Source of the DNA: an uncultured Candidatus Saccharibacteria bacterium
GTDB taxonomy: Bacteria; Patescibacteriota; Minisyncoccia; HO2-45-28
Assembly: GCA_964574495.1 (NCBI GenBank)
Contig: CAZNNT010000001.1
Coordinates: 5,194-69,193 of the forward strand
Direction of reading: 5' to 3'
DNA length: 64,000 nucleotides
Both the position numbers and the translations under genes were made by a program. The notes under the pieces are model-generated. The model saw nothing but the letters and a program-made list of their open reading frames with translations, was not told the DNA's origin and made no database searches. Shown one piece after another: positions 1 to 64,000 of the stretch (positions are counted from its first letter, which is position 1; the number at the start of each line of letters is the position of its first letter).

Positions 1-855
1 ATCACATTTTCGAGTTCAGCCAGCCCTGGCGCAAGTTTTGGTTCCCATTCAAAAACATCAATGGCCGCGCCGCGTATGGTTTTATTTTTCAACGCTTCCG
101 CCAAAGCGGCTTCATCTATGATCGGCCCGCGGGAAGTGTTTATCAAATACGCAGTCGGCTTCATCTGGCTCAATCTTTCGGCGTTAATCAGATGCTGAGT
201 GGATTCCAAAAGAGGCACATGAATAGAAACATAATCGGCCTCTCGCAATAAATCATCTAATTTTTCTTTGTAAACGGCTCCGTATTCTTTTTCAAAATCG
301 GCGTTGCGATTGGGGTCATAATAAATAACTTTAGCGTCAAAACCTTTAACCGCGTGATGCGCGACGCGAGAGCCAATTCTGCCAAGGCCGACAATACCGA
401 TTGTTTTGCCCGATAAATCGTTTCCCAAAAGCATCATCGGCGCCCAGCCGTCGTATTTTCCCGCTCTTGTGAATTTATCCGCTTCAACCACACGGTGAGA
501 AATCGCAAGCATAAGCGCGAAAGTATGCTCGGCTACGGTATTAGTTAAAACGCCGGGGGTATTGGTAATCATCACTCCGCGCGACTCCGCCGCTTTCAAA
601 TCAATATTATCAAAACCGACGGCATAATTGGCAAAAATTTTTGCGCTTTTGCCTGCCGCGTCCAATACATCTCCGTCAATTTTATCGGTTAAAAGACATA
701 AAACCGCGTCGTATTTATCGGCTTTAAGCGCTTGAATAAGCTCGTCTTTAGCCAAAACCCCGTCTTTAGGGCTTACGACCACCTCATATCCTTTTTCTTT
801 TAATTTGTTTATTCCCGCCTCCGGAATCAAGCGGGTAATAAATATTTTCGGCATA
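1..855 (-). CDS. D-isomer-specific 2-hydroxyacid dehydrogenase (glycerate dehydrogenase/hydroxypyruvate reductase-like), C-terminally truncated by the window edge
   Basis: Minus-strand translation starts MPKIFITRLIPEAGINKL at 855. It carries the NAD Rossmann motif GIVGLGRIGSRVA and the catalytic region of the 2-Hacid_dh family. No stop before position 1, so the ORF is absent from the track because it runs off the edge. Confidence 0.85.
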
Positions 856-877
856 TATTATGGATTATAGACCCGTC

Positions 878-2332
878 CTATCGTTTTGACCATCTGTGCT
901 TGGCCTTACTCACTCTGAAACGCGCATCGCCGAAAGGCGCCAAAATTATATTCGGAAGGGCCTTCACGCCTATGGAGCGATGGAGTTTTCTGTATTCCAT
1001 ATTCATACTGACAAGACCTTCAAAAACGCTTTGGCGTATTTTAAAAATAATAACGGGCGAGGGTTTTAGGCCTCTAGCAAGTTCAACTTCCACAAAAAGT
1101 TTCTGGTCGCGCCCGTTTCTGAAAAGACGAGTGTAGGCGATAAATTTCCCGGAAACGAATTTATAAACATCTTTTTTCTCAAGGCCGGATTTTATGTTTT
1201 CAGGAAAAATGTTTAAAGCGTAGAAAGTGGTGGCGACATCTGAACGCGAACCAAGAAAAATAAAAGGCCGTTTCCATTTGTCAAAGCCGAGTTGTTTAAC
1301 CCTGTCCGACACTCCGGCTTTCTTTAAAATCGCTCGCATCTCTTTATGGCTGACAATGCGTCCCGTGTCGTGAATATTATAACGCAAAAGCGGAATGCCC
1401 GCGCGAGCGCTGAACAGCAATTCCCCGCCGACCATTTCAAAAAAAACCTGTCCGGGATCATATTGCACTATGGTGGGAATAAATTCTTCAAAACCGAGTT
1501 TTTTGGCAAAGGTCTTGTTTTCGGAGGCCAATTTTCTTATAAAAATGCTCGCCGGCGTCTCGTGGCCGATTGCGGCCGCGTCCGCCGTGCCATAGATGCT
1601 CACCGAACCGCTAAAACCGTTGGAGTTGTTGGAGCCGTTTTTAATTCCCGCGATTTTATGCATTATTGAACGGTATTTTTCAGAAAAATTTTCTCCGGCA
1701 AAAAGCAGATTTAACCGCAGATTTTTTATGTTTATTTTTTGAACGAGCGCTTCCTCCAGAACATCCCTTAAAAGCGGCGGATAACCGGCGAGAATCGTGC
1801 GTTTAAAAGACGGCGCGAGGTCTCGCAGAATCATAACCGCGTCCTCTTTTTCGATTGAAGGAGTTATAACTGAAATGTTGTAGCCGCGCCTAGAGAGCCA
1901 CCTTACGGAAGCCATGGTGAAGGTTCCGGCAATCCAGGTGCCCATTGAAAAACAAATCACCACCAAAGTTCTTTCGTTCTTTTTAACGCCGAAAATATCC
2001 CTGAAAATTCTTTCGTGCTGACGGCCCCCGGCTTCCTCCTGCCAATCGCCTCTTGGCCAATAAAACGGCTTGCCGGAAGAACCTGAACTGGCCGAAATCA
2101 TAGGCGGTATTTGTCGCTTTGGGAACAAATCAAAAAAATCAAAAGCCCTTAAATAATTGACCTTGTCCATTGAGGGCACTTTGATAAAATCGGCGTATGA
2201 TTTTATATTCTTTGGGTTTATGCCGCGCTTTCGCAAAAAAAACCTATAAGCCGGCACGACGCGCGCCGACTCCTGAAAAAGTTTTAAGGCCTCTTTAAAG
2301 CCCTCCGGGTTATGCGGACTATTTGAATGCAT
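878..2332 (-). CDS. PaaK/CapK-like adenylate-forming enzyme (phenylacetate-CoA ligase family)
   Basis: 484-aa ORF with an SASSGSSGKPF AMP-binding-like P-loop and the typical PaaK/CapK/F390-synthetase length. CapK-type enzymes are common in capsule/glycan loci. Confidence 0.6.
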   Translation of the reverse strand: MHSNSPHNPEGFKEALKLFQESARVVPAYRFFLRKRGINPKNIKSYADFIKVPSMDKVNYLRAFDFFDLFPKRQIPPMISASSGSSGKPFYWPRGDWQEEAGGRQHERIFRDIFGVKKNERTLVVICFSMGTWIAGTFTMASVRWLSRRGYNISVITPSIEKEDAVMILRDLAPSFKRTILAGYPPLLRDVLEEALVQKINIKNLRLNLLFAGENFSEKYRSIMHKIAGIKNGSNNSNGFSGSVSIYGTADAAAIGHETPASIFIRKLASENKTFAKKLGFEEFIPTIVQYDPGQVFFEMVGGELLFSARAGIPLLRYNIHDTGRIVSHKEMRAILKKAGVSDRVKQLGFDKWKRPFIFLGSRSDVATTFYALNIFPENIKSGLEKKDVYKFVSGKFIAYTRLFRNGRDQKLFVEVELARGLKPSPVIIFKIRQSVFEGLVSMNMEYRKLHRSIGVKALPNIILAPFGDARFRVSKAKHRWSKR

Positions 2333-2364
2333 TGCCCTCTATATTACCATATTATGCGAAAAAT

Positions 2365-3090
2365 TCAAGGCGATAGAATGGTTTTGGCAAAATCCCAAAA
2401 TTCGGGATGGTTTTGCTTAGTTTTTAACCAAAACCACCATTCCGCGCCCCATAAATAATATTCGTCAAAACCGCTGGCTTTGGCGTAATCAATCGTGTTT
2501 TTGAAAAAATCCAAATCAAAATGTTTCAATTGCTCGTCAAGCGCTGTTTCGTAAAGTTGTTCGGGAAGCCACGGCTCGGCCGCGAGCTCTGAGACAATAA
2601 ATTTTTTCTCATGCTCTCCGGTAAGCCGTCTTATTATTTTTTCTTTAAGTCCGAAAAACTCCGGCGGCAGATGATATTCAATAAAGCCGAGCGTATCATT
2701 ATAAATCCTGCGATACATTGTCGTTCCGAAAATATCTCCGCGTTTAACCGCCCCAAACCACAATCCCAATTCGCCGCTATCCGTAATTAAGACCGGGTGA
2801 TTGGAATCCAGGGATTTGACCAGCGTTATTTCTTCATCCAGAAATTCTTTATCCAGCGGCGGACATTCGCCGAATTTTAAAAACGGCTCGTTTTCTACCT
2901 GCCAATATAAAAGCGCCGGATGATTTTTATAGCGATTTACGACGGCTTCGAGCCCATTAGGGCTCATGACATTCGGGCCAGCGCGGCAGTTTCCGGCCAA
3001 CAGCCAAAATAACCCGCGCGCCGGAGAACGCGGCTTCATCCATTTGATAATCCAAATTTTGAAAATCAAACTTGTCTTCCTCCCGTTCAA
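2365..3090 (-). CDS. Glycoside hydrolase catalytic TIM-barrel portion (GH42/GH5-like NEP acid/base motif), 3' portion of the frameshifted gene
   Basis: Contains NRYKNHPALLYWQVENEPF, a catalytic acid/base context. It overlaps the upstream ORF by 134 nt in another frame. The Met start is probably artefactual, and the true gene likely reads through with a frameshift near 2975-3000. Confidence 0.5.
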   Translation of the reverse strand: MNGRKTSLIFKIWIIKWMKPRSPARGLFWLLAGNCRAGPNVMSPNGLEAVVNRYKNHPALLYWQVENEPFLKFGECPPLDKEFLDEEITLVKSLDSNHPVLITDSGELGLWFGAVKRGDIFGTTMYRRIYNDTLGFIEYHLPPEFFGLKEKIIRRLTGEHEKKFIVSELAAEPWLPEQLYETALDEQLKHFDLDFFKNTIDYAKASGFDEYYLWGAEWWFWLKTKQNHPEFWDFAKTILSP

Positions 3091-4213
3091 TCATGTCCCA
3101 ATAAGCGATGAGACGGATGCGCTTCGGCTTTAATTCTTTTATAATCGCGTCATAATTTTCGCGCCAATAAGCCCCCTCACCTACTTTGCCATCTTTTGAA
3201 TTTGCGCTTTGCGCCACGGCAAAGTAGGTGTGGGGGTCAGACCCGAGCTTTTCGGAAAATTTTTGCGAGAATGTAACGCCCCAGACAATCGAGCGGTTTT
3301 CATCCGACGCCCAGTTTACTCGCGTCCATGCGTCTGACTTGTAATATTCGCCGACGGCAAGCCATAAAACGCCGAAAGAAATAATCGCGAAAGCCGTTAT
3401 TTTTCCGGCCAGAATCCAGCCGGAAAACCGCTCGCGAAGTATCAGCCATCCGCCCAAAAAAACAAAAAGGTATTGGAGATTGCGTGTTGATTCAACCAGA
3501 GGCGGCAAACCGGTTGAAATTGCCGCGTAAATTAAAATGGACCCCAAACCGGCGTAAGCGCGGTTAAACAAATAAAGCCGCTTGTTTTTGAACTCGTCTC
3601 TGCCTTCCGGATGAAAAATCTTTTTTCTGAAAGCCGGCACGGCAAGAAAAATAAGCACCGTCAAAAACGAGGTGAACTTTATCCAAATAAGCCCGGAAAA
3701 AAAACCGGAAAAATCGAAAACCATTTTGGTAAGATTGCTCGCGAGCCCAAAACAAAAAGCGGCTATAACCGCAAGCATAATCACTTTTAACCGAACTCCT
3801 TTTTGTTCAATGAAAAATAATATCAGGCCGCCTAAGATTAAAATTATAAAACCGGCTAACTGGTAAAAGGTTAAATTGATGTCCAAAAGCGCGGAACTGA
3901 AAATCAAGGTGAATATCGGCGCCAAAGCCCAGATTAAAATTATTGAACTGGAGGCCTCGCCGTAAAAGAGGGCGGCAAAATAAAAAAATAGCGCGAGTAT
4001 TGAGACCGCACCGGTTAAAAAGGTAAAACCGAATTCGGAAAAATTAAACAATCTGAATCCGAAAGGCGCGAGAAAAACCGTAAAAACGCTCAAAATTCCT
4101 ATCCAAAAAGTATAGCCGATGGGATTGGGATAGGATTTTTTTAAAAGCAGTTTATCTATTACAGCCGAACTTCCGCTCACGAATTGCGAAGCCACCGCGA
4201 ATAAAAACCACAT
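2957..4213 (-). CDS. EamA/DMT-like 10-TM membrane domain fused to the N-terminal part of a glycoside hydrolase (5' portion of a frameshifted gene)
   Basis: Residues 1-290 are polytopic helices with an SSAVIDKLLL motif typical of EamA. The C-terminal 120 aa (YWDMIEREEDKFDFQNLDYQMDEAAFSGARVILAVG) resemble the N-terminus of a TIM-barrel GH. The ORF stops at 2957 inside what should be a continuous GH domain. Confidence 0.55.
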   Translation of the reverse strand: MWFLFAVASQFVSGSSAVIDKLLLKKSYPNPIGYTFWIGILSVFTVFLAPFGFRLFNFSEFGFTFLTGAVSILALFFYFAALFYGEASSSIILIWALAPIFTLIFSSALLDINLTFYQLAGFIILILGGLILFFIEQKGVRLKVIMLAVIAAFCFGLASNLTKMVFDFSGFFSGLIWIKFTSFLTVLIFLAVPAFRKKIFHPEGRDEFKNKRLYLFNRAYAGLGSILIYAAISTGLPPLVESTRNLQYLFVFLGGWLILRERFSGWILAGKITAFAIISFGVLWLAVGEYYKSDAWTRVNWASDENRSIVWGVTFSQKFSEKLGSDPHTYFAVAQSANSKDGKVGEGAYWRENYDAIIKELKPKRIRLIAYWDMIEREEDKFDFQNLDYQMDEAAFSGARVILAVGRKLPRWPECHEP

Positions 4214-4270
4214 AGATTAATTATAAAGCAAACTAACGCAAAGGCATTAAATGAACCATTGCCCGATTAA

Positions 4271-4299
4271 CTTGACTTTTTATTTATAAGGTGCTATAA
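4271..4299 (+). promoter_or_regulatory. Consensus sigma70-type promoter (TTGACT-17 bp-TATAAT)
   Basis: TTGACT at 4271-4276, a 17-bp spacer and TATAAT at 4294-4299, about 95 nt upstream of the 4396 start codon. Confidence 0.6.
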
Positions 4300-4395
4300 T
4301 TAAAAAGTAGTATTAAGTACCTTTCTAAAAAAGTGCCCTTGGAGCTTCGCTGTTCTTGGGGCAGATGTAAAATCCACAAAAAAAGGAGGTGTGTC

Positions 4396-4575
4396 ATGTT
4401 CAGGAATATAGAGAGGGAAGTTTGGGGTTACTGCGTGGCCGTTATCGGGGCTTTCGTGGCCGACTTCTTCTTCTGGTACCAGATATATGCCTACATCGGG
4501 TTCGTCGTGTTCATTTTGGGCTTGACGATGATGTTCGGCCCACCCGAGATCTTCAAGGTCTTCAGGAGAAAATGA
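4396..4575 (+). CDS. Small two-TM membrane protein (59 aa), unknown function
   Basis: ATG at 4396 is preceded by AAAGGAGGTGTGTC, a strong SD with a 7-nt spacer. The product is hydrophobic (VWGYCVAVIGAFVADFFFWYQIYAYIGFVVFILGLTMMFG). The ORF appears more GC-rich than its AT-rich surroundings and is followed by a strong terminator. The track's 80-aa version starts upstream without an SD. Confidence 0.6.
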   Translation: MFRNIEREVWGYCVAVIGAFVADFFFWYQIYAYIGFVVFILGLTMMFGPPEIFKVFRRK

Positions 4576-4617
4576 CAACTGTCCGTATGGCCACAAGCCG
4601 GCCGGACGGAAACAAGC

Positions 4618-4667
4618 GGGGGAATCCGTCCAATCCGGATTCCCTCTTTTTTATTTTTTTTTATTTT
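4618..4667 (+). terminator. Rho-independent terminator
   Basis: Stem GGGGGAATCCG/CGGATTCCCTC with a 7-nt loop, followed by CTTTTTTATTTTTTTTTATTTT. Confidence 0.75.
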
Positions 4668-4779
4668 CTTCACGCAAAGGATTCGCCTTTGCAAGTACTA
4701 TCCTCCCCAAATCCCACGATCGTGGAAATTAGAAAGGATGAAAAACTTTGCAAAATTACAAAATGGTTATTAATTTCAA

Positions 4780-5343
4780 TCAAAAAATAATAATGCTAAC
4801 CACCGTAAAATAAACAAGCAGACTTATTAAATCCTGAATAATGGTCGCCACGGGCCCCGAGCCCAAAGCCGGATCAGAATGTCTTTTGTATAAGAAGCTT
4901 GGAATAATCACGGCTAAAATCGGAGCCAGCGAAAGATTGATCAAAAAGGTCAGTCCTATGACAAATCCAATCGCGGAGGACTTAAGCCAATACGCGGCAA
5001 AAACCGCTAAAATCAAGCCGAAAATAACGCCGAGTCCGACGCCGACTACGCTTTCTTTAAAAATGTAAGTCCAGAAACGGGTTTTTTTGAACGTAAGCGC
5101 CCGCACATAAATAGTTTCGGTCTGCGTGCCCACGGCATCGCTTAGATACACGATAATCGGAATAAAAAAAGCGAGCCTTACATCGGCCGAAAGAATAGCT
5201 TCGTATTTAGAAATAATCAGTGTGGCAAGAATTCCGCCCAAAAGCCCGACAAAAAGCCACGGAACACGGCGTTCAATCAAATGCTCTACGGATTCTTTGG
5301 CGTCGTCTTCGGCCACATACTCTTTTTTTGGCTGTATCTCCAT
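4780..5343 (-). CDS. MgtE-like divalent cation transporter membrane domain protein (stand-alone TM domain)
   Basis: Five TM helices; C-terminal DPALGSGPVATIIQDLISLLVYF matches the MgtE/SLC41 signature (D-P-A-x-x-x-P-x-x-T-x-x-x-D). No N-terminal CBS or MgtE_N domain is present. Confidence 0.55.
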   Translation of the reverse strand: MEIQPKKEYVAEDDAKESVEHLIERRVPWLFVGLLGGILATLIISKYEAILSADVRLAFFIPIIVYLSDAVGTQTETIYVRALTFKKTRFWTYIFKESVVGVGLGVIFGLILAVFAAYWLKSSAIGFVIGLTFLINLSLAPILAVIIPSFLYKRHSDPALGSGPVATIIQDLISLLVYFTVVSIIIF

Positions 5344-5416
5344 ACGTTAAATATACCATATTCAATTTATTTTTATTTTAATACTTTGATGCCCCTCGGG
5401 CTGCGAATTTATATTT

Positions 5417-5959
5417 CTATAATACATACTCCCAGCCTGGTTTCCAGGATTTTGTTTTTCGCCAATCTTCGGCGAACGCCTCATCCCATGTTTTATTTTT
5501 AAGCAAAACTTCAAGGGCGAGCTGCGGGGCTTTATGCGAAACTAAGGCGACGCTTTTGCCGTCGTAATTTTGTTTTAAAAATTCAAGAAAATCGGCAACA
5601 CGCGTTTTTACATCCTCGTAGCTTTCGCCGTCGGGAAATTTTTCGGTTATCATTTTTTCTTGCATCGGCTCGACAATTTCAGACGAGTGGCCGTTAAACT
5701 TGCCGTAATTGCACTCGCGCAATCTTTGGTCGGGGATAATTGGTGCCACTCCTTCAAAAACTAGTTTTGCGGAGTCAACTGCCCGTCTCAAGTCGGAGCA
5801 AAAGACAACATCAAATTTTTTGTCTTTGATTTGGTCTTTTAGTTCAATAGATTGTTTTACACCAAGCTCCGAAAGCCCGACGTCAGACCACCCGGACGAG
5901 ATTCCTTTCTCGTTATCCTTAGTCGTTCCATGTACGAAATAAGTTATTTTGATTGGCAT
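5417..5959 (-). CDS. Histidine phosphatase family protein (phosphoglycerate mutase-like)
   Basis: The N-terminus (ITYFVHGTTKDN) carries the HG catalytic histidine motif variant of PGAM-like phosphatases. Length is 180 aa. Confidence 0.55.
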   Translation of the reverse strand: MPIKITYFVHGTTKDNEKGISSGWSDVGLSELGVKQSIELKDQIKDKKFDVVFCSDLRRAVDSAKLVFEGVAPIIPDQRLRECNYGKFNGHSSEIVEPMQEKMITEKFPDGESYEDVKTRVADFLEFLKQNYDGKSVALVSHKAPQLALEVLLKNKTWDEAFAEDWRKTKSWKPGWEYVL

Positions 5960-6396
5960 TATTTATTAAACTCAATATATTCTTTAACCCCCCTCAGCCA
6001 GCCTCCTTTGAAAAATTTTTCGGGTTTAAAATTGTTTGGGTCAACCCAAAGCAATTCCGAGTGTCTTTCCGAAGTTTTGACTTCGCCACTTTTCAATTCA
6101 CTCTCATAACCGATGGCAAATATTCTAACGGTGGGATTGCCCGGCGCATGTTCGACTCTTTCATGCCTCATAAAAATGATCGGCTCGCCGATGGTGTATT
6201 TGATGTCTTTACCCAGCTCCTCCGTCATTTTGCGTTCGATAATTTCATCCAAAGGTGTTTCGAACTCGTCTTTTTTGATTCGTCCTCCGGGCAAATCCCA
6301 GTCGCCAAAGCTATCTTTAAGTATTAAAAGTTTGCCGTCTTTTTTCAAAAAAACTTTTACCGCCACAAAATATTTTTCTTTTTCTTCTGTATCCAT
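5959..6396 (-). CDS. NUDIX hydrolase
   Basis: LPGGRIKKDEFETPLDEIIERKMTEELG is a Nudix-box-like segment (LPGG...E...ER..TEELG). Confidence 0.75.
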   Translation of the reverse strand: MDTEEKEKYFVAVKVFLKKDGKLLILKDSFGDWDLPGGRIKKDEFETPLDEIIERKMTEELGKDIKYTIGEPIIFMRHERVEHAPGNPTVRIFAIGYESELKSGEVKTSERHSELLWVDPNNFKPEKFFKGGWLRGVKEYIEFNK

Positions 6397-6407
6397 GTTC
6401 CGAAAAA

Positions 6408-6977
6408 TTACTTTGATAAATCCTCAATGGTTTGGATCACCTCGGGAAGTTCTAGACAGGGTTTTTCGCCTTCAATCGCGCCGGAAAAATGGCCCATTTT
6501 GTGTTTGATTATGACTTCCGCGCCGAGTTTTTCCTTAAAAATACCAGCATATTTCAGGTCAACATGCGGGTCGTTGTCGGAATGGATCGCCACAAAGCCG
6601 TTTTTTGATTTTGATTTGATATTTACAAAATCAATCGGCGTCTCAAAAAAGTTTTTGATTTCGTCATAACCCAAATCCTCGGTAAATCCGGCGACAAAGA
6701 CCACGCCGCCCACTCTTTGATTTTTCTGCAAAGTTTCCAAATAGCGCATTATTGTAACGCACCCGACGCTATGACCTATGAGAAATAGGTTTTCGTCAGG
6801 TTGCCCTATTTTTTCGGAAAGGAATGGAACCCACGCGTTTTGCTTAGGATGTTCGGTGTCGGGGAACGCCGGAATTTTCACTTCAAATCCTTTGGATTCA
6901 AGTTCTTTTTTCACTGACGGATACCAGCAATAGTCTGGCGCCCCCTCCCAACAATGGACTATGATTGCTCTTTTCAT
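6408..6977 (-). CDS. Alpha/beta-hydrolase fold serine hydrolase (RBBP9/YdeN-like esterase)
   Basis: GHSVG nucleophile elbow; 189 aa with a compact alpha/beta hydrolase layout and downstream Asp/His candidates (HSDNDPHV, HKMGHF). Confidence 0.6.
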   Translation of the reverse strand: MKRAIIVHCWEGAPDYCWYPSVKKELESKGFEVKIPAFPDTEHPKQNAWVPFLSEKIGQPDENLFLIGHSVGCVTIMRYLETLQKNQRVGGVVFVAGFTEDLGYDEIKNFFETPIDFVNIKSKSKNGFVAIHSDNDPHVDLKYAGIFKEKLGAEVIIKHKMGHFSGAIEGEKPCLELPEVIQTIEDLSK

Positions 6978-7098
6978 ATCCCTATTATGCTACGCAGCAT
7001 ATTACGCAGCAAGGTTTTACCGGGCGGTTTTGTTTAAATCGTTGGTGTAAAATAAATTATTTTTTCTTCACGCAAAGGTTTCGCCTTTACCTACGCCT

Positions 7099-7824
7099 TT
7101 ACTTAAAAAGCAAGACGGCGCCTAGAGCGGCGGCGTAGTTGCCGAGGCGAGATTTTAGAACCGGCGCCGGGATGCCGTTTTTGAAAAACTCCTTTTTTAA
7201 TTTTGAGACGAAATTTTTCCTTTTCATTATTACTCCCCCGCCGATGATTATTGCCCGCGGTTTATATGGCTTGATGAGTTTTGCCAAATTCTTGCCTAAA
7301 AATTCGGCGAGTTTCGTATCGTCTTTTTTATCTCTAATTTTTTGATACTCACCCTCCCAACGCTCCGGATATTCAAATTTTTTGATTTTTAAAATTTTTC
7401 CCTTTCTGCCGGAGGCCCGGCCGATTCCCGTGCCAATAGTCAAAAAAAACGCGTTTTTAAAACCTTTTCCGGCTCCAAGCAAATATTCCCCTCTGGCAAA
7501 ACAGCGCGCGTCGTTATCAAGTTTTAATTGAACTCCCGTCGGGATTATTTTTTGAAAATTAAAATTTTTAACCGCGGGAATATTGGGACTAAAACGCAAA
7601 ACCGCGCCACTAACCACTCCGGCTGTCCCGATGCCGATGCCCGATATTTTTTTGACGCGAAAAAAACCGCCAATAAGTCCTTTAAGTTTATTTTCAAAAC
7701 CGGCGCGGGTTTGAGGGGTCTTTATTTCGCGATTTTGCAAAATTTTTTTCTTATTCCACAAAATCCCCCGAATATTCGTCCCGCCTATATCTATGCCGAT
7801 GATATTTTTCAATTTATTGGTCAT
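7099..7824 (-). CDS. ROK-family sugar kinase (glucokinase/N-acetylglucosamine kinase-like)
   Basis: IGIDIGGTNIRG ATP-binding motif and LDNDARCFARGE. The chosen start is the Met of MTNKLKNIIGIDIGG. The 35 codons upstream in the track ORF translate the tRNA-like element and are probably not coding. Confidence 0.7.
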   Translation of the reverse strand: MTNKLKNIIGIDIGGTNIRGILWNKKKILQNREIKTPQTRAGFENKLKGLIGGFFRVKKISGIGIGTAGVVSGAVLRFSPNIPAVKNFNFQKIIPTGVQLKLDNDARCFARGEYLLGAGKGFKNAFFLTIGTGIGRASGRKGKILKIKKFEYPERWEGEYQKIRDKKDDTKLAEFLGKNLAKLIKPYKPRAIIIGGGVIMKRKNFVSKLKKEFFKNGIPAPVLKSRLGNYAAALGAVLLFK

Positions 7825-7825
7825 T

Positions 7826-7935
7826 TGGCTGCCGGGCTTGGATTCGAACCCCCGCCATAGCGGGACAAGCAAGATGCTCGCCTCTTCATCCCGCCAGAGG
7901 CGGGACAAGAAGGGCGATGTCCTATTCACCCCGCC
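7826..7935 (-). other. Degenerate tRNA-like element / tandem 39-40-nt CCCGCCA-initiated repeats derived from tRNA-Gln
   Basis: Shares GGATTCGAACC (T-loop) and AGGGCGATGTCCTA (anticodon stem region) with the adjacent tRNA-Gln and ends with CCA on the minus strand. It lacks a D-arm and a pairing T-stem. Three direct CCCGCCA repeats begin at 7851, 7890 and 7930. Confidence 0.4.
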
Positions 7936-8281
7936 AAATTTTACTTGATAATTCTCTCCCAGCCGAAGCTGCGGGACTAGGATTCGAACCTAGATACTCG
8001 CCTCCAAAGGGCGATGTCCTACCATTAGACGATCCCGCAGCTTCGGCTATGAGTTTTTTAAAAGCATTACCGCCATGCCAACTTTTTATTTGTTCCTCTC
8101 TCTTTCGCGCGTCTTCATAATTTAAATGCTTTTCTGAATAAACAATATCCCAGGGTTTGCTAAATTTTGTTGCACACACATACCCCTTGTTGTGGCGCTT
8201 TAGCCTTTCAATCGGATTCAAGGCGGTAATGCCAATATAGTACTTATTATTTCTATTTTTCAATATATAAAGATTGACCAT
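7922..8281 (-). CDS. GIY-YIG nuclease domain protein (small stand-alone, YhbQ-like); the 3' end runs through tRNA-Gln
   Basis: Start MVNLYILKNRNNKYYIGITALNPIERLKRHNKG carries GIY-YIG-type YIG and RLKRHN motifs. The domain is complete by about residue 81. The remaining 38 codons to the stop at 7922 overlap the same-strand tRNA-Gln, so the true C-terminus is uncertain. Confidence 0.6.
   Translation of the reverse strand: MVNLYILKNRNNKYYIGITALNPIERLKRHNKGYVCATKFSKPWDIVYSEKHLNYEDARKREEQIKSWHGGNAFKKLIAEAAGSSNGRTSPFGGEYLGSNPSPAASAGRELSSKIWRGE
7969..8039 (-). tRNA. tRNA-Gln (anticodon UUG), 71 nt, CCA not encoded
   Basis: Minus-strand read: TGCGGGA (acceptor), U8, D-arm GTCT/AATGGTA/GGAC, anticodon stem TCGCC/GGCGA with loop CUUUGGA, variable GTAT, T-arm CTAGG/TTCGAAT/CCTAG, acceptor TCCCGCA, discriminator G. 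U1-A72 as in E. coli tRNA-Gln. 8-bp leader/trailer complementarity (GCCGAAGC/GCTTCGGC) extends the acceptor stem. Confidence 0.85.
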
Positions 8282-8382
8282 AAATTCTTGTACCGCCACA
8301 GACGGGATGAAGCGGGGCAAGTTAGACGACCCGGCAATTTATAAATTATACGCTATTTTTTCTGTCTTGACAAAGATAAATC

Positions 8383-9447
8383 TTATGTTTCTCTAATTAT
8401 TCTGGACACCGCGAGCTCCAGAGGCAGTTCGCGATGCGAAGAGTAAAAACGGGCGCTTGCGGTATCAAGCAGAACTAAAAGAACGCGCTCAAGGCGATCG
8501 GCCGTAAAATTCGGGATTTCGGGGCCTCCGCCCAAAACACCAAGAAATTTATTCCTGAAATCGTGTATTAAAATTTTCATAAAGACATTGGGTTCAACCC
8601 CGCTTTTTAAAGACCCGCGCACACATTCAAAAGCCGATTTAAAATCCTTCGCGCCGACTGCTAAAACCAGTTCATTTACAGCGTTTTCAGCGGGAGCTCC
8701 AAAAAAGTCGCGCACATCCTCGGCTTTTATCAACTTGGACTTCGCGCCCGCCAAAACCGAAACCTGCTCCAAAAGATTAAGAGCATCACGCAAAGAACCG
8801 TCGGAAAAAAGCGCGAGTATGCGGGCGGCTTCCGGCTCAATTTCAAAACTCTCGGACCTGCCCACTTTAGAAATGACCGCGCCCGCAACTTCCTCAGGCA
8901 GGCGCCTGAATCTCAAATGCTGGCATCTTGAGATTATGGTTTCCGGCACTTTTTCGGGCTCGGTCGTCGCCAGCATAAAAATAAGATGTTCGGGCGGCTC
9001 CTCAAGCGTTTTTAAAAGGGCGTTTGAGGCCTCTTTAGTCAGCATGTGAACTTCATCAATGATATAAACTTTACGTCTGGCCGAAACCGGCAGGAACGAG
9101 GCGGCGTCTCGAATCGCTCGGATTTCATCAATTCCTCGGTTTGAAGCGGCGTCAATTTCAATCAAATCCAGAGTGCGGCCGGAAATAAATTCTGAACAAA
9201 CATGGCAATTATTGCATGGGGCAGACAATCCATCAGAAATTTTGGCTAAATTGGCGCAATTGATGGCGCGGGCAAGAATGCGGGCAACACTAGTTTTTCC
9301 GGTGCCCCTGGGCCCCGAAAAAAGATAAGCGTGGGCTACGCGATTCAGTGTCAGAGCGTTTTTTAAAATCTTAACCACATGAGGTTGCCCCGCGACTTCA
9401 TCTAAGTTTTTCGGCCGATATTTTCTGTATAAAACCGCGTCGGTCAT
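8383..9447 (-). CDS. dnaX: DNA polymerase III subunit gamma/tau (short form)
   Basis: Walker A GPRGTGKTS; zinc-module cysteines CANLAKISDGLSAPCNNCHVC; box II IIDEVHML; sensor SRC motif; 354 aa. Confidence 0.9.
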   Translation of the reverse strand: MTDAVLYRKYRPKNLDEVAGQPHVVKILKNALTLNRVAHAYLFSGPRGTGKTSVARILARAINCANLAKISDGLSAPCNNCHVCSEFISGRTLDLIEIDAASNRGIDEIRAIRDAASFLPVSARRKVYIIDEVHMLTKEASNALLKTLEEPPEHLIFMLATTEPEKVPETIISRCQHLRFRRLPEEVAGAVISKVGRSESFEIEPEAARILALFSDGSLRDALNLLEQVSVLAGAKSKLIKAEDVRDFFGAPAENAVNELVLAVGAKDFKSAFECVRGSLKSGVEPNVFMKILIHDFRNKFLGVLGGGPEIPNFTADRLERVLLVLLDTASARFYSSHRELPLELAVSRIIRET

Positions 9448-9486
9448 TTGGATATGATAGCAGAAATAATTGGTTTTATAAATTTA

Positions 9487-9515
9487 TTGACATAAACACT
9501 TTTTTAATTTAAAAT
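9487..9515 (+). promoter_or_regulatory. Putative sigma70 promoter (TTGACA-17-TAAAAT) for the 9570 gene
   Basis: TTGACA at 9487-9492, a 17-bp spacer and TAAAAT at 9510-9515. The downstream SD TTAAGGAGG sits 8 nt before the ATG. Confidence 0.5.
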
Positions 9516-9569
9516 ACCTTGGGAATTGATTTTTGAAATAACCCTCAACCCTTAAGGAGGCATTAACAG

Positions 9570-10628
9570 ATGCATGTAACGCTTGCCGGCAATATGATGG
9601 CTCCGTCAGTCGCGTTTACTATGCTTAGCCAGCATTTGGCCGCCCTCGGCATTCAAACTATTTCGTTGCTTGGATGCGGAAAAGAAATAGATTTATCCTC
9701 TAACGCTCTCCGCGACTTAGTTTATCTGGCAGATGTGATTCTTGTTGGCATGTCCGGGCCGGAAAAACTTGCTCAAACGGAGCTGGAAATTGCTAAAAAG
9801 GCGCTGGGACAAGACGTCCCTTTCGGCTTCTACTCCGACACTTATGATGTCTTTCGCAGGCCGTGGATTCCAGAATTTTTGAGAAAAGAAGCATCGTTTT
9901 TGTTCGTATCCCAAGAAGAAGAAAAAGAAGAAGCCCAAAAACTCTTCCCAAAAGCCAAAATCGTGGCCTCGGGCAATCCGACCTGGGAAGATTTTTTCTC
10001 GCCGCGATTTTCCAGAGATGAAATTCGTTCGCGCTTCTACATCCCAACCCAAAAAAAAGTTATTCTATGCTCTCTCGGCACTGCGCTTGAACCAAATTTA
10101 ACAATGCTGAAAAATCTGAATAATGCTTTGTTCAAAGAACATTTCTCGTGGACGATTCTCATCGGCATTCATCCTGGAGATCAAAATTATAGAAACGACC
10201 CGAGGATTTACGCAAAAAGTCTTGAACCAAATATTCAACTTGAACCAAACATTCAAATGGAGTTCGTCCCCAGAAACGAAATGCCGACAATGGACATTAT
10301 CCCGGGCGCGGATTATGTGGTGGATACGCCGGGCAGTTCCATCGGTATCAACGCGGCCTGCCTGCGAGTGCCCGTCATATGTTACTGTTCAAAAGAAGCG
10401 TTAGACAACTTGGAAGAATCAATCGGCAAAAGGTCGTGGAGACCATGTGAGAACGGCGTTGTTCTTCCTGTTTACAACCCCGACGATCTCTACTTGGCCT
10501 TTAGACAAGATTTTACGGATATTATTGATAGACAGAAATATATTTTTCCCAAACCCTTCGAAAAAGGCCAAGCAATAAGAATCATAACTGAAATCTTGCA
10601 AAAATACGGCTCTGATAAAAAGAGCTGA
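9570..10628 (+). CDS. GT-B fold glycosyltransferase-like protein (MurG/GT28-like C-terminal domain), function uncertain
   Basis: Strong SD (AAGGAGG). The N-terminus (MHVTLAG, beta-strand/helix) and the C-terminal half (KVILCSLGTALEP ... DYVVDTPGSSIGINAACLRVPVICY) resemble the two Rossmann halves of GT-B enzymes. No diagnostic family motif found. Confidence 0.35.
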   Translation: MHVTLAGNMMAPSVAFTMLSQHLAALGIQTISLLGCGKEIDLSSNALRDLVYLADVILVGMSGPEKLAQTELEIAKKALGQDVPFGFYSDTYDVFRRPWIPEFLRKEASFLFVSQEEEKEEAQKLFPKAKIVASGNPTWEDFFSPRFSRDEIRSRFYIPTQKKVILCSLGTALEPNLTMLKNLNNALFKEHFSWTILIGIHPGDQNYRNDPRIYAKSLEPNIQLEPNIQMEFVPRNEMPTMDIIPGADYVVDTPGSSIGINAACLRVPVICYCSKEALDNLEESIGKRSWRPCENGVVLPVYNPDDLYLAFRQDFTDIIDRQKYIFPKPFEKGQAIRIITEILQKYGSDKKS

Positions 10629-10636
10629 AAACCAAA

Positions 10637-10666
10637 CCGCCCCGACAGTTGTCGGGGCGGTTTTTT
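10637..10666 (+). terminator. Rho-independent terminator (bidirectional, between convergent genes)
   Basis: CCGCCCCGAC-AGTT-GTCGGGGCGG followed by TTTTTT. The reverse strand is also T-rich after the stem. Confidence 0.8.
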
Positions 10667-10686
10667 CGTCAGAGTATCAAAATCGT

Positions 10687-12072
10687 CTAGGGAGCCGGAA
10701 CCATCCCCTGAAGCCAAAATGGAGCATTTTGGTCAATTGGCGCAGGAGTTGGCGGAGGTGTATAGACATTAGCCGAACCCGGGGTAGCCGGAGTCAGTTG
10801 CAACCAGAATGGAACCGGCGCAGGAGCGGCTGGAGCCGGGGTTGGAGCGGGAGTTACGGCGGGCGCTGGCGTTACTTCCGGTGTTACGGCCGGAGTTACT
10901 GGAGCGGCTGGAACCGCCGCGGCTCCAAACACTTCAGCCAGTTTCGCTCTTGTTTTCGGCCCGACAAATCCGTATCCGGCATCGCCTGCTTTGGCTACGC
11001 CATATTTAACCTGGAATTTTTCAACGGCGCGGGTTGTAAGAGAGCCGAAAAATTCTGTTTCATTTCCTGCTGAACCCACACCAGATGAAGCAATCGCCGT
11101 ATCGGCATCGGAGTTAAGCAATTGCTGGATACGCTTAACATCTTCTCCTTTTGAACCAATCGTGAGAGCGCGGTTAAAGACAGGGCTGACCGCGGCAGCG
11201 ACCGGCGAGGGTGCGGCCGGCACTACCGGCAACTCTGGAGCCGCCGGAGCCGCGGCCTCTGCAAACACTTCAGCCAGTTTCGCTCTGGTTTTCGGCCCGA
11301 CAAGTCCGTATCCGGCATCGCCTGCTTGAGCTACGCCATATTTAACCTGGAATTTTTGGACGGCTTTTTCAGAAAGCGAACCGAAGAATTCGGTTTCATT
11401 TCCTGGAGAACCAACGCCTGACGCCGCAATTACGGTGTCAGAATCAGAGTTTAACAACTGTTGAAGGCGCTTAACGTCTTCACCTTTAGAACCGATGGTT
11501 AAAGCCCTATTAAAAGCTGGGCTTACAGCCAATGCCTGGGCTGATGGCTGGGCCGCTGACGACGGAACCGCGGGTGTAGCCGGCGTTACGGTCGGTACTG
11601 CGGGTACAGCCGCAACTGCTGCGGTCTGCGAGGGAATGCTCGGCGCGCTACTTCCTCCGCCACCCCCTCCTCCGCCACCGCCTCCTCCGCCACCGCCTCC
11701 GGCAGCGCAGGTATCAGCTGAAACACTTATAGTGGAAGTTCCGAAAGGCGCGTTAGTCGGGTTGGTAACAGTTATTTTTGAACTACTGGTGGTGCAGGAA
11801 AACCCGGCCGTAATTGACCCGACTACCGTGGCGGTCAGTTTTCTGCGATTAGTTGAAGTAACTTCATAGCTTGCCCCCGGCGACATACCGACATCAAAAG
11901 AAGTGGAATTCACATCAATGTAATCGGCGTTAAAACCCGTGCCCGTAACATTTAAAGTTACGCTATTAACATCTAGATCAACATTAGTGTCAAAAGTAAA
12001 GTCGCCCAAAGCGGCCAACGCGAACATCGGTATAAAGCTGGCAGTTAAAATCGTTAGATAGATTTTTTTCAT
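10687..12072 (-). CDS. Secreted low-complexity protein with two peptidoglycan-binding-like (PG_binding_1-type) repeats and a 16-residue poly-Gly tract
   Basis: N-terminal signal/anchor (MKKIYLTILTASFIPMFALAA). Two ~115-aa repeats contain FNRALTIGSKGEDVKR(L/I)QQLLNSD ... KFQVKYGVA(Q/K)AGDAGYG(L/F)VGPKTRAKLAEVF. Pro/Ala-rich linkers and a G16 stretch are present. Confidence 0.6.
   Translation of the reverse strand: MKKIYLTILTASFIPMFALAALGDFTFDTNVDLDVNSVTLNVTGTGFNADYIDVNSTSFDVGMSPGASYEVTSTNRRKLTATVVGSITAGFSCTTSSSKITVTNPTNAPFGTSTISVSADTCAAGGGGGGGGGGGGGGGGSSAPSIPSQTAAVAAVPAVPTVTPATPAVPSSAAQPSAQALAVSPAFNRALTIGSKGEDVKRLQQLLNSDSDTVIAASGVGSPGNETEFFGSLSEKAVQKFQVKYGVAQAGDAGYGLVGPKTRAKLAEVFAEAAAPAAPELPVVPAAPSPVAAAVSPVFNRALTIGSKGEDVKRIQQLLNSDADTAIASSGVGSAGNETEFFGSLTTRAVEKFQVKYGVAKAGDAGYGFVGPKTRAKLAEVFGAAAVPAAPVTPAVTPEVTPAPAVTPAPTPAPAAPAPVPFWLQLTPATPGSANVYTPPPTPAPIDQNAPFWLQGMVPAP
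10920..11600. repeat. Two tandem ~345-bp intragenic repeats encoding the PG-binding-like modules
   Basis: A near-identical DNA segment (cttcagccagtttcgctct.gttttcggcccgacaa.tccgtatccggcatcgcctgct...) occurs at about 10935-11040 and 11270-11375, with flanking similarity. Confidence 0.6.
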
Positions 12073-12106
12073 GGGCGATAATTTAGTTTTTAATTAAACC
12101 GCTAAA

Positions 12107-12922
12107 TTATCGCGTTGCCCAAAAGTTAAGAGTGCCCCGTGGAGTAAAGGCGGCGCCGGCAAGATTGGTCAATTCAACTCCAATGGTTGCCGAACCCGTG
12201 GATGAAGCGCTGGCAATTACCATACCTACGTTATTAGGAGTGGCAGCTACAATCAGCGAGCTTGTCGCCTGAACAAAAACTCGGGTAAAGCTTGTAGTTA
12301 TTCCCGTGGCGCCAGAGCAAATAATGCCTGTTGTTGTGGTTGCAGGTATAGAAATCTGCGCGAGGTTGCAAGTTCCGAAAACCATACTTGTCAAAGCGGT
12401 TCCATCGCCAACCGTTAAAGTACCTTTCGTCGCAAAGTCGCCGTTTGAGCCGGTTGTGGTCGCAAAGCCGTTAACATATAAATTTTTGCCGACCTCAAAC
12501 TCATTCGTTGTGGAAGCGTTGCCGGTGATGATAATGTTGTCAACCGCGGCATTGCCCAAAGTGACATTGCCGTTAAGATTTGAGGCTCCGGTCACAGTCA
12601 AAGTGCCCGCAGTCTCAAAATTTCCGTTCGCGCCTGTTGTAGTGGCAAAACCGTTAACATAAAAGTTGCTGCCGACCTCAAATTCATTCGTTGTTGAAGC
12701 GTTGCCGGTGATGATAATGTTATCAGCCGCGGCATCGCCCAAAGTTACATTGCCATTTAAAGTCGTGGCTCCGGAAGCCGTAAGCGTCCCGCCCGTGTTA
12801 ACGTTTGAACCAATAGTGGTTACGCCGTAAGTGGTGAGAGCAACCAGTAAAAACGACAAAATTGTCGCCGCAATTATGCCGCTGACCTGACGAGTATCTA
12901 AAAAACTTGAAACCTTTTGCAT
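12107..12922 (-). CDS. Cell-surface tandem-repeat protein (Thr/Gly/Asn-rich, beta-helix/adhesin-like) with an N-terminal membrane anchor
   Basis: N-terminal hydrophobic anchor IIAATILSFLLVALTTYG, then two ~61-aa tandem repeats (TLT..GA..LNGNVTLG.AA.DNIIITGNASTTNEFEVG.N.YVNGFATTTG.NG.F.T.G). Confidence 0.55.
   Translation of the reverse strand: MQKVSSFLDTRQVSGIIAATILSFLLVALTTYGVTTIGSNVNTGGTLTASGATTLNGNVTLGDAAADNIIITGNASTTNEFEVGSNFYVNGFATTTGANGNFETAGTLTVTGASNLNGNVTLGNAAVDNIIITGNASTTNEFEVGKNLYVNGFATTTGSNGDFATKGTLTVGDGTALTSMVFGTCNLAQISIPATTTTGIICSGATGITTSFTRVFVQATSSLIVAATPNNVGMVIASASSTGSATIGVELTNLAGAAFTPRGTLNFWATR
12440..12805. repeat. Two tandem ~183-bp intragenic repeats
   Basis: Near-identical DNA copies (ccgttaacata.aa.tt..tgccgacctcaaa.tcattcgttgt.gaagcgttgccggtgatgataatgtt...) encode the repeated protein module. 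Confidence 0.6.
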
Positions 12923-13084
12923 ATTTTTATGCTTTTATTAACTAATAATTAATAATAAAAATTAACAATTTATTATTTAAACTAGACCGTTTCAGGACAT
13001 AAAAAATGCCCTTTAATTTATTATCCCTTTAAACAAAAATAGCCGCAAATACGGCCTGTGGATAAGTGCCTTATGAAATTTTCC

Positions 13085-15322
13085 CTACTTGGAAACCGGA
13101 TTTCTTCCGGCCATTATTTCATTAATAAAATATTCTCCAGATGCCTTAAAACCGGTGTCAAGTTCAATGGCGCGCTTAAGCTCCGCGATTGCCTTATTCG
13201 GCTCCCCAAGCTCCATATAAGTCGCGCCTAAATTAATATGATATTGGGCCTTGTTTGGCTCATTTTTAATGAATTCCAGCCAAAGATCGCGTACCCTGCC
13301 GTACTTTCCGACGCGGGCGTAAGCGTTAATCAATTGCTGGTCAGCCACAATAATAGTGCCAAAACGGTTCGTCAAAGCCCTTTCTCCCTCTTCTTGGCGG
13401 CCGCTGAAAATGGCTATTGTCGCAAAATTTTTAACGGCCTGGTCGTATTCGGGAGCAAGCTCATAGGCCTCTTTTACCGCCTCGTAGGCCTTTTGCTGAT
13501 TACCGAGATTAATATAACTATCTGCCAGCAAAAAAAGAATCTGCTGTTTTTTGGGCGAAAGCTCAAGCGCTTTTTCAACCGAATGTAAAGCGTCTTCATT
13601 ACGGCCCGCGTTGGCATACATAGCCGACAAAAAAAGATACCCCCTTGCGTCATGCGGAAACGCCTCAACTTGACGCTCAAGCTCACTTACGGAAAATTGA
13701 TTAAGTTTGTCCTTTAAATGTTGGGCGATATTTGCCTTAACAACCGAGTTAGCATAAGCGCTTAACTGTTCTCGTGCTTCTCCTGTCCCAAATGTCCGAT
13801 AACCAAATACCTTTTCGAAATCGGACAAAATTAAATCAACATTTTGTCTTTGAATATTAATGTCCTTTAAGGCCTGTAAAAGCCCCGTATTGGCCGATAT
13901 GGGTTTGATATTTAAAAAATATAAAGAGAATATCAGCGCGAAAATCACAAACGCGGACGCAAACGAACGCGCCGGCGTTATCTCAAGCATGCCAAGAGCT
14001 AAGCTCTCCCCATTTTTGCCAAGAGCTAAGCTCTTGGCGCTTTTGGTATCATTAGTAGAAAGATGGTGAATAAAGGCCAAAACCGAAAAAAATAAAATGT
14101 AGGATATGAGATTATCAAAAACAAATAAATTATGGAAAAAATAAGCCGCCAAAAGAGAGGTGAAGATGCCGGCAAACATTAAGTTTTCAGAGTTTTTTTC
14201 AAGGGCGTATTTCTTCCAAAGAAAGTAAATCGCAAAGGCAAATAAAGACAAGTAGGACAATAGCCCCAAAATGCCGCCGCTAGTCAGCCAGTCAAAAATT
14301 ATATTATGCGACCTGTCAAACCACGGCTCTTGCGGCCAAAGTTCGGGCTCATAATACTTGTTAAATACCTGACCGTAATTATCAAGCCCCCATCCCAATA
14401 ACGGCCTTTCCAAAAAACCCTTAAAAGACATCTCCCAAATAGTAAAGCGCGACTGAACCGTCCTGTCCTGCAAAGACAAATTACTGAACCGCGAAATAAC
14501 CGGATTCTCAAGAATAAAATTCTTGTTTTGGACCAATAAAAATAAGCCCGCTAAAATAATTATTCCGGCAATCGCGCTAAAAGAAACTATTTTTATCCGT
14601 TTGTCTTTGGAAAACAGCGACAAAAGCAAAGCAAGCAGAATAATCCCAGACATAAGTCCCAAAATAGCCCCCCTTGTTGCCGTCAAAAAAATGACCGGTA
14701 TTTCCAAGAGCGCCGCGACTCCAAAAACATTTTTTAACCATTTTTTGGGTTCAAAAAAATAAAGAAACGCCGCGATAAAAATATTGAAAAGCATGAAAAC
14801 GGCCATATAGCTCGCGTTGCCGAATGTCCCGTCGGCGCGCGGGCCGCTTTGAACCGATATGGCCAGAACGCCCAGCGCCTGGAGATAGCCGTATAGCCCC
14901 ATCCCCGCGCCGGAGGCGGCAATGGCGTAGAAAAATCTGCGCCAATCCCGTCCGGATTTCAAAACGCTTATCAAAACCAAAAAATAGGCGAAAAGATGCA
15001 GATGGGTTATGAGCCCTTCCATTCGCTCGAAATTAGACCAAAAACTCCGGTAAGGATCGGTGCTGAAAATAGTTGAGAGAGTTAAAACCGCGACAACCGC
15101 CGTAAGAGCCCAGAGAACCGGCGAGGACTTTGGCCGATAATTTTTGTCAACCATTGCCAAAATCAGCCACAAAGCAAAAATTATCTCAACAAAGATGCGG
15201 AAAAAAAATCCCTTTCCCGCAATAAACGGGAAAAACATAACCTTGGAAACAAAAAAAGGCGCTATAAGCACGATTGCCAAAAGGCCGGCCCAAATCGCCC
15301 ATTTCAGATATTTAGACAACAT
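13085..15322 (-). CDS. O-antigen ligase/polymerase-like (Wzy_C) polytopic membrane protein with C-terminal TPR repeats
   Basis: Roughly 12 TM helices with a large periplasmic loop of the Wzy_C/WaaL type (ATRGAILGLMSGIILLALL). The C-terminal ~300 aa contain several TPR-like 34-aa repeats (ALELSPKKQQ..., YELAPEYDQA..., AIELDTGFKA...). Confidence 0.6.
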   Translation of the reverse strand: MLSKYLKWAIWAGLLAIVLIAPFFVSKVMFFPFIAGKGFFFRIFVEIIFALWLILAMVDKNYRPKSSPVLWALTAVVAVLTLSTIFSTDPYRSFWSNFERMEGLITHLHLFAYFLVLISVLKSGRDWRRFFYAIAASGAGMGLYGYLQALGVLAISVQSGPRADGTFGNASYMAVFMLFNIFIAAFLYFFEPKKWLKNVFGVAALLEIPVIFLTATRGAILGLMSGIILLALLLSLFSKDKRIKIVSFSAIAGIIILAGLFLLVQNKNFILENPVISRFSNLSLQDRTVQSRFTIWEMSFKGFLERPLLGWGLDNYGQVFNKYYEPELWPQEPWFDRSHNIIFDWLTSGGILGLLSYLSLFAFAIYFLWKKYALEKNSENLMFAGIFTSLLAAYFFHNLFVFDNLISYILFFSVLAFIHHLSTNDTKSAKSLALGKNGESLALGMLEITPARSFASAFVIFALIFSLYFLNIKPISANTGLLQALKDINIQRQNVDLILSDFEKVFGYRTFGTGEAREQLSAYANSVVKANIAQHLKDKLNQFSVSELERQVEAFPHDARGYLFLSAMYANAGRNEDALHSVEKALELSPKKQQILFLLADSYINLGNQQKAYEAVKEAYELAPEYDQAVKNFATIAIFSGRQEEGERALTNRFGTIIVADQQLINAYARVGKYGRVRDLWLEFIKNEPNKAQYHINLGATYMELGEPNKAIAELKRAIELDTGFKASGEYFINEIMAGRNPVSK

Positions 15323-15393
15323 CTATGTATAATACGCCTCTATCAAAAATAAACAAACCCGCCACATCTGTGGCGGGTTAACGCTGAAATTTA

Positions 15394-16542
15394 TTACAAA
15401 AAATTCACATGCAGCGGCTTCGGTCCTGTCGCGGGCTGAATCCGCTTAATACCTCTCACATGCTCATCAAGCGCCACGCTCACATAGTGCTGAATGGGCA
15501 GTGTGCCCATCATTGTCTGGGCGTTAAAAGCGGGAGACGCCAGATAAGCCATGGCTCTCCAGTAGCGCTCCGACCGAAAGATGTCAATGAATCTCTCTTC
15601 GGTAAAGTTGCCGATATGCAGTTTTGAATATCGGGCGTTGAAAAACATCCCCGAAGGCGCCACAAGGCCGCTGCCGCTGATTTGCAGGAGAAACGCCGGC
15701 CCGTAGAAACGCCTGTACGGCATATTTCCTCCGTCGCGTATTTTATCCCATTTAACGATGACCTTCGTCTGTTCCGTGCTCATTCTTTCCGCTTGAGTCA
15801 GAAGGCCGTATAATTCCTGATATTTACTGTAATCAATGCCCAGCGAGCCCACTTCATCGTCCGAGCAATGTTTAATCACGGCATAGTCAGCGCCGAGATC
15901 CAAACCCAATTGCGCGAACGGTATGATTTCCTCTCCGAATCGGGGCATAAGCACCATCTGAATCCCAAGAGTCACTTTCAAGCCCAGTTTCCTTTTTAAT
16001 TCAACGGCGTATCTGATGTTATTCATCGCGCGGTCAAATACATATGTGTGATCTTTCGCCGGCTTTTTATGGTACATAATGGAGGTGTAACTTTCGGGCC
16101 GGCCTGCGGCAACGGTGAATCGCACCCATGTAAGATACGGGAGGACTTGCTCAATTTTATCCGGTTCCCACTCCCAGCCATTTGTCGCGTTAGCCACATC
16201 AATGCCGAGATCGGCCAGATACCGGATAAAAGGCGCGTATGCCTTTGACAAAGTGCTTTCGCCGTCCGAAACCAAAGATACGCTACGCACGCCGATTTCT
16301 TTAAAATCGTCCGCCAGACGCAGCGCAAGGTCGGGCGTGATACGTTCACGCGTCTGTGATTCCTGCATCATCGCGTAACAAAATTCGCACGAAGACCCGC
16401 AAGCGCGGGTTAACGCCATATCAACGCCCACGGGCGCTATGCGCTCGCCGGCTTCCCAGGCCTCCACGCGGTCAAAGTGATAAGCCAACTTATGCGAATC
16501 AAGAATTAAAGCGCCTTCGCGCGTCTGAACGGCTAAACTCAT
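15394..16542 (-). CDS. Radical SAM enzyme, unknown substrate
   Basis: CGSSCEFCY (CxxxCxxC) at residues 47-54, followed by the glycine-rich SAM-binding segment VSLVSDGES. No SPASM-type C-terminal cysteine cluster. The gene looks GC-rich relative to its neighbours. Confidence 0.7.
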   Translation of the reverse strand: MSLAVQTREGALILDSHKLAYHFDRVEAWEAGERIAPVGVDMALTRACGSSCEFCYAMMQESQTRERITPDLALRLADDFKEIGVRSVSLVSDGESTLSKAYAPFIRYLADLGIDVANATNGWEWEPDKIEQVLPYLTWVRFTVAAGRPESYTSIMYHKKPAKDHTYVFDRAMNNIRYAVELKRKLGLKVTLGIQMVLMPRFGEEIIPFAQLGLDLGADYAVIKHCSDDEVGSLGIDYSKYQELYGLLTQAERMSTEQTKVIVKWDKIRDGGNMPYRRFYGPAFLLQISGSGLVAPSGMFFNARYSKLHIGNFTEERFIDIFRSERYWRAMAYLASPAFNAQTMMGTLPIQHYVSVALDEHVRGIKRIQPATGPKPLHVNFL

Positions 16543-16877
16543 GACTTCACCTCCACTCCGCGCAGATTGCGCAAGGAATTGCGATCCCCCAGCGGATTCA
16601 GCCAGACAACAAGGCCCGGGTCAATATTTTCTTTCAGAAACGCTTCCAGATCCAAGAGCAAAGTGCCGCGCTTGCCGGCTGGCAGCGCCTCTCTAAGTTC
16701 CACGATAATCTCGCCGTTTTTCTTTGCCCTGATTACATTGACACTGCCTTTAAAATCTGCCGACCCGTCAATCAAAGCATCAGAAATTTTGCAGAGCCGC
16801 TCTTCATCCGTCAACCCCTGCCACTCGAAACTCGCAGATGGCGTCTCGACGTCTGCGTACTTTAGTATTTCATTCAA
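16539..16877 (-). CDS. Small hypothetical protein (112 aa), translationally coupled to the radical SAM gene
   Basis: Its stop overlaps the radical SAM start as ATGA (16539-16542). Same apparently GC-rich composition. No recognisable motif. Confidence 0.45.
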   Translation of the reverse strand: MNEILKYADVETPSASFEWQGLTDEERLCKISDALIDGSADFKGSVNVIRAKKNGEIIVELREALPAGKRGTLLLDLEAFLKENIDPGLVVWLNPLGDRNSLRNLRGVEVKS

Positions 16878-16993
16878 CGCTCATTTACCCCTTTTGAAAA
16901 AAAACTCCTCTATTAATTTAACAGCAAAAAAGAGCCGAGTGATATCTTGACAAAATATAAAAAAATATTTTAGTTTTTTTCAAGACTTTATTT

Positions 16994-17500
16994 CTAAAAT
17001 TTCAAGGTGGTTCCATTAATAGCGGCTCTTAATATTTCGGATGCGTGTGTAAAGCAACGGACAAATTTTAGCTTTCCACCTAAAGATTCGATAATTCGCT
17101 TATCTTTATTTAAACCGCTCTTTGGATTTTTTAGCCGCGGCTTTGCATCATCGCCTTTTACATAAACATCCGGTTGAATCGCTTTCATAACCTTCCACGG
17201 ACCAATATCTCCACAGATTGTAACAAAATCTACGACCTCTAATTCCGCCAGCCATTTTAACCTAATAATTTCTGGAAAAATCAATGGTCGCCTTTTAACA
17301 TCTATTTTTTTAATATATCTATCGTCCACAACCGAAACCACTAACACTTCGCCATATTTCTTGGCGTCTTGAAAATATTGAATATGGCCCCAGTGAATTA
17401 AATCAAAAACCCCATGGCAAAGAACTATGCGTTTTTTCTCACTATGAAGTTTAATAGCTATCTTTTTAAGCTGGGAAATATTCTTAATTTTGGATTTCAT
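16994..17500 (-). CDS. HIGH-motif nucleotidyltransferase (cytidylyltransferase-like; RfaE/HldE domain II-type sugar-phosphate adenylyltransferase)
   Basis: IVLCHGVFDLIHWGH is the (T/H)xGH nucleotidyltransferase signature. 168 aa. Paralogous to 25690..26178 and to the N-terminus of 18337..19863. Confidence 0.7.
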   Translation of the reverse strand: MKSKIKNISQLKKIAIKLHSEKKRIVLCHGVFDLIHWGHIQYFQDAKKYGEVLVVSVVDDRYIKKIDVKRRPLIFPEIIRLKWLAELEVVDFVTICGDIGPWKVMKAIQPDVYVKGDDAKPRLKNPKSGLNKDKRIIESLGGKLKFVRCFTHASEILRAAINGTTLKF

Positions 17501-17628
17501 AAATTATCGTTCACAAAAGGGAATAATTTCTAAATACCATATTAAACTCTAACAAAAATAAACTCCCGATACAATATCGGGAGAAATTTTGAATAAAACA
17601 CACTTATTAGAACTGCTTTAATAAACCA

Positions 17629-18279
17629 TTAATAAGATATTTTTAAAATCCCCACCTCCTTTGCCACCTCATCAAGCATCCTGGAAGAAATTAGGTCAAA
17701 TTTTTTTCTACCATCATCCCTATCTTTTAAAATGTCCGTCAAATCAAAAATGCAATTTATAGAATATTCACACAAACCCCACTCTCCTCTTATACCATCT
17801 TCAGGAATATCTTCTGAATTGATCTGTACAATGCCACCAAAAAAAGTATTGTTCAGTAAAGAGTTTAAAATCCATTCAACAAGAACGATTTTAATTTTTG
17901 AGGGATGAACTACCAAACCAATTTCTTCCTCCATCTCCCTTGCCATTGCGTTTTTTGCTAGATCTTTTGAAAAACAAATGAGCGGATCTTCAGAAATCCT
18001 TCCACCCGCCGGCTCAATTGTCTCACTTTCAACTGCAACCCTAAACTGTTTAACCATTACTATCTTCCACCTATTATCAAAAGGATCGTGAAAATAAGGA
18101 ACAACCACGCAACCATCAGCCCCATAAGCAACGCCGCGACTAGAAATGAATGTTCTTTTTAAAGTGCCGGAATTTACTTCAACCGTCATTTGGGGCCATC
18201 TATAAGTTATAAATTTATCTTGAAACCCAGGCTTATTGGAACACAAAGTTGTTTCTCCAACCTTCCTAAAACTACCCAT
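17629..18279 (-). CDS. NUDIX hydrolase (ADP-sugar/nucleotide-sugar pyrophosphatase-like)
   Basis: Nudix box PAGGRISEDPLICFSKDLAKNAMAREMEEEIG. Confidence 0.7.
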   Translation of the reverse strand: MGSFRKVGETTLCSNKPGFQDKFITYRWPQMTVEVNSGTLKRTFISSRGVAYGADGCVVVPYFHDPFDNRWKIVMVKQFRVAVESETIEPAGGRISEDPLICFSKDLAKNAMAREMEEEIGLVVHPSKIKIVLVEWILNSLLNNTFFGGIVQINSEDIPEDGIRGEWGLCEYSINCIFDLTDILKDRDDGRKKFDLISSRMLDEVAKEVGILKISY

Positions 18280-18336
18280 TCCACATCCTCCCCTTATTTA
18301 GGCAGCAAAGAGCTCCTATAAGCATAGCACTTTTTT

Positions 18337-19863
18337 CTATTCAAGCAAGTAGCCGATTCTGCCGAATAGTTCTTCGCGCTCAACCGAGTTTTTGTTGCCG
18401 ACAATATCCACCGCGATTGACGCGGCAACGCTTCCCACAAACGAGGTTAAATCAATATCAAATCCCGCCGCGACGCACGGCGCGGAAATGCACAAAAAGG
18501 CATCACCAGCTCCAACGGCGTCAGTAATTCTGCCCGCAAGCGAGGGAATTCTTTTTATTTTTCCGTTTTTATCGCGAGCTATAAGGCCGAGGTGGCCCAA
18601 AGTTACAACCATCTGCTTTGGAGATATCTTTTCAAAAAGTTTCTCGGCAACTCTTTCAACGGGTGAATAATCGTCGTGCGCCGCGAGCCGCGCCTCCAAT
18701 TCATCCATAGAGACATAATCGGCTTTTGAATATTTCGTAATATAGTTAAAACCGGCATTTCCGCTGTTTGTCTGCGCGGTTGCCGCAAGAAATTTGGACT
18801 TAGACAAAATAAGTTTTATTAAATCGGGCGAGAATAAGCCGTGTCCGTAGTCCACCGCCACAACCAAATCAAAGTCGGCTATTTTATTTGAGAGATAACT
18901 TTTTATTTTATCTTTTACCGAGGCCGGGATGAACCCCTTGTCAAACTCGTATTCTTCAAAAAATTTCACAAAAGAACCCTCGTCAAGAAAACGCCTCTTG
19001 ACGATTGAGCGTTGGTTGGGATAAGAAAAAATTTTTGTTTTTATGTTCGGCTTCAACCTTTTAAGCGCGTTCTTTTCGGAACTGCCGTCTCCAAACATTG
19101 TTACCAGCTCAACATTTCCGCAAACAGAAGCAAGGTGGTTGGCGCACGCCAAAATGCCGCCGGCGAATTCTTCTTTTTTCTTGAAGTGAGTGCTTACAAC
19201 ATGCGATTTTGCCGGTTTGCCCAAAGGGGAAACATACCTGTATTCGTCTATTATGGACTCTCCGATTACCAGCGCTTTTATTTTCTTTAATTTTTCCAAA
19301 TTCATTAAAATATCCGCGACATTGTATTTTTTCTTAAAATTGGAAAGGAAGGCGGTTGCCTCGTCCGGCACCGCTCCAAAATGCTTGTTCAAAATGTTTT
19401 CTGAAGGAATTTGCAGGGTTTTGGTAAAAACCATTTTCCCGCCAAAACCCTCAACTATTCTCTTATCCAAACCAACGCCGCTTTCGGGAGTAGTAAGCTG
19501 TGATTTGGAATCGGCGCCTTTAACATAAATATCGGGCCGCAGTTTTTTAATAATTTCCCACGGGCCGAAGTCATTGCAAAAAACGGCGTAATCAACGCAG
19601 TCCAATAAGGCGATTGAATTGGCTCGCACAATTTCGTTAAAAACCGGGCGCTTCAATCCTTTGCGGACAAAGTCATCCGAAATAATTGAGACAATTAAAA
19701 TATCTCCCAGTTTTTTGGCATTAGCCAGATAATGAAGATGGCCGTGATGGAACAAATCAAAAGCGCCGTGAGCCAAAACAATTTTTTTGCCCGCGTCTTT
19801 ATATTTGCGAATAAGCGGCTTTAGATTTTCTATGTTTTTAATCTTTGAATTAAATTCGGGCAT
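18337..19863 (-). CDS. Bifunctional sugar-phosphate nucleotidyltransferase (N-terminal) / PfkB-family sugar kinase (C-terminal); HldE-like with inverted domain order
   Basis: The N-terminus has IVLAHGAFDLFHHGH (HxGH). The C-terminal ~330 aa are a ribokinase/PfkB fold with the DAVGAGDAF anion-hole motif. Confidence 0.7.
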   Translation of the reverse strand: MPEFNSKIKNIENLKPLIRKYKDAGKKIVLAHGAFDLFHHGHLHYLANAKKLGDILIVSIISDDFVRKGLKRPVFNEIVRANSIALLDCVDYAVFCNDFGPWEIIKKLRPDIYVKGADSKSQLTTPESGVGLDKRIVEGFGGKMVFTKTLQIPSENILNKHFGAVPDEATAFLSNFKKKYNVADILMNLEKLKKIKALVIGESIIDEYRYVSPLGKPAKSHVVSTHFKKKEEFAGGILACANHLASVCGNVELVTMFGDGSSEKNALKRLKPNIKTKIFSYPNQRSIVKRRFLDEGSFVKFFEEYEFDKGFIPASVKDKIKSYLSNKIADFDLVVAVDYGHGLFSPDLIKLILSKSKFLAATAQTNSGNAGFNYITKYSKADYVSMDELEARLAAHDDYSPVERVAEKLFEKISPKQMVVTLGHLGLIARDKNGKIKRIPSLAGRITDAVGAGDAFLCISAPCVAAGFDIDLTSFVGSVAASIAVDIVGNKNSVEREELFGRIGYLLE

Positions 19864-19975
19864 AAATTAAATAAATACGGTTAAAATAAAAATACCGCAT
19901 ATTTAATCTATCATGAAATCTTTTCACAAATCAATATTAACAAAATGTCAATTTTATGACCTTATATAAAAGAGA

Positions 19976-20007
19976 AAGCCGTCCCTTTGGGACGGCTTTA
20001 TTTTCTT
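19976..20007 (-). terminator. Rho-independent terminator downstream of the E1-beta gene
   Basis: AGCCGTCCC-TTT-GGGACGGCT stem-loop flanked by T-rich runs on both strands. Confidence 0.65.
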
Positions 20008-20013
20008 AATTCC

Positions 20014-20994
20014 TTAGCGGTTGGCGGCAAGCCGGAACGCCCGCGTCGCGATATCCGAAGAGCTCGGATGGTAATTTCCAACAAGATATTTGCTCGCGGG
20101 GCAAGGCCAGCCCGGAAGGCCGATGCGCGCCGGCGGAGCTTTCAACTTATCAAGAGCGCCTCTTTCCAAAACCGCGCAAATGACCTCGCTTGAAACCCCG
20201 AATTCCTTCCAGCCGATATCAACTACGAGCAGTCGCCCCGTTTTATGCGCTGATTCCGCAATCGTATCAATATCCAGAGGCCTGACCCAGCGCAAATCTA
20301 TCACTTCGGCCGAGACGCCTTTTTCTTTAAGAATTTCGGCCGCCTTAAGCGCGTCTTTAACAGCAACGGACAAGGCGACGATCGTCACATCGTCTCCCTC
20401 CGCAACAACGCTGGCGCCGAACGGAGCCCGATAATACGCTTCCGGCACAAATCCCTCTTCATCAAGAAGCAGACAGTGCTCCAAAATGATTACCGGCTCA
20501 TCGTCGCTAATAGCCGTTATAATCATCCCTTTGGCATCGGCCGGGGTTGCCGGCATTCCGACTTTAACTCCCGGAAAATGGGCAAAGATTGCCTGCAAAC
20601 TCTGCGAATGCTGAACTCCTTCCCCGGTTTTTCGGGCGATGAAGCTCAAAATGGCAATCGGAATTTTATGCTTTCCGCCGGAAGCAAAGCCGAGTTTGGC
20701 CGCCTGGTTAAACATCTGATCCATAGCCAGAAGCATAAAATCGTTACGCTGGTGAATTAAAACCGGCCGAAGGCCGTTTAAAGCCGCGCCAATCGCAATG
20801 CCGGTCAAACCGTTTTCGGAAAGAGGCGTATCAACCACCCTATGCTCTCCGAACCTTTTGAAAGCCGGCAGCACTTGTCCGTAAACGCCCCGAATTCCAT
20901 CAACTCCCTCGCCCATCAAAAAGACGTTTTCATCTCTTTCCATAGACATAAGGAGCCCCGAAGAGGCCGCTTCTTTATAGGTCATTTTAGCCAT
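20014..20994 (-). CDS. Thiamine-diphosphate-dependent E1 component beta subunit (pyruvate/acetoin dehydrogenase E1-beta, transketolase-like)
   Basis: Start MAKMTYKEAASSGL chosen; it overlaps the E1-alpha stop by 8 nt. Typical E1-beta/transketolase pyrimidine-binding and C-terminal domains (GEGVDGIRGVYG, PIAILSFIARKTGEGVQHSQS, EVIDLRWVRPLD). Confidence 0.8.
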   Translation of the reverse strand: MAKMTYKEAASSGLLMSMERDENVFLMGEGVDGIRGVYGQVLPAFKRFGEHRVVDTPLSENGLTGIAIGAALNGLRPVLIHQRNDFMLLAMDQMFNQAAKLGFASGGKHKIPIAILSFIARKTGEGVQHSQSLQAIFAHFPGVKVGMPATPADAKGMIITAISDDEPVIILEHCLLLDEEGFVPEAYYRAPFGASVVAEGDDVTIVALSVAVKDALKAAEILKEKGVSAEVIDLRWVRPLDIDTIAESAHKTGRLLVVDIGWKEFGVSSEVICAVLERGALDKLKAPPARIGLPGWPCPASKYLVGNYHPSSSDIATRAFRLAANR

Positions 20995-21958
20995 GGCGCT
21001 TGCCACAAACATCCGGCGGCGACGGTTCTGGGCTTCCCAAAGCAAATTTCTCCGCACGATTGATCTCGTCATTGATTTCGGCCTCCATGTCCCGCGTCTC
21101 TTTTTCTGAAAAAGCGCCGCTATGCATTTTTAAAGGATCTCGAGCCAGCCATTTTTCGCCTTCCTCACGGCTTCTATACCCCAAGTCCCAGTCCTCGCCA
21201 ACGCCCCAATGCTCTTTCGAACGGTAAGTACAAATTTCCAAAAAAGCCGGAGCGCGTCCTCTGGCGCGCGCCGCCAGTTCTTGTGCCGCTTTGTAAACGG
21301 CCAAGACATTATTTCCGTCTTCTTCTCCGACTCTCAAAGCCATGATGCCGTGCGGCCGCACCCGCTCAATGATTGAGGCGTACGGCTGACGTTTTAATAT
21401 CGGCGAGTGGGTCGCGTAAAGATTGTTTTCGCAAACAAACAATACCGGCAGGCGATGAACGGAAGCAAAATTCAAACTTTCCCAAAAAATCCCTTCTTCC
21501 ACCGCGCCGTCGCCAAAAAAGGCCGCCGCGATTTTATCTTCTTTTTTGATTTTAAAAGCAAGGGCAATGCCCACGGCAATCGCGATACTCGCGCCGACTA
21601 TGGGGGCCGCGACCGTAAAACCCGCTTCGTCATCGGTCAGATGCATCGTTCCGCCGTATCCTCCGGCGCAGCCGGTAGCGCGTCCGCAAAGTTCGGCTAG
21701 CATGTTGGCCAAATCGCCGCCTTTGGCGAGGTAATGCCCGTGGCAGCGATGAGTTGAGACAACTTTATCCTGTTTATCCAGTACGCTCATCACGCCCACG
21801 GCGGCCGCTTCCTGACCGATGGAAAGGTGCACCGGAGCTATAATATGTCCGGATTTAAAAAGTTCGGTTATTTTCTCTTCAGCTCTTCGTATGCGAAGCA
21901 TCCGGTAAAAAAGGACTTTTAGAATTTCTTTCGGCATTACATGACTCTCCTTTTTCAA
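20987..21958 (-). CDS. Thiamine-diphosphate-dependent E1 component alpha subunit (pyruvate/acetoin dehydrogenase E1-alpha)
   Basis: TPP-binding motif GDGAVEEGIFWESLNFASVHRLPVLFVCENNLYA; upstream HRCHGHYLAKGG and GGYGGTMH. SD AAAGGAGAG precedes the ATG. Confidence 0.85.
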   Translation of the reverse strand: MKKESHVMPKEILKVLFYRMLRIRRAEEKITELFKSGHIIAPVHLSIGQEAAAVGVMSVLDKQDKVVSTHRCHGHYLAKGGDLANMLAELCGRATGCAGGYGGTMHLTDDEAGFTVAAPIVGASIAIAVGIALAFKIKKEDKIAAAFFGDGAVEEGIFWESLNFASVHRLPVLFVCENNLYATHSPILKRQPYASIIERVRPHGIMALRVGEEDGNNVLAVYKAAQELAARARGRAPAFLEICTYRSKEHWGVGEDWDLGYRSREEGEKWLARDPLKMHSGAFSEKETRDMEAEINDEINRAEKFALGSPEPSPPDVCGKRHG

Positions 21959-21974
21959 GCTAATCTTGCCTTAA

Positions 21975-22010
21975 AATAATAAAAAAGGGCAGCCAAGTCA
22001 ATGGCTGCCG
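21975..22010 (-). terminator. Rho-independent terminator downstream of the DegT gene
   Basis: Minus-strand read GGCAGCC-ATTGACTT-GGCTGCC followed by CTTTTTTATTATTTT. Confidence 0.7.
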
Positions 22011-22020
22011 CGCGCAAAAT

Positions 22021-23154
22021 TTATTTCTGCATATTTACAAAATCGGCGATGCATTCGGCAACATAGACAATCTGAGCTTTAGTCAAATACTGATGCACCG
22101 GCAGGGTAAGGATTTCAAACGACTGGCGCTCGCAATTCGGAAAATCCCCGAGCTTATAACCAAGATGGCCTGCCGCTTCCTGCAGGTGAATAGGTATCGG
22201 GTAATGCACCTTAGTATCAATACCGCGCTCTTCTAAAAGAAACTTTTGCAGCTCATCGCGTTTGCCGTCAAGAACCCTGATTACATAAGTGTGATAAACT
22301 TGCTTTTTGTTCGCGGGCCTCGGGGGCAAAACAACATGTGGATGAAACGGCTTGAGCAGCTCATCATAAAGCGCGGCGTTGGCAATTCTTTTTTCGGTAA
22401 TATCCTCGGCATGTCCCACGAGACAATTTAAAACGGCGGCCGCGGTTGAATGCATTCGCTCGTTTACGGAAAAAAATTCAACCTCATCACGGTTTTTCAT
22501 GCCGTGATTGCGCCATTTGGCGACCTTATCCGCGAGCCATTTGTGGTCGGTTACAACCGCTCCGGCATCGCCCCATCCGTTAAGATTTTTCAGCGGGTGG
22601 AAACTGAACTCTCCGGCGATACCGAGATGGCCGACTCTTTTTCCGTCAACTTCGGCGCAAACCGCCTGAGCCGCGTCCTCAACGACATAAAGATTCCGCC
22701 TTTCGGCAATATTGTTGATCGCGGTCATGTCGGCCGGACAACCGGTCAAATGCACGGGAAGAATTGCTTTTGTGCGCCCGGTTATCGCTTTCTCAATCTT
22801 GCTGACGTCAATTTGATACTGCTCGTCAACATCCACAAAAACAACTCTTGCTTTGACCAAATCAATGGCCGCCGCGGTTGCGATAAAACTATTGGGAACG
22901 GTAATCACCTCATCTCCCGGGCCGATTTCAAGCGCCTCTAAAATAGCGATAAGAGCGGCCGTGCCTGAGTTTAAGCCAATGGCGTATTTCGCGCGGCATA
23001 GCGCGGCAAATTTTTCTTCAAACTCGCCAACCGAACGGCCTAAAGTGAAATCGCCTCTTTTGGCTACTTTATCAATGGCCGCAAGAATTTCTGCTCTTTT
23101 CTCCTTACAAAACTGAGTCGTCAGATACGAATACGGGACTTTTATTTTACTCAT
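22021..23154 (-). CDS. DegT/DnrJ/EryC1/StrS-family PLP-dependent sugar aminotransferase
   Basis: N-terminal LGRSVGEFEEKFAALC, a glycine-rich SGTAALIAILEAL segment and a DAAQA-type site; 377 aa. Confidence 0.85.
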   Translation of the reverse strand: MSKIKVPYSYLTTQFCKEKRAEILAAIDKVAKRGDFTLGRSVGEFEEKFAALCRAKYAIGLNSGTAALIAILEALEIGPGDEVITVPNSFIATAAAIDLVKARVVFVDVDEQYQIDVSKIEKAITGRTKAILPVHLTGCPADMTAINNIAERRNLYVVEDAAQAVCAEVDGKRVGHLGIAGEFSFHPLKNLNGWGDAGAVVTDHKWLADKVAKWRNHGMKNRDEVEFFSVNERMHSTAAAVLNCLVGHAEDITEKRIANAALYDELLKPFHPHVVLPPRPANKKQVYHTYVIRVLDGKRDELQKFLLEERGIDTKVHYPIPIHLQEAAGHLGYKLGDFPNCERQSFEILTLPVHQYLTKAQIVYVAECIADFVNMQK

Positions 23155-24185
23155 ACTTTTCCCTCCAGGATTAGATTTTTCATCACCGCGATATTGCGGT
23201 ATTTCGGGTTTTCCGGATCGGGAATGCGCCCGTCAAAAAACGCCCGGCATAAATTGTGAATGGCTGATTTGATTCCGAATTCCGGCAGCCAGCCAAGCTC
23301 CCGCTTGATTTTTTCAGAGGAAATGTGATAAGAACGCAAATCGTTTGTCGAAACAACTTCAATCTCAACAGTTCCTCTGCCGGTATATCTTTGCACGATT
23401 TCTTTGACCGTTTCGGCTATTTGCATGACGGTAAAATTATCAAAGCCGGCGTTATAAACCTTTCCGCCGATTATTTCACGCGGCTCGCTGACCAATCGCG
23501 CGTAAAGGTTGGCCATATCCTCAATATGGATATTCGGCCTTTTCTGCTCCCCGCCAGAAACCTTAATTTTATTTTCGGTCAAAGCCGAAATCGTCAGATC
23601 GTTAACCACGACATCCAGACGCAGGCGCGGCGACCAGCCGCAAACGGTTGCCGGACGCAAAATCACCCATTCTATTCTATCCTGCGGAATCATTTGCAAT
23701 TCCATCTCGCAAAACGCTTTGAATTTGGAATAATCGGTTATCGGCTCAAGCGCCAAATCCTCCGTAACTTCAACATCTCCCTTAACCCCGTAAACGCTGG
23801 AAGACGAGGCGTAAATAAAACGCCTGACTTTTGCCGCAAGCGCGGCGTCCAAAACCCGCCGGAAAGCGTCATAGTTTATGGAACGCCCAAGTCGGCGATC
23901 AAGCTCAAAGCTCGGATCATTTGAAAGGCAGGCCAGATGAATAACCGCGTCGCAATCGAACATCAAATTTTGCAAGTCGCAATTTCGGATATCTCCTTTA
24001 AAAAGCTGGAGAGAACTATCGGTGTCATACGGACCTATCGGCCTTGTCAAACCGTTAAAAACGTTTTCACCGAACCAAAAAGTGTCAATTACGCTTACAG
24101 GATAATGAAGAGCCAAAAGTTTTGGCACAAGAGCGCTGCCGACATAGCCGGCTCCGCCGGTAATTAAGACCCTTTTTCTTTCCAC
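23151..24185 (-). CDS. NAD-dependent epimerase/dehydratase (extended SDR)
   Basis: TGGAGYVGS Rossmann motif, a catalytic SSS...YxxxK region (YSKFKAF), 344 aa. A 4-nt overlap with the downstream DegT gene suggests an operon. Confidence 0.8.
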   Translation of the reverse strand: MERKRVLITGGAGYVGSALVPKLLALHYPVSVIDTFWFGENVFNGLTRPIGPYDTDSSLQLFKGDIRNCDLQNLMFDCDAVIHLACLSNDPSFELDRRLGRSINYDAFRRVLDAALAAKVRRFIYASSSSVYGVKGDVEVTEDLALEPITDYSKFKAFCEMELQMIPQDRIEWVILRPATVCGWSPRLRLDVVVNDLTISALTENKIKVSGGEQKRPNIHIEDMANLYARLVSEPREIIGGKVYNAGFDNFTVMQIAETVKEIVQRYTGRGTVEIEVVSTNDLRSYHISSEKIKRELGWLPEFGIKSAIHNLCRAFFDGRIPDPENPKYRNIAVMKNLILEGKV

Positions 24186-24325
24186 TGCCGTGTCCTCCTT
24201 TATTTTTAGTGAACGAACCCGAAATCAGGTTAGCAAAAAACCGCCCCCATATCAAGAGGCGGCAATTCAAAATATTATTAATCGTTTTTCACCAAATATC
24301 AGAATATCTAAAAAATCAGCTTGAT

Positions 24326-24913
24326 TTATTCGCCTCTAAATTTGTCAACAAAATCCAAAATCCAATTGCATATGAAAAGATGCGCGCTTTCCACGTGGCG
24401 GTATGAATCGGACGGAATGTAAAAATTAATATCGCCCAGTTTCCGCAAAGGATTGTCCTGGCCGAATCCCGACATGGTTACGACGCCCGCGCCCTTGCCC
24501 CGCATTGCGCCAACGGCGTTGATAATGTTTTGCGACTTGCCGGAGCTGGATATGGCAATTAAAAGGTCTTTTTTTGTTCCCAGAATTTTAAGGGGCTGGG
24601 AAAAAATATTTTCATACCCGACATCATTTCCCATACAGGTAAGCAAAGAATGTTCCGTTGGCGAAAAAGCCGCGATGCCGTGCGTCCGCATAAAATCTGT
24701 CGCTTGATGGCTCGCAATGGCGGCGCTTCCGCCGTTGCCAACGAACACAATCCGCCCCCCTTCTTTATTTGCCTGCAAAATTGACTTAATAGAGCCCTTG
24801 ACCGCATCAGCCAGATCCATATCAAAGCCACTCTTGTCCGTTGTTTTAACGCTTCGTAAACACTCTGCGAATCCATCCAGGTATGAGTGCAAATCCTTTT
24901 TACTAAAATCCAT
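24326..24913 (-). CDS. gmhA: SIS-domain sedoheptulose-7-phosphate isomerase (phosphoheptose isomerase)
   Basis: GGRIVFVGNGGSAAIASH SIS motif about 40 aa from the chosen start (MDFSKKDL). About 195 aa. A second SIS-typical ISSSGKSQNIINA segment is present. The longer track ORF would overlap the GT2 gene. Confidence 0.7.
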   Translation of the reverse strand: MDFSKKDLHSYLDGFAECLRSVKTTDKSGFDMDLADAVKGSIKSILQANKEGGRIVFVGNGGSAAIASHQATDFMRTHGIAAFSPTEHSLLTCMGNDVGYENIFSQPLKILGTKKDLLIAISSSGKSQNIINAVGAMRGKGAGVVTMSGFGQDNPLRKLGDINFYIPSDSYRHVESAHLFICNWILDFVDKFRGE

Positions 24914-24924
24914 AATATAAATAA

Positions 24925-25683
24925 TTAAACCGTCGTCCCCGGCTTTTTGTTTCCTGATTTCGAGGGAAAATATACGCGAAAAAATAGTTTTCTCGCAGTG
25001 CCGGCAATTTCCAAAACATTTTTCCATTTTAAAAGTCGTGATTTTCTCAAACCCATTTTTCCATAACCTTGTTCTCTTATATACATCGGCACCTCAATAT
25101 AAGAAGCATTCTTAATTTTAAGCAACTGCACCAATATCTCCATCATAAAAGACGGGCCGTTGCTTGACATCGCGACATTTTCCAAAAGAGGCCTTCTAAA
25201 AAAACATGTTCCGTTAAAATATTTAAGATTGGCGCCGAACATTATATTAAATATCGCGGTGTATGCTAAAGAAAGAATCCTTCGCGAGAACGGCCTAACC
25301 TGCGGGTTTGCGGTATAAGGAATAATAATATCTTTTTGACCGATTTGGCTAAAAATATTATCCATAGTTTCCGAAAGAGTCTCATTGTCCCCCGGAAAAT
25401 ACCCAACATAATTTTTTGAGGATTCTAAAACTCCGCGCCGAAAACAATATCCGATTCCTTGATTTGGATTATTGCGGATTTTCAAAATTCGGCTGTCTTT
25501 GGCGCATAGGCCATCCATAATTTCGCCGGTTCTGTCTTTACTGCCGTCATCAATTAAAATAATTTCAAAGTCGTCAAAACCGTTTTTTTTAAGATGTTCC
25601 GTAACCATGTTCACGGTATCCGGCACATTTTTTTCTTCATTGAGCGCGGGAATAATAACCGATATTGAGGGCTTCAGAGCCAT
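24925..25683 (-). CDS. Family 2 glycosyltransferase (polyprenyl-phosphate sugar transferase/DPM1-like)
   Basis: VIIPALNEE and IILIDDGSKD (DxD context) are typical of GT2_2 enzymes; 252 aa. Confidence 0.75.
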   Translation of the reverse strand: MALKPSISVIIPALNEEKNVPDTVNMVTEHLKKNGFDDFEIILIDDGSKDRTGEIMDGLCAKDSRILKIRNNPNQGIGYCFRRGVLESSKNYVGYFPGDNETLSETMDNIFSQIGQKDIIIPYTANPQVRPFSRRILSLAYTAIFNIMFGANLKYFNGTCFFRRPLLENVAMSSNGPSFMMEILVQLLKIKNASYIEVPMYIREQGYGKMGLRKSRLLKWKNVLEIAGTARKLFFRVYFPSKSGNKKPGTTV

Positions 25684-25689
25684 AAATAA

Positions 25690-26178
25690 TTATTTATTCT
25701 CCAAAATCCGGTTAATAATATCCGTTGTGGATAATTTTTCATCTTTGGTGTATAAAATTTCTCCGCCTATAGAACGCATCGCTTCTCTTTCTACCGCTAT
25801 GCCCGGCGTATCTTTATTTATATAATCCGGCCCCTTAATGTAATAATCGGGCTTAAAAATTTTTATTAACTCAACGGCCGTTTTGTAAGGGCTTACCATC
25901 GTAAAATCCACTGCTTTGATATTTGATACCATATAAGCTCTTTGCTCTTCATTAAAAATGGGTCTATAAGGGCCTTTTCTTTTATTTACAAATTTATCGC
26001 AGGTAACGGCCGCCACCAAAACATCGCAAAGTTTTTTTGCCGAATTAAAGTGCATTATATGCCCCGCGTGCAGCAGGTCATAGCCGCCGCAGCATAAACC
26101 CACGGTTTTGCCCTCTTTTTTTAAATTTCCGATAACTTTTTTTAATTCCTGGAGCTTGAGTGAGCCCAAAAATTTCAT
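25690..26178 (-). CDS. HIGH-motif nucleotidyltransferase (RfaE domain II/cytidylyltransferase-like), third paralog
   Basis: VGLCCGGYDLLHAGH signature; 162 aa. Confidence 0.7.
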   Translation of the reverse strand: MKFLGSLKLQELKKVIGNLKKEGKTVGLCCGGYDLLHAGHIMHFNSAKKLCDVLVAAVTCDKFVNKRKGPYRPIFNEEQRAYMVSNIKAVDFTMVSPYKTAVELIKIFKPDYYIKGPDYINKDTPGIAVEREAMRSIGGEILYTKDEKLSTTDIINRILENK

Positions 26179-26231
26179 ATAGATATAATACGGTTTTTCT
26201 TAAAAAACGCAAGAAACAGCTTAATAAAAAA

Positions 26232-26269
26232 ACACCCGTGATAAAAACGGGTGTTCCTTTTTTTATTTT
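26232..26269 (-). terminator. Rho-independent terminator (bidirectional)
   Basis: ACACCCGT-GATAAAA-ACGGGTGT flanked by A6 upstream and TCCTTTTTTTATTTT downstream. Confidence 0.75.
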
Positions 26270-27270
26270 CCCAGATGTTGGAACCACGCTTTGGTGGCTT
26301 TCTCAATTCCTTTGGGTGTCCAGACCGGAGCGCCGCGCCAATAATCAATGTTTTTCAGAAGTTCTTTAACGCCTTCCTCAAACGAAACCTCCGGCGACCA
26401 GCCAAGCTTTGATTTAATCTTTGCGATATCGGCGCAAGTTACATCCGGCTCACCGGGCCTTTTCGGCAAATTCACGGTTTCTTTCGCCCCCAAAAGCCGG
26501 ACTATTTCATTTACGCTCCGAGGCGCGCCCGAGCCGACATTGAAAATTTCTCCCGAAATATCCGATTCAGCCGCGGCCAGAAACGCGCGAGCGACATCTG
26601 AAACGAAAACAAAATCCCTTTTTTGCTCCCCGTCGCCGACCACTGTCAGCGGCTTATTATAAATCAATTGCGCCAGAAATATTCCGAAGACCGCGCCGTA
26701 AGCTCCGGAAGTGCGCGATCGCGGACCGTAAACATTGAACATACGCAAAGAAATTGCCGGCAAGCCGTAAACCTTGTTCCACTGCATCACCAATTCTTCG
26801 CCAAGACGCTTGGTCAAAGCATAGGGATATTGCGGTGAAATTTCAGCGCTTTCCGGAGTCGGATAAATATCGGGAATGCCGTAGCAGGAAGAGGAGGCCG
26901 CGTAGATAAATCTTTTAACACCGTACTGGATAGAGGCCTCTAAAACGTTCAGCGTTCCCTCAACATTGTTTTCAAAGTAATGTCTCGGAAACTCAATGGA
27001 CGGTACTATATCGGCTAGGCCGGCCAGATGAAAAACCCAATCGGCTCCGGCAAATGCCGACGCCACTGTCATATCGCGAATACTCATTCTAATAAAGCTC
27101 ATATTCTTGGCTTCAGGCAAAAGTTCCATCTGCCGAATATTTTCAAAACGGCCCGTAGTCAGACTATCCACCACAATAACTTTATGGCCTTTTTTAAGAA
27201 GCAGTTCAACCAAGTGGCTGCCGATAAAACCGGCCCCGCCCGTCACAACAGCTGTTTTCCGCTCTTCCAT
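26263..27270 (-). CDS. NAD-dependent epimerase/dehydratase (extended SDR; possible nucleotide-sugar 4,6-dehydratase or 4/6-epimerase)
   Basis: Start MEERKTAVVTGGAGFIGSHLV is preceded by AGGAAAGGAGAAGAA. SSSCYG...YALTKRLGEE (SxnYxxxK). The 32 upstream codons in the track ORF lack an SD. Confidence 0.8.
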   Translation of the reverse strand: MEERKTAVVTGGAGFIGSHLVELLLKKGHKVIVVDSLTTGRFENIRQMELLPEAKNMSFIRMSIRDMTVASAFAGADWVFHLAGLADIVPSIEFPRHYFENNVEGTLNVLEASIQYGVKRFIYAASSSCYGIPDIYPTPESAEISPQYPYALTKRLGEELVMQWNKVYGLPAISLRMFNVYGPRSRTSGAYGAVFGIFLAQLIYNKPLTVVGDGEQKRDFVFVSDVARAFLAAAESDISGEIFNVGSGAPRSVNEIVRLLGAKETVNLPKRPGEPDVTCADIAKIKSKLGWSPEVSFEEGVKELLKNIDYWRGAPVWTPKGIEKATKAWFQHLGK

Positions 27271-27423
27271 TTCTTCTCCTTTCCTGATGAAAAGAACTTT
27301 GAAAACTAGCGGCCTCGGTGGCCGCGAATCCCCAACAAACCTATCACAAAAGGCGGATTTTATCAATCAAAATCTTTAATATTTACGGATTACTGCTTAT
27401 TTGTTCATCCAGTTCCAAAATAA

Positions 27424-27458
27424 GAGCAGTGGAGAAATTCCTCCACTGCTTTTGTTTT
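27424..27458 (-). terminator. Rho-independent terminator (bidirectional)
   Basis: AGCAGTGGAG-AAATTC-CTCCACTGCT followed by TTTTGTTTTA. The minus strand is T-rich too. Confidence 0.7.
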
Positions 27459-27477
27459 ATTAGCGAACTTTCGGCGC

Positions 27478-28575
27478 TTAAACGCGCTCAAGCACCTGAA
27501 AAAACCACTGTGACCTGTTTGGAACGGCTAGCTCTTCGGGTGTTACCGAAGCCAACAGTCGCGAACGAACTTCCCGGCCCAGCTTCATCTTTTCTTCAAA
27601 CGGAATATCCACCGACCCCATCATCATTGGGAAGCCCGCGAATATTGAATCCAAATAGTTTACGCAGACATTTTCCAAATGATGGAATCTCTCGAGCTTA
27701 AACCCGTTTTCCGCAAAAATACTCTTGAGCGTGCTTCTTGGAAACAAATTGCTTCTTTTCGGCACGTCATTCTCTATGCCATATCTCTTCTTCAGGAGTC
27801 CTGCGAAAATAGAGTGGAACTTCAGAAAAACTGGGTGTTCAACTGCCACGTTTCCGCAGAAATCCTGTTCTTCTTCAGGCGCGTCGTCAAACGTAATGAA
27901 ATCCTCGCCCTCCATCAGCACCATAATTCCGCCCGGCTTCATAACTTTGGCCAACGGCCTAAGCGCCACGGAACAAGCGGACTTCAGGAGGATTTCAGTC
28001 GGAATTTCAGGCGACTTTTTTTTCATTTCGGCAAGCGATTGGATTACCGGCCAGTGCAGGTAATTGCTCCCGACAATAAGGTCTATCGGGTCCAACCCCA
28101 AAGAATCCACCCGAAGGCCGTCGGCCTTGATGGCTTCCAGTTTTCCTCCGCGCCTCAAAAAAATACCTCCGCGAAAAGCATTTCTCATAGCTAAAAGGTG
28201 GCGCAGAGTCGGCTCAAAATACTCGCCTAGGACTTCGCGCGCTCCTTCTTTGCCGGACATCCAATCTGACAAATTTTTGTTCCCGACCAACGCCTCTTTC
28301 AAAAGCTCAATCATTCCTCCTGAATTATCAACGGCATAAATCTTTTCTGGCGCGTAAGCGGCTGCCGCGAGGGCGACCGTTCCGAAACCGCACCCTATGT
28401 CCAGCACTGTTCTATCTCTGATGCCGAGGTGAGCGTCAGCAAGGGCCGCAATTATCGCGGCAACTCCTTCATAACCTCCGCTTGTGGGACTTATAGACGC
28501 GTAAAGCAGAGGGTAAATACTTGAAAAAACCTTATCCGCTTTCTCTCCTTGCCTGCTTCCCGCGCTATCAGCCAT
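27478..28575 (-). CDS. Class I SAM-dependent methyltransferase
   Basis: VLDIGCGFGTVALAAAAYAP (motif I GxGxG) and a post-I acidic residue (AVDNSG). Start MADSAG chosen, overlapping the upstream gene's stop by 8 nt. Confidence 0.7.
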   Translation of the reverse strand: MADSAGSRQGEKADKVFSSIYPLLYASISPTSGGYEGVAAIIAALADAHLGIRDRTVLDIGCGFGTVALAAAAYAPEKIYAVDNSGGMIELLKEALVGNKNLSDWMSGKEGAREVLGEYFEPTLRHLLAMRNAFRGGIFLRRGGKLEAIKADGLRVDSLGLDPIDLIVGSNYLHWPVIQSLAEMKKKSPEIPTEILLKSACSVALRPLAKVMKPGGIMVLMEGEDFITFDDAPEEEQDFCGNVAVEHPVFLKFHSIFAGLLKKRYGIENDVPKRSNLFPRSTLKSIFAENGFKLERFHHLENVCVNYLDSIFAGFPMMMGSVDIPFEEKMKLGREVRSRLLASVTPEELAVPNRSQWFFQVLERV

Positions 28576-29266
28576 CGCCGTTCTCCTTCCTTGGGGTGAG
28601 ATTTCGGTTCTTCCTGTACGCGAACCAAAGAAGAACAATTGAGCCGTAAAGTAAAAACGCGATTGAATTCACGATCCCCAATATCAGTCCCACCTCGGCG
28701 GAATGCGCTTCAGACGAGCGGCCGACAAAAAAGCCGTAACTCGCCCAAAAAAACACACCGAGGGTAAAAACAATCATTGAACGAATATCCACGTCGCCCG
28801 CGTTCTTGTTGCGCCATATTTCCAACGGCTGAGCGACCAGAGCCGTCAATCCTGCCAACATAAAAACAAAGAACATTTCCCCCTTCCACGGCAAAAAAAA
28901 CATTGCCGGAATCATCAGCGAGAAGAGCGCGCAACAGATTTTTTCCCCCTTCCTCAGGCGCTTGAACTTGAACATACCGTGAAAAATTGGAATAATGCTG
29001 TACCCGAGAATCAGCCCGTTGAAAAGAATCGCCATACTGCCGACAAAAACAGCGTAGATCGCGTACGAGTAGCAAAGAAAAGCTTCGTAGAAAAAAGTGA
29101 TTGCCGACACGGACTCCGCGGATCTGTTTTTCCAGATTGTCTCGCCTTGCTTTTTGTAACCCCATCCGTCAATGAGGGTAAATAAAATAGTGAGCAAGAA
29201 GGTCAACGTGACCGGATTCCACCCCCACGACCGCCACTCAATGGTCTGCTTTAATATGTCAAACAT
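28568..29266 (-). CDS. Polytopic membrane protein, unknown function
   Basis: About 6 predicted TM helices, aromatic-rich. No diagnostic motif. Confidence 0.45.
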   Translation of the reverse strand: MFDILKQTIEWRSWGWNPVTLTFLLTILFTLIDGWGYKKQGETIWKNRSAESVSAITFFYEAFLCYSYAIYAVFVGSMAILFNGLILGYSIIPIFHGMFKFKRLRKGEKICCALFSLMIPAMFFLPWKGEMFFVFMLAGLTALVAQPLEIWRNKNAGDVDIRSMIVFTLGVFFWASYGFFVGRSSEAHSAEVGLILGIVNSIAFLLYGSIVLLWFAYRKNRNLTPRKENGDG

Positions 29267-29375
29267 CTGTCCTTGCCTCCAAATTCAGCCCAAATATCTC
29301 TTTTGCTTTAATCGGGCATCCACTAGAAATAAATCACAACAAAGCCGTGTTGTCAATACATTTGGTATACGAGAT

Positions 29376-30182
29376 TTATATCGCGGTCCAGCCGCCGTCA
29401 ACTATGAGATTATGGCCGGTGACATATCGGGATTCGTCCGATAAAAGAAAAATCAGCGGCCCGCAAATTTCTTCGGGACGGGCAAAACGCCCCAGGGGCA
29501 CTCTTTTGGAAAAATTGCTCACGAACGCTTTATTTCGCATTCTTTGGTCTTCGTCAAAAAAAATCCCGCCGGGGCTCAAGGCGTTCACGCGGATATTGTG
29601 CCTGCCGAGAAGCGCGGCAAGATATCTCGTAAAATTGATAAGACCGCCTTTGTGAAAAGCGTAATATTCGGCGTTGGCTTCTTTCGCGCCGGGATAAATT
29701 GAGGGGTCGTGCGCCACCACGCCGTAAATGGAGCCGATCTTGACTATGACTCCGGATTTTTGTTTTTTCATTATTTTAGCCGCTTCGCGCGTCATTAAAA
29801 AATTTCCGTTGACATTGACGTCCGTCGCCTTTCTGAAATTGGCCAAACTTCGCGAGGTAAAACTTTCAGCCGTCGGACGATGCACCGCGTTATTCACCAG
29901 GCCGTCAAGGCGCTTAAATTTTTTGATGGCGGCGTCCAGACATTCTTTAACCGATTTTTCATCGGTTATATCAAGCTCGCGGGCAAATAAACGCCGGCTG
30001 TCCTTCGCGATTTTATTTTTCAGTTTTAGGCATCCGGCATAATCAAGGTCGGCCAGAATCACATTGGCTCCGGCATTATATAAAGCTCCGGCAAAATGGC
30101 TGCCGAGCATGCCCGACGCTCCGGTCAGCAGGATTGTTTTGCCGCCCAAACGATAATCAGACGAGATGCGTTTCATTTTCAA
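29376..30182 (-). CDS. Classical short-chain dehydrogenase/reductase (SDR)
   Basis: TGASGMLGSHFA cofactor motif, NNAV, and the catalytic YAFHKGG (YxxxK). Confidence 0.8.
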   Translation of the reverse strand: MKMKRISSDYRLGGKTILLTGASGMLGSHFAGALYNAGANVILADLDYAGCLKLKNKIAKDSRRLFARELDITDEKSVKECLDAAIKKFKRLDGLVNNAVHRPTAESFTSRSLANFRKATDVNVNGNFLMTREAAKIMKKQKSGVIVKIGSIYGVVAHDPSIYPGAKEANAEYYAFHKGGLINFTRYLAALLGRHNIRVNALSPGGIFFDEDQRMRNKAFVSNFSKRVPLGRFARPEEICGPLIFLLSDESRYVTGHNLIVDGGWTAI

Positions 30183-31209
30183 TTTCTTTTAATAGTTTTA
30201 AAATTTCTTTTTCCTTTAATTTTCTGGCGTGCTCCGAAGAAAAAACGCGGCTTGCGGTTTTAAGCGCCGAGCCGTAACCGCTCGGATGGCTATAGCCCCA
30301 AACCTCTTTTCGCGGAGTCAAAATATACATATCTTTGGTTTCCAAGACGCCGCGAACCTCGTGGTCGGCCAGCAATTGCTCGTGCTTTTTTTCTCCCGCG
30401 CGCAGTCCCATAATTTTGGTTTTAATTTCCGAGCGTTTTTTTCCCAAAACTCCGGAGTAATATTGAATTGCCGCGCTCACGAGATTTTTCAATTTAACCG
30501 CCGGCATTTTAAAAACGAAAATCTCCTGGCCCTTGGTTAAAACGGCCGCGCGCAAAACCAAACCGACCGCCTGCGGAATGGTCATTATAAATCTGGTCAT
30601 TTCCGGATTGGTTACGGTTACTGACGAACCCTGGATAATTTGATTTTTAATCAACGGGAGTATGCTTCCGGAAGAGCCCAAAACATTTCCGAAGCGCACG
30701 CAGGTATACTTTGTTTTTTTGTCGCCGCGGTAATAATAAGAATTTAAAATCAGTTTTTCGGCCATCAGTTTAGACGCGCCTAAAACACCTTCGGGATTTA
30801 CGGCTTTATCGGTGGAAATGGAAACAACTTTATCCACGTTAAATTCCCTCGCGACATCAATAACATTCTGGGTTCCTAAAATATTCGTGGCTACGGCCTC
30901 AAAAGGGTCGTTGTCGCATATGTCCACATGCTTCATGGCTGCCGCGTGAAAAACAATGTCTATGCCCTCCATGGCTAGACGCAAACGGTTTTTATCCCGA
31001 ATGTCGCCGACAATAAAACGGACGGGATGTTCTTGTTCAAATCCTATTTCCTGCCTGAATTTATGGTGTCCATACTCGCCCCTCGCAAAAACCCGTACGC
31101 TTCTGGGACCGAAAGGAATGAGTTGCCTGACGATCTCCGAGCCGATAGAGCCGGTGCCGCCGGTCACCAAAATTCTTTTATCCTTGAACTCTTTAATAAA
31201 ATCGTTCAT
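30157..31209 (-). CDS. UDP-N-acetylglucosamine 4,6-dehydratase-like (PseB/FlaA1/CapD/LegB family)
   Basis: ILVTGGTGSIGSEIV Rossmann motif and the STDKAVNP signature typical of the CapD/PseB polysaccharide-biosynthesis dehydratase family. 350 aa. Confidence 0.75.
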   Translation of the reverse strand: MNDFIKEFKDKRILVTGGTGSIGSEIVRQLIPFGPRSVRVFARGEYGHHKFRQEIGFEQEHPVRFIVGDIRDKNRLRLAMEGIDIVFHAAAMKHVDICDNDPFEAVATNILGTQNVIDVAREFNVDKVVSISTDKAVNPEGVLGASKLMAEKLILNSYYYRGDKKTKYTCVRFGNVLGSSGSILPLIKNQIIQGSSVTVTNPEMTRFIMTIPQAVGLVLRAAVLTKGQEIFVFKMPAVKLKNLVSAAIQYYSGVLGKKRSEIKTKIMGLRAGEKKHEQLLADHEVRGVLETKDMYILTPRKEVWGYSHPSGYGSALKTASRVFSSEHARKLKEKEILKLLKEIENETHLV

Positions 31210-31331
31210 ATCTATACTTTATTTTCTACCACACCGACGGGTCTTTGCAAATACTTGCATTATTTTTTATGTATGGTAATATGTGAACGAAACAACGGCA
31301 GATGAACTAACGCCGCACAAGGAGGCAAAAT

Positions 31332-31733
31332 ATGAAAATAGACATGAAGGCAGCAGTTGAACTCATCCGAAAATTAAGTTCTTCGCATAAACCAAAAAGC
31401 AAACAAAGAAAAACCAAAATTACCGGAGCCGCAAAAGAAATGTTGCCGCATATTAAAACTCTGCCGCAAAAAACAATAGAAAAATTTGTCAGAAAAATCG
31501 CCCTAACCGAACCATGGATAGAAATCCACAGCACTAGTATTGCGGTCGCGTACGGTAGTGAAGGACCGATGTTTTTTAGGTGCATCTTCTGTGGCCTTGC
31601 AACCGAGGCACATTTAAACGGTCATTCTATACCTGAATCCAAAATCCGGCATAAAAAAGATTGCCCGCAACGCATGGCCCTGGAAATCATCGGCTTAGTC
31701 CGACGTACACGAAACACGCATACACGAGTCTGA
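31332..31733 (+). CDS. Hypothetical small protein (133 aa) with a CxxC pair
   Basis: Strong SD ACAAGGAGGCAAAAT before the ATG. FRCIFCGL ... KKDCPQ cysteines. Its stop codon lies inside the solo REP-like palindrome. Alternative antisense ORFs lack an SD. Confidence 0.4.
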   Translation: MKIDMKAAVELIRKLSSSHKPKSKQRKTKITGAAKEMLPHIKTLPQKTIEKFVRKIALTEPWIEIHSTSIAVAYGSEGPMFFRCIFCGLATEAHLNGHSIPESKIRHKKDCPQRMALEIIGLVRRTRNTHTRV

Positions 31734-31739
31734 CTTGTG
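31723..31739. repeat. Solo REP-like 17-bp palindrome (CACGAGTCTGACTTGTG), one mismatch from the RAYT-flanking copies
   Basis: Matches CACAAGTC-T-GACTTGTG at 48531 and 49305 except A to G at position 4. Confidence 0.6.
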
Positions 31740-31772
31740 TATCACGCCTCGGCGATTTGTTGCCGGGGTTTT

Positions 31773-32891
31773 TTATGTGCTATTTTTTACCATTTCGGCC
31801 AATCTCTGGCAAATATATTCAATATCCGATTTTTCAAGGCCGATATAAAAAGGCAGGGCGATTGATGAAGAACTGATTGATTCCGAAACCGGAAAATCGC
31901 CCTCGCGAAACCCGAAGGCCTTACGATAAAAATCAAAAAGATGGATTGAGGGCAAATAGGGCTTGGTTGAAATGCCGAGACCGGCTAATTTTTTAATGAC
32001 TCCGTCGCGGTCCGCTCCCGTCTTAATTCTCGCGACATAAACGAACCAGGAATGGGTATTATCGGGATGAATTTCGGGAGCCGAAATCGTTTCGCCGTAT
32101 TTTCCCAATTCTTCCGAATACCATGAAGCGATTTTTCGCCGCTCCTCTATAATTTTGGGGAGTTTTTTAAGCTGAACGATTCCCAAAGCCGCGCTTAACT
32201 CATTCATCCGGTAGTTATAGCCGAGCCGTTCGTGGTCAAGCCATTGCATATTTTCGGAACGACCTTGATTACGCAAAGACCGACAAAGGGCGTCAATCTT
32301 TTGGTCATTGGTCGTAATGACGCCGCCTTCGGTGGTGGTCATTTGCTTATTGGGATAAAAAGAAAACACCGCGGCGTCGCCGAAAGTTCCGACTTTTTTA
32401 TTTTTATGTTCGGCCATAATGCTTTCACAAGCGTCTTCCACGACTACCAGAGCGTGTTTTTTGGCAAATGCCGTTATCGGGTCCATATCGCAGGATTGGC
32501 CGAAAATATGCACCGGCAAAATCGCTTTTGTTTTGGATGTTATTTTTTTCTCAACTTCTTTGGGGTCAATATTAAAAGTGAGCGGATTGATATCGGCAAA
32601 AACCGGCTTCGCGCCAACATATAAAATCGCGTTGGCTGACGCAATAAAAGAAAAAGGCGAGGTTATAACTTCGTCTCCCGCTTTTATGCCGGAGGCGATT
32701 AAAGCCAGGTGCAGCCCGGCCGTTCCGCTTGAAACCGCGCAGGCGTAATCGGAACCGATGAGTTTAGCGAATTTATTCTCAAACTCCTCTATTTTCGGGC
32801 CGATGCTTAAAACGCCGGAACGCAAAACTTCCAGAATAATTTTTTCTTCTTCTTCGTCAAAATGCGGTTTTGCCATTGGATATTTCGGCAT
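31773..32891 (-). CDS. DegT/DnrJ-family PLP-dependent aminotransferase (PseC/LegC/PglE-like nonulosonate-pathway transaminase)
   Basis: DegT-type N-terminus (KIILEVLRSGVLSIGPKIEEFENKFAKLIGSDYACAVSSGTAGLHLAL); 372 aa; operon position next to the PseB-like gene. Confidence 0.8.
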   Translation of the reverse strand: MPKYPMAKPHFDEEEEKIILEVLRSGVLSIGPKIEEFENKFAKLIGSDYACAVSSGTAGLHLALIASGIKAGDEVITSPFSFIASANAILYVGAKPVFADINPLTFNIDPKEVEKKITSKTKAILPVHIFGQSCDMDPITAFAKKHALVVVEDACESIMAEHKNKKVGTFGDAAVFSFYPNKQMTTTEGGVITTNDQKIDALCRSLRNQGRSENMQWLDHERLGYNYRMNELSAALGIVQLKKLPKIIEERRKIASWYSEELGKYGETISAPEIHPDNTHSWFVYVARIKTGADRDGVIKKLAGLGISTKPYLPSIHLFDFYRKAFGFREGDFPVSESISSSSIALPFYIGLEKSDIEYICQRLAEMVKNST

Positions 32892-32897
32892 ATGAAT

Positions 32898-34574
32898 TTA
32901 AAAAATATTTATATCGGATTCCGAGCGTTCTTTTCTTTGGCCGGCAGCAGCCGTTTTCTCCACCTCTTTTGACGGTATGAAAACCTCGTTCCAATAGCGG
33001 AAAAGATGCGCCGGCCGAAAGACCAACGGCCTAAAAGGACGATTAAAAAATAATTTTTGCAAAATCGCGTTGACGGGGTTAAACCCCAGAAAGCTCGCGG
33101 CCCCCGTCGTTCCTGAAAAACGGCAGTTTATTTCAAAAATTTTCGCGAGCCCGCCGGATTTTCTCAATTGAAAATTGCACGGCCCTTCAACCTTCAAGGC
33201 CTTGCCGACATTCGTCACAAGTTCCTCTATTTCTTTATCGCGAACCGCCACCGCTTTATAAGTATCGCCGTCCCGCAGCCACCGGTTCATCACAATTACT
33301 CCGTAGCAGACGCCGTTATCAAAAAACGACCCGCAGGTGTATTCCTGGTCTTTTTCGGAAAGATATTCCTGAACTATAAGGTCCGGATTTTTTGATAAAG
33401 CCCCGAGCAAAGCCGGTTCATCCGAGACCAGTTGAAAACCGATTGATCGCGCGCCGATTCTCGGCTTTAAAACCAAAGGGAAGCCGGCCTCCTTCAAAAA
33501 TTCTCCAGCCCTATCCGCCAAAGCCGAGCGGACATAAGGGAAATTATGCGATTTTAAAAACTCCGCTGTTTTCCATTTATCGTCTGATATGGCCACGGCT
33601 TCGAGATTGCCAACCACCACCTTGGCGCCCGATCGCATTTCAAAATCATCTCTATTTTGGGAGAGTATCTTTAACTCCGTGTCGGTGCCGATAAAAACGG
33701 CTTCCACTCCTTCGCCCTTGCAAATTTTTTCCAAAACGCCCAAATAAGTCGGGTCGTCCGGACCGGGAACTATGTAGGCGGCATCCGCCCGGTATAGCCC
33801 CGCGGCCAGATGATTCATATCGGTCGCGATAATTCTTGTTTTTACTTTAGAAAGTTTGAGCGATTTAATAATGCTCTGACCCACGCCGGCTCCCGCGCCC
33901 GTAACCAAGACCGTGATTAAACGGGTCAAATCAAAAGCCGAATCGCCTATTTCCCGCAAGTCATTATGGACATCGCTGCCAAAAGAAAAATTATCTATAT
34001 TGCCTTTGGCGATTTCTTCCGAGACCAGATTTTTGAGCGGTTCGGCCGCGTGCTTGGCGTTGAATTCAAATTTAACGCCGTTAGCCGCGCATAATTTATA
34101 AACCTCTTCTACATATTCCCGAGGGGGAGAGTAGTTATAAAAGCGTTTGCTCATGCTGAAAGGGTGACCCAAAATATCAATTTTCGGATGGCGCGCGAGC
34201 GCCTTGGTCAATTCGTATTCTTTTTCCAAAAGTTCTTCCCGACTCATTGATTTGATGCCTTCAAAATGATGAACGCTGCCGACAATGACTTCCGCGGCGT
34301 CCAAAATGTCGTCTCGTGTGTTTAAAGAGCCGTCGTCAAGTATTTTTACTTCGCACCCCGCTCTAACGCTAAAGCCGGGGTAATTTAGACGGAGTTTTTT
34401 GATTTCGGCGACATAGTCGGAAAACCAATCCGTATTTTTATCCACGTGGTCGGCAAAAATAAGATTCAGTTGATCGCGCAAATGATTATGCTCTAATAAT
34501 TCGGCGATGGAATGCCGGCCGTCGCTGTAAGAAGAATGCATATGATTTTCCTCAAAACGGGTCTTTATGGACAT
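32898..34574 (-). CDS. Fusion protein: N-terminal PHP-domain phosphoesterase + C-terminal ATP-grasp ligase
   Basis: The N-terminal HMHSSYSDG ... H/D-rich ladder (HVDK, HHFEG, GHPF, GSDVHND) is a PHP fold. Residues 230-558 have a pre-ATP-grasp Rossmann (VLVTGAGAGVGQS) and an ATP-grasp core (DKWKTAEFL, GFPLVLKPRIGARSIG, IVQEYL, EINCRFSGTTG). Confidence 0.7.
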   Translation of the reverse strand: MSIKTRFEENHMHSSYSDGRHSIAELLEHNHLRDQLNLIFADHVDKNTDWFSDYVAEIKKLRLNYPGFSVRAGCEVKILDDGSLNTRDDILDAAEVIVGSVHHFEGIKSMSREELLEKEYELTKALARHPKIDILGHPFSMSKRFYNYSPPREYVEEVYKLCAANGVKFEFNAKHAAEPLKNLVSEEIAKGNIDNFSFGSDVHNDLREIGDSAFDLTRLITVLVTGAGAGVGQSIIKSLKLSKVKTRIIATDMNHLAAGLYRADAAYIVPGPDDPTYLGVLEKICKGEGVEAVFIGTDTELKILSQNRDDFEMRSGAKVVVGNLEAVAISDDKWKTAEFLKSHNFPYVRSALADRAGEFLKEAGFPLVLKPRIGARSIGFQLVSDEPALLGALSKNPDLIVQEYLSEKDQEYTCGSFFDNGVCYGVIVMNRWLRDGDTYKAVAVRDKEIEELVTNVGKALKVEGPCNFQLRKSGGLAKIFEINCRFSGTTGAASFLGFNPVNAILQKLFFNRPFRPLVFRPAHLFRYWNEVFIPSKEVEKTAAAGQRKERSESDINIF

Positions 34575-34583
34575 GCCGGCATT

Positions 34584-35699
34584 CTATAGGTTTTTTAAAA
34601 ATTTTTCAATCGCTTTAGCGATGCCGTCGGCGACTCGTCCGCCGCGATAGACCGACGGCTTACGCCTTAAATTCAAACGAAAACGCGGCGATATCGCCTT
34701 ACGGACCCCTTTTAAAATGTCGTCCGGGTCATAATCGCTGAAAATCACGTTTGATCCGGCTTCGCGGTTTTGCTGGCGACGGCCGACATTCACAAAAGGC
34801 GTTTTTAAATAATCCCCCTCCATAAGCCCCGAACTGCTGTTGCCGATTAAAGCCGCGCTTTCTTTCATCAATCCCAGATAATCCGCGCGTTCAATATGCC
34901 GATAAACGCGGAAATGGGGATTTTTGCGAAGCGCCTCTATTTTTTTTATGAAATATCCGCTGCCTTCGTCGGAATTGGGATACAAAACTATTTTTTCGTC
35001 TTGAAAATCAAGGCGCCGAAGCGCGGATACGACCGAATTAATCTGTTTGAAGATCGGCGCGCCGTCAAGAATCGTCGGATGATGAACGACAAGAAACCAC
35101 CGTTTCGCGATATCAAGATGAAAACGCGAGGACAATTCTTTTCTTTTGGGCAAGGAATTCCGGTTAAGCCGGTCTAATCCGGCGGAACCGACTACTTTTA
35201 CTAAAGCGGGGTTGGCGCCAAGAGCAATTATATTTTTTTTGCTTTTGGCCGTCTGCACCAAATGGAGTTTAGAAAAAAGAGTGATGGCGTTACGCAAATA
35301 CTGATCCACCGTCGGCCCGGAAACATCTCCGCCGGAGACATGAATAACCGGAATTCCGAGATGCAGTCCCGCGACGGCCGCGGCAAAACCCTCGTCGCGA
35401 TCGGCAATAACCAAAAGCGCGTCAACTTTGCGGCGCTTAAGATAGCGCCCTATGCCGGCAATCTCCTTGCTTAGCGCTTCAAGTTGATTGTCAAATTCTC
35501 CGACCCGAACCACGGCGTCAACGCGCGCGTCTTTTTTCACCTCGTTTAAAGTCAACCCGAACCGACGCTGGGTATGCATGCCGGTCGCGAGTATTTTTAA
35601 ATTTATTTTTGGACTTTTAAGCAGGCGAAAAATAGTTGACCTGAAAAGCCCCCATTCCGCGCGCGTTCCGGTAACGAATAAAATTGTTTTTTTATTCAT
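34584..35699 (-). CDS. UDP-N-acetylglucosamine 2-epimerase family, hydrolysing type (NeuC/LegG-like)
   Basis: ILFVTGTRAEWGL, HVSGGDVSG and a GNSSSGL-type C-terminal motif are characteristic of Epimerase_2 (WecB/NeuC). 371 aa. Confidence 0.8.
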   Translation of the reverse strand: MNKKTILFVTGTRAEWGLFRSTIFRLLKSPKINLKILATGMHTQRRFGLTLNEVKKDARVDAVVRVGEFDNQLEALSKEIAGIGRYLKRRKVDALLVIADRDEGFAAAVAGLHLGIPVIHVSGGDVSGPTVDQYLRNAITLFSKLHLVQTAKSKKNIIALGANPALVKVVGSAGLDRLNRNSLPKRKELSSRFHLDIAKRWFLVVHHPTILDGAPIFKQINSVVSALRRLDFQDEKIVLYPNSDEGSGYFIKKIEALRKNPHFRVYRHIERADYLGLMKESAALIGNSSSGLMEGDYLKTPFVNVGRRQQNREAGSNVIFSDYDPDDILKGVRKAISPRFRLNLRRKPSVYRGGRVADGIAKAIEKFLKNL

Positions 35700-36747
35700 A
35701 GTGGCCTTTTTTTATAAGCGTCTCTGCAGGAATGTCAATTTTTGCCGCCTTGCCGATTATTTTTCGCAGGTATTTGGGTTCCAGACCCGTGCCCGGGCGT
35801 TTAATGGCCAGATTACTGCGGCTGAATATTTCGCCTTTTTTAATGTCGCGTAAAACAACAACGCTTTTTCTCGCAAGCGCTTTATAGGCCGATTCGCTTT
35901 TAGAAGGCCTTTTTTCGGCCGAACCCTTAAGTAAGGGAATCATTCTTATCTGCCTGACCATTTCTTTAAATTCTTCCGGCTCCAAAGACGCTTTATGGTC
36001 GGGTCCCGGCAGATTTTTGTTTAAAGTCAGATGCTTTTCAATAATTTCCGCGCCCATGGCCGCGGCCAAAACCGAAGCGAACGCGCCGAGCGTGTGGTCG
36101 GAATAACCGGCCAAAACCCCAAACTTTTTACGAAATGTCTCCAAAACCCGCAGATTGGCTTCCTCCGGCTTTGAGGGATAATCGGTGGTGCACTGCAAAA
36201 GAATAATTTTATTGTTTCCGGATTTTCTGATAGTTTTTACGGCTTCTTTAACTTCGGACATTGTTGCCATTCCGGTTGAAATTATCATCGGTTTTTTGAA
36301 GCGCGCGGCGTATTCCAAAACCGGCAGATTGGTCAGTTCCCCCGAGCCGAATTTAAAAGCCGTAGCGCCCAAAGCGCGGACTCTGTCTACGCTCGCGAAT
36401 CCGCCGTGGGGCGAGGAAAGAAAAATAATTTTTTCCCCGCGGCAATACTCCGCGACTTTTTTAAAATCCTCATCGCTTAATTCCAACCTTTTAATCATTT
36501 CCAGCTGATTCTCGCTTCTGCCGATATTCTTTTTTTGGTAAGAGGCCATTTTTCCCGCCGAAGTTACCACCTCTTCGGCTTTAAAATCCTGAAATTTTAC
36601 GGCATCCGCGCCGGCTTTTTTTGCCGCTTTAACGAGTTTCAGCGCCAGCGATAATTTACCGTTATGGTTTACTCCGGCTTCGGCTATCACGAAAACCGGC
36701 TGTCCCTGGCCGATGAACTTTCCGCCTATTTTGAGATTAGAAACCAT
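35692..36747 (-). CDS. N-acylneuraminate (nonulosonate) synthase, NeuB/LegI/PseI family with a C-terminal SAF domain
   Basis: VFVIAEAGVNHNGKLSLALKLVKAAKKAGADAVKFQ is the NeuB TIM-barrel N-terminus. The C-terminal ~60 aa are SAF/antifreeze-like (KKGEIFSRSNLAIKRPGTG). Confidence 0.85.
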   Translation of the reverse strand: MVSNLKIGGKFIGQGQPVFVIAEAGVNHNGKLSLALKLVKAAKKAGADAVKFQDFKAEEVVTSAGKMASYQKKNIGRSENQLEMIKRLELSDEDFKKVAEYCRGEKIIFLSSPHGGFASVDRVRALGATAFKFGSGELTNLPVLEYAARFKKPMIISTGMATMSEVKEAVKTIRKSGNNKIILLQCTTDYPSKPEEANLRVLETFRKKFGVLAGYSDHTLGAFASVLAAAMGAEIIEKHLTLNKNLPGPDHKASLEPEEFKEMVRQIRMIPLLKGSAEKRPSKSESAYKALARKSVVVLRDIKKGEIFSRSNLAIKRPGTGLEPKYLRKIIGKAAKIDIPAETLIKKGHYE

Positions 36748-37714
36748 GAAAATATGCCCTCTTTAAAGCTAAAGCGTTTTTTAAGTCCGAAGCGGATTCT
36801 TCCAAATTACTGTACCCCTTTTTCTCGCGCGTTTTTTTTATAAAAAACGCGAGTTCTTTGCGGTACATATCATTGCCTCCGGCTTTGATTTTAAAAATCT
36901 TTGTTCTCTTGTCGGTATGAAGTTTTATTTCATTATCTTCACTGCCTCGCCGCAGAATCTTCTCCCAGATTAGCGTCCCGCGGCTCCCCAAAATCTCGCA
37001 GTATCTTTTTCCCGGAACCTGAAAATAATCCTGATGAACCGAAATTATTTTGCCCTTTTCGGAAACAAAAAGACCTTCAGCCATGTCTTCGGATTTAATT
37101 TTCAGGTCTGAAATATTTCCGGAAAATCCTTTAACGAACCGCAATTTTTCTCCGAGAAGCCAGGCGGGATAATTTATCTCGTGAATTAAATCCAAAGTTA
37201 CGCCTCCGCCTTTTTTGGAGTCGCCGGAATAGCTTTTTCGGTAATCCCCCTTTCTCCAAGTTCTCAAATCCTTTCCGGCCGAAACGCGCATGGAAAGTAT
37301 GACGCTGATTTTTTTTTGCTTGATCATTTTTTTCAAAAATACGAGCGGCTTAAAAAATTGGAGGCAGTAAGCCACGAAAAACACCGGCTTTCGCTTTTTA
37401 ATTTCTTTTCGTATTTTGGCGATGTCTTTTAAAGAATGGGATATCGGTTTTTCCACGAAAATGCCCGCGGGATTATGACGGAGGCAGCGCAAAATCGTCG
37501 CGGCGTGCTTGTGAGTTTCGTTGGTTATGAAAAAAATATCCGGGCCGGCGGCGTAAAATTTTTTTTCCGAAGAAAAAAACCGGATATTCTTATCCGAACT
37601 TTTCACATCCTTTCTTTTGGTCAGCACGTTAAGGATTGAGCGCGGGAAAAGTTCGCGGATGTTGGCCGCGTGCCTCTGGCCGATTGAACCGTAACCGATA
37701 AGCCCCATGTTCAT
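36737..37714 (-). CDS. Gfo/Idh/MocA-family NAD(P)-dependent oxidoreductase
   Basis: MNMGLIGYGSIGQRHAANI Rossmann N-terminus and an EKP motif (FVEKPIS). Confidence 0.7.
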   Translation of the reverse strand: MNMGLIGYGSIGQRHAANIRELFPRSILNVLTKRKDVKSSDKNIRFFSSEKKFYAAGPDIFFITNETHKHAATILRCLRHNPAGIFVEKPISHSLKDIAKIRKEIKKRKPVFFVAYCLQFFKPLVFLKKMIKQKKISVILSMRVSAGKDLRTWRKGDYRKSYSGDSKKGGGVTLDLIHEINYPAWLLGEKLRFVKGFSGNISDLKIKSEDMAEGLFVSEKGKIISVHQDYFQVPGKRYCEILGSRGTLIWEKILRRGSEDNEIKLHTDKRTKIFKIKAGGNDMYRKELAFFIKKTREKKGYSNLEESASDLKNALALKRAYFHGF

Positions 37715-37718
37715 AAAA

Positions 37719-38453
37719 TTATTTTAAGTTCTTAATTCTATTTTTTATAACCCCTTTCTTTTTGTATAAAATTTCGGCCAGCGCCCAGTCCTCCGGCGCG
37801 TCCAAATCCACCGACCTCCATTTATCGCAAACCACGGCTTTGGTTTTTTTGGTCAAAACCGTTTTTTCTTTCAGAAGCGCGGATGTTTTAACAATGTAGA
37901 CAAAACAGCCGTTGAGGAGATAAGCGACATTCCAATCCTGAATGTTGGACGACTTGAATTTAACCTTATTTGCTAAAATGATATTTTTATTTTTATCCAG
38001 CCAATAAAGCCGGGGGTGGGTTGGAGCTACAGTTAAAACCGTCGTGGCGTCGGTTCGTTTCATCAAATCCCACGAGGCCTCAATGTCTCTATTTTCGCGA
38101 AGGGGCGAGGTGGTCTGCAAAATTACAATATGAGTCGGCTCATATTTTTCATCTTTTTTTAGACGTTTTAACAGAAACACTATGGCGTCAATCACCTGCG
38201 CCTTATCGCCCGCTAAACTTTTCGGCCTTAAATACGGAACTTCGGCGCCGTATTTTTTGGAAATGGAGGCGATTTTGGGCGAGTCGGTATCAACCACCAC
38301 GCGGTCAATCCATGGAATTTTTTTGGCCTGCAAAATCGTGTAAGCAATCAGCGGTTTGCCCAGAAAATTTCTTATGTTTTTATTGCGGATTCTTTTTGAA
38401 CCGGCTCTGGCGGGAATTACGGCTAAAACCGTTTTATTTTTCTTAATTTTCAT
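37719..38453 (-). CDS. Acylneuraminate cytidylyltransferase (CMP-nonulosonate synthetase, NeuA/LegF/PseF family)
   Basis: AVIPARAGSKRIRNKNIRNFLGKPLIAYTI is the canonical CTP_transf_3 N-terminus. 244 aa. Confidence 0.85.
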   Translation of the reverse strand: MKIKKNKTVLAVIPARAGSKRIRNKNIRNFLGKPLIAYTILQAKKIPWIDRVVVDTDSPKIASISKKYGAEVPYLRPKSLAGDKAQVIDAIVFLLKRLKKDEKYEPTHIVILQTTSPLRENRDIEASWDLMKRTDATTVLTVAPTHPRLYWLDKNKNIILANKVKFKSSNIQDWNVAYLLNGCFVYIVKTSALLKEKTVLTKKTKAVVCDKWRSVDLDAPEDWALAEILYKKKGVIKNRIKNLK

Positions 38454-38458
38454 GGCTA

Positions 38459-39763
38459 TTAAACCAGGCCTTTGAGCGGCGTTTGATTTTCGCCGGGATC
38501 TTCGCCTGCCGGACCGCCGTTAGACACTACTTTTTTCAACCGCCATAAATCGTCTTCTCCCTTTTTCCAAACATGGGGCATTCTGTATTTATCCATAATT
38601 TTCCAGAAATGCTCTTCGCTGATTCCCAGATAATCCAAAAAATTCTGAAAATATTTTTTAGGAAATTCGTGGTCGTATCTATGCACCAGCGAAACCGCCT
38701 CTTCCCTTGTGATGTGGCCGCATCTGATTTCACTGCAGGCCTCGCGGGTAGCCCGCCCGTAGCCGAATTTAATATAGGCCAAGAGCCAATGGAACGGGTC
38801 CAATTGGTCGTCAATGCTGCAGTGCTTGGTATAAGTGCCTTCGGTACGTTCGGTGTTGGCTTCAAATCCGGTGTGTTTTGAAGCGTAGTAAAAATTTTCC
38901 TGCGGCACCCAGAGTTTATAGTAAGACCACCAGTGCATCTGCAAATCAAGTTTTTTAATTTCATCAAGCGCCGGCGGACGGTAAAAATCAAACTGATTAT
39001 CTTTAAGCTCGGAAGCCGAAAAAATTCCCATTTTAAAACCTTCCGCGAGCAAAACATCCACTCCGGCTCCTTTAAAATAAAGCTCGTCCCAATCCTCGGG
39101 CGATTCATAGGGTTTGTTTTCGTTTTTAAACGACCCGCCGTATTCAATCTCGCCGTTTTCGCCGTAAAAAATCAGGGGGATTTTAAAGCGATGGGCCATC
39201 TGAAAAGCCAGCGCTTTTTGCCCGAAAGTGAACGGCTCCCACGGATCGCCCTTCAATTCAAAAGCCACGCGGGCAAGTTTGCGATGCAAAATTCCGTTCG
39301 GCCAAACGAGCACTCCGTCAAGCCCGCTCTGAATAAAATTAAAATAATTCTGCCAGCCGATATCGGTATAAATAAACGGCGCCCAGGTTACGGCTAAAGG
39401 ATGCATTCCGCGGGCTTTCAATTGATGCGTTACCAAAGCGCTGTCTTTTCCCGCGCTGCCCGGAACAATGACGTCAAAACCGCCGTTTTTAGACCGGTGT
39501 TTGTCCAGAAGCGCTTCCAATTCTTTTTCCCGTTTAGCCCAATCAATTACTCCGCCGAATTTTTTTTCGGCGTATTTGCAGGCGTTGCAGATGCCGTCGG
39601 CGTCAAACTCGGTTCTGGGACGCTGATTGGATATGACGCATTTTTTGCAAAATAAAATTTTTTGAGGCAGTAACTTCAGCTGCCGGTCCTTGGTCTTAAA
39701 TTCATACTGCCGATATTTTGTTTCATCTATGTTTAATTTAGGAAATTTATATTTCATGACCAA
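38459..39763 (-). CDS. N-acetyl sugar amidotransferase (PP-loop ATPase; PseA/WbpG/LfnA family)
   Basis: PP-loop-like VPGSAGKDS, an N-terminal Cys cluster (CKKC ... CNAC) and ~430 aa are typical of the LPS/flagellin-glycan amidotransferase family that makes acetamidino groups. Confidence 0.7.
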   Translation of the reverse strand: MVMKYKFPKLNIDETKYRQYEFKTKDRQLKLLPQKILFCKKCVISNQRPRTEFDADGICNACKYAEKKFGGVIDWAKREKELEALLDKHRSKNGGFDVIVPGSAGKDSALVTHQLKARGMHPLAVTWAPFIYTDIGWQNYFNFIQSGLDGVLVWPNGILHRKLARVAFELKGDPWEPFTFGQKALAFQMAHRFKIPLIFYGENGEIEYGGSFKNENKPYESPEDWDELYFKGAGVDVLLAEGFKMGIFSASELKDNQFDFYRPPALDEIKKLDLQMHWWSYYKLWVPQENFYYASKHTGFEANTERTEGTYTKHCSIDDQLDPFHWLLAYIKFGYGRATREACSEIRCGHITREEAVSLVHRYDHEFPKKYFQNFLDYLGISEEHFWKIMDKYRMPHVWKKGEDDLWRLKKVVSNGGPAGEDPGENQTPLKGLV

Positions 39764-39774
39764 TCCAAACTATA

Positions 39775-41307
39775 TCATAAATTACGCTCTTTGCAAAACG
39801 CTTCCAGAATTTTTAATCCGGCTTGTCCGCTTCGCTCCGGATGAAACTGGGTCGCAAAAATATTGTCTTTTTTTACCGCGGAGCAGAATCTTTGGCCTCC
39901 GTATTCCGAAACGGCGGCCACCACGCTTTGGTCTTCCGGTTCCGGATAATAAGAGTGCACGAAATAGACCATTTCATCGCCGCCGGCGTTTTGGCGCTTC
40001 GGATTTTTCAAATAATTCCATCCTATATGAGGCAGTTTATATCTGTTTAAATTAACTTCGGACGGTTTTTTAAAAGATACGACCCGGCCGCCAATCAAAT
40101 CAAGGCCTTTGTGCAAGCCGAACTCTTCGCTTTCCGAAAAAAGAAGCTGCATACCCAGACATATCCCTAAAAACGGTTTGCCGGATTTAACTTCTTCCAC
40201 AAGCGGCTCAATAAGACCCATATTTTTCAGGGCGTTCATTCCGTGCTCATACGCTCCGACTCCGGGCAAAACCAGACATTTGACATTTTTAAATTCCGAA
40301 GGACTTTCAATTACTTTTACGCTTTTTCCCAGACGCTCAAACGCTTTCAAAACGCTTTTTACATTATTAAGTTTGTAATTAATCACGCCGATGTCGCGCT
40401 TTTGGCCGATTTTTAACAAGTCCTCGCGGCTTTCCTTGCCTATGTCAATTCCCAAATTTTCGTCTCCCAGCTGCCTTAAAGTGAATCGATTATAGTCAAA
40501 GATGCCGGCCGCGGACGCCGACCCCGACTTTTTTTTCGCGTCCGAAACATTCCTCACCTTAATTCCGGCTTTCAAAAGCGCGGTTTTGACATCATCAATA
40601 TCCGCTTCTTTATAGTGAAAAATGGAGGCCGCGGCCACCGCGTCGGCGTCAGTCGTCTTGAAACAATCAACAAAATCCTCCGGTTTAGCCGCGCCGCCCG
40701 AAGCAATGACCGGAATTGAAACGGCTCCAGACACTTCTTTTACAAGCTCCAGATCAAGCCCGTTTTTAGCGCCTTCCATATCAACCGAGGTCAATAAAAT
40801 CTCGCCCGCGCCCAATTCTTCGCCTCTTTTGGCCCACGAAACGGCATTCAGGCCGGTTGTTTGCCGGCCGTTATCGGTGTAGGCCTCCCATTTGCCCGGC
40901 GATATTTTTTTGGCTTCAATTGAAAGCACGACGCACTGCGACCCGAAACGCTCCGAGGCCTCCTTAATCAATCGCGGATTTTTGGTGGCGGCCGTGTTTA
41001 CGGCCACCTTGTCGGCTCCGGCTCGCAATAAATTTTCTATGTCTTCAATCGTACGAACTCCGCCGCCGGCGGTAAAAGGAATAAATATTTTTTCGGTCGC
41101 GCGCTCCACAATATTTAAAAGATTCTTACGGCCGTATAAACTGGCGACGGTATCTAAATAAATCAATTCATCAGCGCCCTGCAAATAATATTCCTCGGCT
41201 ATGTCTTCCGGCCTGCCCATCACGCGCAAACATTCAAACTGGACGCCCTTAACCACATTGGGGCCCTTAATATCCAGTCGGGCAATGACGCGTATGTTTT
41301 TGTCCAT
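39775..41307 (-). CDS. Fused imidazole-glycerol-phosphate-synthase-like protein: HisF-like cyclase (N-terminal) + HisH-like glutamine amidotransferase (C-terminal); WbuZ/WbuY-type partner of the amidotransferase
   Basis: N-half: ARLDIKGPNVVKGVQFE ... FTAGGGVRTIEDIENLLRAGADKVAVNTAA (HisF barrel). C-half: class I GATase with GICLGMQLL (catalytic Cys) and FHPERS (His). Confidence 0.8.
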   Translation of the reverse strand: MDKNIRVIARLDIKGPNVVKGVQFECLRVMGRPEDIAEEYYLQGADELIYLDTVASLYGRKNLLNIVERATEKIFIPFTAGGGVRTIEDIENLLRAGADKVAVNTAATKNPRLIKEASERFGSQCVVLSIEAKKISPGKWEAYTDNGRQTTGLNAVSWAKRGEELGAGEILLTSVDMEGAKNGLDLELVKEVSGAVSIPVIASGGAAKPEDFVDCFKTTDADAVAAASIFHYKEADIDDVKTALLKAGIKVRNVSDAKKKSGSASAAGIFDYNRFTLRQLGDENLGIDIGKESREDLLKIGQKRDIGVINYKLNNVKSVLKAFERLGKSVKVIESPSEFKNVKCLVLPGVGAYEHGMNALKNMGLIEPLVEEVKSGKPFLGICLGMQLLFSESEEFGLHKGLDLIGGRVVSFKKPSEVNLNRYKLPHIGWNYLKNPKRQNAGGDEMVYFVHSYYPEPEDQSVVAAVSEYGGQRFCSAVKKDNIFATQFHPERSGQAGLKILEAFCKERNL

Positions 41308-41322
41308 TGGCTTGCCTTACGT

Positions 41323-43101
41323 TTATTTTTTGATAATAAGAGTTCTATTAAGCAGTAAGGCATCCAAGTCGGATTCAATAAAAGTGTGCCAGGCGTCTTC
41401 GGCGTTCCTGACAATCGGCTCGCCGTGCAGATTAAACGAGGTGTTTAAGAGCGCTCCCACACCGGTCTGTTTTTCAAATTCCTGAATCAAGGCGTAATAT
41501 TCGGGGTTGGACTCTTCTTCCAAAATCTGGGGACGCGCCGTAAAATCAGCCGGATGAATCGCGGCTTTCAGGTGTTCTTGCCCTAAAAGCGTAGTATCAA
41601 AAGCCATTGTCATAAAGGGCGACTTTAAATTTTTGGGATTAACCAGGTAATCATTCGCGCGATAATCAAGAATTGAAGGCGTAAAAGGCATCCAGAAATC
41701 ACGGTATTTTATTTTGTCGTTGATTAAACGGATGTTGTCAAAATTGGATGGATGGCAAAGAATGGAACGATTGCCCAGAGCTCTCGCCCCAAACTCGCCC
41801 CTCCCCGCGCATCTTGCCACAATTTTGTTTTTAGCGAGCAGGTCCGCGATTTGCTTATTTGACGCTTCGTAAACTATCTCGTAACCGGCAATATCATATT
41901 TCGCGATAAGTTTTTTTATTTCGTCATCGGTTATAGCGTAGCCCAGATAAACATTGGTTGGCGTTTTTGGAGCAATCCCCTTTTCCGCAAAAAGCGCGAA
42001 TGCCGCCCCTATCGCCGTTGATTCATCCCCGCCCGATGCCGGCACAAAAAAATAATTCAATCCGTCAATTTCGGCAAGCGTCTTATTGGCCTTAACATTC
42101 ATAGCGAGCCCTCCGCTAAAAACAAGCGAGTCAACCCGCAGATGGTTTAAAACATTTTTCGCCCAGACGGCTAAAACCTCTTCCACCCATTTCTGGAGGC
42201 CGCCGGCAATGCCGTCAAAACGGACGCCTTCCAGCTTGTCTTTGAAATAAAAATACATGTCCGACGGCTTTTTATTCCATTTAAAATCCAGGCCGTCGGC
42301 GACCAGGGTTTCCTTAAAGACATCGTAGGCCGGCTTTAAAACATAGTCCTTGGCGTAGGGCGCTAAACCCATAACTTTATATTCGTGCTCAAAAGGCCTC
42401 ATTCCGAGAAGTAAAGTAATATAGCGATAGATTCTTGCCAGATTGCACATGGCGCTTCCATGAATTTTTTCAAGTTTCCCGTTTTCGGCGACATAAATAG
42501 AGGCGTTTTCGCCGTCGCCCCAGCCGTCGGCCGTAATTACGCCGATTCTTTTTGAGCGCTCCAAGGGCGAGGCGTAATAAGCGTAACCGGCGTGAGCCAA
42601 ATGATGATTGACGAATATAACCTTTCCTGGATCAATGCCCAATTGCTTGACGGCAACTTTGATTCTTTCCTTATTAAATGCCTCGCTCCATTTTTCTTTC
42701 GGCTCGGTTTTCATAAAGCCGAAATCGTAATATTCTTTTTCGGGAAAATTAAAACGCTTTTCCTGCATCACGTTTTCCCAAAAAGACGATTCTTTATTTT
42801 CAAGTAAAACCGGCTTCCAGTATTCATTCATTTCGCGAAGGTAATCTGAAACGCGAAATCTGGTGATTCTTTTTATTTTTAACTGCGCGGGGTCCGTAAT
42901 CTGGCAGGTATAGGCGACAAAATCCACCTCTTCCGGCTTTACGCCCGTAAGACGAAAGGCCTCTTCCACGCTTTTGAAGGGATAGCCAACTTCGTTTTTG
43001 GACCTCTCAATCCGCTCTTCGGAAGAGGCGTATAAAACTTCGCCGTCTTTTATCAGCGCGGCTGTCGCGTTATGGTCCTCATTTATTCCCAGGATAATCA
43101 T
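41323..43101 (-). CDS. Carbamoyltransferase (NodU/CmcH/TobZ family)
   Basis: MIILGINEDHNATAALIKDGEVLYASSEERIERSKN is the Kae1/YgjD-like N-terminus of Carbam_trans_N. The C-terminal domain is Carbam_trans_C-like. 592 aa. Confidence 0.8.
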   Translation of the reverse strand: MIILGINEDHNATAALIKDGEVLYASSEERIERSKNEVGYPFKSVEEAFRLTGVKPEEVDFVAYTCQITDPAQLKIKRITRFRVSDYLREMNEYWKPVLLENKESSFWENVMQEKRFNFPEKEYYDFGFMKTEPKEKWSEAFNKERIKVAVKQLGIDPGKVIFVNHHLAHAGYAYYASPLERSKRIGVITADGWGDGENASIYVAENGKLEKIHGSAMCNLARIYRYITLLLGMRPFEHEYKVMGLAPYAKDYVLKPAYDVFKETLVADGLDFKWNKKPSDMYFYFKDKLEGVRFDGIAGGLQKWVEEVLAVWAKNVLNHLRVDSLVFSGGLAMNVKANKTLAEIDGLNYFFVPASGGDESTAIGAAFALFAEKGIAPKTPTNVYLGYAITDDEIKKLIAKYDIAGYEIVYEASNKQIADLLAKNKIVARCAGRGEFGARALGNRSILCHPSNFDNIRLINDKIKYRDFWMPFTPSILDYRANDYLVNPKNLKSPFMTMAFDTTLLGQEHLKAAIHPADFTARPQILEEESNPEYYALIQEFEKQTGVGALLNTSFNLHGEPIVRNAEDAWHTFIESDLDALLLNRTLIIKK

Positions 43102-43124
43102 AAAATATTTTTTATAATACGATA

Positions 43125-45701
43125 TTGATGGACGGCGGTCAATATGATATTATTTTGGGCATGGTAAAAATTGAAGAACTAAAACGTTGGCAGTACGGGT
43201 TATTCGCGGCTCTGGTCATGCTTGCGGGATTTGTGATTTTATTTTGGCCGGAAATTACCGGAAAAAACTTGCCGCCGATAGGAAACATAGGCCTATACCA
43301 CTACATATATTTCACGGCTACGAGTTTTTTCATAAATATCCTTAATATGCTGCCGAACTGGTGGCCGGCCTATAATTCGGGGTACCCCATAAACCTTACT
43401 TTGGACGGCTTTCTTAATCCCTTTTTTCTTTTGGCGCTAAAATTCATTCCTCCGTTTTTAGCCAACAATTTGGCGATTATTTTTCTTTTCGTCATAAACG
43501 GCTTGAGTTTTTACGCGCTGGCGAGAGCGCTGAAATTAAGCAGGACGGCAGGCCTTATCAGCGCGATTTCATACGCTTTTAGCGGCGTTATTGTTCACTT
43601 CTCGGTGGTAACCACGATTGCCGCCTTAATGCCTTTTCTGCCGCTTTCTTTTTTATGCTGTCTTAAAATTTTTGAAGGCCGGACAAAATGGTTCTGGGCG
43701 TGGCTGGCTCTGATGACTTATTCCTGGTTCGGGGGATGGTCTGAAATGATTGTTTACGCCTTAACTGCCGTGGGATTTTTTGCGGTATATTTAATATTCA
43801 AAAACAGGAAGTCGGAAAATTTCAGTTTTTATTATCCCCTGCTTTTTTTCGGCGCCATTCCCTTGAGTATGCTGATTTTATCTCCGTGGTTTTTATCAAT
43901 TTTGCATTTTGTTTCTTACTCCGAAAGAGCCGGGGGAACGGGAGAGGCGGGCAAATACATGCCGACGACTCTCTCTCATCTTCTTCATATGCTAAATCCC
44001 CGCATTTCCGTTCTTTACGGCGACCTCTTGCCGTTTTTCTCTTTAGGCAATCATCCCTATTTTTTGTTTTTTGGCACTTTGCCGTTTCTGTTGGCGCTCT
44101 CGGCCTTTTTTATAAAAAATCTCAAGGAAAATAAAAACCTGTTATTTTTTATGGGATTGTCCGCCGGCGCCATTTTTATGACCGTGAACAACTCGCCTCT
44201 GTTCTGGCTGTTTCATCAGATTCCGGTGCTGAAGTGGTTTGGAGGATACTGGAAATGGTCGTTTGTCATTGTTTTTTCGCTGGCAATGCTGGCCGGCTAC
44301 GGTTTTGACAACATTGGAGATTTTTTCCGGCGTAAATTTTCTAAACGCGCGATTGCGGTTTTGTGGATATTTTTTGCCGTAGCTTTAATCGGCGCCGGAA
44401 CTATCGCCATTTTTGACCGCAAAATCCAATCAACGATTACCTCTTACGGCGTGGCTCACTACCAGAACGCAAGCGGTCGGGTTTTTGTCCGGCCGGCGGC
44501 CTATTACGAAAGGACGGTAAAAGAAATAGCCGAAAGTTTAACCTACAATTTCTCTTTAAAAAACAAGTGGATTATTCTTATGACCGTTTTGTGGTTTATG
44601 ACTCTGCTTTATTTCACCCTCGGCAGGAAGTATGGCGAAATAAACCTCCAAAGGTGGAAGGCCTTTGCGATTCTGGTGGCTTTTGCCGGAAGCGTTCTTC
44701 CTTGGTACGGATTTCTAAAGGGGCCCCCCATATCTTATCTTAGAAATGAACCCGAAACGGCAAAATTTCTGCACTCAATCGAGGCCTACGCTTCAAACAA
44801 ATTGCCGCTTAGCGGCCCGTCAAAAGATCTGGTGCCATATAGAATTTTTCTTTATGTGCCGGAACAATATGTCGCTGAAATTTCCGAAAAATACGGCAGT
44901 AAATTCGCTTTTGGAGAAGCCAATTACGATTTATTTAAAGAAATGATGGATGATAACGCCCATGTATTTTTCAATTTTGACACTTTTCAAAACCATCAAA
45001 CGCTCTCGCTCCAGCGCCTTATGGATGTTTATTTTTTAGTCAGGCGCCAGGACTTAAACTACCAAAACCGCTTTACGGCTACTACGCCTTTTGAAAAATT
45101 CGTGGAGGATTTTTCAAAAGAAAAAAATATGCGGCTTTTGGGGGCGTTAAACGTAAAATACATTCTGTCGTTTTTTGAATTAAAAACGGGGATGAAGCCG
45201 ATTTTTACGAATTACATCAGGGGTATAGTTCCGATTTATATTTATAAAAACCCTTATTTTATGCCGAGATGGCATTTTGCCGATAAAATTTTGTGGGCGG
45301 ATGGCGGCAAGGAGGACCCTCTAAAGACGCTTGACGGCGTAGAAAATCTTTCATCTATAACCCTCCTTGAAACGCAGACCTCGGGCGATCCGGCGCTCCT
45401 GACTAAATCAAATCCGAACGACAAAATAGAATTGGAACTTTATACCGCGGGCGCCTTACGTTTAAAAACAAAAACGGAAAATTACCGCTTTTTGGTATTT
45501 TCTGAAAGCCGTTTTCCCGACTTTTGGCAAGCGACGATTAACGGGCAAAAGACCCCGATTTATACCGCCAATTATCTTTATCAGGCGATTTTGGTCCCTC
45601 CCGGAGAAAACATCGTTGAATTTCGCTATCCTAAACTAATGGAGCAAAGCGCCATTGCGCTAAATAAACGCATTGAAAGCTTGCTTAAAATAAATAATTA
45701 A
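43125..45701 (+). CDS. YfhO-family polytopic membrane protein (putative GT-C-type glycosyltransferase)
   Basis: 858 aa, about 13 N-terminal TM helices followed by a large C-terminal extracytoplasmic domain. This matches YfhO size and architecture. The start is 24 nt after the divergent carbamoyltransferase gene. Confidence 0.5.
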   Translation: MMDGGQYDIILGMVKIEELKRWQYGLFAALVMLAGFVILFWPEITGKNLPPIGNIGLYHYIYFTATSFFINILNMLPNWWPAYNSGYPINLTLDGFLNPFFLLALKFIPPFLANNLAIIFLFVINGLSFYALARALKLSRTAGLISAISYAFSGVIVHFSVVTTIAALMPFLPLSFLCCLKIFEGRTKWFWAWLALMTYSWFGGWSEMIVYALTAVGFFAVYLIFKNRKSENFSFYYPLLFFGAIPLSMLILSPWFLSILHFVSYSERAGGTGEAGKYMPTTLSHLLHMLNPRISVLYGDLLPFFSLGNHPYFLFFGTLPFLLALSAFFIKNLKENKNLLFFMGLSAGAIFMTVNNSPLFWLFHQIPVLKWFGGYWKWSFVIVFSLAMLAGYGFDNIGDFFRRKFSKRAIAVLWIFFAVALIGAGTIAIFDRKIQSTITSYGVAHYQNASGRVFVRPAAYYERTVKEIAESLTYNFSLKNKWIILMTVLWFMTLLYFTLGRKYGEINLQRWKAFAILVAFAGSVLPWYGFLKGPPISYLRNEPETAKFLHSIEAYASNKLPLSGPSKDLVPYRIFLYVPEQYVAEISEKYGSKFAFGEANYDLFKEMMDDNAHVFFNFDTFQNHQTLSLQRLMDVYFLVRRQDLNYQNRFTATTPFEKFVEDFSKEKNMRLLGALNVKYILSFFELKTGMKPIFTNYIRGIVPIYIYKNPYFMPRWHFADKILWADGGKEDPLKTLDGVENLSSITLLETQTSGDPALLTKSNPNDKIELELYTAGALRLKTKTENYRFLVFSESRFPDFWQATINGQKTPIYTANYLYQAILVPPGENIVEFRYPKLMEQSAIALNKRIESLLKINN

Positions 45702-47228
45702 ATGGCAAAGGCCTGTATTTTATTACAACGTAGGTTTGCTTATGTCGGCCACGCTATCGCCGTTATGCTTCAAGAAAAATACGGCGTTCGGGATTTTTGC
45801 GGCTATGTATATTTAAGAGACAGTTTGAATTTTTTAAAAACGCAAAAAGACATAAACTACTCTGAATTGATTTTAGACGAGGATATACATAACCAATATA
45901 AAAGCGAGCCGCTTGACCCCGATTATTTGCGTTTGCTTGAAAAAAAATACGGCATACCGAATCTTTGGCCCTATATAGAAATAGACCGGGTGGCGCGTCA
46001 CGGACAACTGGTAAGAGAATACCCGTATGATTCCCCCAAATATTCCCACGAAGAAATGATGAAAATAGTGCAGGTAAAAGCCAGGTCTATGATTGATTTT
46101 TTAGAAAGGCAAAAACCTGATTTTATAATTTTTTCGGTGGTCGGCGACATCGCGACTATGCTTATGTACCATGTGGCCAAAAAAATGGGCATAAAAACCC
46201 TACTTATACAAACCGCGCGCGTGGGAAACAGATATTCGCTCACCCAAAACTACGAAGATTTAAATTACATCAATGACGCTTTTTTAACCCTTCAAAAAAA
46301 TGCCGTAAGCACTTCGGAAGAAATAAAAATGGCGGAGAAATTTTTAGAGGACTTCAGATCCAAACCCCGCCCCCACTCTCCGACCGATTTGCCCAAATAT
46401 CGGCCGATCGGCAGAAGGAAGCAATTTAAATTCTTGCGGCCGGAAAATATTGTTCAATCCATCAAATGGAATTTTAAAATAGTTTACGACTACCTCAAAA
46501 ATCCGCATAAAGACGATTTCAACGCGATAAAACCGTGGCATCATTTCATTGACAGAATTAAAAGAAAATTCAGGGTGCTCGTCGGTTTTAACGATTTATA
46601 CGACGCCCCCGATTTAAACGAGGAGTTCGCCTTCTTTCCTCTGCACCTTGAGCCGGAAATGTCTATTTCGCTTTTTGCCCCCTTCTACACCGACCAGCTC
46701 TGGCTGACAAAACAAATCGCGCGCTCGCTACCGATAACCCATAAACTATATATCAAAGAACATCCGGCAATGTTCGGCTATAGGACGCGAAATTTCTATA
46801 AAGAATTAAAAAAGATACCGAATGTCAAACTTATAGACCCGTCTTTAGAAAGCTTTCCGTTAACCAAAAACGCGAAACTTATAATCACCATCAACGGCAC
46901 TGCCGGCTGGGAGGGTATTTTATTGAAAAAACCAGTAATAACTTTCGGCAATGTGTTTTACAACGCCCTGCCAATGGTGAAAAAATGCGTTTCCATCAGC
47001 GATTTACCTTATATAGTCAAGGAACAGCTTGAAAATTTTCATCATGACGACCCGGCGCTTATAAATCTTATCGCCGCGATTTTCAGAGAAAGCTTTGATT
47101 TGGATTTAGTTCAAATTTGGGACATTGAAGGAGGAGCCAACCAGCAAAAAAAACAAGAAGAGGTGGCGCCTCTCGTTGATTATCTGGCAAAGAAACTAAA
47201 TTTAACTCCCGAATCGGCGCGTTTATAA
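45702..47228 (+). CDS. Capsule_synth-family protein (KpsS/KpsC-like retaining ulosonic-acid transferase fold)
   Basis: FFPLHLEPE matches the conserved F-P-L-Q-V-E-x-D motif of KpsS/KpsC (PF05159). LYIKEHPAM resembles the family's K-x-HP motif. The start abuts the YfhO stop. Confidence 0.5.
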   Translation: MAKACILLQRRFAYVGHAIAVMLQEKYGVRDFCGYVYLRDSLNFLKTQKDINYSELILDEDIHNQYKSEPLDPDYLRLLEKKYGIPNLWPYIEIDRVARHGQLVREYPYDSPKYSHEEMMKIVQVKARSMIDFLERQKPDFIIFSVVGDIATMLMYHVAKKMGIKTLLIQTARVGNRYSLTQNYEDLNYINDAFLTLQKNAVSTSEEIKMAEKFLEDFRSKPRPHSPTDLPKYRPIGRRKQFKFLRPENIVQSIKWNFKIVYDYLKNPHKDDFNAIKPWHHFIDRIKRKFRVLVGFNDLYDAPDLNEEFAFFPLHLEPEMSISLFAPFYTDQLWLTKQIARSLPITHKLYIKEHPAMFGYRTRNFYKELKKIPNVKLIDPSLESFPLTKNAKLIITINGTAGWEGILLKKPVITFGNVFYNALPMVKKCVSISDLPYIVKEQLENFHHDDPALINLIAAIFRESFDLDLVQIWDIEGGANQQKKQEEVAPLVDYLAKKLNLTPESARL

Positions 47229-47232
47229 CTAT

Positions 47233-47991
47233 ATGGAACGGGAATATCCGGATTTAACGCAAAAAATATCAGGCATACAAGGATGCGTCTCAACAAAAGA
47301 AGCCGTATTTCTTTATGAAGCGGCAAGAAATTGCGGAAATGGCGTAATAGTGGAACTCGGCTCGTGGAAGGGCAAATCAACAATCTGCCTCGGGCTTGGT
47401 TCAAAAAACGGACGGGGCGTCAAGGTCTACGCCGTTGACCCGCATAGCGGGAGTCCGGACCAAAAGGGATTTGAAAAAGAAAACACATTTGAAGAATTCA
47501 AGAAAAATATTAAAAACGCGGGGCTTGAGAATATAGTTGAACCGATTGTTTCCACCTCTTTTGAAGCCGCAAAAACATGGGACAAGCTGGCGGGCCTTAT
47601 ATTCGTGGACGCGAATTATCACGACTATGAAAACACAAAAAAAGATTTTTTCCAGTGGTCAAAATATTTAATTGACGGCGGCATCTACGCGCTCCATAAC
47701 ACCGTGCCGTCGGTTTCCGGAATCTTGGAAGGAATTCCGCTTCACGGATGCGAAGCGCCCCGCAAATTTATGAATGATTTTATTTTTGGCTCTAAAAATT
47801 TCAAAGTGTTGAAAATCCAAGGCACGATAACCGCGATACAAAAATTAGAAAAATTGTCGCTTTTAGACAAAATAAAAAATAGGGCCGCCGAAATCAAAAG
47901 CGCCCTATCTTACTCAAACCATAAAATCTATTTAGCCCTAGCTTCCCTGCCGCCATCAATAAAAAAACCAATAAAGACCCTCTTCAACTAG
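47233..47991 (+). CDS. Class I SAM-dependent methyltransferase (Methyltransf_24-like, sugar/macrolide O-methyltransferase type)
   Basis: VIVELGSWKGKST (motif I) and VDANYHDYENT (acidic motif) resemble TylF/MycF-like glycan O-MTases. 252 aa. Confidence 0.6.
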   Translation: MEREYPDLTQKISGIQGCVSTKEAVFLYEAARNCGNGVIVELGSWKGKSTICLGLGSKNGRGVKVYAVDPHSGSPDQKGFEKENTFEEFKKNIKNAGLENIVEPIVSTSFEAAKTWDKLAGLIFVDANYHDYENTKKDFFQWSKYLIDGGIYALHNTVPSVSGILEGIPLHGCEAPRKFMNDFIFGSKNFKVLKIQGTITAIQKLEKLSLLDKIKNRAAEIKSALSYSNHKIYLALASLPPSIKKPIKTLFN

Positions 47992-48415
47992 GAATCGGTG
48001 GGAGCGAAATTTTTTCATGTGGGTCACTCGAAGGATACGCGTCAATGGCCCCCGGAGCCGATTTTACTATTGGACGATCGCCGAAATCCCTATCCCAATC
48101 CGCACACGCTCTTGCGTGAGCCATTAATGCCCGGGGAAGTGTCTGCTGGTAGCGACGTTTTATACCTCTAAATGCCGATAAGGCTTTCTGTCTCGTTTCA
48201 TAAAACCGAATCTGTTCGGTTCTTGTCCGATAAACAACAGCATCTTTAACCCCCCTTGGCGTCGCAACACAATCATCCGGATACATCCTTGAAAACGGCC
48301 ACTCCAATTTCAATAATTTTGTTGTTTTATTATAAGATAAAACCCTGGCAACTATAGCGTACTCCTTGTGTTCGTGCTGCATCAAAACGAAGCGCTTTCT
48401 TTCTCTACTCGTCAT
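47984..48415 (-). CDS. Hypothetical protein (143 aa); appears GC-rich; next to the RAYT element
   Basis: Strong SD GGGGGAAGGAGGTTTCAGC before the ATG at 48415. Basic, no recognised motif. Composition looks distinct from its neighbours. Confidence 0.45.
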   Translation of the reverse strand: MTSRERKRFVLMQHEHKEYAIVARVLSYNKTTKLLKLEWPFSRMYPDDCVATPRGVKDAVVYRTRTEQIRFYETRQKALSAFRGIKRRYQQTLPRALMAHARACADWDRDFGDRPIVKSAPGAIDAYPSSDPHEKISLPPIPS

Positions 48416-48530
48416 GCTGAAACCTCCTTCCCCCTCGGGTTAACTACCTCCTCACTGATTTCAAGGAGCCTAAATCGCAACCTAGCACATTTTAATAATT
48501 ATGTAAAGTAAAGCCCATCAACCCATCATA

Positions 48531-49321
48531 CACAAGTCTGACTTGTGGTTTACCAATCTTCTAAAAGAAACTGCGCTACGTCTTCTCTCTTTTCCGCGTG
48601 CGATATCAACATGTCGCGCGCGGCTTGTTTGAAATCGGCGTCTGGCAAACCAAGATCTGCGAATACTTTTGCGTCAATAATTGGCGACAATTTACCAAAT
48701 GCCGCTGTTTGAAAACTGGAAAATGAGTAAGTTTTCGCCCATTCCCATGCTTTGTTAAATTCTTTGACAGCTTTTGCGAAACCGCCGGGATAAAGCTCAA
48801 ATACGTTTTTCACAACAATATAAGCCAGAATATAGTTTAGATCTGCGTCATCATGTATAGTACGACTTTTATAGGAACCCTGAAAAATGCTTCCTTTTTC
48901 ATTGTATTTTTCATTAAAAGACAGGGTCATGCTCCCGCATAAACGTTGTAAAAACTTAGAAATTCCTCCCTCATGAATTTCGTAAAGCAACAAATGAAAA
49001 TGATTTGGCATTAGTGTCCACGCCAATACCGCCGCCAGAGGATCACGCTCTGGCCAATGTTCCGACCGCGAAAAAAGTGGCAAATCTTGTTCATCTTTTG
49101 TCCAATTGCGATTTTGAAAATCATCATTAAGAAGATAAAGCGTTTTGACATAACGCCAATGATCGGCTTTATCGCGTACAATTTCCATTCCGCGCGCACC
49201 GCGTTTTACAACATGCACAACCGAACCAACCGAAAATGGTTCTACTCTCATATTTACATATGTAACATTATTCTATACATACACAAGTCAGACTTGTGGT
49301 GGTCCACAAGTCTGACTTGTG
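48531..49321 (-). mobile_element. REP/RAYT-type unit: HUH Y1 transposase gene flanked by 17-bp palindromic REP-like sequences (one downstream, an inverted pair upstream)
   Basis: CACAAGTCTGACTTGTG at 48531-48547, CACAAGTCAGACTTGTG at 49282-49298 and CACAAGTCTGACTTGTG at 49305-49321 bracket ORF 48550..49251. A fourth, diverged copy lies at 31723. Confidence 0.65.
48550..49251 (-). CDS. HUH-motif Y1 transposase-like protein (REP-associated tyrosine transposase/IS200-TnpA-like)
   Basis: LMPNHFHLLL is an HUH motif (H-hydrophobic-H in a hydrophobic strand). The downstream tyrosine-rich segment DADLNYILAYIVVKN resembles the Y1 catalytic-Tyr helix. 233 aa. The gene appears AT-rich and is flanked by palindromes. 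Confidence 0.55.
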   Translation of the reverse strand: MRVEPFSVGSVVHVVKRGARGMEIVRDKADHWRYVKTLYLLNDDFQNRNWTKDEQDLPLFSRSEHWPERDPLAAVLAWTLMPNHFHLLLYEIHEGGISKFLQRLCGSMTLSFNEKYNEKGSIFQGSYKSRTIHDDADLNYILAYIVVKNVFELYPGGFAKAVKEFNKAWEWAKTYSFSSFQTAAFGKLSPIIDAKVFADLGLPDADFKQAARDMLISHAEKREDVAQFLLEDW

Positions 49322-50502
49322 GGAAGATTTAAAAGCTTTTCGTTAATTCTTAAAATCTGCTTGCGGTAATTATGGTCGTCATCCGCAAGGCGCAAATAGC
49401 AATTACGCGACAACTCGCTCCTTAATTCGTGATTTGAGCCGAGTTCTTCAATACGGCGGGCGAAACTTTCGTCATCATTGTCTTTGAAATATACCGCGCT
49501 TTTTTGCGACACCCATTCAAGTCCTCCTCCCCCCGGAAGAATTGACGGCAGGCCGAAAGTCATTGCTTCAAGTAAAGAAATGGAAGTCATATCTCCTCGC
49601 CATTTCGGCTGAATAAAAATATCGGCATTTTTATAAAAATCGTAGACCTTTTCTTTTTCCACCCATCCGGGCATAAAAACATATTTCTCTAAATCCAAAT
49701 CGCGAACCATCTTTTTTAATTTTTCTTCCTCGGGTCCGGTTCCACCCAGAATCAGTTTAAAATCACTTTTATTCTTCACTTTGGAAAACGCCGACAAAAG
49801 CAGTTCAAACCCTTTTCCGGGAACCATCCGGCCCGAGTAAAATAAATTTATAACGCCGCCTTTTTTATTTCTCTCTTGATATGAATTTTCAGCGATATTT
49901 AAATCGCGCATCATTTTTTTATAATCGAAACAATCGCCCACAATCAAACTTTTGTCTTTTGTTTTCAAACCAAAATCGGAATAGGCCTTTTTTAAAAACG
50001 GGTTGGTAAAAGTCATTAAATCCAGACCATCCGCAAACGGCATGCCGATATATTTTTCGATAATCCACCGGAGTTTCTTTTTTAAAACGCGCAAATACGC
50101 ACCCTTTTCCATTTTAAATTCCGAAAAAGCGGATGTATTTTGAGGCCATGAGAGCAGTTCGCGGTTAAAGCAGGCCACAACCGGAACTCTGCCTCCGAAT
50201 TTACGATAAACGGAGCCCGCGTAAAAATACTGGCCGTCTATGTAAAAAATATCGGCTTCGCCCGAATAAGCCCTTAAAACCTTAAAAACGCCCTTCTGAA
50301 TGCCAAAAAGCCGCCTTGACTTTATGTCTTTTTCAATCGTATTATAAGGTAAGTTGGAATAATGATTCGCGCCTGAAAAAACAGTGATGACATTAACGTC
50401 GGAGCCCAAATCCAGAAAAGCCCGCGCCCTTAAATCAAGATCGGCCACCGAGCCGCCGGCGCGCTCAAAATTGAGCTTTGAGGTAACAAAATAAATTTTC
50501 AT
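49288..50502 (-). CDS. Family 1 (GT4-type) glycosyltransferase
   Basis: C-terminal GT-B domain with the ExFGxxxxEAM-like motif (SISLLEAMTFGLPSI). 404 aa. The last ~11 codons are encoded by the REP pair. Confidence 0.8.
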   Translation of the reverse strand: MKIYFVTSKLNFERAGGSVADLDLRARAFLDLGSDVNVITVFSGANHYSNLPYNTIEKDIKSRRLFGIQKGVFKVLRAYSGEADIFYIDGQYFYAGSVYRKFGGRVPVVACFNRELLSWPQNTSAFSEFKMEKGAYLRVLKKKLRWIIEKYIGMPFADGLDLMTFTNPFLKKAYSDFGLKTKDKSLIVGDCFDYKKMMRDLNIAENSYQERNKKGGVINLFYSGRMVPGKGFELLLSAFSKVKNKSDFKLILGGTGPEEEKLKKMVRDLDLEKYVFMPGWVEKEKVYDFYKNADIFIQPKWRGDMTSISLLEAMTFGLPSILPGGGGLEWVSQKSAVYFKDNDDESFARRIEELGSNHELRSELSRNCYLRLADDDHNYRKQILRINEKLLNLPTSQTCGPPQV

Positions 50503-50541
50503 AGTTTAATTATTTATAATATTTAATGTTTAATAAATCAA

Positions 50542-51807
50542 ATGGGAGGTTTTAAAAATAAAAAACCGAATATCGGCCCGATCACGGAATGCCAGATCTG
50601 CTCCGCGAGAAACCTGAAAACAATCCTTTCATTGGGGCACCAGGCGCGCGTCCACGGCCACCTTACGCCAAAAACGAATAATGAACCGGAAACAAAATAT
50701 CCGCTGGACTTGAATTACTGCCCTAAATGCCATCTTATCCAGCTCGGTTACGCCATTGACCCGAAAGTGGTTTTCTTTCCCGACTACCCCTACCATAGCG
50801 GAACAACAAATATGCTTGTGAAAAATTTCCGGTCCCTGGCGGAAATGACCGTAAAAAAATACGATCTAAATTCAAAGGATTTGGTGATTGACATCGGTTC
50901 AAATGACGGAACCCTGCTTCAGGGGTTTAAAGAAAAAGGCGTCAGGGTCTTGGGAATTGAACCGACCAATGTCGCGAAATTCGCGAGGCGAGCCGGCATA
51001 CCGACCATTCAGGAATTTTTTAGTGAAAAAGTCGCCAAAAAAATAGCGCGTCGGTACGGTAGGGCGAAAATAATTGCGGCAGCGAATGTTTTCGCGCACA
51101 TAAACCACCTCCGTGATTTTATGAGGGGCGTTTCAGCGCTCTTGGAAAAAGACGGGGTTTTTATCACGGAGTCGCAATACATCACGGACATAATCAAAAA
51201 ACTTGAAGTGGACACCATTTATGACGAACATTTAAGATACTACACGCTAAAGCCCATGCAAAAACTTTTTTCTCTTTCAGGATTTAGTTTGGTGGATGCC
51301 GAAAGAATATCCGCCGCCGGAGGATCCATCAGGGTATACGCCATGAAAGGAGAAAAACAGGCAAGTTCTCGGGTAAATAAAATCATAGCCCAGGAAAAAA
51401 GAGCGGGCGTTTATAATTTTAAAACCCTTCAAAAATTCGGGCAAAAAACAGTACAGGCAAAATACGGCCTTTTGGAATTGCTGATTAAGTGTAAAAAAGA
51501 AGGCGCGCGTATAGCGGGATTGGGGGCGCCGGGACGATCCAATACCCTGCTCGGCTTTAATAAAATAGACCATCACATTCTGGATTATCTTTGCGAAAAA
51601 AATACTTCTCCGAAAATCGGGCTTTTTGCTCCCGGCACTCACCTGCCGATAGTTGATGAAAAAAAACTCATAGAAGAGCAGCCCGAATACGCCCTTGTCC
51701 TTTCATGGCATATCGGAAAAGAACTTATGAAAAAAACCCGACTGGCCGGCTATAAAGGAAAATTTATAATGCCCCTGCCCAAGCCCCGCATAGTTAAAAC
51801 CATATAG
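50542..51807 (+). CDS. NDP-hexose C-methyltransferase-like (TylCIII/EvaC-type; Zn-ribbon + class I MTase + C-MT C-terminal domain)
   Basis: N-terminal CQIC...CPKC zinc ribbon (Methyltransf_13-type), MTase motif I VIDIGSNDGTL, and a C-terminal ~150-aa domain as in C-methyltransferases. 421 aa. Confidence 0.7.
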   Translation: MGGFKNKKPNIGPITECQICSARNLKTILSLGHQARVHGHLTPKTNNEPETKYPLDLNYCPKCHLIQLGYAIDPKVVFFPDYPYHSGTTNMLVKNFRSLAEMTVKKYDLNSKDLVIDIGSNDGTLLQGFKEKGVRVLGIEPTNVAKFARRAGIPTIQEFFSEKVAKKIARRYGRAKIIAAANVFAHINHLRDFMRGVSALLEKDGVFITESQYITDIIKKLEVDTIYDEHLRYYTLKPMQKLFSLSGFSLVDAERISAAGGSIRVYAMKGEKQASSRVNKIIAQEKRAGVYNFKTLQKFGQKTVQAKYGLLELLIKCKKEGARIAGLGAPGRSNTLLGFNKIDHHILDYLCEKNTSPKIGLFAPGTHLPIVDEKKLIEEQPEYALVLSWHIGKELMKKTRLAGYKGKFIMPLPKPRIVKTI

Positions 51808-51808
51808 T

Positions 51809-52921
51809 ATGTCTGAAAATAAAAAAATTCCGTGGTGGGAACCGCAAATAGGCGAAGAAGATATACGCAGAGTTACCGAAGTTCTTAAAAGCAATTTTAT
51901 TAACGAGGGCAAAGTTACGGCTGAATTTGAAAAGGCCGTATCCGAGACACTCGGATGCAAATACGCGGTTGCCGTCCCAAGCTGCACTATGGGCCTTTTT
52001 GCCGCCTTAAAAGCGGCGGGAATCGGGCAGGGAGACGAAGTTATAATTCCCGACCTGACTTGGATAGCCACCGCTAACGCCGCCCAGCTCGCGGGCGCTA
52101 CGCCAGTTTTTGCCGATATTAACCCCGAAAATCTGACATTAGACCCGAAAGCCGCGGAGAAAGCCATTACAAAGCGCACCCGGGCCATTATGCCGGTTCA
52201 CGTTACCGGGCGCGCTTCCGATATGGAAGCGTTTATGGCTCTGGCTTCGCGTTATAATCTCGCGGTCATTGAAGACGCCGCGGAGGCCTTTTTTTCAAAA
52301 CACAAGGGAAAATACTTGGGAACATGGGGAACGGCCGGCGCTTTTTCGCTTCATCCCTATAAACTCATAACTTCGGGGCAGGGAGGATTCGTCACAACCA
52401 ATGACGACGAAATTTATTTTCGCTTAAAAATGCTCAAAAATCAGGGGAAAACCGAAGCGGGCACCGGAGGCGATGATGTTTTTGAATCCATCGGCTACAA
52501 TTTGAAATTTACGAATGTCCAAGCGGCCATCGCGTTAGCGCAGCTTGAACATTTAAATTTCCGCGCGGACCGCATCAGAAGGACCAGAAAATTATATTTG
52601 GAGAACCTGGCTCCGGGAACCGTTAATCTTTTTCCTTTTGATATTGAAGGCGGAGAACTCCCTTTATGGATTGACGGCTGGACCTTAAAGCGGGACGGCC
52701 TGCACGATTATCTGCACGCCAATAATATCGTCTGTCGGAAATTCTGGCATCCCGTACATCGCCAAAAAATTTATAAAGCCGGATCTGATTCTGATTTTCC
52801 GCAAAGCACCCGTATGGCTTACCAGTCAATTTGGCTGCCGTCCGCCTTCACAATGTCCGATGAAGATGTTATAACGGTTTGCAGGCGCATTAACGATTTT
52901 TTCGCAAAAAATCATGGATAA
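51809..52921 (+). CDS. DegT/DnrJ-family PLP-dependent sugar aminotransferase (perosamine-synthetase-like)
   Basis: EFEKAVSETLGCKYAVAVPSCTMGLFAAL is a DegT N-terminal domain. Starts 2 nt after the C-MT gene. Confidence 0.85.
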   Translation: MSENKKIPWWEPQIGEEDIRRVTEVLKSNFINEGKVTAEFEKAVSETLGCKYAVAVPSCTMGLFAALKAAGIGQGDEVIIPDLTWIATANAAQLAGATPVFADINPENLTLDPKAAEKAITKRTRAIMPVHVTGRASDMEAFMALASRYNLAVIEDAAEAFFSKHKGKYLGTWGTAGAFSLHPYKLITSGQGGFVTTNDDEIYFRLKMLKNQGKTEAGTGGDDVFESIGYNLKFTNVQAAIALAQLEHLNFRADRIRRTRKLYLENLAPGTVNLFPFDIEGGELPLWIDGWTLKRDGLHDYLHANNIVCRKFWHPVHRQKIYKAGSDSDFPQSTRMAYQSIWLPSAFTMSDEDVITVCRRINDFFAKNHG

Positions 52922-53918
52922 TAAAAAACGCGTGGCATTTATCACCGGCATTACGGGACAAGACGGCTCTTACTTGGCCGAATTTTTGCTTACTAAAGGA
53001 TACATAGTGCACGGCTTGGTCAGGCGCACTTCGCTTTTTAACCGTTCGCGCATTGAACACTTTTTTAATTACCCCCATAACACCGATGTGTTTCTCCACT
53101 ACGGGGATATGACCGATTCGGTTTCTTTAACCAACATTCTGGCCGAAGTGCGGCCAGACGAAATTTACAATCTGGCCGCCCAATCGCACGTCCGCATATC
53201 GTTTGACACGCCCCTTTACACGGCGCACACAACCGGCATCGGGGTCTTAAACCTGCTGGAAGCCGTGAGGGCCCTGGGGCTTAAGTCCAGAATCTATCAG
53301 GCCTCAACTTCGGAACTTTTTTCAGGAGACCCTTCTGAAGCGCCGCAAAACGAACTGACGCCCTTCAGGCCAAAAAGCCCCTACGGAGTCGCCAAACTTT
53401 ATGGATACGAAATAGCGCGGATTTATCGCGAATCATACGGCATGTTTGTCTCAAACGGCATTCTTTTTAACCATGAGTCGGAGCGCAGGGGCGAATCGTT
53501 TGTAACCAGAAAAATAACTTTGGGCATACGCGACATACTTTCCGGAAAAGAAAAATTCATACTTCTCGGAAATCTGGACGCTTGCCGGGACTGGGGCTAC
53601 GCGCCGGAATACATACAAAGCATGTGGCTGATGCTCCAGCAGCCGAAGCCGGACGATTTTGTGATTGCCACCGGCGAGACGCATTCAGTCCGGGAATTTT
53701 TAAACGAGTGCTGTAAACTTGCGGGGCTCGATCCGGAACGCATAGTAAAAATTGATCCGGCGTTTATGAGACCGAATGAAGTCAGCCACCTTTGCGGCGA
53801 CTACTCCAAAGCCAAACGCGTTCTCGGTTGGGAGCCGAAAACAAAGTTCAAAGACGTGGTAAAAATTATGCTAAAAGCCGAGCTGAAAAATACCGACTTC
53901 CCCGCCATTACGCGGTAA
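52914..53918 (+). CDS. gmd: GDP-mannose 4,6-dehydratase
   Basis: ITGITGQDGSYLAEFLL, ASTSE and YGVAKLY (catalytic YxxxK), plus the full-length Gmd pattern (NHESERRGESFVTRKIT). 334 aa. 8-nt overlap with the upstream gene. Confidence 0.9.
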   Translation: MDNKKRVAFITGITGQDGSYLAEFLLTKGYIVHGLVRRTSLFNRSRIEHFFNYPHNTDVFLHYGDMTDSVSLTNILAEVRPDEIYNLAAQSHVRISFDTPLYTAHTTGIGVLNLLEAVRALGLKSRIYQASTSELFSGDPSEAPQNELTPFRPKSPYGVAKLYGYEIARIYRESYGMFVSNGILFNHESERRGESFVTRKITLGIRDILSGKEKFILLGNLDACRDWGYAPEYIQSMWLMLQQPKPDDFVIATGETHSVREFLNECCKLAGLDPERIVKIDPAFMRPNEVSHLCGDYSKAKRVLGWEPKTKFKDVVKIMLKAELKNTDFPAITR

Positions 53919-53928
53919 CGCCAAATCC

Positions 53929-54807
53929 TTATCTAAATATTTTCAATTCGTTAAGCGCCGAGCGATAATTTTTCACGGCCACCCCCAACCGCTTCAAGTC
54001 GGCGGCGGTATCAAACGTTTTCAGTTTTTTAAGGCCGAGCGTATTTTCGGAAGTTATCGGAAGGCGTATTCCCAGCGCCTCCATAAACCGCAAAATAAAA
54101 TAAACAAAAGAAACGGGGAGGGGAATAAAAAATATTTTTTTATTCATCCTTTTCGCTATCTCAATATAAAGTTCTTTCATGGAAATTATTTCCGGGTTTG
54201 CCGCCATGAATTTACCGCTGATATTCTTATTTATCCCCAATTCTATAATTCGGCATAAATCATCCGCGGCGATTACCTGTATTTGCTGCTTTCCTCCCCC
54301 CACAAGCGGAATTATTCTTGCCTTTTTCAATATAGAGACAATTTTTCCGAATACGCCTCCGTCTCTGCCTAAAACAAGACCCGGTTTTAACACAAGGTCT
54401 TTTTGGAGGTCAAACAAGCTTTCCATTGCCAATTTTTGCCGCCCGTAATTTGACTCCGCTTCTGGATGGGCGGACAAGGTTGAAAGAAATATGATTTTTA
54501 TCCCGTATTTCCTGCATATAGCTATGATTTTTTTCGTGCCTTCCATATTGACATTGGATCCGCGATTTTTGCCGATTAAAATCTGATAGGCGCAGTGCAC
54601 CAAATAATCGGCGCCGCGGAATTGCTCGTCTTTTATGTCGGAAAGCTCAAAATGAAAATACGACACAAGAGGATTATTGCCGGCGCCGGCTTTTCTTTGA
54701 AATGCCCGGATATTAAAACCCAGTCCCGCAAAATAGGCGACTAAATTGGAGCCGATAAAGCCGCTGCTTCCGGTTATTATAATGGTTGGTTTTTTATCCA
54801 TGGCCAA
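53929..54807 (-). CDS. NAD(P)-dependent epimerase/dehydratase-family protein (atypical short extended SDR)
   Basis: TGSSGFIGSNLV Rossmann motif and SNYGRQKLAME (YxxxK). 292 aa. Confidence 0.65.
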   Translation of the reverse strand: MAMDKKPTIIITGSSGFIGSNLVAYFAGLGFNIRAFQRKAGAGNNPLVSYFHFELSDIKDEQFRGADYLVHCAYQILIGKNRGSNVNMEGTKKIIAICRKYGIKIIFLSTLSAHPEAESNYGRQKLAMESLFDLQKDLVLKPGLVLGRDGGVFGKIVSILKKARIIPLVGGGKQQIQVIAADDLCRIIELGINKNISGKFMAANPEIISMKELYIEIAKRMNKKIFFIPLPVSFVYFILRFMEALGIRLPITSENTLGLKKLKTFDTAADLKRLGVAVKNYRSALNELKIFR

Positions 54808-56419
54808 AAGACCTCAAAGCACTATGCGAAACAATATGGGCATTTGCCATTAACGTCAAAGTCGGGCCTTTCGCGGGCATATACCGGAAACCCGACCCGT
54901 CGGCGACATAAACATTCTGCGCGCCGTTCAATTTTCCGTCCGCGGATAAAGTGAGCGGCTTGCCGGCGTCATCAAACGGCAAAGTTCCTCCGTAATGGAT
55001 GCTTGATCCGTAGCCGGGATCTATTCGCTTAACCGGATAGCACCCCAGCCGGCGCAGGGCTCTTTTTATAACCTTTTCGCGCTCCATATTTTCCAGCATC
55101 TCGCTATCGGATAGTTCGTAATGAACAAATAATTTATCTCCCGTCGGACTGGATTCGTCTTTTATCAATTGAATATATCTGTCCGGAGAACCCTTATCGA
55201 AATGATGCAGTCCGGCTATTACCAAACTGGGGTAACCAAGTTTAAGAAGACGCAGCGTGTCGGAAAAATCAAAAGGCAATTCATTGGCCAATCGGAATAA
55301 CATCAATGAAGAATATGTGTAAAACATAACGGTGGTAATATCAAATCCATTTTTATCCTTATCGTAAAAAAGAGACAGCGGGCTATAGCTTATTTTTTTG
55401 GTCTCCGCCTCTTTCCCGAACATCCTTGGCTGAAAACAGGCATAATAATAATAACCGCCGCTAAGGATGGGGAGTTTATTTTGAATATGACCGAGAGACC
55501 GTAAAACAATGCGCGCGCTGCCCAACGCTCCGGCGGCTAATATTAATTTCTTGCAATAAAATTTTTCGTCTTTCGTCTCGTCAACTCTTCTGACCGTAAT
55601 TTCAACGCCTTCATCTTGGTCTAAAAACCGCATGGCTAAACGATCTTTGTAGTAAGAAAAATTAGGTTGCTTTCTTAAATTATCCAGCGTAATGGCCGGA
55701 CGGTACGCGGAATTTCCGTGATTGGCCCAGAAATCCATGTCGGTATATCCGGTGGATTTTCGTTCTTTCAAATCAGTCGTTAATATAGCCAGCGGAGTTC
55801 TGCCGATAAAGATTCCATCGTTGTTTAACAAAAGCCGTTTTTTTTGATAGCAGGAATAAATTCCGTTTAAAGCGGGCTCGAGGCGCGGCGCATTCTGGAT
55901 GTTTTCCAGTCCTTGAAGACAATAGGGCAGCCCATCGTCGCGCGCTCCGGAAATTCCAATCCTGTCGGCGATAACGCGGTAAGCGTCAAAAAGAAACTTT
56001 TCATTAAGACCCGTTGCTTTTATTTCCGGCTTGGAATAAACAAAACAAGCCAGACCCCAAGCTCCGCCGAGTCCCCCGTAAGCCAGCGATTCCATGGGAT
56101 GGAAATTATCCGATACGACGGGGAGCCAAGTTTCTGTTCCCCGGGAGACGAAATGCCGCGGCGGAGTAAGCTGGGGTCCGGTTTTTATTTTTCCGAAAGA
56201 TATCCCCTCAAAATTCCTGCCTAAAAAATATTCATGCTGAGTTAAATCCGATTTGCGCGCTGATACAAAATCGGTTTCGGGTATCTTACCGTCATAAGAT
56301 TTGTCGTAAAAGCCGACATCAATCATGCCGACATCAGCGCCGGCCTCCACCAAACTTTGAGCCGCCATCGCTCCGCTGGGGCCGGAACCGATAACAATAA
56401 AATCGTGATAGGTCTTCAT
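54794..56419 (-). CDS. GMC-family FAD-dependent oxidoreductase
   Basis: Start MKTYHDFIVIGSGPSGAMAAQSL is an FAD ADP-binding GxGxxG motif. The C-terminus (VYVADGSGFRYMPAKGPTLTLMANAH) resembles the GMC_oxred_C active-site region. The track ORF extends 35 codons further upstream; either start is possible. Confidence 0.65.
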   Translation of the reverse strand: MKTYHDFIVIGSGPSGAMAAQSLVEAGADVGMIDVGFYDKSYDGKIPETDFVSARKSDLTQHEYFLGRNFEGISFGKIKTGPQLTPPRHFVSRGTETWLPVVSDNFHPMESLAYGGLGGAWGLACFVYSKPEIKATGLNEKFLFDAYRVIADRIGISGARDDGLPYCLQGLENIQNAPRLEPALNGIYSCYQKKRLLLNNDGIFIGRTPLAILTTDLKERKSTGYTDMDFWANHGNSAYRPAITLDNLRKQPNFSYYKDRLAMRFLDQDEGVEITVRRVDETKDEKFYCKKLILAAGALGSARIVLRSLGHIQNKLPILSGGYYYYACFQPRMFGKEAETKKISYSPLSLFYDKDKNGFDITTVMFYTYSSLMLFRLANELPFDFSDTLRLLKLGYPSLVIAGLHHFDKGSPDRYIQLIKDESSPTGDKLFVHYELSDSEMLENMEREKVIKRALRRLGCYPVKRIDPGYGSSIHYGGTLPFDDAGKPLTLSADGKLNGAQNVYVADGSGFRYMPAKGPTLTLMANAHIVSHSALRSFGHG

Positions 56420-56826
56420 CAACTTTTTAATTGCTCCGAGCGCCGCATCAATGCCACTATGAAAAAACCCGCGATTGCCCGAAACAAAGCCCGCAGGCCA
56501 AACCAAAAAACGCTTACAATCCAAAAACCGCGCTTTTTATATATAAAAAGGTCGGAATATAAAGGGTCTGTTTCAAGAACGGCGAACATAATATATAATT
56601 TTTGCCGGATCGTATTTTTCGGCTCAATAAGAGCAAACCCCGCGTCGATATACGGCAACAAAAAAGGATGGTTCAAAACAAGGTCCCAGATTTGCCGATC
56701 GTTCCGGCCAGCCGTCACATTTAACTTTTTTAGCGCCTGATTGAAAAGATCTTTATTCATCCGGGTCGGCGCTCTGCCTATTAAATATTTGGTTATTATT
56801 TCCGCTTTTTTTTCTTGAAAATCCAT
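56419..56826 (-). CDS. Small hypothetical membrane-associated protein (135 aa)
   Basis: Hydrophilic N-terminus with 1-2 C-terminal TM helices (FWIVSVFWFGLRALFRAIAGFFIVALM). Its stop overlaps the GMC start (TGATG). Confidence 0.4.
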   Translation of the reverse strand: MDFQEKKAEIITKYLIGRAPTRMNKDLFNQALKKLNVTAGRNDRQIWDLVLNHPFLLPYIDAGFALIEPKNTIRQKLYIMFAVLETDPLYSDLFIYKKRGFWIVSVFWFGLRALFRAIAGFFIVALMRRSEQLKS

Positions 56827-56830
56827 ACAT

Positions 56831-57535
56831 TTAAAACTTCCTAAATCGATATTTCAAAAGCGTCAGTATGGCTTTAAAACCGTCTTTTAAGGATATCTTC
56901 TTTCCTTCCTCAACCCTTCTTGCTTGATACTGGATGGGAACTTCAACAATTTCAATCTTTTTCAAAGAAAGTTTCGCTGTTACTTCGGGACAAAATTCAA
57001 ATCCCCTGCACTCAAGATTTAATTTCTCCAAAACATCTTTTTTAAAGGCCTTATAGCAAGTCGCTTCATCGGTAATACGTATGTTATATAAGACATTAGC
57101 CAGTGAAGTGAGCAATTTATTGGCAAAGTAGTACGCTAATTTCATGTTTGCGGGATATTTATTTTTAAGAAAACGGGAGCCGTAGACAACTTCCGCCTTT
57201 TTTTCAATGAAAGGTTTGAGAATAGTCGGATAATCAAGCGGAGAATACTCCAGGTCCGCATCCTGAATAATGACGATATCACCCATAGCGACGGCCAAAC
57301 CGGAACGGATCGCGAAACCTTTCCCCATATTTTTTTCATGCCTGATGAGTTTTATCCGGTATTCTTTTTGAAGACCGGAAAGTATATCCCATGTGCGATC
57401 GCTTGAACCATCATCTACCGCGATAAATTCTTTTTGGATTCCTAAATTATCCAATTGCAGAGTTTCTACTTTTTTCAGCGCCTCCGAAACCGTATTCTCC
57501 TCATTAAAACACGGGATGATAATAGAAAGAATCAT
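56831..57535 (-). CDS. Family 2 glycosyltransferase (polyprenyl-phosphate glycosyltransferase, DPM1/ArnC-like)
   Basis: LSIIIPCFNEE, AVDDGSSD, VIIQDADLEY (DxD). 234 aa. Confidence 0.8.
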   Translation of the reverse strand: MILSIIIPCFNEENTVSEALKKVETLQLDNLGIQKEFIAVDDGSSDRTWDILSGLQKEYRIKLIRHEKNMGKGFAIRSGLAVAMGDIVIIQDADLEYSPLDYPTILKPFIEKKAEVVYGSRFLKNKYPANMKLAYYFANKLLTSLANVLYNIRITDEATCYKAFKKDVLEKLNLECRGFEFCPEVTAKLSLKKIEIVEVPIQYQARRVEEGKKISLKDGFKAILTLLKYRFRKF

Positions 57536-57573
57536 ATATGTTGTTTATACCCTTTATAGCAATTATATTCCGG

Positions 57574-58962
57574 TCATGTCAACAAGAATGCGGAGCGGAT
57601 ATTTTTATGAAATCTTAGATAAATTAACCGAATGCCGTCAAAAGCAAGGATTAAAATAAGCGGATAAATGGGGACACGGTACCTTTGTTGTCCCAGAGGG
57701 GAAACCATGACCGCGTATAAAAAGATAAAAAGAAGAAAAAATAAAGAAATTTTTAAGAATCCGGCGCCAAGTTTCCACCTTAAGAAAAAATTTAAAAAAG
57801 CCAGCAAACTCAGCGATAAAATCGTCAGTTTCAAAAAAATGGAAACGAGCCAAATCGGATGACTCCGAAATTCGCTCCAAGCCGAATAAAATTTTCCATT
57901 AAAAATATCTTTAATGATGTCAATATCCGTACGCGGGCCGAGCACAACGCTCCGAATGCCAAAACTTCGAGCAATACTTCCTATCGTATTGTCGTGCCAA
58001 AAAAGCCGGGGTATGCGCGTAATGTGGTAAAAAGCAAATGAAAAAGGCCTTTCTATTATGAATTTGAAACCCAAATCAGCCAATTCTTTAGCTCGATGCG
58101 GTTCAAAAAGCTGCGCGTCATAACGGACTCCGAAACGCTGTCTAGCCCGATCCCACGTATAATCATTATATTCCGGGCCATGCCCGCCCTTTAGAAACTC
58201 TTGAAAAAAGCCCACGCTTTGATAGAAAGCCGCGTATGGGTTGGACGAAAATTGAAAAACTTTCAAAGTAAAAAAATTGTAATAAAGCCATGGCGAGAGC
58301 AGCGTAAAAAAGATCAATCCGGAAGCCGCGAATTGCCGAAAGTTTCTATGCTCGCCGGCAAGAAAAACAGCCAAAAAGATAAAAAAGCCGAAAATAAAAA
58401 ATTGGGGTTTGATTAAAGCAGTCAAAGCAAGAAAAAACGAACCCCAGTAGAGATTGGGGGGCGTTTTTTCCCTTATGTAAATTCCCAGGTTGAAAAGTGA
58501 AACAATCAGGAAAAAAACAGCAAAGGCCTCGGTCATAATCGCCTTAGAAACAAAAGGAGAAGCGAGATACGGATCCAGAGCAAAAAAAACCGCGGCGAAA
58601 AATGCCGCTGTTTCAAAAAATATCTTGCGGCCTAAAATATAAATCAAAACGGCTGTAAGCGCCATGATTAAATCCTGGATAAGACCAACGTATTCCAAAG
58701 AGATGTTAAATTTGTGAAAAAACATCAGGAAAAACGGGTAAATCGGCGCTCTAAAATTGTCCGGCTCGGGGTTTTCGGCTGGCGAAGAGGACCAAATTCC
58801 TTTATCAAGAAAATTACTCGCGGTATAAAGGTAATCCTGCGCGTCCCCTGTAACGGAAATCAACGGATTGTGGTTTAAAACGAGCCCGAAACTGAATAAC
58901 AGCCGCATGATAACGGCTAAAATAAAAATAACGGCTGCTTTATGTTTCGTTTCCAGCGTCAT
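57574..58962 (-). CDS. GT-C fold glycosyltransferase (ArnT/PMT_2-like, dolichyl/undecaprenyl-phosphate-sugar dependent)
   Basis: 462 aa, about 11 TM helices, with an early extracytoplasmic loop containing an acidic motif (VTGDAQDY) as in ArnT/PMT families. The gene order GT2 then GT-C is the usual lipid-linked sugar donor and transferase pairing. Confidence 0.55.
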   Translation of the reverse strand: MTLETKHKAAVIFILAVIMRLLFSFGLVLNHNPLISVTGDAQDYLYTASNFLDKGIWSSSPAENPEPDNFRAPIYPFFLMFFHKFNISLEYVGLIQDLIMALTAVLIYILGRKIFFETAAFFAAVFFALDPYLASPFVSKAIMTEAFAVFFLIVSLFNLGIYIREKTPPNLYWGSFFLALTALIKPQFFIFGFFIFLAVFLAGEHRNFRQFAASGLIFFTLLSPWLYYNFFTLKVFQFSSNPYAAFYQSVGFFQEFLKGGHGPEYNDYTWDRARQRFGVRYDAQLFEPHRAKELADLGFKFIIERPFSFAFYHITRIPRLFWHDNTIGSIARSFGIRSVVLGPRTDIDIIKDIFNGKFYSAWSEFRSHPIWLVSIFLKLTILSLSLLAFLNFFLRWKLGAGFLKISLFFLLFIFLYAVMVSPLGQQRYRVPIYPLILILAFDGIRLIYLRFHKNIRSAFLLT

Positions 58963-60644
58963 TTATGAATTACTCTTAAAACTCCGGCGCCGTCCGGTGA
59001 AAAATCAACGGTTTCGTCTACAGAGGCGTAATCCCTCATATCCTTCATTTTCTCAAGCGTTTCTCTATACTCTCGGTCCGGCATAACCAATAGAAAATTA
59101 ACTTTCCCGGGTATGACGGAGTAAATCTTATCCATATATTCTAATAATGTTTCGGGGTCGGGAAGAAAAAGCATTATACGGTCGGCATAGAACTCGGAAA
59201 TATGGCGGTTTTCAATACTGTTGATGACAAGAATCATTGTTGAAGAATCGGATATTTTATTTAAATTTTTCAAGAAAGCAATTTTATTTCCGGCCTCGTC
59301 TCTGGAATACAGAGCATTCGGCCATTTTTTGGCGTAACTTAAACTTGTCGAAAAATTTGCCGTCCAAAAAAAGATAACGCAAAGCAGCAAAACAAAAAAC
59401 TTGAGATTGAATTGCTTTTCTTTTATTTTCTCCCACAATTTCCACGAGATAAGCGAAAGAATTAAGAGCATGGCCGGCGCCATTTGCCTGCCCTGATACC
59501 CAAAAGTTCCCGCAACCGGAAAAATTAAAGGAAAAATGAAACCGCTGACGGATAACGCGTAGAAATATTGCCATTGCTTTCTGTCCAGCAATCTTAAACG
59601 CCAGACGACATAGATTAAAACCAATAAAAGAGGCAGAGCGTAACGCGTCCGCGCGCCGCTAAAATAACCGATTGTTGAAAGGGAAGCCGCGATATTTTTT
59701 ATTATGGGGGGCAAGTGCCCCAAAACCGCCGGCGCCTCGCCGCTACGATGCAAAAAATCTCCCCAAAAATCAAGTGCCGCGCCCTTAAAACTCAGATAGC
59801 CGGAATTTTGCGTAAACTGGATAGCAAAAGCCAAAACGGGAGCCGTTGCCCAATAAAAATATTCTTTGAGATTTATTTTTCTGGTTTCTATGAAGTTCAA
59901 AATACAAAGCCATAAAAATACGAAAATTGTTGAATCAAGGGAAACGGAGGCCAGAACGAAATACAAAATCCACATCGCAATTTTTATTCTTCGCTTTGCG
60001 GTTATGCTATCGGCCGCCTTCCAATAGCAAACGCTTAAAAACAGGATTAAATTCCTGAAAAAATCGTCCAGCGGAGTATTGTTTAGAGCGTCGGCATAAC
60101 TAAGAAAATTTGATGAAATTACATAGTAAAAAACGGCGAGCAAAGCAATCCAACGGCTGCGGTTTGCCAACATATAAATGAAGCCGGCCAGAAATAAAAC
60201 CGACCCTAAGGAAAAAATAATGGATAATAATCTGAATAAAAATCTGTCTCCCAGATCCGCCAATTTTCCGAGCAGAGCGTAAGGAATAACGTAGTTTGAC
60301 GGATAGTGGTTATAGTAAAGACGGTTGCCTACCAGGCCGCCCGTAAGCGTGTCGTTGGTCAGAAACTGAAATTCCGGTTTGTCTAAAATTCTTACTTCGG
60401 GATGATAACCTTTTAATAGAAAAAACATTCTGTGGTTTAAAAATCCGTCTCTAACCCAATAACGCACTGTGAGCATCGTTTGCGCCGAACCCCAACTCCA
60501 GCCGTCCCAGCTGTCAATTTGGGTGGAACGCGAAACCAAAAAAATTATGGAGGGCAAAATAACCAAAATCGCCAGACCCGCAAAAATTAAATTATTTTTG
60601 TTTCTTAAAATTTTCATCGGAAACAGTTTATTTTTGGCATACAA
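58959..60644 (-). CDS. Large polytopic membrane protein (paralog A), probable GT-C-like glycosyltransferase of unknown family
   Basis: 561 aa, about 12 TM helices plus a C-terminal soluble domain. Clearly paralogous to 61601..63262 (WSWGSAQTMLTVRYWVRDGF / WGFGSAQTMLTARFWGRDGF; GNRLYY.HYPS.Y.IPY). Confidence 0.45.
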   Translation of the reverse strand: MYAKNKLFPMKILRNKNNLIFAGLAILVILPSIIFLVSRSTQIDSWDGWSWGSAQTMLTVRYWVRDGFLNHRMFFLLKGYHPEVRILDKPEFQFLTNDTLTGGLVGNRLYYNHYPSNYVIPYALLGKLADLGDRFLFRLLSIIFSLGSVLFLAGFIYMLANRSRWIALLAVFYYVISSNFLSYADALNNTPLDDFFRNLILFLSVCYWKAADSITAKRRIKIAMWILYFVLASVSLDSTIFVFLWLCILNFIETRKINLKEYFYWATAPVLAFAIQFTQNSGYLSFKGAALDFWGDFLHRSGEAPAVLGHLPPIIKNIAASLSTIGYFSGARTRYALPLLLVLIYVVWRLRLLDRKQWQYFYALSVSGFIFPLIFPVAGTFGYQGRQMAPAMLLILSLISWKLWEKIKEKQFNLKFFVLLLCVIFFWTANFSTSLSYAKKWPNALYSRDEAGNKIAFLKNLNKISDSSTMILVINSIENRHISEFYADRIMLFLPDPETLLEYMDKIYSVIPGKVNFLLVMPDREYRETLEKMKDMRDYASVDETVDFSPDGAGVLRVIHK

Positions 60645-61578
60645 GAAATAAATTATCGGGGGTTTCTTCTTCGTTTTCTTTCCCGATTTTATTAGCTATT
60701 ATGATATCAAAAAAACTGGCGCCCGAAAACCTCATTTGCGCCGAAATCCCGAAACGAACCAGCGCGTCAAAAATCTTCCGCGGAAGCGCGTCTCTTGCGA
60801 AGGCGTAGACCGCATTGATGACCTTTTTTGCCGCGCCGCCGTTTGGTTTAAATCTTTTTATACTGGAATTGAAAATACGGCAGAACAGGGGGTTATATAA
60901 CGCGTCTATTTTTACTTGTTGAGGCAAAAACACTTTCTCTGCGGCATTTCTTAATTCCGACAGAGTATATTCATGCTCATGCGGAGGAATGAGCCGATAT
61001 TTTTTCTCGTCTTTTGGATTTTCCGCATAAAGATTCTGGCATTTTTTCCTTTCGGGAGTGCCGATAAAAGCATACCCCTCGGGCGTTAAAATGCGTCTTA
61101 CCTCTTCCAAAAAACGCCTGCCGTCCCGCTCCTTAATATGTTCAATGACGTGAGAAGACAAAACAACATCAAAAGACGAGGAAGAAAATTGAGTGCTTGC
61201 GGCGGACTCAATATGTATAAACTGAACTCCGAATTTTCCGTAAGCGGACTTCGCGTAATCTATAACTCCTTTTGAATAATCCGCCCCGAAAATTTCCATA
61301 TCCGGGAATACCGTTTTTATGTAAGACAGCGCTCTTCCCGTGCCGCATCCAAGCTCAATTAATTTTGTTCCTCTTGGAAGACGCAGCGTCTTTAAGTAGC
61401 GTATAGCTGCCAAATATACCGGCATTACAGCGCCGTAATGCATTAACGGGGTGCGCAATTCAGAACCCGCCCCCTCTCTCGCAATGGATTGGGTAACCGG
61501 AAAAGGGGGATTCGCAATGCTCCATTGCCAATAGTCCTTTGCTTCTTCTTTTAAAGTAGAATAATGAATATCAATCAC
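60628..61578 (-). CDS. Class I SAM-dependent methyltransferase
   Basis: LIELGCGTGRALSYI (motif I), FGADYS (acidic post-I) and FDVVLSSHVIEHI (motif II/III). Confidence 0.75.
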   Translation of the reverse strand: MIDIHYSTLKEEAKDYWQWSIANPPFPVTQSIAREGAGSELRTPLMHYGAVMPVYLAAIRYLKTLRLPRGTKLIELGCGTGRALSYIKTVFPDMEIFGADYSKGVIDYAKSAYGKFGVQFIHIESAASTQFSSSSFDVVLSSHVIEHIKERDGRRFLEEVRRILTPEGYAFIGTPERKKCQNLYAENPKDEKKYRLIPPHEHEYTLSELRNAAEKVFLPQQVKIDALYNPLFCRIFNSSIKRFKPNGGAAKKVINAVYAFARDALPRKIFDALVRFGISAQMRFSGASFFDIIIANKIGKENEEETPDNLFLVCQK

Positions 61579-61600
61579 TGATTACGTAGATGATTTTTTA

Positions 61601-63262
61601 CTATTTATGAAAAACACTGAGATAAAAAATATCTTCTTGCCCATACGCGCCGTCTTTTAATGCGTAGCCGAACTGATTTTCGCGCGCATGCTCAATAATA
61701 GCATCTTTTTTATTTTTCGGCGCCACAACCAGAAATTCCCCGCCGCTGACAACGGCGCCGATTTTCGTCAAATAATCCAAAAGTTCTCCTGTGTCGTTAA
61801 AAACAAAAGCCGGCCTATCCATATAAAACTGCTCAAAAAATTCGCTCGTGCCGACTTCAAGCGATTCTTTTGTTCCCATCACGATCGTATTCGGAGCGGT
61901 AATGTTTTTGATCTCCTGCCAATAGTTTATTTTTTCTTCCGCGATGGCGCCGTTCGGCCAGTTTTTTACATAGGAAACCGTTTCTTTGGCATGGACCGCC
62001 CAGAAGACAAAAATGGCGGCGAATAAAAGAACGGCGGTTTTTGAAATATCTTTTTTGGCAAACCTTAGAATTATTTCGTAAGTGGCGTAAGAAAAAACCA
62101 AAAGAAACGCCGGAGCCATTTGCCTGCCCTGATATCCGTAAACACCAACCCCCGGAAGCAAAAAACCCAACATTAGGCCGGCCGCAAACAGAGCAACCGT
62201 CACTTTCCATTTTTTAGAATCAAAAAATTTACCGCGATAAAGCAACAACGCAAAAATGGCGACGAGCGGAAGGGCGAATCGGGCGCGCATATCGGTGAGA
62301 TACCCCACTTCGGCCAAAGACACAACGGCGTTTTTAATCACTAACGGCAACTCGTTTGCGCTGCCCATAACCTGACTTAAACGGAATATAAATGCGCCCA
62401 AAAAGTCAAGAAGCATGTTTTTAAATCCCAGATACCAGGCATTTTGCGCTATCTGCATAGCGAAAGCCAAAATTGGGGCAGAGGCCCAAAATATGTATTT
62501 TTTGAAATTTAATCTGCGTTTCGTTATATAATCCAGCGCGCAAAGCCAAAAAAATATAAAAAAGGTGGAATCATAAGAACTCAAAGCCAGAACAAAAAAC
62601 AAGAACCAAACTGTTTTATCAACCCATTTTTTCGGTTCTCCTGCCTCAATCTTAGAAACCCCGTATATGCTTAAAAACAAAATCAGCCATTTGAAAAAAT
62701 CATCCACGGGTATATTTGACAAAGAATCGGCGTAAGCCAAAAAAGTTTCCGAGGTTGAATAATAAAACGCGGCTATCGCCGGAATCCACAAATTACGGTC
62801 AAAAATCAAATATAAAAATCCCGCCAAAAATAAAACCGAAGCGAAGGAAAATAAAAGAGCTAAAAACCTGAAGAAAAATCTGTTCTCTACGCCGAATTTG
62901 GCCAAAAGGCCGTAGGGAATCAAATAACCCGAGGGGTAATGCGTATAGTAAAGCCGGTTGCCGATAAGCCCTCCCGCTTTAGTACCGTCAGCCAGAAATC
63001 TGAATTCCGGCTCATCCAAAAATTCTATTTCCGGATTATAACCTGATGGAATAAAGAAAAATTTATGCTGAATAAATCCGTCCCGTCCCCAAAAGCGGGC
63101 CGTAAGCATTGTTTGGGCCGAGCCGAATCCCCAATCGTCCCATCCCCGCTCATCGGCCGCTTTCCAAACCAAATAAATAAAGAACGGGAGTAAAATAACG
63201 CCGATTACGATTATAAATTTAGCGGTAGATGATGAAATCATCTGTTTCATAAACTTTTTCAA
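61601..63262 (-). CDS. Large polytopic membrane protein (paralog B), probable GT-C-like glycosyltransferase of unknown family
   Basis: 553 aa, with the same architecture as 58959..60644 and extended sequence similarity. Confidence 0.45.
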   Translation of the reverse strand: MKKFMKQMISSSTAKFIIVIGVILLPFFIYLVWKAADERGWDDWGFGSAQTMLTARFWGRDGFIQHKFFFIPSGYNPEIEFLDEPEFRFLADGTKAGGLIGNRLYYTHYPSGYLIPYGLLAKFGVENRFFFRFLALLFSFASVLFLAGFLYLIFDRNLWIPAIAAFYYSTSETFLAYADSLSNIPVDDFFKWLILFLSIYGVSKIEAGEPKKWVDKTVWFLFFVLALSSYDSTFFIFFWLCALDYITKRRLNFKKYIFWASAPILAFAMQIAQNAWYLGFKNMLLDFLGAFIFRLSQVMGSANELPLVIKNAVVSLAEVGYLTDMRARFALPLVAIFALLLYRGKFFDSKKWKVTVALFAAGLMLGFLLPGVGVYGYQGRQMAPAFLLVFSYATYEIILRFAKKDISKTAVLLFAAIFVFWAVHAKETVSYVKNWPNGAIAEEKINYWQEIKNITAPNTIVMGTKESLEVGTSEFFEQFYMDRPAFVFNDTGELLDYLTKIGAVVSGGEFLVVAPKNKKDAIIEHARENQFGYALKDGAYGQEDIFYLSVFHK

Positions 63263-64000
63263 ACGCGTTAACTAAATCGCTTTCTTGTCGCGTAATTTTA
63301 CCGTTTATTAAAATGTAGTCCAGACGATATTTTTTAAGTTCGGATATAATATTTTTCTTGAAGAATTCTTTATATTTATCCGGCAATTCAACAAACCTTT
63401 TCTCAAGCCCTCCGTCTTTAAAATCGGGGAAATCCTTTACATTAAAAAGCTCTTTAAAATTGGTAAATAGCCGGCTGCCGACTTCGCCCGGGTTTCGAGC
63501 GATATATTCTTCAATATTTTCCGGAGTTATTCCGTTTAAAAACAAACGCGTAAAATAGTTGTGATAAATCCGCTCTTCGGGCATAAGCGAAAACACCCAC
63601 TTGGAATCATATAAATCGCAGTGGGTAAAAGCGGGTATATAGTTATCAAAATTATCAAACTCCTTGCCCTCTCCAATCTCCAAAACAACACAACCGTTCT
63701 TTTGCGAATTCAGCCAATCAAAAAGCGAAGCATATCTCTGCAACGGAATATAACGGGAATAGGATTTATTGAGCGCGTTTAATTGCGTGTACGCGCCTAA
63801 AGACAAAGAAGAAACCGCGATAACCGACACAAAAACTTTCCAGACATACTTATTTTTCTCGCGGATAATATTGTAAAGCAGCGTCATGAAAATAACCATT
63901 GCCAAAGGTATGGTATATTGCACAAAATGATACGGCCAAATGGTTCGACCGGTCAAAATTTGCTGATTATAAGCAAGTAGGCCTCCGAAAACGAGCGCGA
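63219..64000 (-). CDS. Membrane protein with a C-terminal soluble domain, N-terminally truncated by the window edge
   Basis: The reading frame is open to the window end (…ALVFGGLLAYNQQILTGRTIWPY…). TM helix content is high near the edge. The track ORF begins at an internal Met. Confidence 0.4.
   Translation of the reverse strand, partial: ALVFGGLLAYNQQILTGRTIWPYHFVQYTIPLAMVIFMTLLYNIIREKNKYVWKVFVSVIAVSSLSLGAYTQLNALNKSYSRYIPLQRYASLFDWLNSQKNGCVVLEIGEGKEFDNFDNYIPAFTHCDLYDSKWVFSLMPEERIYHNYFTRLFLNGITPENIEEYIARNPGEVGSRLFTNFKELFNVKDFPDFKDGGLEKRFVELPDKYKEFFKKNIISELKKYRLDYILINGKITRQESDLVNAFEKVYETDDFIIYR

Follow-up and report, generated by a model that had tools for sequence, protein, structure and literature searches.

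A DMT-glycoside hydrolase fusion gene interrupted by a premature stop codon and a 47-nt deletion, a candidate pseudogene of a Patescibacteria-wide family

The nearest structural neighbors of the membrane domain analyzed here are the DMT proteins LicB (7b0k), TPT (5y78), YddG (5i20), and the nucleotide-sugar transporters, which share only 11–15% identity with it and lack the C-terminal glycosidase that the DMT domain of this family carries. The glycosidase is related to clan GH-A (GH42/GH35 β-galactosidases, GH5, GH10, and the GH39-like PslG) at 10–18% identity, and no family stands out. We found no specific description of the DMT-GH fusion or module in the literature; Danczak et al. 2017 (PMC5581439) list only the GH families of each CPR phylum, and the family itself is annotated only as “EamA/DMT family transporter.” The same fused DMT and GH-A architecture is present in QQG46404.1 (“MAG: EamA family transporter,” 634 aa), an intact ortholog from Candidatus Niyogibacteria bacterium CP066691.1 that served as the reference for the lesions reported below. 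A different kind of described system that bears on this locus is the +1 shifty stop. CCC_UAA has been described as such a site, and CCC_UGA is especially prone to +1 shifts, although alone it generally gives ≤2% frameshifting (PMC3082878). Known examples are CCC_UGA in pheL, antizyme, and Listeria phage tail genes and CCC_UAA in Lactobacillus phage Q54 and Bacillus phage SPP1.

The original prediction for this locus regarded a transporter-like domain fused to a GH as an unusual architecture. Our searches contradict this, as the DMT-GH architecture is common and ordinary in Patescibacteria, where few conserved gene pairs or fusions are commoner. The query matched more than 1,499 protein clusters (nearly all of the best 120 listed are fused proteins of ∼600 aa), and the EamA/GH pair was found in at least 589 stretches from species-representative genomes, which with few exceptions are titled Patescibacteria. 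The two domains are fused in 18 of 78 loci, and in most of the other 60 neighboring genes encode them separately, with the split at the domain boundary. Adjacent EamA and GH genes are in the same frame in 46 of 54 pairs. Stop-codon read-through was rejected as an explanation for this excess because loci were ranked by tblastn, which favors same-frame pairs, because the stops are mostly TAA, and because a start and an anchor of their own are present in the GH genes.

The AF2 model of the intact ortholog has a pLDDT of 91 (above 90 across the barrel) and contains a 10-TM fold of two 5-TM repeats, as expected for a DMT/EamA domain (EamA score, 45 bits), and a (β/α)8 barrel with fold matches. Loops 1, 5, 7, and 9 of the membrane domain are rich in Lys and Arg, which places the GH domain outside. 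The intact protein (∼600–634 aa) is predicted from such models to combine an N-out/C-out 10-helix membrane domain with an extracytoplasmic retaining clan GH-A glycosidase. Family assignment of the barrel is less direct: the ortholog scores 38.4 bits against GH42 over only profile positions 31–140 of 376, it also matches GH2_C and GH10, and the best PDB profile matches are to GH5 and GH10, with E values of ∼1e-6 or weaker. Judged by these comparisons, the GH part looks like a separate, uncharacterized GH-A lineage tethered to the DMT domain.

The copy of this gene studied here is on the minus strand of a 64,000-nt stretch of DNA, the whole of which we call the window. It is covered by two overlapping ORFs. 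ORF1 (4213..2957, 418 aa) encodes the DMT/EamA domain, a linker, and barrel elements β1–β3 and ends at a premature TAA; ORF2 (3090..2365) encodes 241 aa from a TTG start. ORF1 aligns with residues 1–418 of QQG46404.1, with the 10-TM DMT/EamA-fold membrane domain at 3338..4213 (residues 1 to ∼292) and, at 2960..3299, the linker together with the N-terminal third of the barrel (β1–β3 by the secondary structure of the AF2 model, ending in RWPECHEP). The remaining barrel, from a truncated α3 to α8, is encoded in the +1 frame at 2365..2951 (stop codon, 2365–2367) and is 94.8% identical to residues 437–630 of QQG46404.1 by tblastn. In Pfam, ORF1 gave an EamA match (PF00892, 44.6 bits; cut-off, 28.2) and a weak match to the start of GH42, and ORF2 matched the GH2 TIM barrel (GH2_C, 23.2 bits versus a cut-off of 21) and, weakly, GH42; the GH42 scores of the two halves were 18.9 and 16.9 bits (cut-off, 21). 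These data agree with the original prediction that overlapping ORFs share 134 nt (2957..3090 in the ORF list), that the first carries an EamA-type membrane domain and the start of a barrel before stopping at 2957, and that the two are parts of one gene with a broken reading frame. That gene encodes a 10-TM DMT/EamA domain and a clan GH-A barrel.

The source assembly annotates two genes here on the same 97,933-bp NCBI contig, encoding 407 and 200 aa, the latter beginning at ATG 2967. A TATAAT (4220..4225, minus strand), which resembles a −10 box and is shared with the CP066691.1 locus, lies 6 nt upstream of the ATG at 4213; the promoter scan left it uncalled because a −35 box is absent. By tblastn, neither a second copy of the gene nor an intact paralog was found within the window.

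Both members of the Glu pair of clan GH-A retaining glycosidases (after β4 and after β7) are encoded in ORF2. As was also predicted, this frame holds the ENEP motif, as VENEP at 2898..2884. The codon of the predicted acid/base Glu is at 2887..2889 (minus strand, NEP motif, end of β4), and E-N-E is invariant across 118 homologs; that of the predicted nucleophile is at 2587..2589 (minus strand, SELAAEPW, end of β7) and corresponds to E558 of QQG46404.1, also invariant across the 118. Only two cysteines are invariant in the family, and the break places them on different ORFs, with Cys415 (2969..2971, minus strand, RWPECH) in ORF1 and its partner (2863–2865, minus strand, FGEC) in ORF2.

The nature and position of the break differ from what had been proposed, namely a single ±1 indel at 2975–3000, where both frames appeared to read sensibly. 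Alignment to the ortholog puts the break at 2948–2959. Homology identifies the ORF1 frame as the only real one as far as 2960, and ORF2 homology starts only from ∼2951; the 5′ extension of ORF2 (MNGRK...VMSP, ORF2 residues 1–44, at 2960..3090 on the minus strand) is spurious, lying out of frame over real ORF1 coding sequence, and tblastn found no homolog matching the ORF2 frame in 2960..3090. In a DNA alignment, window positions 3288..2585 (704 nt) are identical to CP066691.1 save for two lesions 8 nt apart. The first is a G-to-T change at 2959 that turns the GAA codon of Glu419 in the ortholog into the premature TAA (2957..2959, minus strand), so that the ORF1 stop codon is produced by a substitution and not by a frame change. 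Downstream of it, 47 nt (15 codons plus 2 nt) have been deleted, and the junction of this second lesion is at 2948..2951 (minus strand) with TCGA microhomology at both deletion edges; the ortholog carries TCGAGCTAAAAGCTCAAAGCTAAAAGCTCAAAGCTTGCTTAAATATA ahead of the second TCGA. This combination rules out a single ±1 frameshift. Measured against the intact ortholog, the locus thus has two disabling lesions, a nonsense change and a frame-shifting deletion.

The deletion takes out Trp420, which is conserved in 99% of homologs, and the first half of barrel helix α3. The spacing between P418 and R443 is 17–41 residues in the ortholog and the 118 homologs (24 in 99 of the 118) and ≤8 in the window; 16 residues including Trp420 are missing, and the window contains no continuous, complete catalytic barrel, its (β/α)8 fold being split over two frames. 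A break inside the barrel was seen in none of 80 species-representative loci, and a frame change at the lesion site in none of the 118 proteins or 80 loci.

Based on these results, the locus is probably a recently inactivated copy, that is, a pseudogene, of this Patescibacteria-wide gene. A single microhomology-mediated deletion between the TCGA copies, with error-prone fill-in, could have generated both changes. The GAA-to-TAA change at codon 419 and the deletion would together destroy the gene and leave the remaining two-thirds of the barrel out of frame; the ORF1 product would be a membrane protein with a barrel stump, and the ORF2 product has neither a signal peptide nor an anchor, so that no active enzyme is expected. 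The GH tract (3288..2585) has no substitutions beyond the two lesions, and this absence of further decay means that relaxed selection is not demonstrable and that inactivation would have to be very recent.

Pseudogene and sequencing error, both named in the original prediction, were the right candidate causes, whereas the single ±1 frameshift proposed with them is at odds with the DNA alignment. Under an artifact, the gene of the organism would be intact, with the gap and mismatch arising from a mis-joined or chimeric read path among co-occurring close strains. The locus comes from a contig of a metagenome-assembled genome that is represented once in databases, and the deleted stretch includes a 14-nt tandem repeat. 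Collapse of that repeat would, however, delete 14 nt rather than 47, and the gap is flanked by only 4 nt of microhomology, far below any assembler k-mer or overlap length. The two differences are packed within 12 nt, which favors an artifact, but the usual short- or long-read errors are substitutions or 1–2-nt homopolymer indels. Elsewhere, the window is clean coding sequence (92% under table 11) with no other obvious broken gene, which indicates that the assembly is not generally error-prone. One search pattern covering both the deleted and the intact junction found no match in genome and metagenome contigs, a window-specific 32-mer found none, and neither did exact-protein look-ups of ORF1 and ORF2; these searches turned up neither reads nor a second assembly of the allele.

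The relationship of the locus to CP066691.1 also bears on an artifact. The neighboring MgtE, His_Phos, NUDIX, and Ser_hydrolase genes are 96–97% identical between the two, and the genes adjoining the locus differ at 2.5–3.6%. Against this baseline of 96–97%, the locus is a mosaic, with 55–78% identity followed by 100% and then by divergent sequence, the 3′ gene end and flanking genes being different in CP066691.1. The membrane domain (3338..4213) is a deeply divergent allele, with only 63% protein identity to that of QQG46404.1 and a dS of ∼1.5. Such a pattern, in which an identical GH core follows a divergent TM domain and the 3′ ends are swapped, points to surface-gene recombination or strain-chimeric assembly. 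Overall, we regard an assembly or sequencing artifact as a real but unlikely alternative to a pseudogene.

We also considered that the TM domain had decayed as part of an old pseudogene. This was rejected, as the domain has a dN/dS of 0.18 and a saturated dS and retains most of the conserved columns (5 of 48 deviate; family mean, 2.0). By this sequence measure, the TM part still looks constrained, which counts against a simple pseudogene.

A second point against a simple pseudogene is the sequence around the premature stop, CCC_TAA_T at 2962..2956. Relative to ORF1, the ORF2 homology lies in the +1 frame here, and that the substitution made a +1 shifty stop with precisely the frame needed is an unlikely coincidence. 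The window has the same CCC_UAA hexanucleotide as known shifty stops, with the downstream ORF likewise in the +1 frame. If the G-to-T change followed the deletion and created CCC_UAA_U, peptidyl-tRNA-Pro could re-pair from CCC to CCU on some ribosomes, and the +1 slip at 2960–2962 would enter the homologous ORF2 frame exactly, giving a 615-aa DMT-GH protein (...ECHEP-NGLEAVVNRYK..., predicted junction peptide ...WPECHEPNGLEAVVNR) that is 16 residues short. Of the 2,112 single substitutions that the identical tract allows, only 4 would create an XXX_stop inside the overlap, and only 1 of ∼93 would do so within 15 nt of the junction. In addition, AF2 still models the joined sequence as a barrel (mean pLDDT, 88.9). 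Against such rescue, the joined protein lacks Trp420 and has 8 residues where the family has 17–41; pLDDT drops from 91 to 62 at the junction and is 59 in the loop after NEP that holds the partner Cys, versus 94 and 81 (two 10-residue blocks) in the intact model. Visual inspection of the 20 nt upstream revealed no Shine-Dalgarno-like stimulator, and the argument is post hoc. Unlike known +1 sites, CCC_UAA in the window is absent in homologs, none of which changes frame here, and lies beside a deletion of conserved structure. We therefore consider translational rescue improbable. The same long odds apply to a broader proposal, in which the G-to-T change was selected as a CCC_UAA suppressor of the deletion and, independently, the DMT and GH-A pair is an undescribed CPR-wide cleave-import module.

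The prevalence of split loci raises another alternative to a pseudogene, in which the cell would produce both ORF1 and the 200-aa ORF2 product and the two fragments would come together as a working barrel. In Patescibacteria, EamA and GH are most often encoded by separate genes, and termination-reinitiation would be feasible with ATG 2967 only 8 nt ahead of the TAA. Natural splits, however, fall at the domain boundary, ∼130 codons before the Met of ORF2, and in such loci an N-terminal TM anchor is part of the GH gene itself. In the window, the break separates β3 from α3, the same 16 residues are missing, the invariant Cys pair is divided between two chains, and ORF2 is without a signal peptide or anchor even though an extracytoplasmic position is predicted for its domain. 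A two-piece enzyme is accordingly very hard to credit. The position of natural splits also excludes a genuine GH start at the Met of ORF2, which had been put forward as an observation that would overturn the frameshift interpretation; no homolog starts there.

Where the family is intact, its gene context is consistent with a role in sugar use. Of the 18 fused loci, 16 encode a cytoplasmic GH1 β-glucosidase upstream, a GH1 gene lies within 6 kb in 41–43 of 80 loci, ROK is found in 11 of 80, and about one-quarter of loci have glycosyltransferase or DUF6938 neighbors in place of GH1. Judging from fold and neighbors, the outside barrel would cleave a β-linked glycan, the DMT domain would import or handle the cleavage product, and the neighbor-encoded GH1 β-glucosidase, often with a ROK kinase, would complete sugar processing. 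The DMT-GH module may therefore cleave sugars outside and then import them.

In itself, the broken locus matters little, being one broken gene in one metagenome-assembled genome; because the gene is very common in the ultra-small CPR/Patescibacteria and the break is a 47-base deletion plus a stop, the finding is largely ordinary. The CCC_UAA beside the deletion is a candidate case of an indel being corrected naturally during translation. If the rescue proposal were true, the cell would make a shortened but working DMT-tethered surface glycosidase, and the locus would be a natural “savior” frameshift site in a CPR bacterium; the accompanying proposal, which is independent of it, envisages a DMT and GH-A module usually found with GH1 and often with ROK. 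For the family, linkage with a GH1 β-glucosidase and a ROK kinase suggests a main sugar-scavenging route for these organisms of minimal metabolism.

Two overlapping reading frames on the minus strand, ORF1 (window 4213..2957, 418 aa) and ORF2 (3090..2365, 241 aa, TTG start), share 134 nt in the ORF listing. In Pfam, ORF1 scores 44.6 bits (cut-off 28.2) against EamA, the profile of a 10-TM transporter-like membrane domain, and has a weak match to the beginning of GH42. ORF2, which contains the VENEP motif, scores 23.2 bits (cut-off 21) against the GH2 TIM-barrel model and is likewise a weak match to GH42. The break is also present in the source contig as deposited (NCBI, 97,933 bp), on which two proteins are called, one of 407 aa (P0003) with 100% identity to ORF1 and one of 200 aa (P0123) that begins MSPNGLEAVV at window 2967, so the observation is real. 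The ORF listing, Pfam, and these two proteins confirm the original prediction of overlapping frames with EamA and GH halves. Homology is real in the ORF1 frame only down to 2960 and in the ORF2 frame only from ∼2951; on sequence grounds, the first 44 residues of ORF2 are a spurious extension. Only 6 nt separate a TATAAT (window 4220-4225, minus strand) from the downstream ATG at 4213; no Shine-Dalgarno sequence is present, and L001, the locus of an intact orthologue, has this TATAAT too. The arrangement suggests an mRNA that is leaderless or has a very short leader.

The closest relative is this orthologue, QQG46404.1 (P0001, 634 aa), annotated as an "EamA family transporter" in the complete Candidatus Niyogibacteria genome CP066691.1. 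When the DNA was aligned with L001, window 3288..2585 (704 nt) was identical except for two differences. One is a G->T substitution at 2959 (minus strand) that changes GAA (Glu419, P0001 numbering) to TAA and thereby produces the ORF1 stop codon. The other is a 47-nt deletion on the same strand (junction 2951..2948) that removes TCGAGCTAAAAGCTCAAAGCTAAAAGCTCAAAGCTTGCTTAAATATA and has TCGA at each edge; because 47 = 3x15+2, the sequence downstream is in the +1 frame. This pair of lesions replaces the single +/-1 frameshift originally proposed, which had also been misplaced at about 2975-3000. AF2 predicts the structure of the intact orthologue with a pLDDT of 91; there, the lost stretch (residues 419-437) comprises a short helix at 419-422 and the leading half of alpha3, the barrel helix at 426-444, just ahead of beta4, the strand that ends in the NEP acid/base motif. 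The P418-R443 spacer has 17-41 residues across 118 homologues (24 in 99 of them); even in a frame-corrected window product it would have only 8, and Trp420 (99% conserved) would be gone.

The segment of L001 that corresponds to the deletion includes a perfect 14-nt tandem repeat (11266-11293, two copies of AGCTAAAAGCTCAA, period 7 nt). The variable loop AKSSKLKAQS is encoded by this repeat, and a one-unit slip there would by itself shift the frame. Two copies of a 9-nt direct repeat, GCCCGAATG, lie just upstream.

At the predicted catalytic positions, E-N-E (456-458) and E558/E562 are invariant in the homologue alignment. Mean Lys+Arg counts are 2.9-5.5 in loops 1, 5, 7, and 9 versus 0.02-0.26 in loops 2, 4, 6, and 8, a pattern that by the positive-inside rule predicts an N-out/C-out topology with an extracytoplasmic GH barrel. 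The membrane-anchored GH genes of two-gene lineages agree with this location. Exactly two cysteines are invariant, Cys415 (RWPECH) and Cys466 (FGEC), consistent with an extracytoplasmic disulfide between them.

The G->T change yields CCC_TAA_T (window 2956-2962, minus strand), where a +1 slip from CCC to CCT would give ...ECHEP-NGLEAVVNRYK..., exactly the homologous frame. It is suggestive that a nonsense change makes a shifty stop of a documented type at which peptidyl-tRNA-Pro, by slipping +1 at CCC_UAA, would rejoin the GH frame. CCC_UGA is especially prone to +1 shifts, with frameshifting at CCC_UGA by itself generally <=2%, and CCC_UAA is used by some phages (PMC3082878). The identical tract allows 2,112 different single substitutions, of which only 4 would place an XXX_stop site where the two frames overlap. 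However, the argument from CCC_TAA_T is post hoc, and the joined protein would lack conserved structure: its AF2 confidence at the junction is 62, down from 91, and is 59 in the loop of the partner Cys, where two 10-residue blocks of the intact model have values of 94 and 81. We regard translational rescue as improbable. A functional two-piece enzyme made from ORF1 and ORF2 is also very unlikely, as the barrel itself is cut, ORF2 lacks an export signal, and the invariant cysteine pair would be separated.

The locus is a mosaic relative to L001, with sharp changes in identity along the gene. When window 2365-4213 was compared with L001 10001-12131, the GH core (3288..2585) matched apart from the two lesions, the last ∼60 nt of the gene (below 2427) were divergent, and the TM-coding part (4213..3289) had only 55-78% identity, with dS ∼1.5 and dN/dS 0.18; the neighbouring genes (window 4773-7018) have 96-97% identity. 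As judged from its sequence, the TM-coding part is a divergent allele that is old and under constraint. The encoded protein shares 62-65% identity with P0001 and with the further homologues P0002, P0004, and P0005, and these four are mutually 75-82% identical in the TM domain. L001 also holds a relic of the window-type 3' end (window 2375-2445), 71 nt with 90% identity at 12061-12131, beginning 156 nt past the L001 gene's own stop codon. The mosaic indicates repeated recombination at a surface-protein gene locus, or assembly chimerism.

A strain-chimeric assembly could thus lie behind this locus. Against an artefact, assemblers do not join a 4-nt overlap, and repeat collapse would be expected to remove 14 nt, the tandem-repeat length, not the 47 observed. 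The gene carries two disabling lesions, and a deletion with 4-nt flanking microhomology plus an adjacent substitution would fit microhomology-mediated repair. Coding density in the window is 92%, with no other obvious split gene. Exact-protein look-ups and genome and metagenome contigs yielded no second assembly of the deleted allele. We conclude that the window copy is probably a real, very recent inactivation, a pseudogene. The earlier reading of one interrupted gene, probably a pseudogene, therefore stands, but not its type or position of lesion, nor the rarity it ascribed to the architecture.

In the region separating MgtE from the EamA-GH gene, some 130 nt (window 4643-4772), terminator hairpin included, are 91-95% identical to two separate places in L001 (7822-7951 and 8904-8962). 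The two genomes also differ in gene order: the ROK gene is beside MgtE in L001 and past a Ser-hydrolase gene in the window. DNA without an L001 counterpart (window 4272-4646, plus strand) holds an apparent self-contained small gene. Its promoter is close to consensus (TTGACT-17-TATAAT and a TG upstream, 4272-4300), AAGGAGG precedes an ATG at 4396, the encoded protein of 59 aa (4396-4575) is hydrophobic and probably has two helices, and a strong hairpin terminator follows (4618-4646). Downstream, a 484-aa ORF (878-2332, minus strand) has no same-position counterpart in L001 and no Pfam match; its sole similarities, to phenylacetate-CoA ligase and F390 synthetase in NCBIfam, are weak (E 1e-9).

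A transporter-GH fusion had been considered unusual, yet EamA-GH relatives are widespread among Patescibacteria protein clusters and genomes. The joined query matched >1,499 protein clusters in a protein search, and the best 120 of these are nearly all ∼600 aa, with EamA and GH signatures, from Patescibacteria. Scanning a single genome for each species gave at least 589 stretches that encode a relative, nearly all titled Patescibacteria/CPR, with a few titles naming other taxa. Architecture was scored in 78 of 80 retained loci: EamA and GH form one ORF in 18, are two adjacent genes in 54 (EamA of ∼300 aa, then GH of ∼330 aa), and in 6 one part alone was recovered. The two-gene GH protein opens with a Lys/Arg-rich segment and a hydrophobic anchor of its own, after which comes WGVTFS. 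In none of the 80 loci is the barrel itself interrupted. The two genes are in the same frame in 46 of the 54 pairs; read-through was rejected as the cause of this excess, which is an ascertainment effect of the tblastn ranking of loci. The family is known and annotated but uncharacterised, and the window gene adds a damaged member to it.

In 41-43 of the 80 loci, a bona fide GH1 beta-glucosidase of the cytoplasm (Pfam GH1, 2.4e-83; NCBIfam BGL, 8e-94) is encoded within 6 kb, usually immediately upstream in the same orientation; 16 of the 18 fused loci have one. ROK-family kinases occur in 11 of 80, often directly downstream. The conserved order across these loci (L003-L087) is GH1, EamA, anchored GH-A, often then a ROK kinase. 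The ROK gene lies 2-3 kb from the EamA-GH gene in both the window (7099..7929) and L001; neither the 64-kb window nor the 22 kb of L001 contains a GH1 gene. A literature search found nothing describing an EamA plus GH-A module. Another subset of loci has an upstream DUF6938 protein (19/80) and a downstream GT2 glycosyltransferase (12/80), and the glycosyltransferase contexts suggest envelope-glycan handling as an alternative function. In the favoured model for the fused clade, the outward-facing barrel would cut a beta-linked glycan, the DMT domain would import the product, GH1 would hydrolyse it, and the ROK kinase would phosphorylate the resulting sugar.

Follow-up and report, generated by a model that had tools for sequence, protein, structure and literature searches.

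Several kinds of small bacterial gene offer a comparison for the locus described here. Sedentary chromosomal integrons of the Vibrio type are arrays of small orphan and toxin-antitoxin cassettes, each of which ends in an attC palindrome. MgtS, MgtR, AcrZ and KdpF are bacterial small membrane proteins that modulate transporters, and among the type I toxins TxpA has a length of 59 aa. Phage morons have been defined in work that also describes gene 15 of phage HK97, a moron whose product, gp15, is a small inner-membrane protein acting in superinfection exclusion (PMC3594210). In the list of Fozo et al. (2010), type I toxins are <70 aa long, contain a transmembrane region and have a C-terminal tail that is charged or aromatic (PMC2887945).

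In this study we compared these systems with a segment of about 410 bp in the chromosome of a Candidatus Niyogibacteria (CPR) bacterium, a tiny organism of groundwater type. The segment lies in a stretch of 64 kb which, at its full length, is referred to here as the window, and it forms a complete and self-contained transcription unit with promoter, ribosome-binding site, ORF and terminator. On balance we consider this cassette to be a strain-specific, laterally acquired, self-contained accessory unit for a membrane peptide, similar in kind to a moron. As an orphan accessory gene it is well documented but of a common kind, and it does not represent a new mechanism. The promoter, the start site and the translation of the cassette are predictions made from the DNA. 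The features of the locus are as follows.

about 2943-2995, 47-nt deletion that breaks the EamA-glycosidase fusion gene, the left neighbour, which is divergent from the cassette
4236-4244, plus strand, left copy of the 9-nt direct repeat ACGCAAAGG, where homology to the sister strain ends
4272-4300, plus strand, near-consensus promoter of sigma-70 type, TTGACT-17-TGcTATAAT, with extended -10
4272-4277, plus strand, -35 element TTGACT of this promoter
4275-4308, no strand assigned, 14-bp inverted repeat ACTTTTTATTTATA-N6-TATAATTAAAAAGT, candidate operator
4292-4293, plus strand, extended -10 TG within the 17-nt spacer of the promoter
4295-4300, plus strand, -10 element TATAAT of this promoter
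4307-4395, plus strand, predicted 5' UTR of about 89 nt, with a hairpin and AAGGAGG
4383-4389, plus strand, ribosome-binding site AAGGAGG, 6-nt spacer to the ATG
4396-4575, plus strand, ORF for a 59-aa orphan hydrophobic peptide, MFRNIEREVWGYCVAVIGAFVADFFFWYQIYAYIGFVVFILGLTMMFGPPEIFKVFRRK, from the ATG at 4396 to the TGA that ends at 4575
4579-4609, plus strand, 3' UTR hairpin
4618-4667, plus strand, intrinsic terminator with an 11-bp stem at 4618-4646 and a T-run after it
4643-4772, no strand assigned, conserved intergenic element with T-run, hairpin and palindrome CCACGATCGTGG, the right border of the variable unit
4672-4680, right copy of the 9-nt direct repeat ACGCAAAGG, in the region of the hairpin 4674-4692
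4674-4692, hairpin GCAAAGG-ATTCG-CCTTTGC with a 7-bp stem, within the conserved intergenic element
4780-5343, minus strand, transmembrane-only MgtE gene to the right of the cassette and convergent with it

The flanks of the cassette carry EamA-glycosidase, MgtE, His-phosphatase, NUDIX and ROK genes. The original prediction, which had been made from the window alone, placed the cassette between a frameshifted gene and an MgtE-like channel, and the broken EamA-glycosidase gene and the MgtE gene agree with this description.

The promoter matches the consensus at 11 of 12 positions, with the TG in addition, and no other match of this kind in the window is as strong. Just five sites on the two strands together reach 11/12, and only the cassette promoter combines a score of at least 11/12 with a 17-nt spacer and the extended TG. 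From the promoter position, transcription is predicted to start at about 4306/4307, so that the leader is long, as had been claimed, although its length is closer to 89 nt than to the 95 nt proposed. A hairpin in the leader (4334-4363) folds at -16.9 kcal/mol (z = -3.1), and the leader as a whole gives z = -1.1. The ribosome-binding site stands at the optimal distance of 6 nt from the ATG; among the 53 large ORFs of the window, 2 have AAGGAGG in the 20 nt that precede the first candidate start codon. Beyond the stop codon the 3' hairpin (-16.3 kcal/mol, z = -3.2) precedes the terminator, whose stem contains 7 G-C pairs in its 11 bp (-19.1 kcal/mol, z = -3.7) and is followed by T6-A-T9. On the minus strand this stem folds at -16.9 kcal/mol, and it probably also ends the convergent MgtE transcript. 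A search of Rfam over 3900-5000 (E <= 10) returned only noise, with no riboswitch, small RNA or leader family. The near-consensus promoter, the Shine-Dalgarno sequence and the GC-clamped terminator of the original prediction are all present, and its reading of the segment as an autonomous cassette that expresses a small hydrophobic peptide has good support.

The inverted repeat, which is complementary at 13 of 14 positions, covers the promoter from the -35 element to about +1. An equal repeat arises in 1 of 2000 dinucleotide shuffles and there are four comparable inverted-repeat loci in the 64 kb, while the pattern itself is unique across the window and the fetched loci and gave zero matches in the viral contigs that were scanned. 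Its placement suggests repressor control of the cassette, in which case transcription from about 4307 would proceed unless a dimeric repressor sits on the palindrome. The palindrome could also be structural rather than an operator. No repressor gene accompanies the cassette.

The frame at 4396-4575 is very probably a real coding frame, judging from its composition and its signals. GC at codon positions 1, 2 and 3 is 0.40, 0.33 and 0.78 (chi-square P = 5.6e-7), the GC3 periodicity ranks first among the 391 ORFs of the window, and the periodic frame is exactly the one that carries the ribosome-binding site. An alternative is that the cassette is non-functional, being a chance or decaying frame in recently imported DNA, or that its transcript acts as a non-coding RNA. 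Three reading frames are open across the segment, the peptide is a singleton and none of the frames has a homologue, the neighbouring gene is itself broken, and the full transcript folds somewhat better than shuffled sequences (z = -2.2) with three discrete stable hairpins, all of which would fit such a view. However, the periodicity in the frame of the ribosome-binding site, the full AAGGAGG at its optimal spacing, the 3' hairpin and terminator in order after the stop codon and the lack of any Rfam family match argue against it. The frame stayed open in 282 of 5000 nucleotide shuffles, and 14 of those were equally hydrophobic. We regard this alternative as improbable. The antisense ORFs that had been reported to overlap the gene do exist (98 aa at 4300-4596 on the minus strand, 67 aa and 37 aa) and are without a ribosome-binding site, promoter or homologues.

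As had been suggested, the ORF is GC-rich, at 0.49, the flanks having 0.30-0.36 and the window as a whole 0.445. Almost all of the excess lies at third codon positions. Its GC3 of 0.78 compares with a host mean of 0.48 (gene-to-gene sd 0.06), and not one of 842 host windows of 58 codons has a GC3 that high. On a CAI-like index the ORF scored 0.57 and host genes 0.74 ± 0.03. Each of its 10 Phe codons is TTC, compared with 26% in the host (P = 1.5e-6). In its synonymous codons the ORF is foreign, with a usage that no host gene of the window shares. It could be that the C-ending codons are due in part to the avoidance of long T-runs in a Phe-rich gene, and not to foreign origin. The cassette has the appearance of a recent import.

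The peptide has a hydrophobic stretch of 39 residues, with Kyte-Doolittle peaks at about 12-26 and 30-46 that are split by W27-Y28-Q29. The claim that it spans the membrane twice holds for one firm transmembrane segment, whereas the second is marginal: the first hydrophobic segment contains Asp23, and a crude sum of insertion free energies is negative for residues 30-48 only. The AlphaFold model is a single continuous helix of residues 2-47. The C-terminus, PPEIFKVFRRK, has a net charge of +3, and its tail FKVFRRK is both basic and aromatic. We suggest that the peptide inserts into the cytoplasmic membrane, with residues 30-47 as the firm transmembrane helix and residues 9-26 as a second, marginal one, and that the two helices would probably pair as a hairpin that leaves the two charged ends on the cytoplasmic side.

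These properties bear on whether the gene could be a type I toxin, that is, a membrane-depolarising peptide with an mRNA that is restrained by an antisense or trans-acting small RNA, by its structured leader, or by both. The 59-aa size, the hydrophobic helix and the FKVFRRK tail fit the generic features of such toxins (PMC2887945), and the size is near that of TxpA (59 aa) and YonT (58 aa). The long leader with its stable hairpin, together with the 3' hairpin, would fit this reading, and in a leader-only fold CCUUUCU at 4320-4326 can pair with the ribosome-binding site. The gene also occupies an intergenic gap of a variable region, and in relatives the same region holds antitoxin-type genes (HicB, MazE and HTH-Fic). 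The likeness proposed in the original prediction stands at the protein level only, for these generic features; an antisense promoter, a complementary partner, excess occlusion of the ribosome-binding site and paralogues were not found. In silico, no sigma-70-like promoter on the antisense strand between 4260 and 4780 reaches 9/12, the best being 8/12 with poor -10 elements, and convergent transcription of MgtE would overlap the shared terminator stem only. No complementarity of at least 14 nt to the transcript occurs elsewhere in the window, and no small RNA was found in Rfam. A complementarity of 9 nt between 4320-4328 and 4729-4737 is at chance level. The probability that AAGGAGG is unpaired is 0.56, compared with 0.46 ± 0.18 for shuffled leaders, and varies from 0.25 to 0.56 with the length of the transcript, so that occlusion by the leader shows no excess over shuffled leaders. 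Across the window and the fetched loci the gene occurs once, with no tandem or dispersed copies, and it matched no toxin, holin or defence family. Its sense promoter, the strongest in the window, would be an odd choice for a toxin gene unless it is repressed. We consider a type I toxin unlikely, while ranking it first among the alternatives to an acquired accessory gene.

Searches for relatives of the peptide identified it as an orphan. It matched nothing but itself among 5.8 billion proteins and among 1.84 billion representative proteins, and exact look-ups of the peptide and of the MgtE and His-phosphatase proteins of the window found no other contigs. At the DNA level, neither back-translated scans of contigs from genomes, viruses and metagenomes nor BLAST of phage and plasmid collections gave a match. 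There were no matches in NCBIfam, PHROGs, PADLOC or the PDB, and in Pfam only sub-threshold hydrophobic ones, to DUF7550 (15 bits, the cutoff being 27) and to ECF-ribofla_trS. Protein searches with the 98-aa antisense frame and the third open frame found nothing either, so that in no other open frame can the insert be recognised as a piece of a known gene. The homologue search that had been proposed with the original prediction therefore found none and, because the peptide lacks a homologue anywhere searched, it does not appear as a conserved subunit of a known complex in these databases. It is probably not a housekeeping subunit and, if made, would be a new small membrane protein without a family.

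The same searches bear on a holin or pinholin-like lysis protein left over from a phage. A small protein with a possible two-helix hairpin, a highly basic C-terminus and a moron-like anatomy could be read in this way. Nevertheless, there was no holin match in PHROGs or Pfam, no endolysin or other phage gene lies nearby, and tblastn with the peptide found nothing in 50,697 phage records at E <= 10 or in IMG/VR at E <= 1e-3. We hold this origin to be highly improbable.

Comparison between strains gives the acquired-gene reading its context. The interval 4234-4642 has no match in the near-identical strain CP066691 (locus L001), homology to which stops at 4233, while 4773-7018, beside the cassette, is 96-97% identical to it. 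The cassette adjoins a divergent patch at 3296-4195 in the identity profile, and sits at the edge of a 1.35-kb divergent patch within DNA that is otherwise 94-100% identical. In the same gap L001 has a cassette of 196 aa and another of 248 aa, each with a 12/12 promoter, as well as a HicB gene. In a more distant relative (L007) the ROK and EamA-glycosidase genes are 60 bp apart and the cassette is absent, and a 98%-identical strain (L008) has a fourth cassette, with an 11/12 promoter, a 101-aa ORF and a terminator, at a different junction. The promoter was considered as an ancestral shared flank and this was rejected, as three cassette upstream regions align no better than shuffles beyond the consensus hexamers. 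On these comparisons the cassette is strain-specific and sits in a hotspot of cassette swapping.

The distribution between strains also bears on the suggestion that the peptide is a small regulatory or accessory subunit of MgtE or of the EamA-glycosidase, in parallel with the action of MgtS and MgtR on Mg2+ transporters. The cassette lies directly between two transporter genes, convergent with one and divergent from the other, and it makes up a single replaced patch with the divergent half of EamA, so that the two may have been exchanged together. The original prediction had likened the locus to those of small membrane regulators, and the idea that the peptide regulates MgtE, the neighbouring channel, is weakened because CP066691 keeps an MgtE region of 97% identical DNA and has no cassette; the cassette is missing from L007 too. 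In addition, the peptide is unrelated in sequence to known small regulators, its foreign codon usage sets it apart from both neighbours, and the EamA-glycosidase gene is itself broken here by the 47-nt deletion. We hold a subunit of either transporter to be very unlikely.

The borders of the cassette may indicate how it arrived. The repeat ACGCAAAGG occurs three times in the 64 kb (4236, 4672 and 7070), in each case at a rearrangement junction, and forms one arm of the hairpin element that also follows other strain-specific cassettes in the sister strain. This repeat is short and was spotted after the fact. The conserved element at 4643-4772 is 91.5% identical to L001 11374-11503, and shorter copies are present at L001 12456-12514 and at 7057-7088 of the window. 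The hairpin element had zero matches in the scanned metagenome and viral contigs. A transposon with a 9-bp target-site duplication was rejected: there are no terminal inverted repeats, and the T-run just within the right border is part of the conserved element and not of the insert. The unit may have arrived through recombination at the hairpin element. The cassette has no linked donor, phage or mobile-element gene, and no recombinase that acts on the hairpin was identified.

A more far-reaching explanation is that Niyogibacteria have an undescribed cassette-exchange system, in which modules of promoter, orphan ORF and terminator are swapped between strains at short intergenic sites by way of a T-run and the hairpin ACGCAAAGG-N5-CCTTTGC. 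Its basis would be the four cassettes (the 59-aa unit, the 196-aa and 248-aa units of L001 and the 101-aa unit of L008), the four copies of the element, the one 9-nt bracketing repeat and a ROK gene that was relocated with a piece of the hairpin. A hairpin-recognising enzyme might drive such an exchange, and the window does encode a Y1/HUH IS200-like transposase at 48550-49251. We regard a system of this kind as doubtful, at long odds; if hairpin-linked exchange were general, it would be a new route of gene flow in CPR genomes.

Returning to the reading of an acquired accessory gene, its role is a guess, which by analogy we rank above the alternatives: the peptide may act on the membrane in an accessory capacity, for example in exclusion of, or immunity against, phage or toxin, or as a weak membrane perturbant. 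CPR genomes are tiny and much of their strain-level variation is unexplained. Here, in a clean case, two strains that are 94-100% identical around the locus differ at one spot by whole self-expressed orphan genes, one of them foreign in its codons. If made, the peptide would be a tractable candidate for the study of accessory-gene function in an episymbiont, whether in phage or toxin exclusion or in membrane perturbation.

Comparison with known systems shows partial likeness to each. In common with integron cassettes, the units are short, mostly orphan genes that differ from strain to strain at a single fixed site. A conserved palindromic element comes after each of them, a short repeated core bounds the unit, and in the sister strain HicB, a toxin-antitoxin remnant, lies among the cassettes. 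Unlike an integron, the locus has no integrase, attI or Pc promoter near the cassette: no integrase family was among the Pfam matches on genes within ±10 kb in L001, and in a crude test the HxLRH-type box II motif was absent from window ORFs of at least 150 aa. The units here carry their own consensus promoters (11-12/12) and terminators. The GCAAAGG-N5-CCTTTGC hairpin that follows this cassette and those of L001 has a 7-bp stem, an attC-like R''/L''-L'/R' layout was not demonstrated for it, and it is seen in 2-4 copies.

The type I toxins TxpA, YonT, Hok, TisB and DinQ resemble the cassette in size, hydrophobic helix, basic or aromatic tail, long 5' UTR and variable intergenic site (PMC2887945, PMC8309996). 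They differ in that the cassette is without a detectable antitoxin RNA gene, excess occlusion of the ribosome-binding site, repeats or paralogues, or similarity of sequence, and its sense promoter is consensus-strong. Most type I toxins have one helix, whereas the 39-residue stretch here possibly contains two. MgtS, MgtR, AcrZ and KdpF are also hydrophobic, of <60 aa and encoded beside transporter genes. However, the cassette is not co-conserved with either transporter, is foreign in its codons, has no homology to these proteins and is a separate transcription unit, convergent with one neighbour and divergent from the other.

Phage morons are the parallel behind our reading of the cassette. 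The cassette lies outside any phage or recognisable prophage, with no PHROGs match and nothing in the phage or viral collections searched; it is flanked by cellular transporter and sugar-kinase genes, and its peptide is unrelated to HK97 gp15/YebO. It resembles HK97 gene 15 in being an independent unit with its own promoter and terminator between genes that are adjacent in relatives, with a base composition unlike that of its neighbours (GC3 0.78 compared with 0.48) and a product that is predicted to be a small membrane protein, as gp15 is.

In the original prediction a promoter, a ribosome-binding site and a terminator were claimed around a small hydrophobic ORF, and sequence scans recovered every one of these elements:

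Elements of the 59-aa unit
4272-4277, plus strand: -35 hexamer TTGACT
4292-4293, plus strand: extended -10 TG, within the 17-nt spacer
4295-4300, plus strand: -10 hexamer TATAAT
4334-4363, plus strand: leader hairpin (-16.9 kcal/mol, z = -3.1)
4383-4389, plus strand: ribosome-binding site AAGGAGG, six bases 5' of the ATG
4396-4575, plus strand: 59-aa ORF, ATG at 4396 and TGA at 4573-4575
4579-4609, plus strand: 3' UTR hairpin (-16.3 kcal/mol, z = -3.2)
4618-4646, plus strand: terminator with an 11-bp stem (-19.1 kcal/mol, z = -3.7), then T6-A-T9

The TTGACT-17-TATAAT promoter stood as described (11 of 12 matches to the consensus hexamers) and, in our own consensus scan of both strands, is the sole one of five sites with at least 11 matches in the whole window to have both a 17-nt spacer and the TG. 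Transcription would start near 4306/4307, about 7 nt past the -10 hexamer, which shortens the leader from the ~95 nt first proposed to a predicted ~89 nt. The structure of the whole leader is not unusual (z = -1.1), and Rfam gave no match around the cassette even at E ≤ 10. A minimal start-stop pair in the leader, ATG-TAA at 4365-4370, lies 26 nt 5' of the real start codon and is probably due to chance.

Several observations make it very probable that the predicted 59-aa frame is the one that codes for protein. GC at its codon positions 1, 2 and 3 is 0.40, 0.33 and 0.78 (chi-square P = 5.6e-7), the top third-position excess among the 391 window ORFs of at least 40 aa, and the full AAGGAGG motif stands within 20 nt 5' of the first candidate start codon in only 2 of 53 large reference ORFs. 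When the nucleotides of the ORF were shuffled, only 282 of 5000 sequences remained open, and no more than 14 of them were equally hydrophobic. Antisense ORFs do overlap it, as had been noted, the longest named being of 98 aa; these have neither a ribosome-binding site nor a promoter, and homologue searches with the 98-aa frame and with a third open frame were empty. Set beside this evidence, the alternative that the ORF is non-functional, or its transcript non-coding, appears unlikely.

Aromatic residues make up 27% of the peptide, MFRNIEREVWGYCVAVIGAFVADFFFWYQIYAYIGFVVFILGLTMMFGPPEIFKVFRRK; 10 of them are Phe, and its GRAVY is 0.81. Of its earlier description as a two-TM protein, the small size and hydrophobicity hold; the second transmembrane helix is plausible, not established. 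Averaged over 11 residues, hydropathy peaks twice, with W27-Y28-Q29 as the trough in between, and the net charge of the flanks is 0 at the N-terminus and +3 at the C-terminus. Asp23 sits in the first hydrophobic segment, the Hessa insertion sum, a crude measure built on literature values for the scale, falls below zero solely for residues 30-48, and AlphaFold, run with no alignment, gave a single helix over residues 2-47 (pLDDT 88). On these features a tight hairpin with both ends cytoplasmic is a plausible model, and a model in which one firm transmembrane helix is joined by a marginal or interfacial one fits no less well.

A k-mer/HMMER search of 5.8 billion clusters returned only the peptide itself, from one 97.9-kb NCBI contig, and phmmer, run in full against 1.84 billion representatives, likewise matched it to itself alone. 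Back-translated patterns with tblastn confirmation found none in 185,579 species genomes, IMG/VR or JGI metagenomes, and neither the window nor any of the fetched loci has a paralogue. With no significant match in Pfam, NCBIfam, PHROGs, PADLOC or PDB, nothing marked the peptide as a conserved subunit of a known complex, and we regard an accessory subunit of a transporter as very improbable. Phage and plasmid collections gave no peptide or DNA match (tblastn, blastn), and a holin remnant is hardly credible.

Across host ORFs GC3 averages 0.48 (the sd between genes is 0.06 and the maximum 0.63), and none of 842 host 58-codon windows reaches 0.78. The ORF scores 0.57 on a CAI-like index on which host genes score 0.74 ± 0.03. 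Each of its 10 Phe residues is encoded by TTC, a codon that host genes use for 26% of theirs (P = 1.5e-6), and three of its four Arg codons are AGG. Unlike it, the cassette genes of L001, a sister-strain locus of 20.5 kb taken from Candidatus Niyogibacteria CP066691, have a host-like GC3 of 0.42-0.51. The simplest reading of these sequences is that the 59-aa unit was recently acquired from a donor whose third codon positions are rich in GC, and T-run avoidance or translational selection may contribute to its codon bias.

Comparison with the sister strain bears on the same point. The MgtE neighbour of the cassette clusters at ≥90% with QQG46408.1 of CP066691, and blastn aligned 4773-7018 with L001 at 96-97% identity; for 4234-4642, which is exactly promoter, leader, ORF and terminator stem, it found no L001 counterpart. 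In 100-nt steps, identity to L001 is 97-100% at 2443-2942 and 94-100% at 2996-3295, falls to 57-74% in the EamA membrane domain (3296-4095) and comes back to 80% at 4096-4195, after which the cassette follows. This drop places the unit at the edge of a ~1.35 kb divergent patch in near-identical DNA, and indicates that the divergent EamA half (3296-4195) could either have been replaced locally by another allele or be a surface-exposed domain that evolves fast.

In L001 the gap between the EamA-glycosidase and ROK/MgtE genes is filled differently, by a 196-aa ORF, a 248-aa ORF and a HicB-like gene. Both ORFs lie on the strand of the 59-aa ORF, each behind a 12/12 promoter, and neither has a Pfam match. 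Within L001 11553-13510 both genes look like orphans: the 196-aa product has a HEETH (HExxH-like) motif and the 248-aa product is Lys/Glu-rich; the HicB-like antitoxin gene of the gap stands alone. In the more distant L007 (RIFCSPLOWO2_01_FULL_45_48), ROK and EamA-glycosidase are 60 bp apart with no cassette. A fourth like-built unit, of 477 bp, occupies 440-916 of L008 (GCA_016187675.1, JACPJG010000020.1), an assembly 98% identical to the left end of the window. It lies on the opposite strand, between the glycosidase stop and the start of a 484-aa gene. TTGACA-16-TATACT is followed there by a leader, an ORF of 101 aa with no Pfam match and a terminator (hairpin and T-run) read by eye, the automated scan having omitted the hairpin. 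Its insertion junction corresponds to window ~2333-2376, where the window has a spacer of only ~35 bp.

The neighbouring genes were correctly anticipated. The left one, EamA-glycosidase (2365-4213, minus strand), had been called frameshifted; compared with CP066691, the lesion proves to be a deletion of 47 nt at ~2943-2995, within an otherwise 100%-identical stretch. A 634-aa fusion in relatives, it is split here into ORFs of 418 and 241 aa, which would make it a recent pseudogene unless the assembly is in error. In all three genomes TATAAT stands exactly 6 nt 5' of its ATG (window 4211-4225, minus strand; L001 ~13553; L007 ~6001) without a ribosome-binding site, so that its mRNA is probably leaderless. 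The right neighbour, predicted to be MgtE-like, is an MgtE homologue (4780-5343, minus strand; 187 aa) with the transmembrane domain alone; canonical MgtE has cytosolic N-terminal and CBS domains as well. The MazE, NUDIX and C39-peptidase genes between His-phosphatase and MgtE in CP066691 are missing from the window. A 47-bp sequence 5' of the serine-hydrolase gene (window 6971-7017; L001 6974-7018 and 8677-8723) is duplicated in CP066691 at 98% identity, 5' of a MazE-like gene.

Homology to L001 restarts at 4643 with a T-run, then a hairpin, then 80 nt including the palindrome CCACGATCGTGG, which is confined to the long copies of a conserved intergenic element:

The intergenic element and its hairpin
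Window 4643-4772: copy beside the 59-aa unit
Window 4674-4692: hairpin GCAAAGG-ATTCG-CCTTTGC (-9.8 kcal/mol, z = -3.5)
Window 7057-7088: further copy of T-run and hairpin, directly 3' of the relocated ROK gene
L001 11374-11503: copy
L001 12456-12514: copy

T-run and hairpin stand both 3' and 5' of the 248-aa cassette in L001, the 5' copy between it and HicB. The element is found at rearrangement junctions and 3' of strain-specific cassettes, and has no match in Rfam, JGI metagenome contigs or IMG/VR contigs. The 5' arm of its hairpin is the 9-mer ACGCAAAGG, present three times in the 64 kb, at 4236, 4672 and 7070, where chance alone would give 0.77 copies; those at 4236 and 4672, 436 bp apart, flank the cassette, the left one exactly where L001 homology ends. 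This bracketing, together with the element copies at other cassettes and at ROK, suggests recombination at the hairpin element as the route of cassette gain or replacement. The unit has no terminal inverted repeats, Pfam shows no integrase over ±10 kb of L001, and a crude motif scan found no integrase box-II motif in the window. That CPR genomes exchange self-expressed cassettes in this hairpin-anchored manner, as four cassettes and four element copies might suggest, is a doubtful generalisation.

Other features of the window were also recorded. The ROK sugar-kinase gene, which follows MgtE in CP066691 (L001 10561-11313), lies 2 kb away at 7099-7929, beside tRNA-Gln, 85% identical and with the hairpin-element fragment directly 3' of its stop. 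A GIY-YIG nuclease-domain ORF called mechanically (7922-8320, minus strand) extends into tRNA-Gln (7968-8039, minus strand), and because of this overlap the gene itself probably stops or starts elsewhere; a strong promoter, TTGTCA-17-TATAAT, occurs at 8373. At 9487-10660 a lone plus-strand unit amid minus-strand genes has an 11/12 promoter (TTGACA-17-TAAAAT), a 352-aa ORF without Pfam match and, just after its stop, a perfect 14-bp-stem hairpin (10634-10663). At 10899-12776 two GC-richer genes contain long tandem/direct repeats, in 183-nt units and with a 336-nt period; one is for a peptidoglycan-binding-domain protein and the second has a weak bactofilin-like match, and both probably encode repetitive cell-surface proteins. 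An IS200-like Y1/HUH transposase gene (48550-49251, minus strand; Pfam Y1_Tnp, 34.5 bits) has immediately upstream a perfect 14-bp-stem hairpin (49282-49320), unrelated in sequence to the element at 4674.

The promoter carries a 14-bp inverted repeat, ACTTTTTATTTATA-N6-TATAATTAAAAAGT (4275-4308, 13/14 complementary), spanning -35 to about +1; an equal repeat arose in 1 of 2000 dinucleotide shuffles of the promoter region. Such repeats occur at four window loci, two of the other three being where intrinsic terminators are expected, after or between genes. Since no regulator gene accompanies the cassette, we treat the palindrome as a candidate operator for a dimeric repressor.

A likeness to type I toxins had been proposed for the locus, and at the level of the protein it holds, the peptide sharing their hallmarks (PMC2887945). 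However, the sequence gave no sign of the antisense RNA, masked ribosome-binding site or multiple copies of type I systems, and each RNA-level and copy-number test applied here went against a toxin. There is no antisense promoter of at least 9/12 in 4260-4780 and no complementarity of 14 nt or more to the transcript elsewhere in the window; the ribosome-binding site has P(unpaired) 0.56, against 0.46 ± 0.18 in shuffled leaders, and a convergent MgtE transcript would overlap the shared terminator stem alone. A type I-like toxin is on this evidence rather unlikely. Given these failures and the moron-like build of the unit, we lean towards an expressed, laterally acquired accessory membrane peptide, with a probable role in exclusion, immunity or membrane perturbation.

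Small hydrophobic orphans are well known from variable regions; what sets this unit apart is how clean its anatomy, its foreign codon signature and its presence/absence contrast between near-identical strains are. A phage moron is defined by its own promoter and terminator, a deviating GC content and its presence as an addition relative to related genomes (PMC3594210). The 59-aa unit differs in a single respect, as morons lie in phages and it does not; it resembles them in all the others, and the product of the first moron described, gp15 of HK97, is a small inner-membrane protein (PMC3594210), a membrane product of the kind predicted for the 59-aa unit.

Follow-up and report, generated by a model that had tools for sequence, protein, structure and literature searches.

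A nuclease gene and an intact tRNA-Gln nested in the D-loop of a thrice-interrupted resident tRNA-Gln gene of a Saccharibacteria genome

The tRNA-Gln(UUG) gene linked to dnaX in an uncultured Candidatus Saccharibacteria bacterium is interrupted three times: by a 397-nt cassette in its D-loop, by a hairpin in its anticodon loop, and by a second hairpin in its T arm. The cassette carries a GIY-YIG gene together with a complete tRNA-Gln, and these two components are what was inserted, rather than the target of an integration event. We assign a probability of roughly two in three to the reading that this arrangement represents a small selfish mobile element, consisting of a nuclease gene and a replacement tRNA, that entered the D-loop of the resident gene and that is accompanied by hairpin mini-derivatives. 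Cassettes of this type are widespread in ultra-small (CPR) bacteria. In the searchable literature, we found neither GIY-YIG/tRNA-Gln cassettes nor hairpin inserts in bacterial tRNA genes described, and no link between UPF0213 proteins and tRNA.

Architecture of the interrupted tRNA-Gln gene

The locus resides in a 64,000-nucleotide stretch of contig CAZNNT010000001.1 (assembly GCA_964574495.1), called the window hereafter, and all coordinates refer to this stretch. All features of the locus are on the minus strand and are listed here in the 5′ to 3′ direction of that strand. The interrupted resident gene is termed the outer tRNA, and the intact copy within the cassette is termed the inner tRNA.

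8383..9447, minus: dnaX (DNA polymerase III gamma/tau), conserved across CPR genomes as the neighbour upstream of the resident tRNA-Gln
8345..8373, minus: sigma-70-like promoter (TTGTCA, 17 nt, TATAAT; 11/12 consensus matches)
8322..8336, minus: outer tRNA-Gln piece 1 (TGCCGGG TC GTCT AA), matching positions 1-15 of the tRNA-Gln profile
7925..8321, minus: 397-nt cassette, inserted in the outer tRNA D-loop
8312..8321, minus: cassette left end (CTTG + CCCCGC), 5′ strand of the closing helix
8287..8311, minus: nested hairpin unit in inverted orientation, TTCATCCCGTCTGTGGCGGTACAAG, interrupting the cassette left end
7922..8281, minus: GIY-YIG ORF of 119 codons, from ATG at 8281 to TAG at 7924-7922 in the outer D arm
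8281-8036, minus: folded domain of the predicted GIY-YIG nuclease (aa 1-82)
8040..8053, minus: leader arm of a 14-bp helix that extends the inner tRNA acceptor stem; it doubles as code for the final residues of the nuclease domain
7968..8039, minus: intact inner tRNA-Gln(UUG), CCA not encoded
7956..7969, minus: trailer arm of the leader-trailer helix, beginning at discriminator G73
7925..7935, minus: cassette right end (GGCGGGG + TGAA), 3′ strand of the closing helix
7910..7924, minus: outer tRNA piece 2, TAGGACATCGCCCTT, 15/15 identical to the inner tRNA
7885..7909, minus: 25-nt hairpin mini-insert in the anticodon loop (CTTG TCCCGCC TCT GGCGGGA TGAA), taking the place of anticodon TG
7870..7884, minus: outer tRNA piece 3, GAGGCGAGCATCTTG
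7850..7869, minus: 20-nt hairpin mini-insert in the T-stem 5′ strand (CTTG TCCCGC TATG GCGGGG)
7826..7849, minus: outer tRNA piece 4 (final T-stem base, T loop, T-stem 3′ strand, acceptor 3′ strand, G73, and encoded CCA)
7099..7824, minus: ROK-family gene, with its ATG at 7824, 1 nt after the outer tRNA CCA (7828-7826)

A sequence-only reading of this region had described the ~110-nt element at 7937..7826 as a decayed tRNA duplication without a D-arm or a T-stem. It had correctly recognised that the element shares sequence with the neighbouring tRNA-Gln, that it ends in CCA, and that it abuts the ROK start codon; the shared segments are collinear, with 15/15, 83%, and 87% identity. However, the supposedly absent parts are present. 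The D-stem 3′ strand (GGAC) is retained and its 5′ partner lies ~400 nt upstream at 8336-8322, whereas the T-stem strands CTTGG and CCAAG are merely split by the 20-nt insert. The element corresponds to three-quarters of the resident tRNA-Gln(UUG) gene, namely its 3′ part, and the 5′ quarter is found upstream of the GIY-YIG gene.

Assembly of the four pieces reconstitutes profile positions 1-15 upstream of the cassette and 19-72 downstream. Piece 1 provides the acceptor 5′ strand, U8-C9, the D-stem 5′ strand, and the first two D-loop bases, and it pairs 7/7 with the acceptor sequence CCCGGCA at 7836-7830. Piece 2 provides the end of the D-loop, the D-stem 3′ strand, A26, the anticodon-stem 5′ strand, and C32-U33-U34, and is followed by piece 3 with G37-A38, the anticodon-stem 3′ strand, the variable loop, and the initial 4 nt of the T stem. 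With the inserts removed, all four stems pair perfectly when read from the sequence; an automated parse returned 20/21 because it misplaced the T-arm insert. A chance match of the upstream 15-nt piece is unlikely because of the 7/7 acceptor complementarity and because the identical arrangement occurs in at least 22 loci. The promoter lies directly 5′ of piece 1, with its -10 hexamer ending 8 nt before position 1 of the outer tRNA, and its sequence is also found in an independent assembly.

The origin of the outer pieces is evident from comparison with relatives. They match the uninterrupted dnaX-linked tRNA-Gln of one relative (locus L051) at 67/69 positions, encoded CCA included, versus 60/69 positions for the inner tRNA of the window itself, and the outer acceptor and GCCA are the same as those of the resident tRNAs of L051 and L066. 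The element is thus what remains of the resident gene, not a duplicate. A scenario without mobility, in which a local tandem duplication of tRNA-Gln occurred beside a host GIY-YIG gene and one copy decayed randomly, would also place two tRNA-Gln(UUG)-like sequences less than 500 nt apart, and tandem tRNA duplications are common in bacteria. Yet the parts of the outer copy lie on either side of the GIY-YIG gene and the intact tRNA, an arrangement that is nested rather than tandem, and the outer copy is nearer to the resident gene of another genome than to its own neighbour. Moreover, the break point and the terminal sequences recur in dozens of unrelated genomes, and the orthologous site occurs both filled and empty. 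We consider such a duplication very improbable.

The source of the window is evidently a metagenome-assembled genome, and repeated tRNA sequence can mislead assemblers into a chimeric join of two tRNA-Gln loci. Against such a join, a contig from an independent Logan assembly matches window positions 9594..8010 without a difference, a span that takes in dnaX, outer piece 1, the left end of the cassette, the whole GIY-YIG gene, and the beginning of the inner tRNA. Many independent assemblies show the same architecture, and the probability of an artefact is negligible.

Three direct repeats of 39-40 nt had also been proposed for the ~110-nt element. Tandem Repeats Finder reports none, and two 37-nt copies with 76% identity are what can be aligned; the apparent periodicity arises because GC hairpins alternate with tRNA pieces. 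When the covariance-model check suggested for this element was run, Rfam gave no match, and ARAGORN (default settings or introns allowed) likewise does not call it as a tRNA. Despite the missing match, the element belongs to the thrice-interrupted tRNA gene. Between positions 7600 and 8400, Rfam at E values up to 10 finds the inner tRNA only and no Intron_gpI match, and neither there nor in a whole-window scan at the gathering threshold does a group I/II intron, tmRNA, or T-box rise above noise. With introns allowed or thresholds lowered, ARAGORN makes two spurious calls, a tRNA-Asp(gtc) at 7826-7896 whose acceptor is mismatched and whose T arm is poor, and a plus-strand ‘tRNA-Trp’ with a 35-nt intron. 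Both calls were rejected because neither uses the real 5′ piece.

The inner tRNA is embedded in a covarying helix

The inner tRNA-Gln(UUG) is called by ARAGORN at 8039..7968 (minus strand) and scores 64.2 bits with the Rfam tRNA model, as expected from the sequence-only reading. The 8 bp of leader/trailer complementarity noted there is real and proves longer, with arms of 21 nt, counting the acceptor stem, that are 90% complementary. Covariation supports the 14-bp leader-trailer helix: 17/18 tested pairs have changed on both sides, the observed score is reached by 0/500 shuffles, and sliding the partners drops pairing to 47% or less. This helix is present in 25/25 cassette tRNAs and absent from 50/64 tRNA-Gln genes that lack a GIY-YIG. 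The fold of the whole element gives z = -6.0.

Inner and outer copies differ in their state of preservation. Inner copies pair at 441/441 stem positions, compared with 382/441 in the raw outer copies, or ~398 after correction of two mis-parsed loci, a figure that is approximate given that L020 (5′ piece missed) and L091 (anticodon arm misaligned) were corrected by hand. About 8/21 outer copies are visibly decayed, exhibiting T-loop mutations, truncation, or in one case non-matching halves, while ~12/21 still have perfect stems. The outer copy is redundant because its anticodon always agrees with that of the inner copy. As judged from these sequences, the inner tRNA is the copy under selection. 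Locus L008 weighs against our preferred reading, since its inner tRNA has an odd T loop (TCCGAAT, U55C) whereas its outer T loop is canonical.

A stand-alone GIY-YIG domain with a tRNA-encoded tail

As had been noticed, the GIY-YIG ORF has no stop before the tRNA, and it continues to the TAG in the outer D arm. The ORF matches Pfam GIY-YIG (PF01541) with E=2.8e-13 and 50.4 bits against a cut-off of 22.6, and none of the NCBIfam or PHROG models matches it. Among 28 homologues, R26 and E62 are invariant and Y5, Y15, and H30 are conserved in at least 90%. AlphaFold2 predicts a confident alpha/beta fold over aa 1-82 (pLDDT 83-96), and no other part that could serve as a DNA-binding domain for a long target site folds in this model. 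A profile search retrieves the UPF0213 structures 1zg2 (E=4.7e-6) and 1ywl (E=1.5e-5) and an SLX1 homologue (E=0.014), and the top Foldseek matches are 1zg2, At-HIGLE, and Slx1-Slx4. These predictions indicate that the product is an 82-aa stand-alone GIY-YIG domain of the UPF0213/YhbQ-Slx1 type with putative nuclease activity.

Beyond aa 82, the ORF is a read-through of leader, tRNA, trailer, and cassette right end, for which the sequence-only reading had offered two fates, a tRNA-encoded protein tail or an mRNA truncated by tRNA processing. Among 44 related loci, the ORF reads through the tRNA in 28, stops before it in 10, and stops inside it in 6, and more than 170 homologous proteins share the tRNA-derived tail. 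The tail is probably an incidental by-product of the fixed 8-nt spacing and the reading frame, because its last 37 residues, the tRNA/trailer read-through, are predicted to be disordered (pLDDT <50) and because subfamilies with other spacing stop before the tRNA. Public protein databases hold hundreds of ‘GIY-YIG proteins’ whose N- and C-terminal extensions are translated tRNA and hairpin DNA.

Filled and empty sites suggest mobility

Nesting in the D-loop at the same break point, between profile positions 15 and 18, was found at no fewer than 22 loci, which come from various Patescibacteria MAGs and from metagenomes. We compared 30 dnaX-linked tRNA-Gln sites, of which 5 carry a GIY-YIG gene, ~17 are plain, and ~8 hold stray fragments only. 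Such sporadic presence and absence at an orthologous site is characteristic of homing endonuclease genes, as is degeneration of the ORF after fixation, which is seen here as well. In nine loci the ORF is full of stops, yet the tRNA, its helix, and outer remnants are kept. Loci with a decayed ORF retain the inner tRNA while the outer remnant shrinks, and in whole subfamilies there is a 5′ fragment only, with no 3′ remainder. From this distribution of sequences, we infer that the cassette is mobile. The earlier suggestion of an integration scar points in the right direction, because a putatively mobile element did disrupt the tRNA gene at this locus, but the GIY-YIG gene and the intact tRNA, which had been viewed as the integration site, are the insertion.

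Roughly 800 relatives were detected, and related elements extend beyond tRNA-Gln. In Bacteroidota, a homologous nuclease gene lies between duplicated tRNA-Pro genes, a CCCCGCC/GGCGGGG hairpin is present in the D arm of the downstream copy, and tandem arrays also occur; certain of these hosts can be cultivated. Other CPR lineages have versions with tRNA-Gly and tRNA-Val. Viral contigs match the tRNA tail only, with no GIY-YIG domain found among them, and thus offer no evidence for a phage vector.

Our preferred reading of these observations can be stated as a series of proposed steps. The resident tRNA promoter would drive transcription through the whole unit, and ordinary tRNA or double-stranded-RNA processing enzymes would release the inner tRNA from its long stem. 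The inner tRNA would then stand in for the destroyed resident gene, and the insertion would be tolerated because function is taken over in this manner. Spread would result if the nuclease cuts cassette-free tRNA-Gln genes, or hairpin/cruciform DNA formed at them, and if repair copies the cassette into the cut site, by analogy with T4 SegB and other free-standing homing endonucleases. The ~110-nt element would represent the redundant 3′ remainder, later struck by two further hairpin mini-inserts.

Several considerations weigh against homing as the mode of movement. The nuclease, as modelled, appears to lack the DNA-binding domain on which the specificity of known GIY-YIG homing enzymes depends, and it would have to locate tRNA-Gln genes in some other way. 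In addition, the intact inner tRNA carries, by its sequence, the same D-loop as the presumed target and would have to escape cleavage, and homology arms of 72 nt of tRNA are very short for recombination-dependent homing. The location of inserts in loops, the covarying helices, and the perfect stems of ~12/21 outer copies would also fit a mechanism that acts on RNA, in the manner of introns, or on single-stranded or cruciform DNA.

Cassette ends, mini-inserts and competing modes of movement

The ends of the cassette, CTTG-CCCCGC(C)...GGCGGGG-TGAA(G), are short and inverted, and they pair with each other over 10-19 bp. In the 14 cassettes tested, 94% of this closing helix is paired and 5 pairs covary; within the terminal inverted repeat, the GC core does not vary, and the distal part covaries. 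Mini-inserts share lineage-specific ends with the cassettes that reside beside them (28 nt in L012, 14 nt in L003, and 10+11 nt in L001), and they are best read as non-autonomous derivatives of the cassette family. The nested unit that interrupts the left end of the window cassette has the reverse complement CTTGTACCGCCACAGACGGGATGAA.

The junctions are irregular. No target-site duplication is present, and at both the D-loop and the anticodon-loop insert TG has been replaced and a surplus AA left behind, which fits no simple insertion model. In the window, removal of the D-loop insert leaves AAUGAAUA, with G18-G19 missing, and removal of the anticodon-loop insert leaves 5 or 9 loop bases. Splice boundaries for the latter that would yield the anticodons UCU, GAA, UAA, or UCA were set aside, as comparative data show that the resident gene is UUG. 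The T-arm mini-insert is clean, and its removal gives back CTTGG-TTCGAAT-CCAAG. Clean inserts also occur elsewhere, in the anticodon loop of L007 at 33/34 and in the D loop after AATGG in L021, L014, and L034.

These ends raise the possibility that the same insertion was made by a hairpin-ended DNA transposon rather than by homing, a reading that we regard as unlikely. In this scheme, the CCCCGCC/GGCGGGG ends, when paired or extruded, would be the recognition sites of a structure-specific, Slx1-like GIY-YIG nuclease that would cut and rejoin there, the targets would be tRNA-gene loops exposed in single-stranded or cruciform DNA, and the 20-45-nt hairpins would be MITE-like copies. The pattern of an invariant core with a covarying distal part suits this reading, as do the ends held in common by full cassettes and miniature copies, the several distinct loop positions used within one gene, and the occurrence of the same hairpin beside homologous nucleases in a different phylum and a different tRNA. 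It would also accord with a protein that has no domain for long-site recognition and whose nearest structural relatives cut branched or structured DNA. However, target-site duplications are lacking at junctions where TG is replaced and AA is added, and the sole ORF of the cassette is the GIY-YIG nuclease gene rather than that of a recognised transposase; we know of no GIY-YIG transposase in bacteria. Nor are CCCGC...GCGGG hairpins limited to tRNA-Gln sequence, given that the loose hairpins in the sampled loci number 52 near tRNA-Gln pieces and 70 elsewhere, with many of the latter inside other tRNA copies.

Alternatively, the outer tRNA might still be functional, with the three inserts representing a new type of bacterial tRNA intron that is closed by a helix and is excised and ligated by proteins, possibly by the encoded GIY-YIG protein (acting on RNA or on the helix junction) and a cellular RNA ligase. 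This would be analogous to the multi-intron, transposable tRNA introns of Thermoproteales archaea. Every insert falls in a loop of the cloverleaf or where a loop meets a stem, each is closed by a helix, and exact removal of the clean ones restores the tRNA. The ~12/21 outer copies with perfect stems include compensatory differences from the inner copy, and the canonical outer T loop of L008 also favours an outer copy in use. Nevertheless, removal of the D-loop and anticodon-loop inserts fails to restore a normal tRNA in the window and at most loci, with G18-G19 absent, the anticodon TG replaced, and a loop of 9 nt remaining. Hand inspection of the sequence at all three window junctions revealed no bulge-helix-bulge motif of the 3-4-3 form and no 3-nt bulges. 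At the D-loop junction, A14 and A21 are single unpaired bases followed by the 4-bp helix ACUU/AAGU, then by a 1x2 internal loop (G opposite UG) and a helix of 7 bp or more. No signal of a group I intron is present either. Furthermore, the decay of ~8/21 outer copies beside inner copies that are 100% intact, the retention of the inner tRNA with a shrinking outer remnant upon ORF decay, the subfamilies that hold a 5′ fragment only, and the redundancy of an outer anticodon that always equals the inner one weigh against a spliced gene. We judge this explanation to be improbable.

Relationship to known systems

T4 SegB, a GIY-YIG homing endonuclease, has a conserved tRNA (T-psi-C) motif as its recognition target in DNA and drives the inheritance of both itself and neighbouring tRNA genes (PMC2330249). 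Similarly, the cassette has a GIY-YIG gene among tRNA genes and is sporadic among relatives, a likeness that is drawn from sequence, with cleavage by the cassette nuclease presumed. SegB is a phage protein with extra DNA-recognition regions and a 27-bp site, whereas the cassette protein consists of just an 82-aa UPF0213/Slx1-type domain and is encoded in cellular CPR genomes. Also unlike SegB, the cassette lies inside the D-loop of a tRNA gene, has paired hairpin ends, and carries a replacement tRNA of the same identity on a processing stem.

By sequence profile and fold, the closest proteins are those of the UPF0213/YhbQ/Slx1 clade (1zg2, 1ywl; Slx1-Slx4 6seh, 7cq4), with which the cassette protein shares a stand-alone catalytic domain of ~80-100 aa and the conserved catalytic Tyr, Arg, and Glu. 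To our knowledge, members of this clade are structure-specific nucleases with housekeeping or DNA-repair roles, and none has a reported connection with tRNA genes or mobility. In contrast, the cassette subfamily has its coding sequence physically fused with a tRNA gene, and its behaviour resembles that of a selfish element.

Tyrosine or serine integrases mediate the insertion of integrative elements that target tRNA genes; these elements enter at the tRNA 3′ end, measure kilobases, and duplicate no more than a segment of the tRNA. The cassette is like these elements in targeting a tRNA gene, supplying function-preserving sequence, and leaving a partial tRNA scar, but it spans 397 nt, resides in the D-loop, and brings a complete, independent tRNA. 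No integrase and no att repeat at the tRNA 3′ end was found at the locus, and no ORF besides the 119-codon GIY-YIG ORF would fit in the 397-nt cassette.

Archaeal tRNA introns are defined by a bulge-helix-bulge motif, and their removal by the EndA endonuclease restores a normal tRNA. The inserts described here differ in lacking that motif, in leaving mostly abnormal tRNAs upon removal, in their bacterial host, and in the decay of the interrupted copy. They resemble the Thermoproteales tRNA introns and split tRNAs in that several short, related, helix-closed inserts occupy non-canonical positions of one tRNA gene and show evidence of spread between sites; multi-intron and transposable tRNA introns of these archaea are cited in PMC10714607.

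Patescibacteria also harbour group I introns. These self-splicing ribozymes occupy position 35/36 in the anticodon loops of tRNA-Asn and tRNA-Asp, and some carry homing endonuclease genes; the report on them mentions neither GIY-YIG nor Gln (PMC13011429). Both systems occur in the same phylum and interrupt tRNA genes that standard annotation tools miss. The inserts in tRNA-Gln differ by the absence of a group I signal, by their D-loop, anticodon-loop, and T-arm sites, by mini-inserts of just 20-25 nt, and by the presence of a nested tRNA.

Implications

If our preferred reading is correct, the cassette is a compact selfish element of CPR/Patescibacteria, with relatives in Bacteroidota, that invades an essential gene by bringing a spare copy of it. 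If the inserts were introns instead, CPR bacteria would possess protein-dependent tRNA splicing with mobile introns, and the outer tRNA-Gln would still be made; such splicing is otherwise known to us only from archaea and eukaryotes. The covarying 21-bp stem of the cargo tRNA and the loop-specific positions of the inserts offer a system for examining how structured nucleic acids guide mobile elements. Interrupted resident tRNA genes escape tRNA finders, and tRNA-Gln copy numbers in reduced genomes may be mis-scored.

The association would also tie small UPF0213/YhbQ-type GIY-YIG proteins to tRNA genes and a conserved GC hairpin, providing a testable hypothesis for their function. An exhaustive search for related proteins of this small type recovered 1,790 representative clusters.

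An interrupted tRNA-Gln gene encloses the GIY-YIG gene

All relevant features of the window lie on the minus strand, and ARAGORN and Rfam concur that the entire 64-kb window carries a single tRNA, the intact tRNA-Gln(UUG) at 8039..7968 (the inner tRNA). The sequence-only reading had proposed that a GIY-YIG open reading frame (ORF) runs through this tRNA, and indeed the frame, which begins at an ATG at 8281 and matches the Pfam GIY-YIG family (E=2.8e-13), meets no stop ahead of the tRNA, crosses it, and ends at a TAG at 7924-7922. The 8-bp complementarity it described between the tRNA leader and trailer is genuine and longer than claimed, comprising 21-nt arms, acceptor stem included, that are 90% complementary. 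Likewise, the element of ~110 nt that follows does resemble tRNA-Gln, in three collinear segments (15/15, 83% and 87% identity), and does end in CCA, 1 nt ahead of the start codon of the ROK gene. Two other descriptions of this element did not hold. Instead of three direct repeats of 39-40 nt, for which Tandem Repeats Finder reports none, there are only two 37-nt copies with 76% identity; and the D arm and T stem said to be lacking are both present, with the missing parts found upstream of the GIY-YIG gene.

Those parts form the sequence TGCCGGG-TC-GTCT-AA at 8336-8322, in which TGCCGGG is fully complementary (7/7) to the acceptor strand CCCGGCA of the element, and the 5' strand of the D stem comes after the 5' strand of the acceptor. 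A profile derived from 58 intact tRNA-Gln genes places its positions 1-15 at 8336-8322 and positions 19-72 within the 110-nt element. Because the acceptor complement and the profile positions flank the GIY-YIG gene, we concluded that the window has a second tRNA-Gln gene (the outer tRNA) in four pieces.

Pieces and inserts of the outer tRNA-Gln gene
8336-8322, 7924-7910, 7884-7870 and 7849-7826, minus strand: outer tRNA-Gln pieces, assigned by profile and stem pairing
8321-7925, minus strand: 397-nt cassette interrupting the D-loop
7909-7885, minus strand: 25-nt hairpin interrupting the anticodon loop
7869-7850, minus strand: 20-nt hairpin interrupting the 5' strand of the T stem

Once the inserts are taken out, all four stems of the outer tRNA (acceptor, D, anticodon and T) pair perfectly. 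Compensatory changes distinguish outer from inner copy in both the acceptor stem (TGCCGGG/CCCGGCA versus TGCGGGA/TCCCGCA) and the T stem (CTTGG/CCAAG versus CTAGG/CCTAG). In the window and most related loci, however, the D-loop insert eliminates G18-G19, and the anticodon-loop insert takes the place of the anticodon TG and introduces an extra AA, such that simple excision would give no normal tRNA.

The ~110-nt element alone matches no tRNA or Rfam model (ARAGORN, Rfam). With thresholds relaxed, ARAGORN reports a tRNA-Asp(GUC) at 7826-7896 (minus strand) and an intron-containing tRNA-Trp at 7824-7939 (plus strand), which we rejected as artefacts of the hairpins and the genuine T arm. These spurious calls could mislead automated annotation.

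The outer tRNA is the resident gene

At least 25 further CPR loci have dnaX immediately upstream of a tRNA-Gln, in most cases one free of interruptions. The outer pieces in the window are identical at 67/69 positions, including the encoded CCA, to the uninterrupted dnaX-linked tRNA-Gln(UUG) of a Giovannonibacteria MAG (L051), versus only 60/69 positions for the window's own inner tRNA. Furthermore, a promoter-like site matching 11/12 consensus positions ends 8 nt ahead of position 1 of the outer tRNA. Given this linkage, match and promoter-like site, the outer tRNA-Gln is the resident gene, into which a unit made up of the GIY-YIG gene and the intact tRNA was inserted. An independently assembled contig is identical to the window across 9594..8010, which argues against a chimeric assembly.

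The start codon of ROK lies 1 nt past the CCA encoded by the outer tRNA (7822-7828), and no terminator-like site was found between the tRNA promoter (8373-8345) and ROK within 7600-8500. ROK could thus be read from the same transcript as the entire tRNA/cassette unit.

The two tRNA copies differ in their state of preservation. In 21 loci, 441/441 stem positions are paired in the inner tRNAs, versus 382/441 in the outer copies (approximately 398 once two mis-parsed loci are corrected by hand). Decay is plain in about 8 of the 21 outer copies: L005 has lost its anticodon arm, L009 is truncated, the halves of L081 do not match, and T-loop mutations occur in L013, L082, L089 and L091. If the inserts were true RNA-level introns, one might expect what is seen in their specificity for loops, their covarying closing helices and the several clean examples. 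This explanation is nevertheless unlikely, as outer copies decay, the junctions do not restore a normal tRNA, the bulge-helix-bulge motif is absent, and the inner copy is retained. Rather, the best-supported reading is that a mobile cassette invades tRNA genes and bears a replacement tRNA of the same identity. The 110-nt element would then be the redundant leftover of the invaded gene, further peppered with hairpins that would represent non-autonomous derivatives. The anticodon is always identical in the inner and outer copies of the loci compared, as expected if only insertions with a matching replacement tRNA are tolerated.

The near-universal U55 is changed, giving a T loop of TCCGAAT or TCCGAGT, in the inner tRNA of L008 (3233-3305) and the outer tRNA of L091 (about 1847-1901). 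The outer copy of L008 keeps the canonical T loop, and it is the supposedly functional inner copy that is altered. These changes fall outside what the proposed model explains.

Conserved helices of the cassette

The leader-trailer helix beneath the inner tRNA comprises 14 bp and runs into the acceptor stem for a total of 21 bp, and even the discriminator base is paired. Comparison of 33 cassettes shows both partners changed in 17 of the 18 tested pairs. Pairing is 90.6% overall versus 71.3% for shuffled sequences (0/500 shuffles equal it), and at most 47% when partners are slid. All 25 of 25 cassette tRNAs have 12-14 of the 14 helix positions paired, versus nine or fewer in 50/64 tRNA-Gln genes without a GIY-YIG gene; the helix is specific to cassettes. 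Its leader strand is also coding sequence for the final residues of the nuclease domain.

The two ends of the cassette pair with each other as well (94% over 14 bp, five pairs altered on both sides, 0/500 shuffles equal), with an invariant GC core, CCCCGCC/GGCGGGG, and this helix often reaches or overlaps the start codon (L082, L012). The whole element in the window folds with z = -6.0. Its minimum-free-energy structure shows the outer acceptor strands paired, the closing helix formed, the inner tRNA as a cloverleaf on top of its stem, and the hairpin in the anticodon loop.

Signs of mobility and the nuclease

Among 30 dnaX-linked sites, GIY-YIG is present in five, about 17 are plain, and about eight combine an intact tRNA with stray pieces of tRNA-Gln. 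In nine loci (L049, L061, L065, L067/L146, L071, L077, L122, L130 and L159) the nuclease frame is riddled with stops, and what persists is the cargo tRNA with its stem, plus a remnant of the outer copy. Loss of the ORF with the cargo tRNA kept is the decay stage expected of a homing-type element. The leader-trailer helix of these degenerate cassettes still has 13-14 bp, and their outer-tRNA remnants are shrinking.

Mini-inserts (the small hairpins) share lineage-specific end sequence with the cassette of the same genome. The shared stretch is 28 nt in L012, 10+11 nt in L001, and 14 nt in L003, where it contains a G peculiar to that lineage. In the window and L082, the mini-inserts are of 'T-type' (CTTGTCCCGCC..GGCGGGATGAA) but the cassette is 'C-type', and these sequence types suggest that the two arrived as separate hits. 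A fourth hairpin unit, inverted, is nested in the left end of the window cassette (8311-8287).

Residues 1-82 of the nuclease have a confident predicted fold (pLDDT 83-96), and residues 84-117, derived from the tRNA, trailer and cassette end, are predicted to be disordered. The nuclease domain is closest to two UPF0213 structures, 1zg2 and 1ywl (E about 5e-6), followed by SLX1, and Foldseek returns 1zg2, At-HIGLE and Slx1-Slx4. On these grounds the protein groups with small structure-specific GIY-YIG nucleases, and not with I-TevI/Seg-type homing enzymes, which carry DNA-binding domains that it lacks. An exhaustive search gave 1,790 representative clusters at E ≤ 0.001. The ORF reads through the tRNA in 28/44 loci, essentially those with fixed 8-nt spacing, and stops ahead of the tRNA in 10/44 and within it in 6/44; the tail is thus not a conserved requirement.

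T4 SegB is the closest documented counterpart: this GIY-YIG homing endonuclease recognises a motif conserved in tRNA and spreads tRNA genes along with its own (PMC2330249). By this analogy we favor homing as the probable means of movement, even though the nuclease has no DNA-binding domain, the homology arms are short, and the immunity of the inner tRNA is not accounted for. Alternatively, the invariant GC core and Slx1-like fold would fit hairpin-directed cut-and-paste by a structure-specific nuclease. We found no prior description of such a cassette in the searchable full-text literature, which includes a minority of subscription journals. In kind it resembles homing-type nuclease cassettes and mobile elements that target tRNA genes, though several of its features are unusual.

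Recurrence in other genomes

Genome and metagenome scans gave 417 and 377 relatives, respectively, and those examined (the best 80 of each) are nearly all Patescibacteria. In at least 22 loci the nesting is identical: the outer tRNA is broken at profile position 15|18, and the cassette ends are common (CTTG-CCCCGCC... and ...GGCGGGG-TGAAG). In some subfamilies the ORF instead lies behind a 5' tRNA fragment that stops in the anticodon stem and has a D-loop hairpin; in others it lies behind a tRNA copy with two T-loop hairpins, followed by an intact tRNA and mostly without a 3' remainder.

The tail AAGSSNGRT..YLGSNPSPAA, common to >170 homologous proteins, is tRNA-Gln translated in one frame, with UUG and CUG versions both recognisable. 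Similarly, the 'RLTCPAK' start of some database proteins is the translated outer D-stem plus cassette left end, and the 'FGGVK' end the translated right end. Because they are translated tRNA and hairpin DNA, such extensions on database 'GIY-YIG proteins' represent a gene-calling artefact that is systematic in CPR genomes. N-terminal ..RLTCPAK.. or C-terminal AAGSSNGRT..SNPSPAA..FGGVK extensions are seen in P0013, P0022, P0043, P0050, P0053, P0042 and others.

The hairpin accompanies the nuclease in more than one phylum and with several tRNA identities, and comparison of these loci indicates that the two travel together.

Loci with other tRNAs
L022, L023, L025-L031, L033, L035, L036, L039, L040, L042 and L078 (Bacteroidota), around 2700-3310: homologous nuclease (about 45-50% identity) between two tRNA-Pro copies with a common downstream flank; the copy 3' of the ORF has CCCCGCC-NNNN-GGCGGGG in place of the D arm
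L063 (Peregrinibacteria), 2915-3320: tRNA-Gly(GCC) copy with a TCCCGCAATGCGGGA hairpin (pattern TCCCGC..GCGGGA) in the anticodon loop, then nuclease, then intact tRNA-Gly
L055 (Levybacteria), 2960-3301: tRNA fragment, then nuclease, then tRNA-Val(UAC)

In L030 and L035 the unit of nuclease and hairpin-bearing tRNA-Pro is arrayed in tandem. In the Bacteroidota loci the two flanking tRNA-Pro copies agree in anticodon, and a TAG in the first 10 nt of the tRNA ends the ORF.

A third architecture (L005, L017, L018, L053 and L098-L100) has an upstream tRNA-Gln broken in the T loop between C56 and G57 by two tandem hairpins of distinct sequence, such as TCCGCC..GGCGGA and TGCGCC..GGCGCA, with the nuclease and an intact tRNA downstream. 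The upstream 5' acceptor (TGCCGGG) and downstream 3' remnant (TCCCGCA) of L017 do not match. Finally, tandem repeats of trailer plus cassette right end or mini-hairpin plus tRNA positions 18-72 lie 3' of the inner tRNA in L084 (1814-2050), L085 (398-590), L092 (388-590) and L056 (3320-3550), suggesting that insertion was nested or repeated, or that cassette copies recombined unequally.
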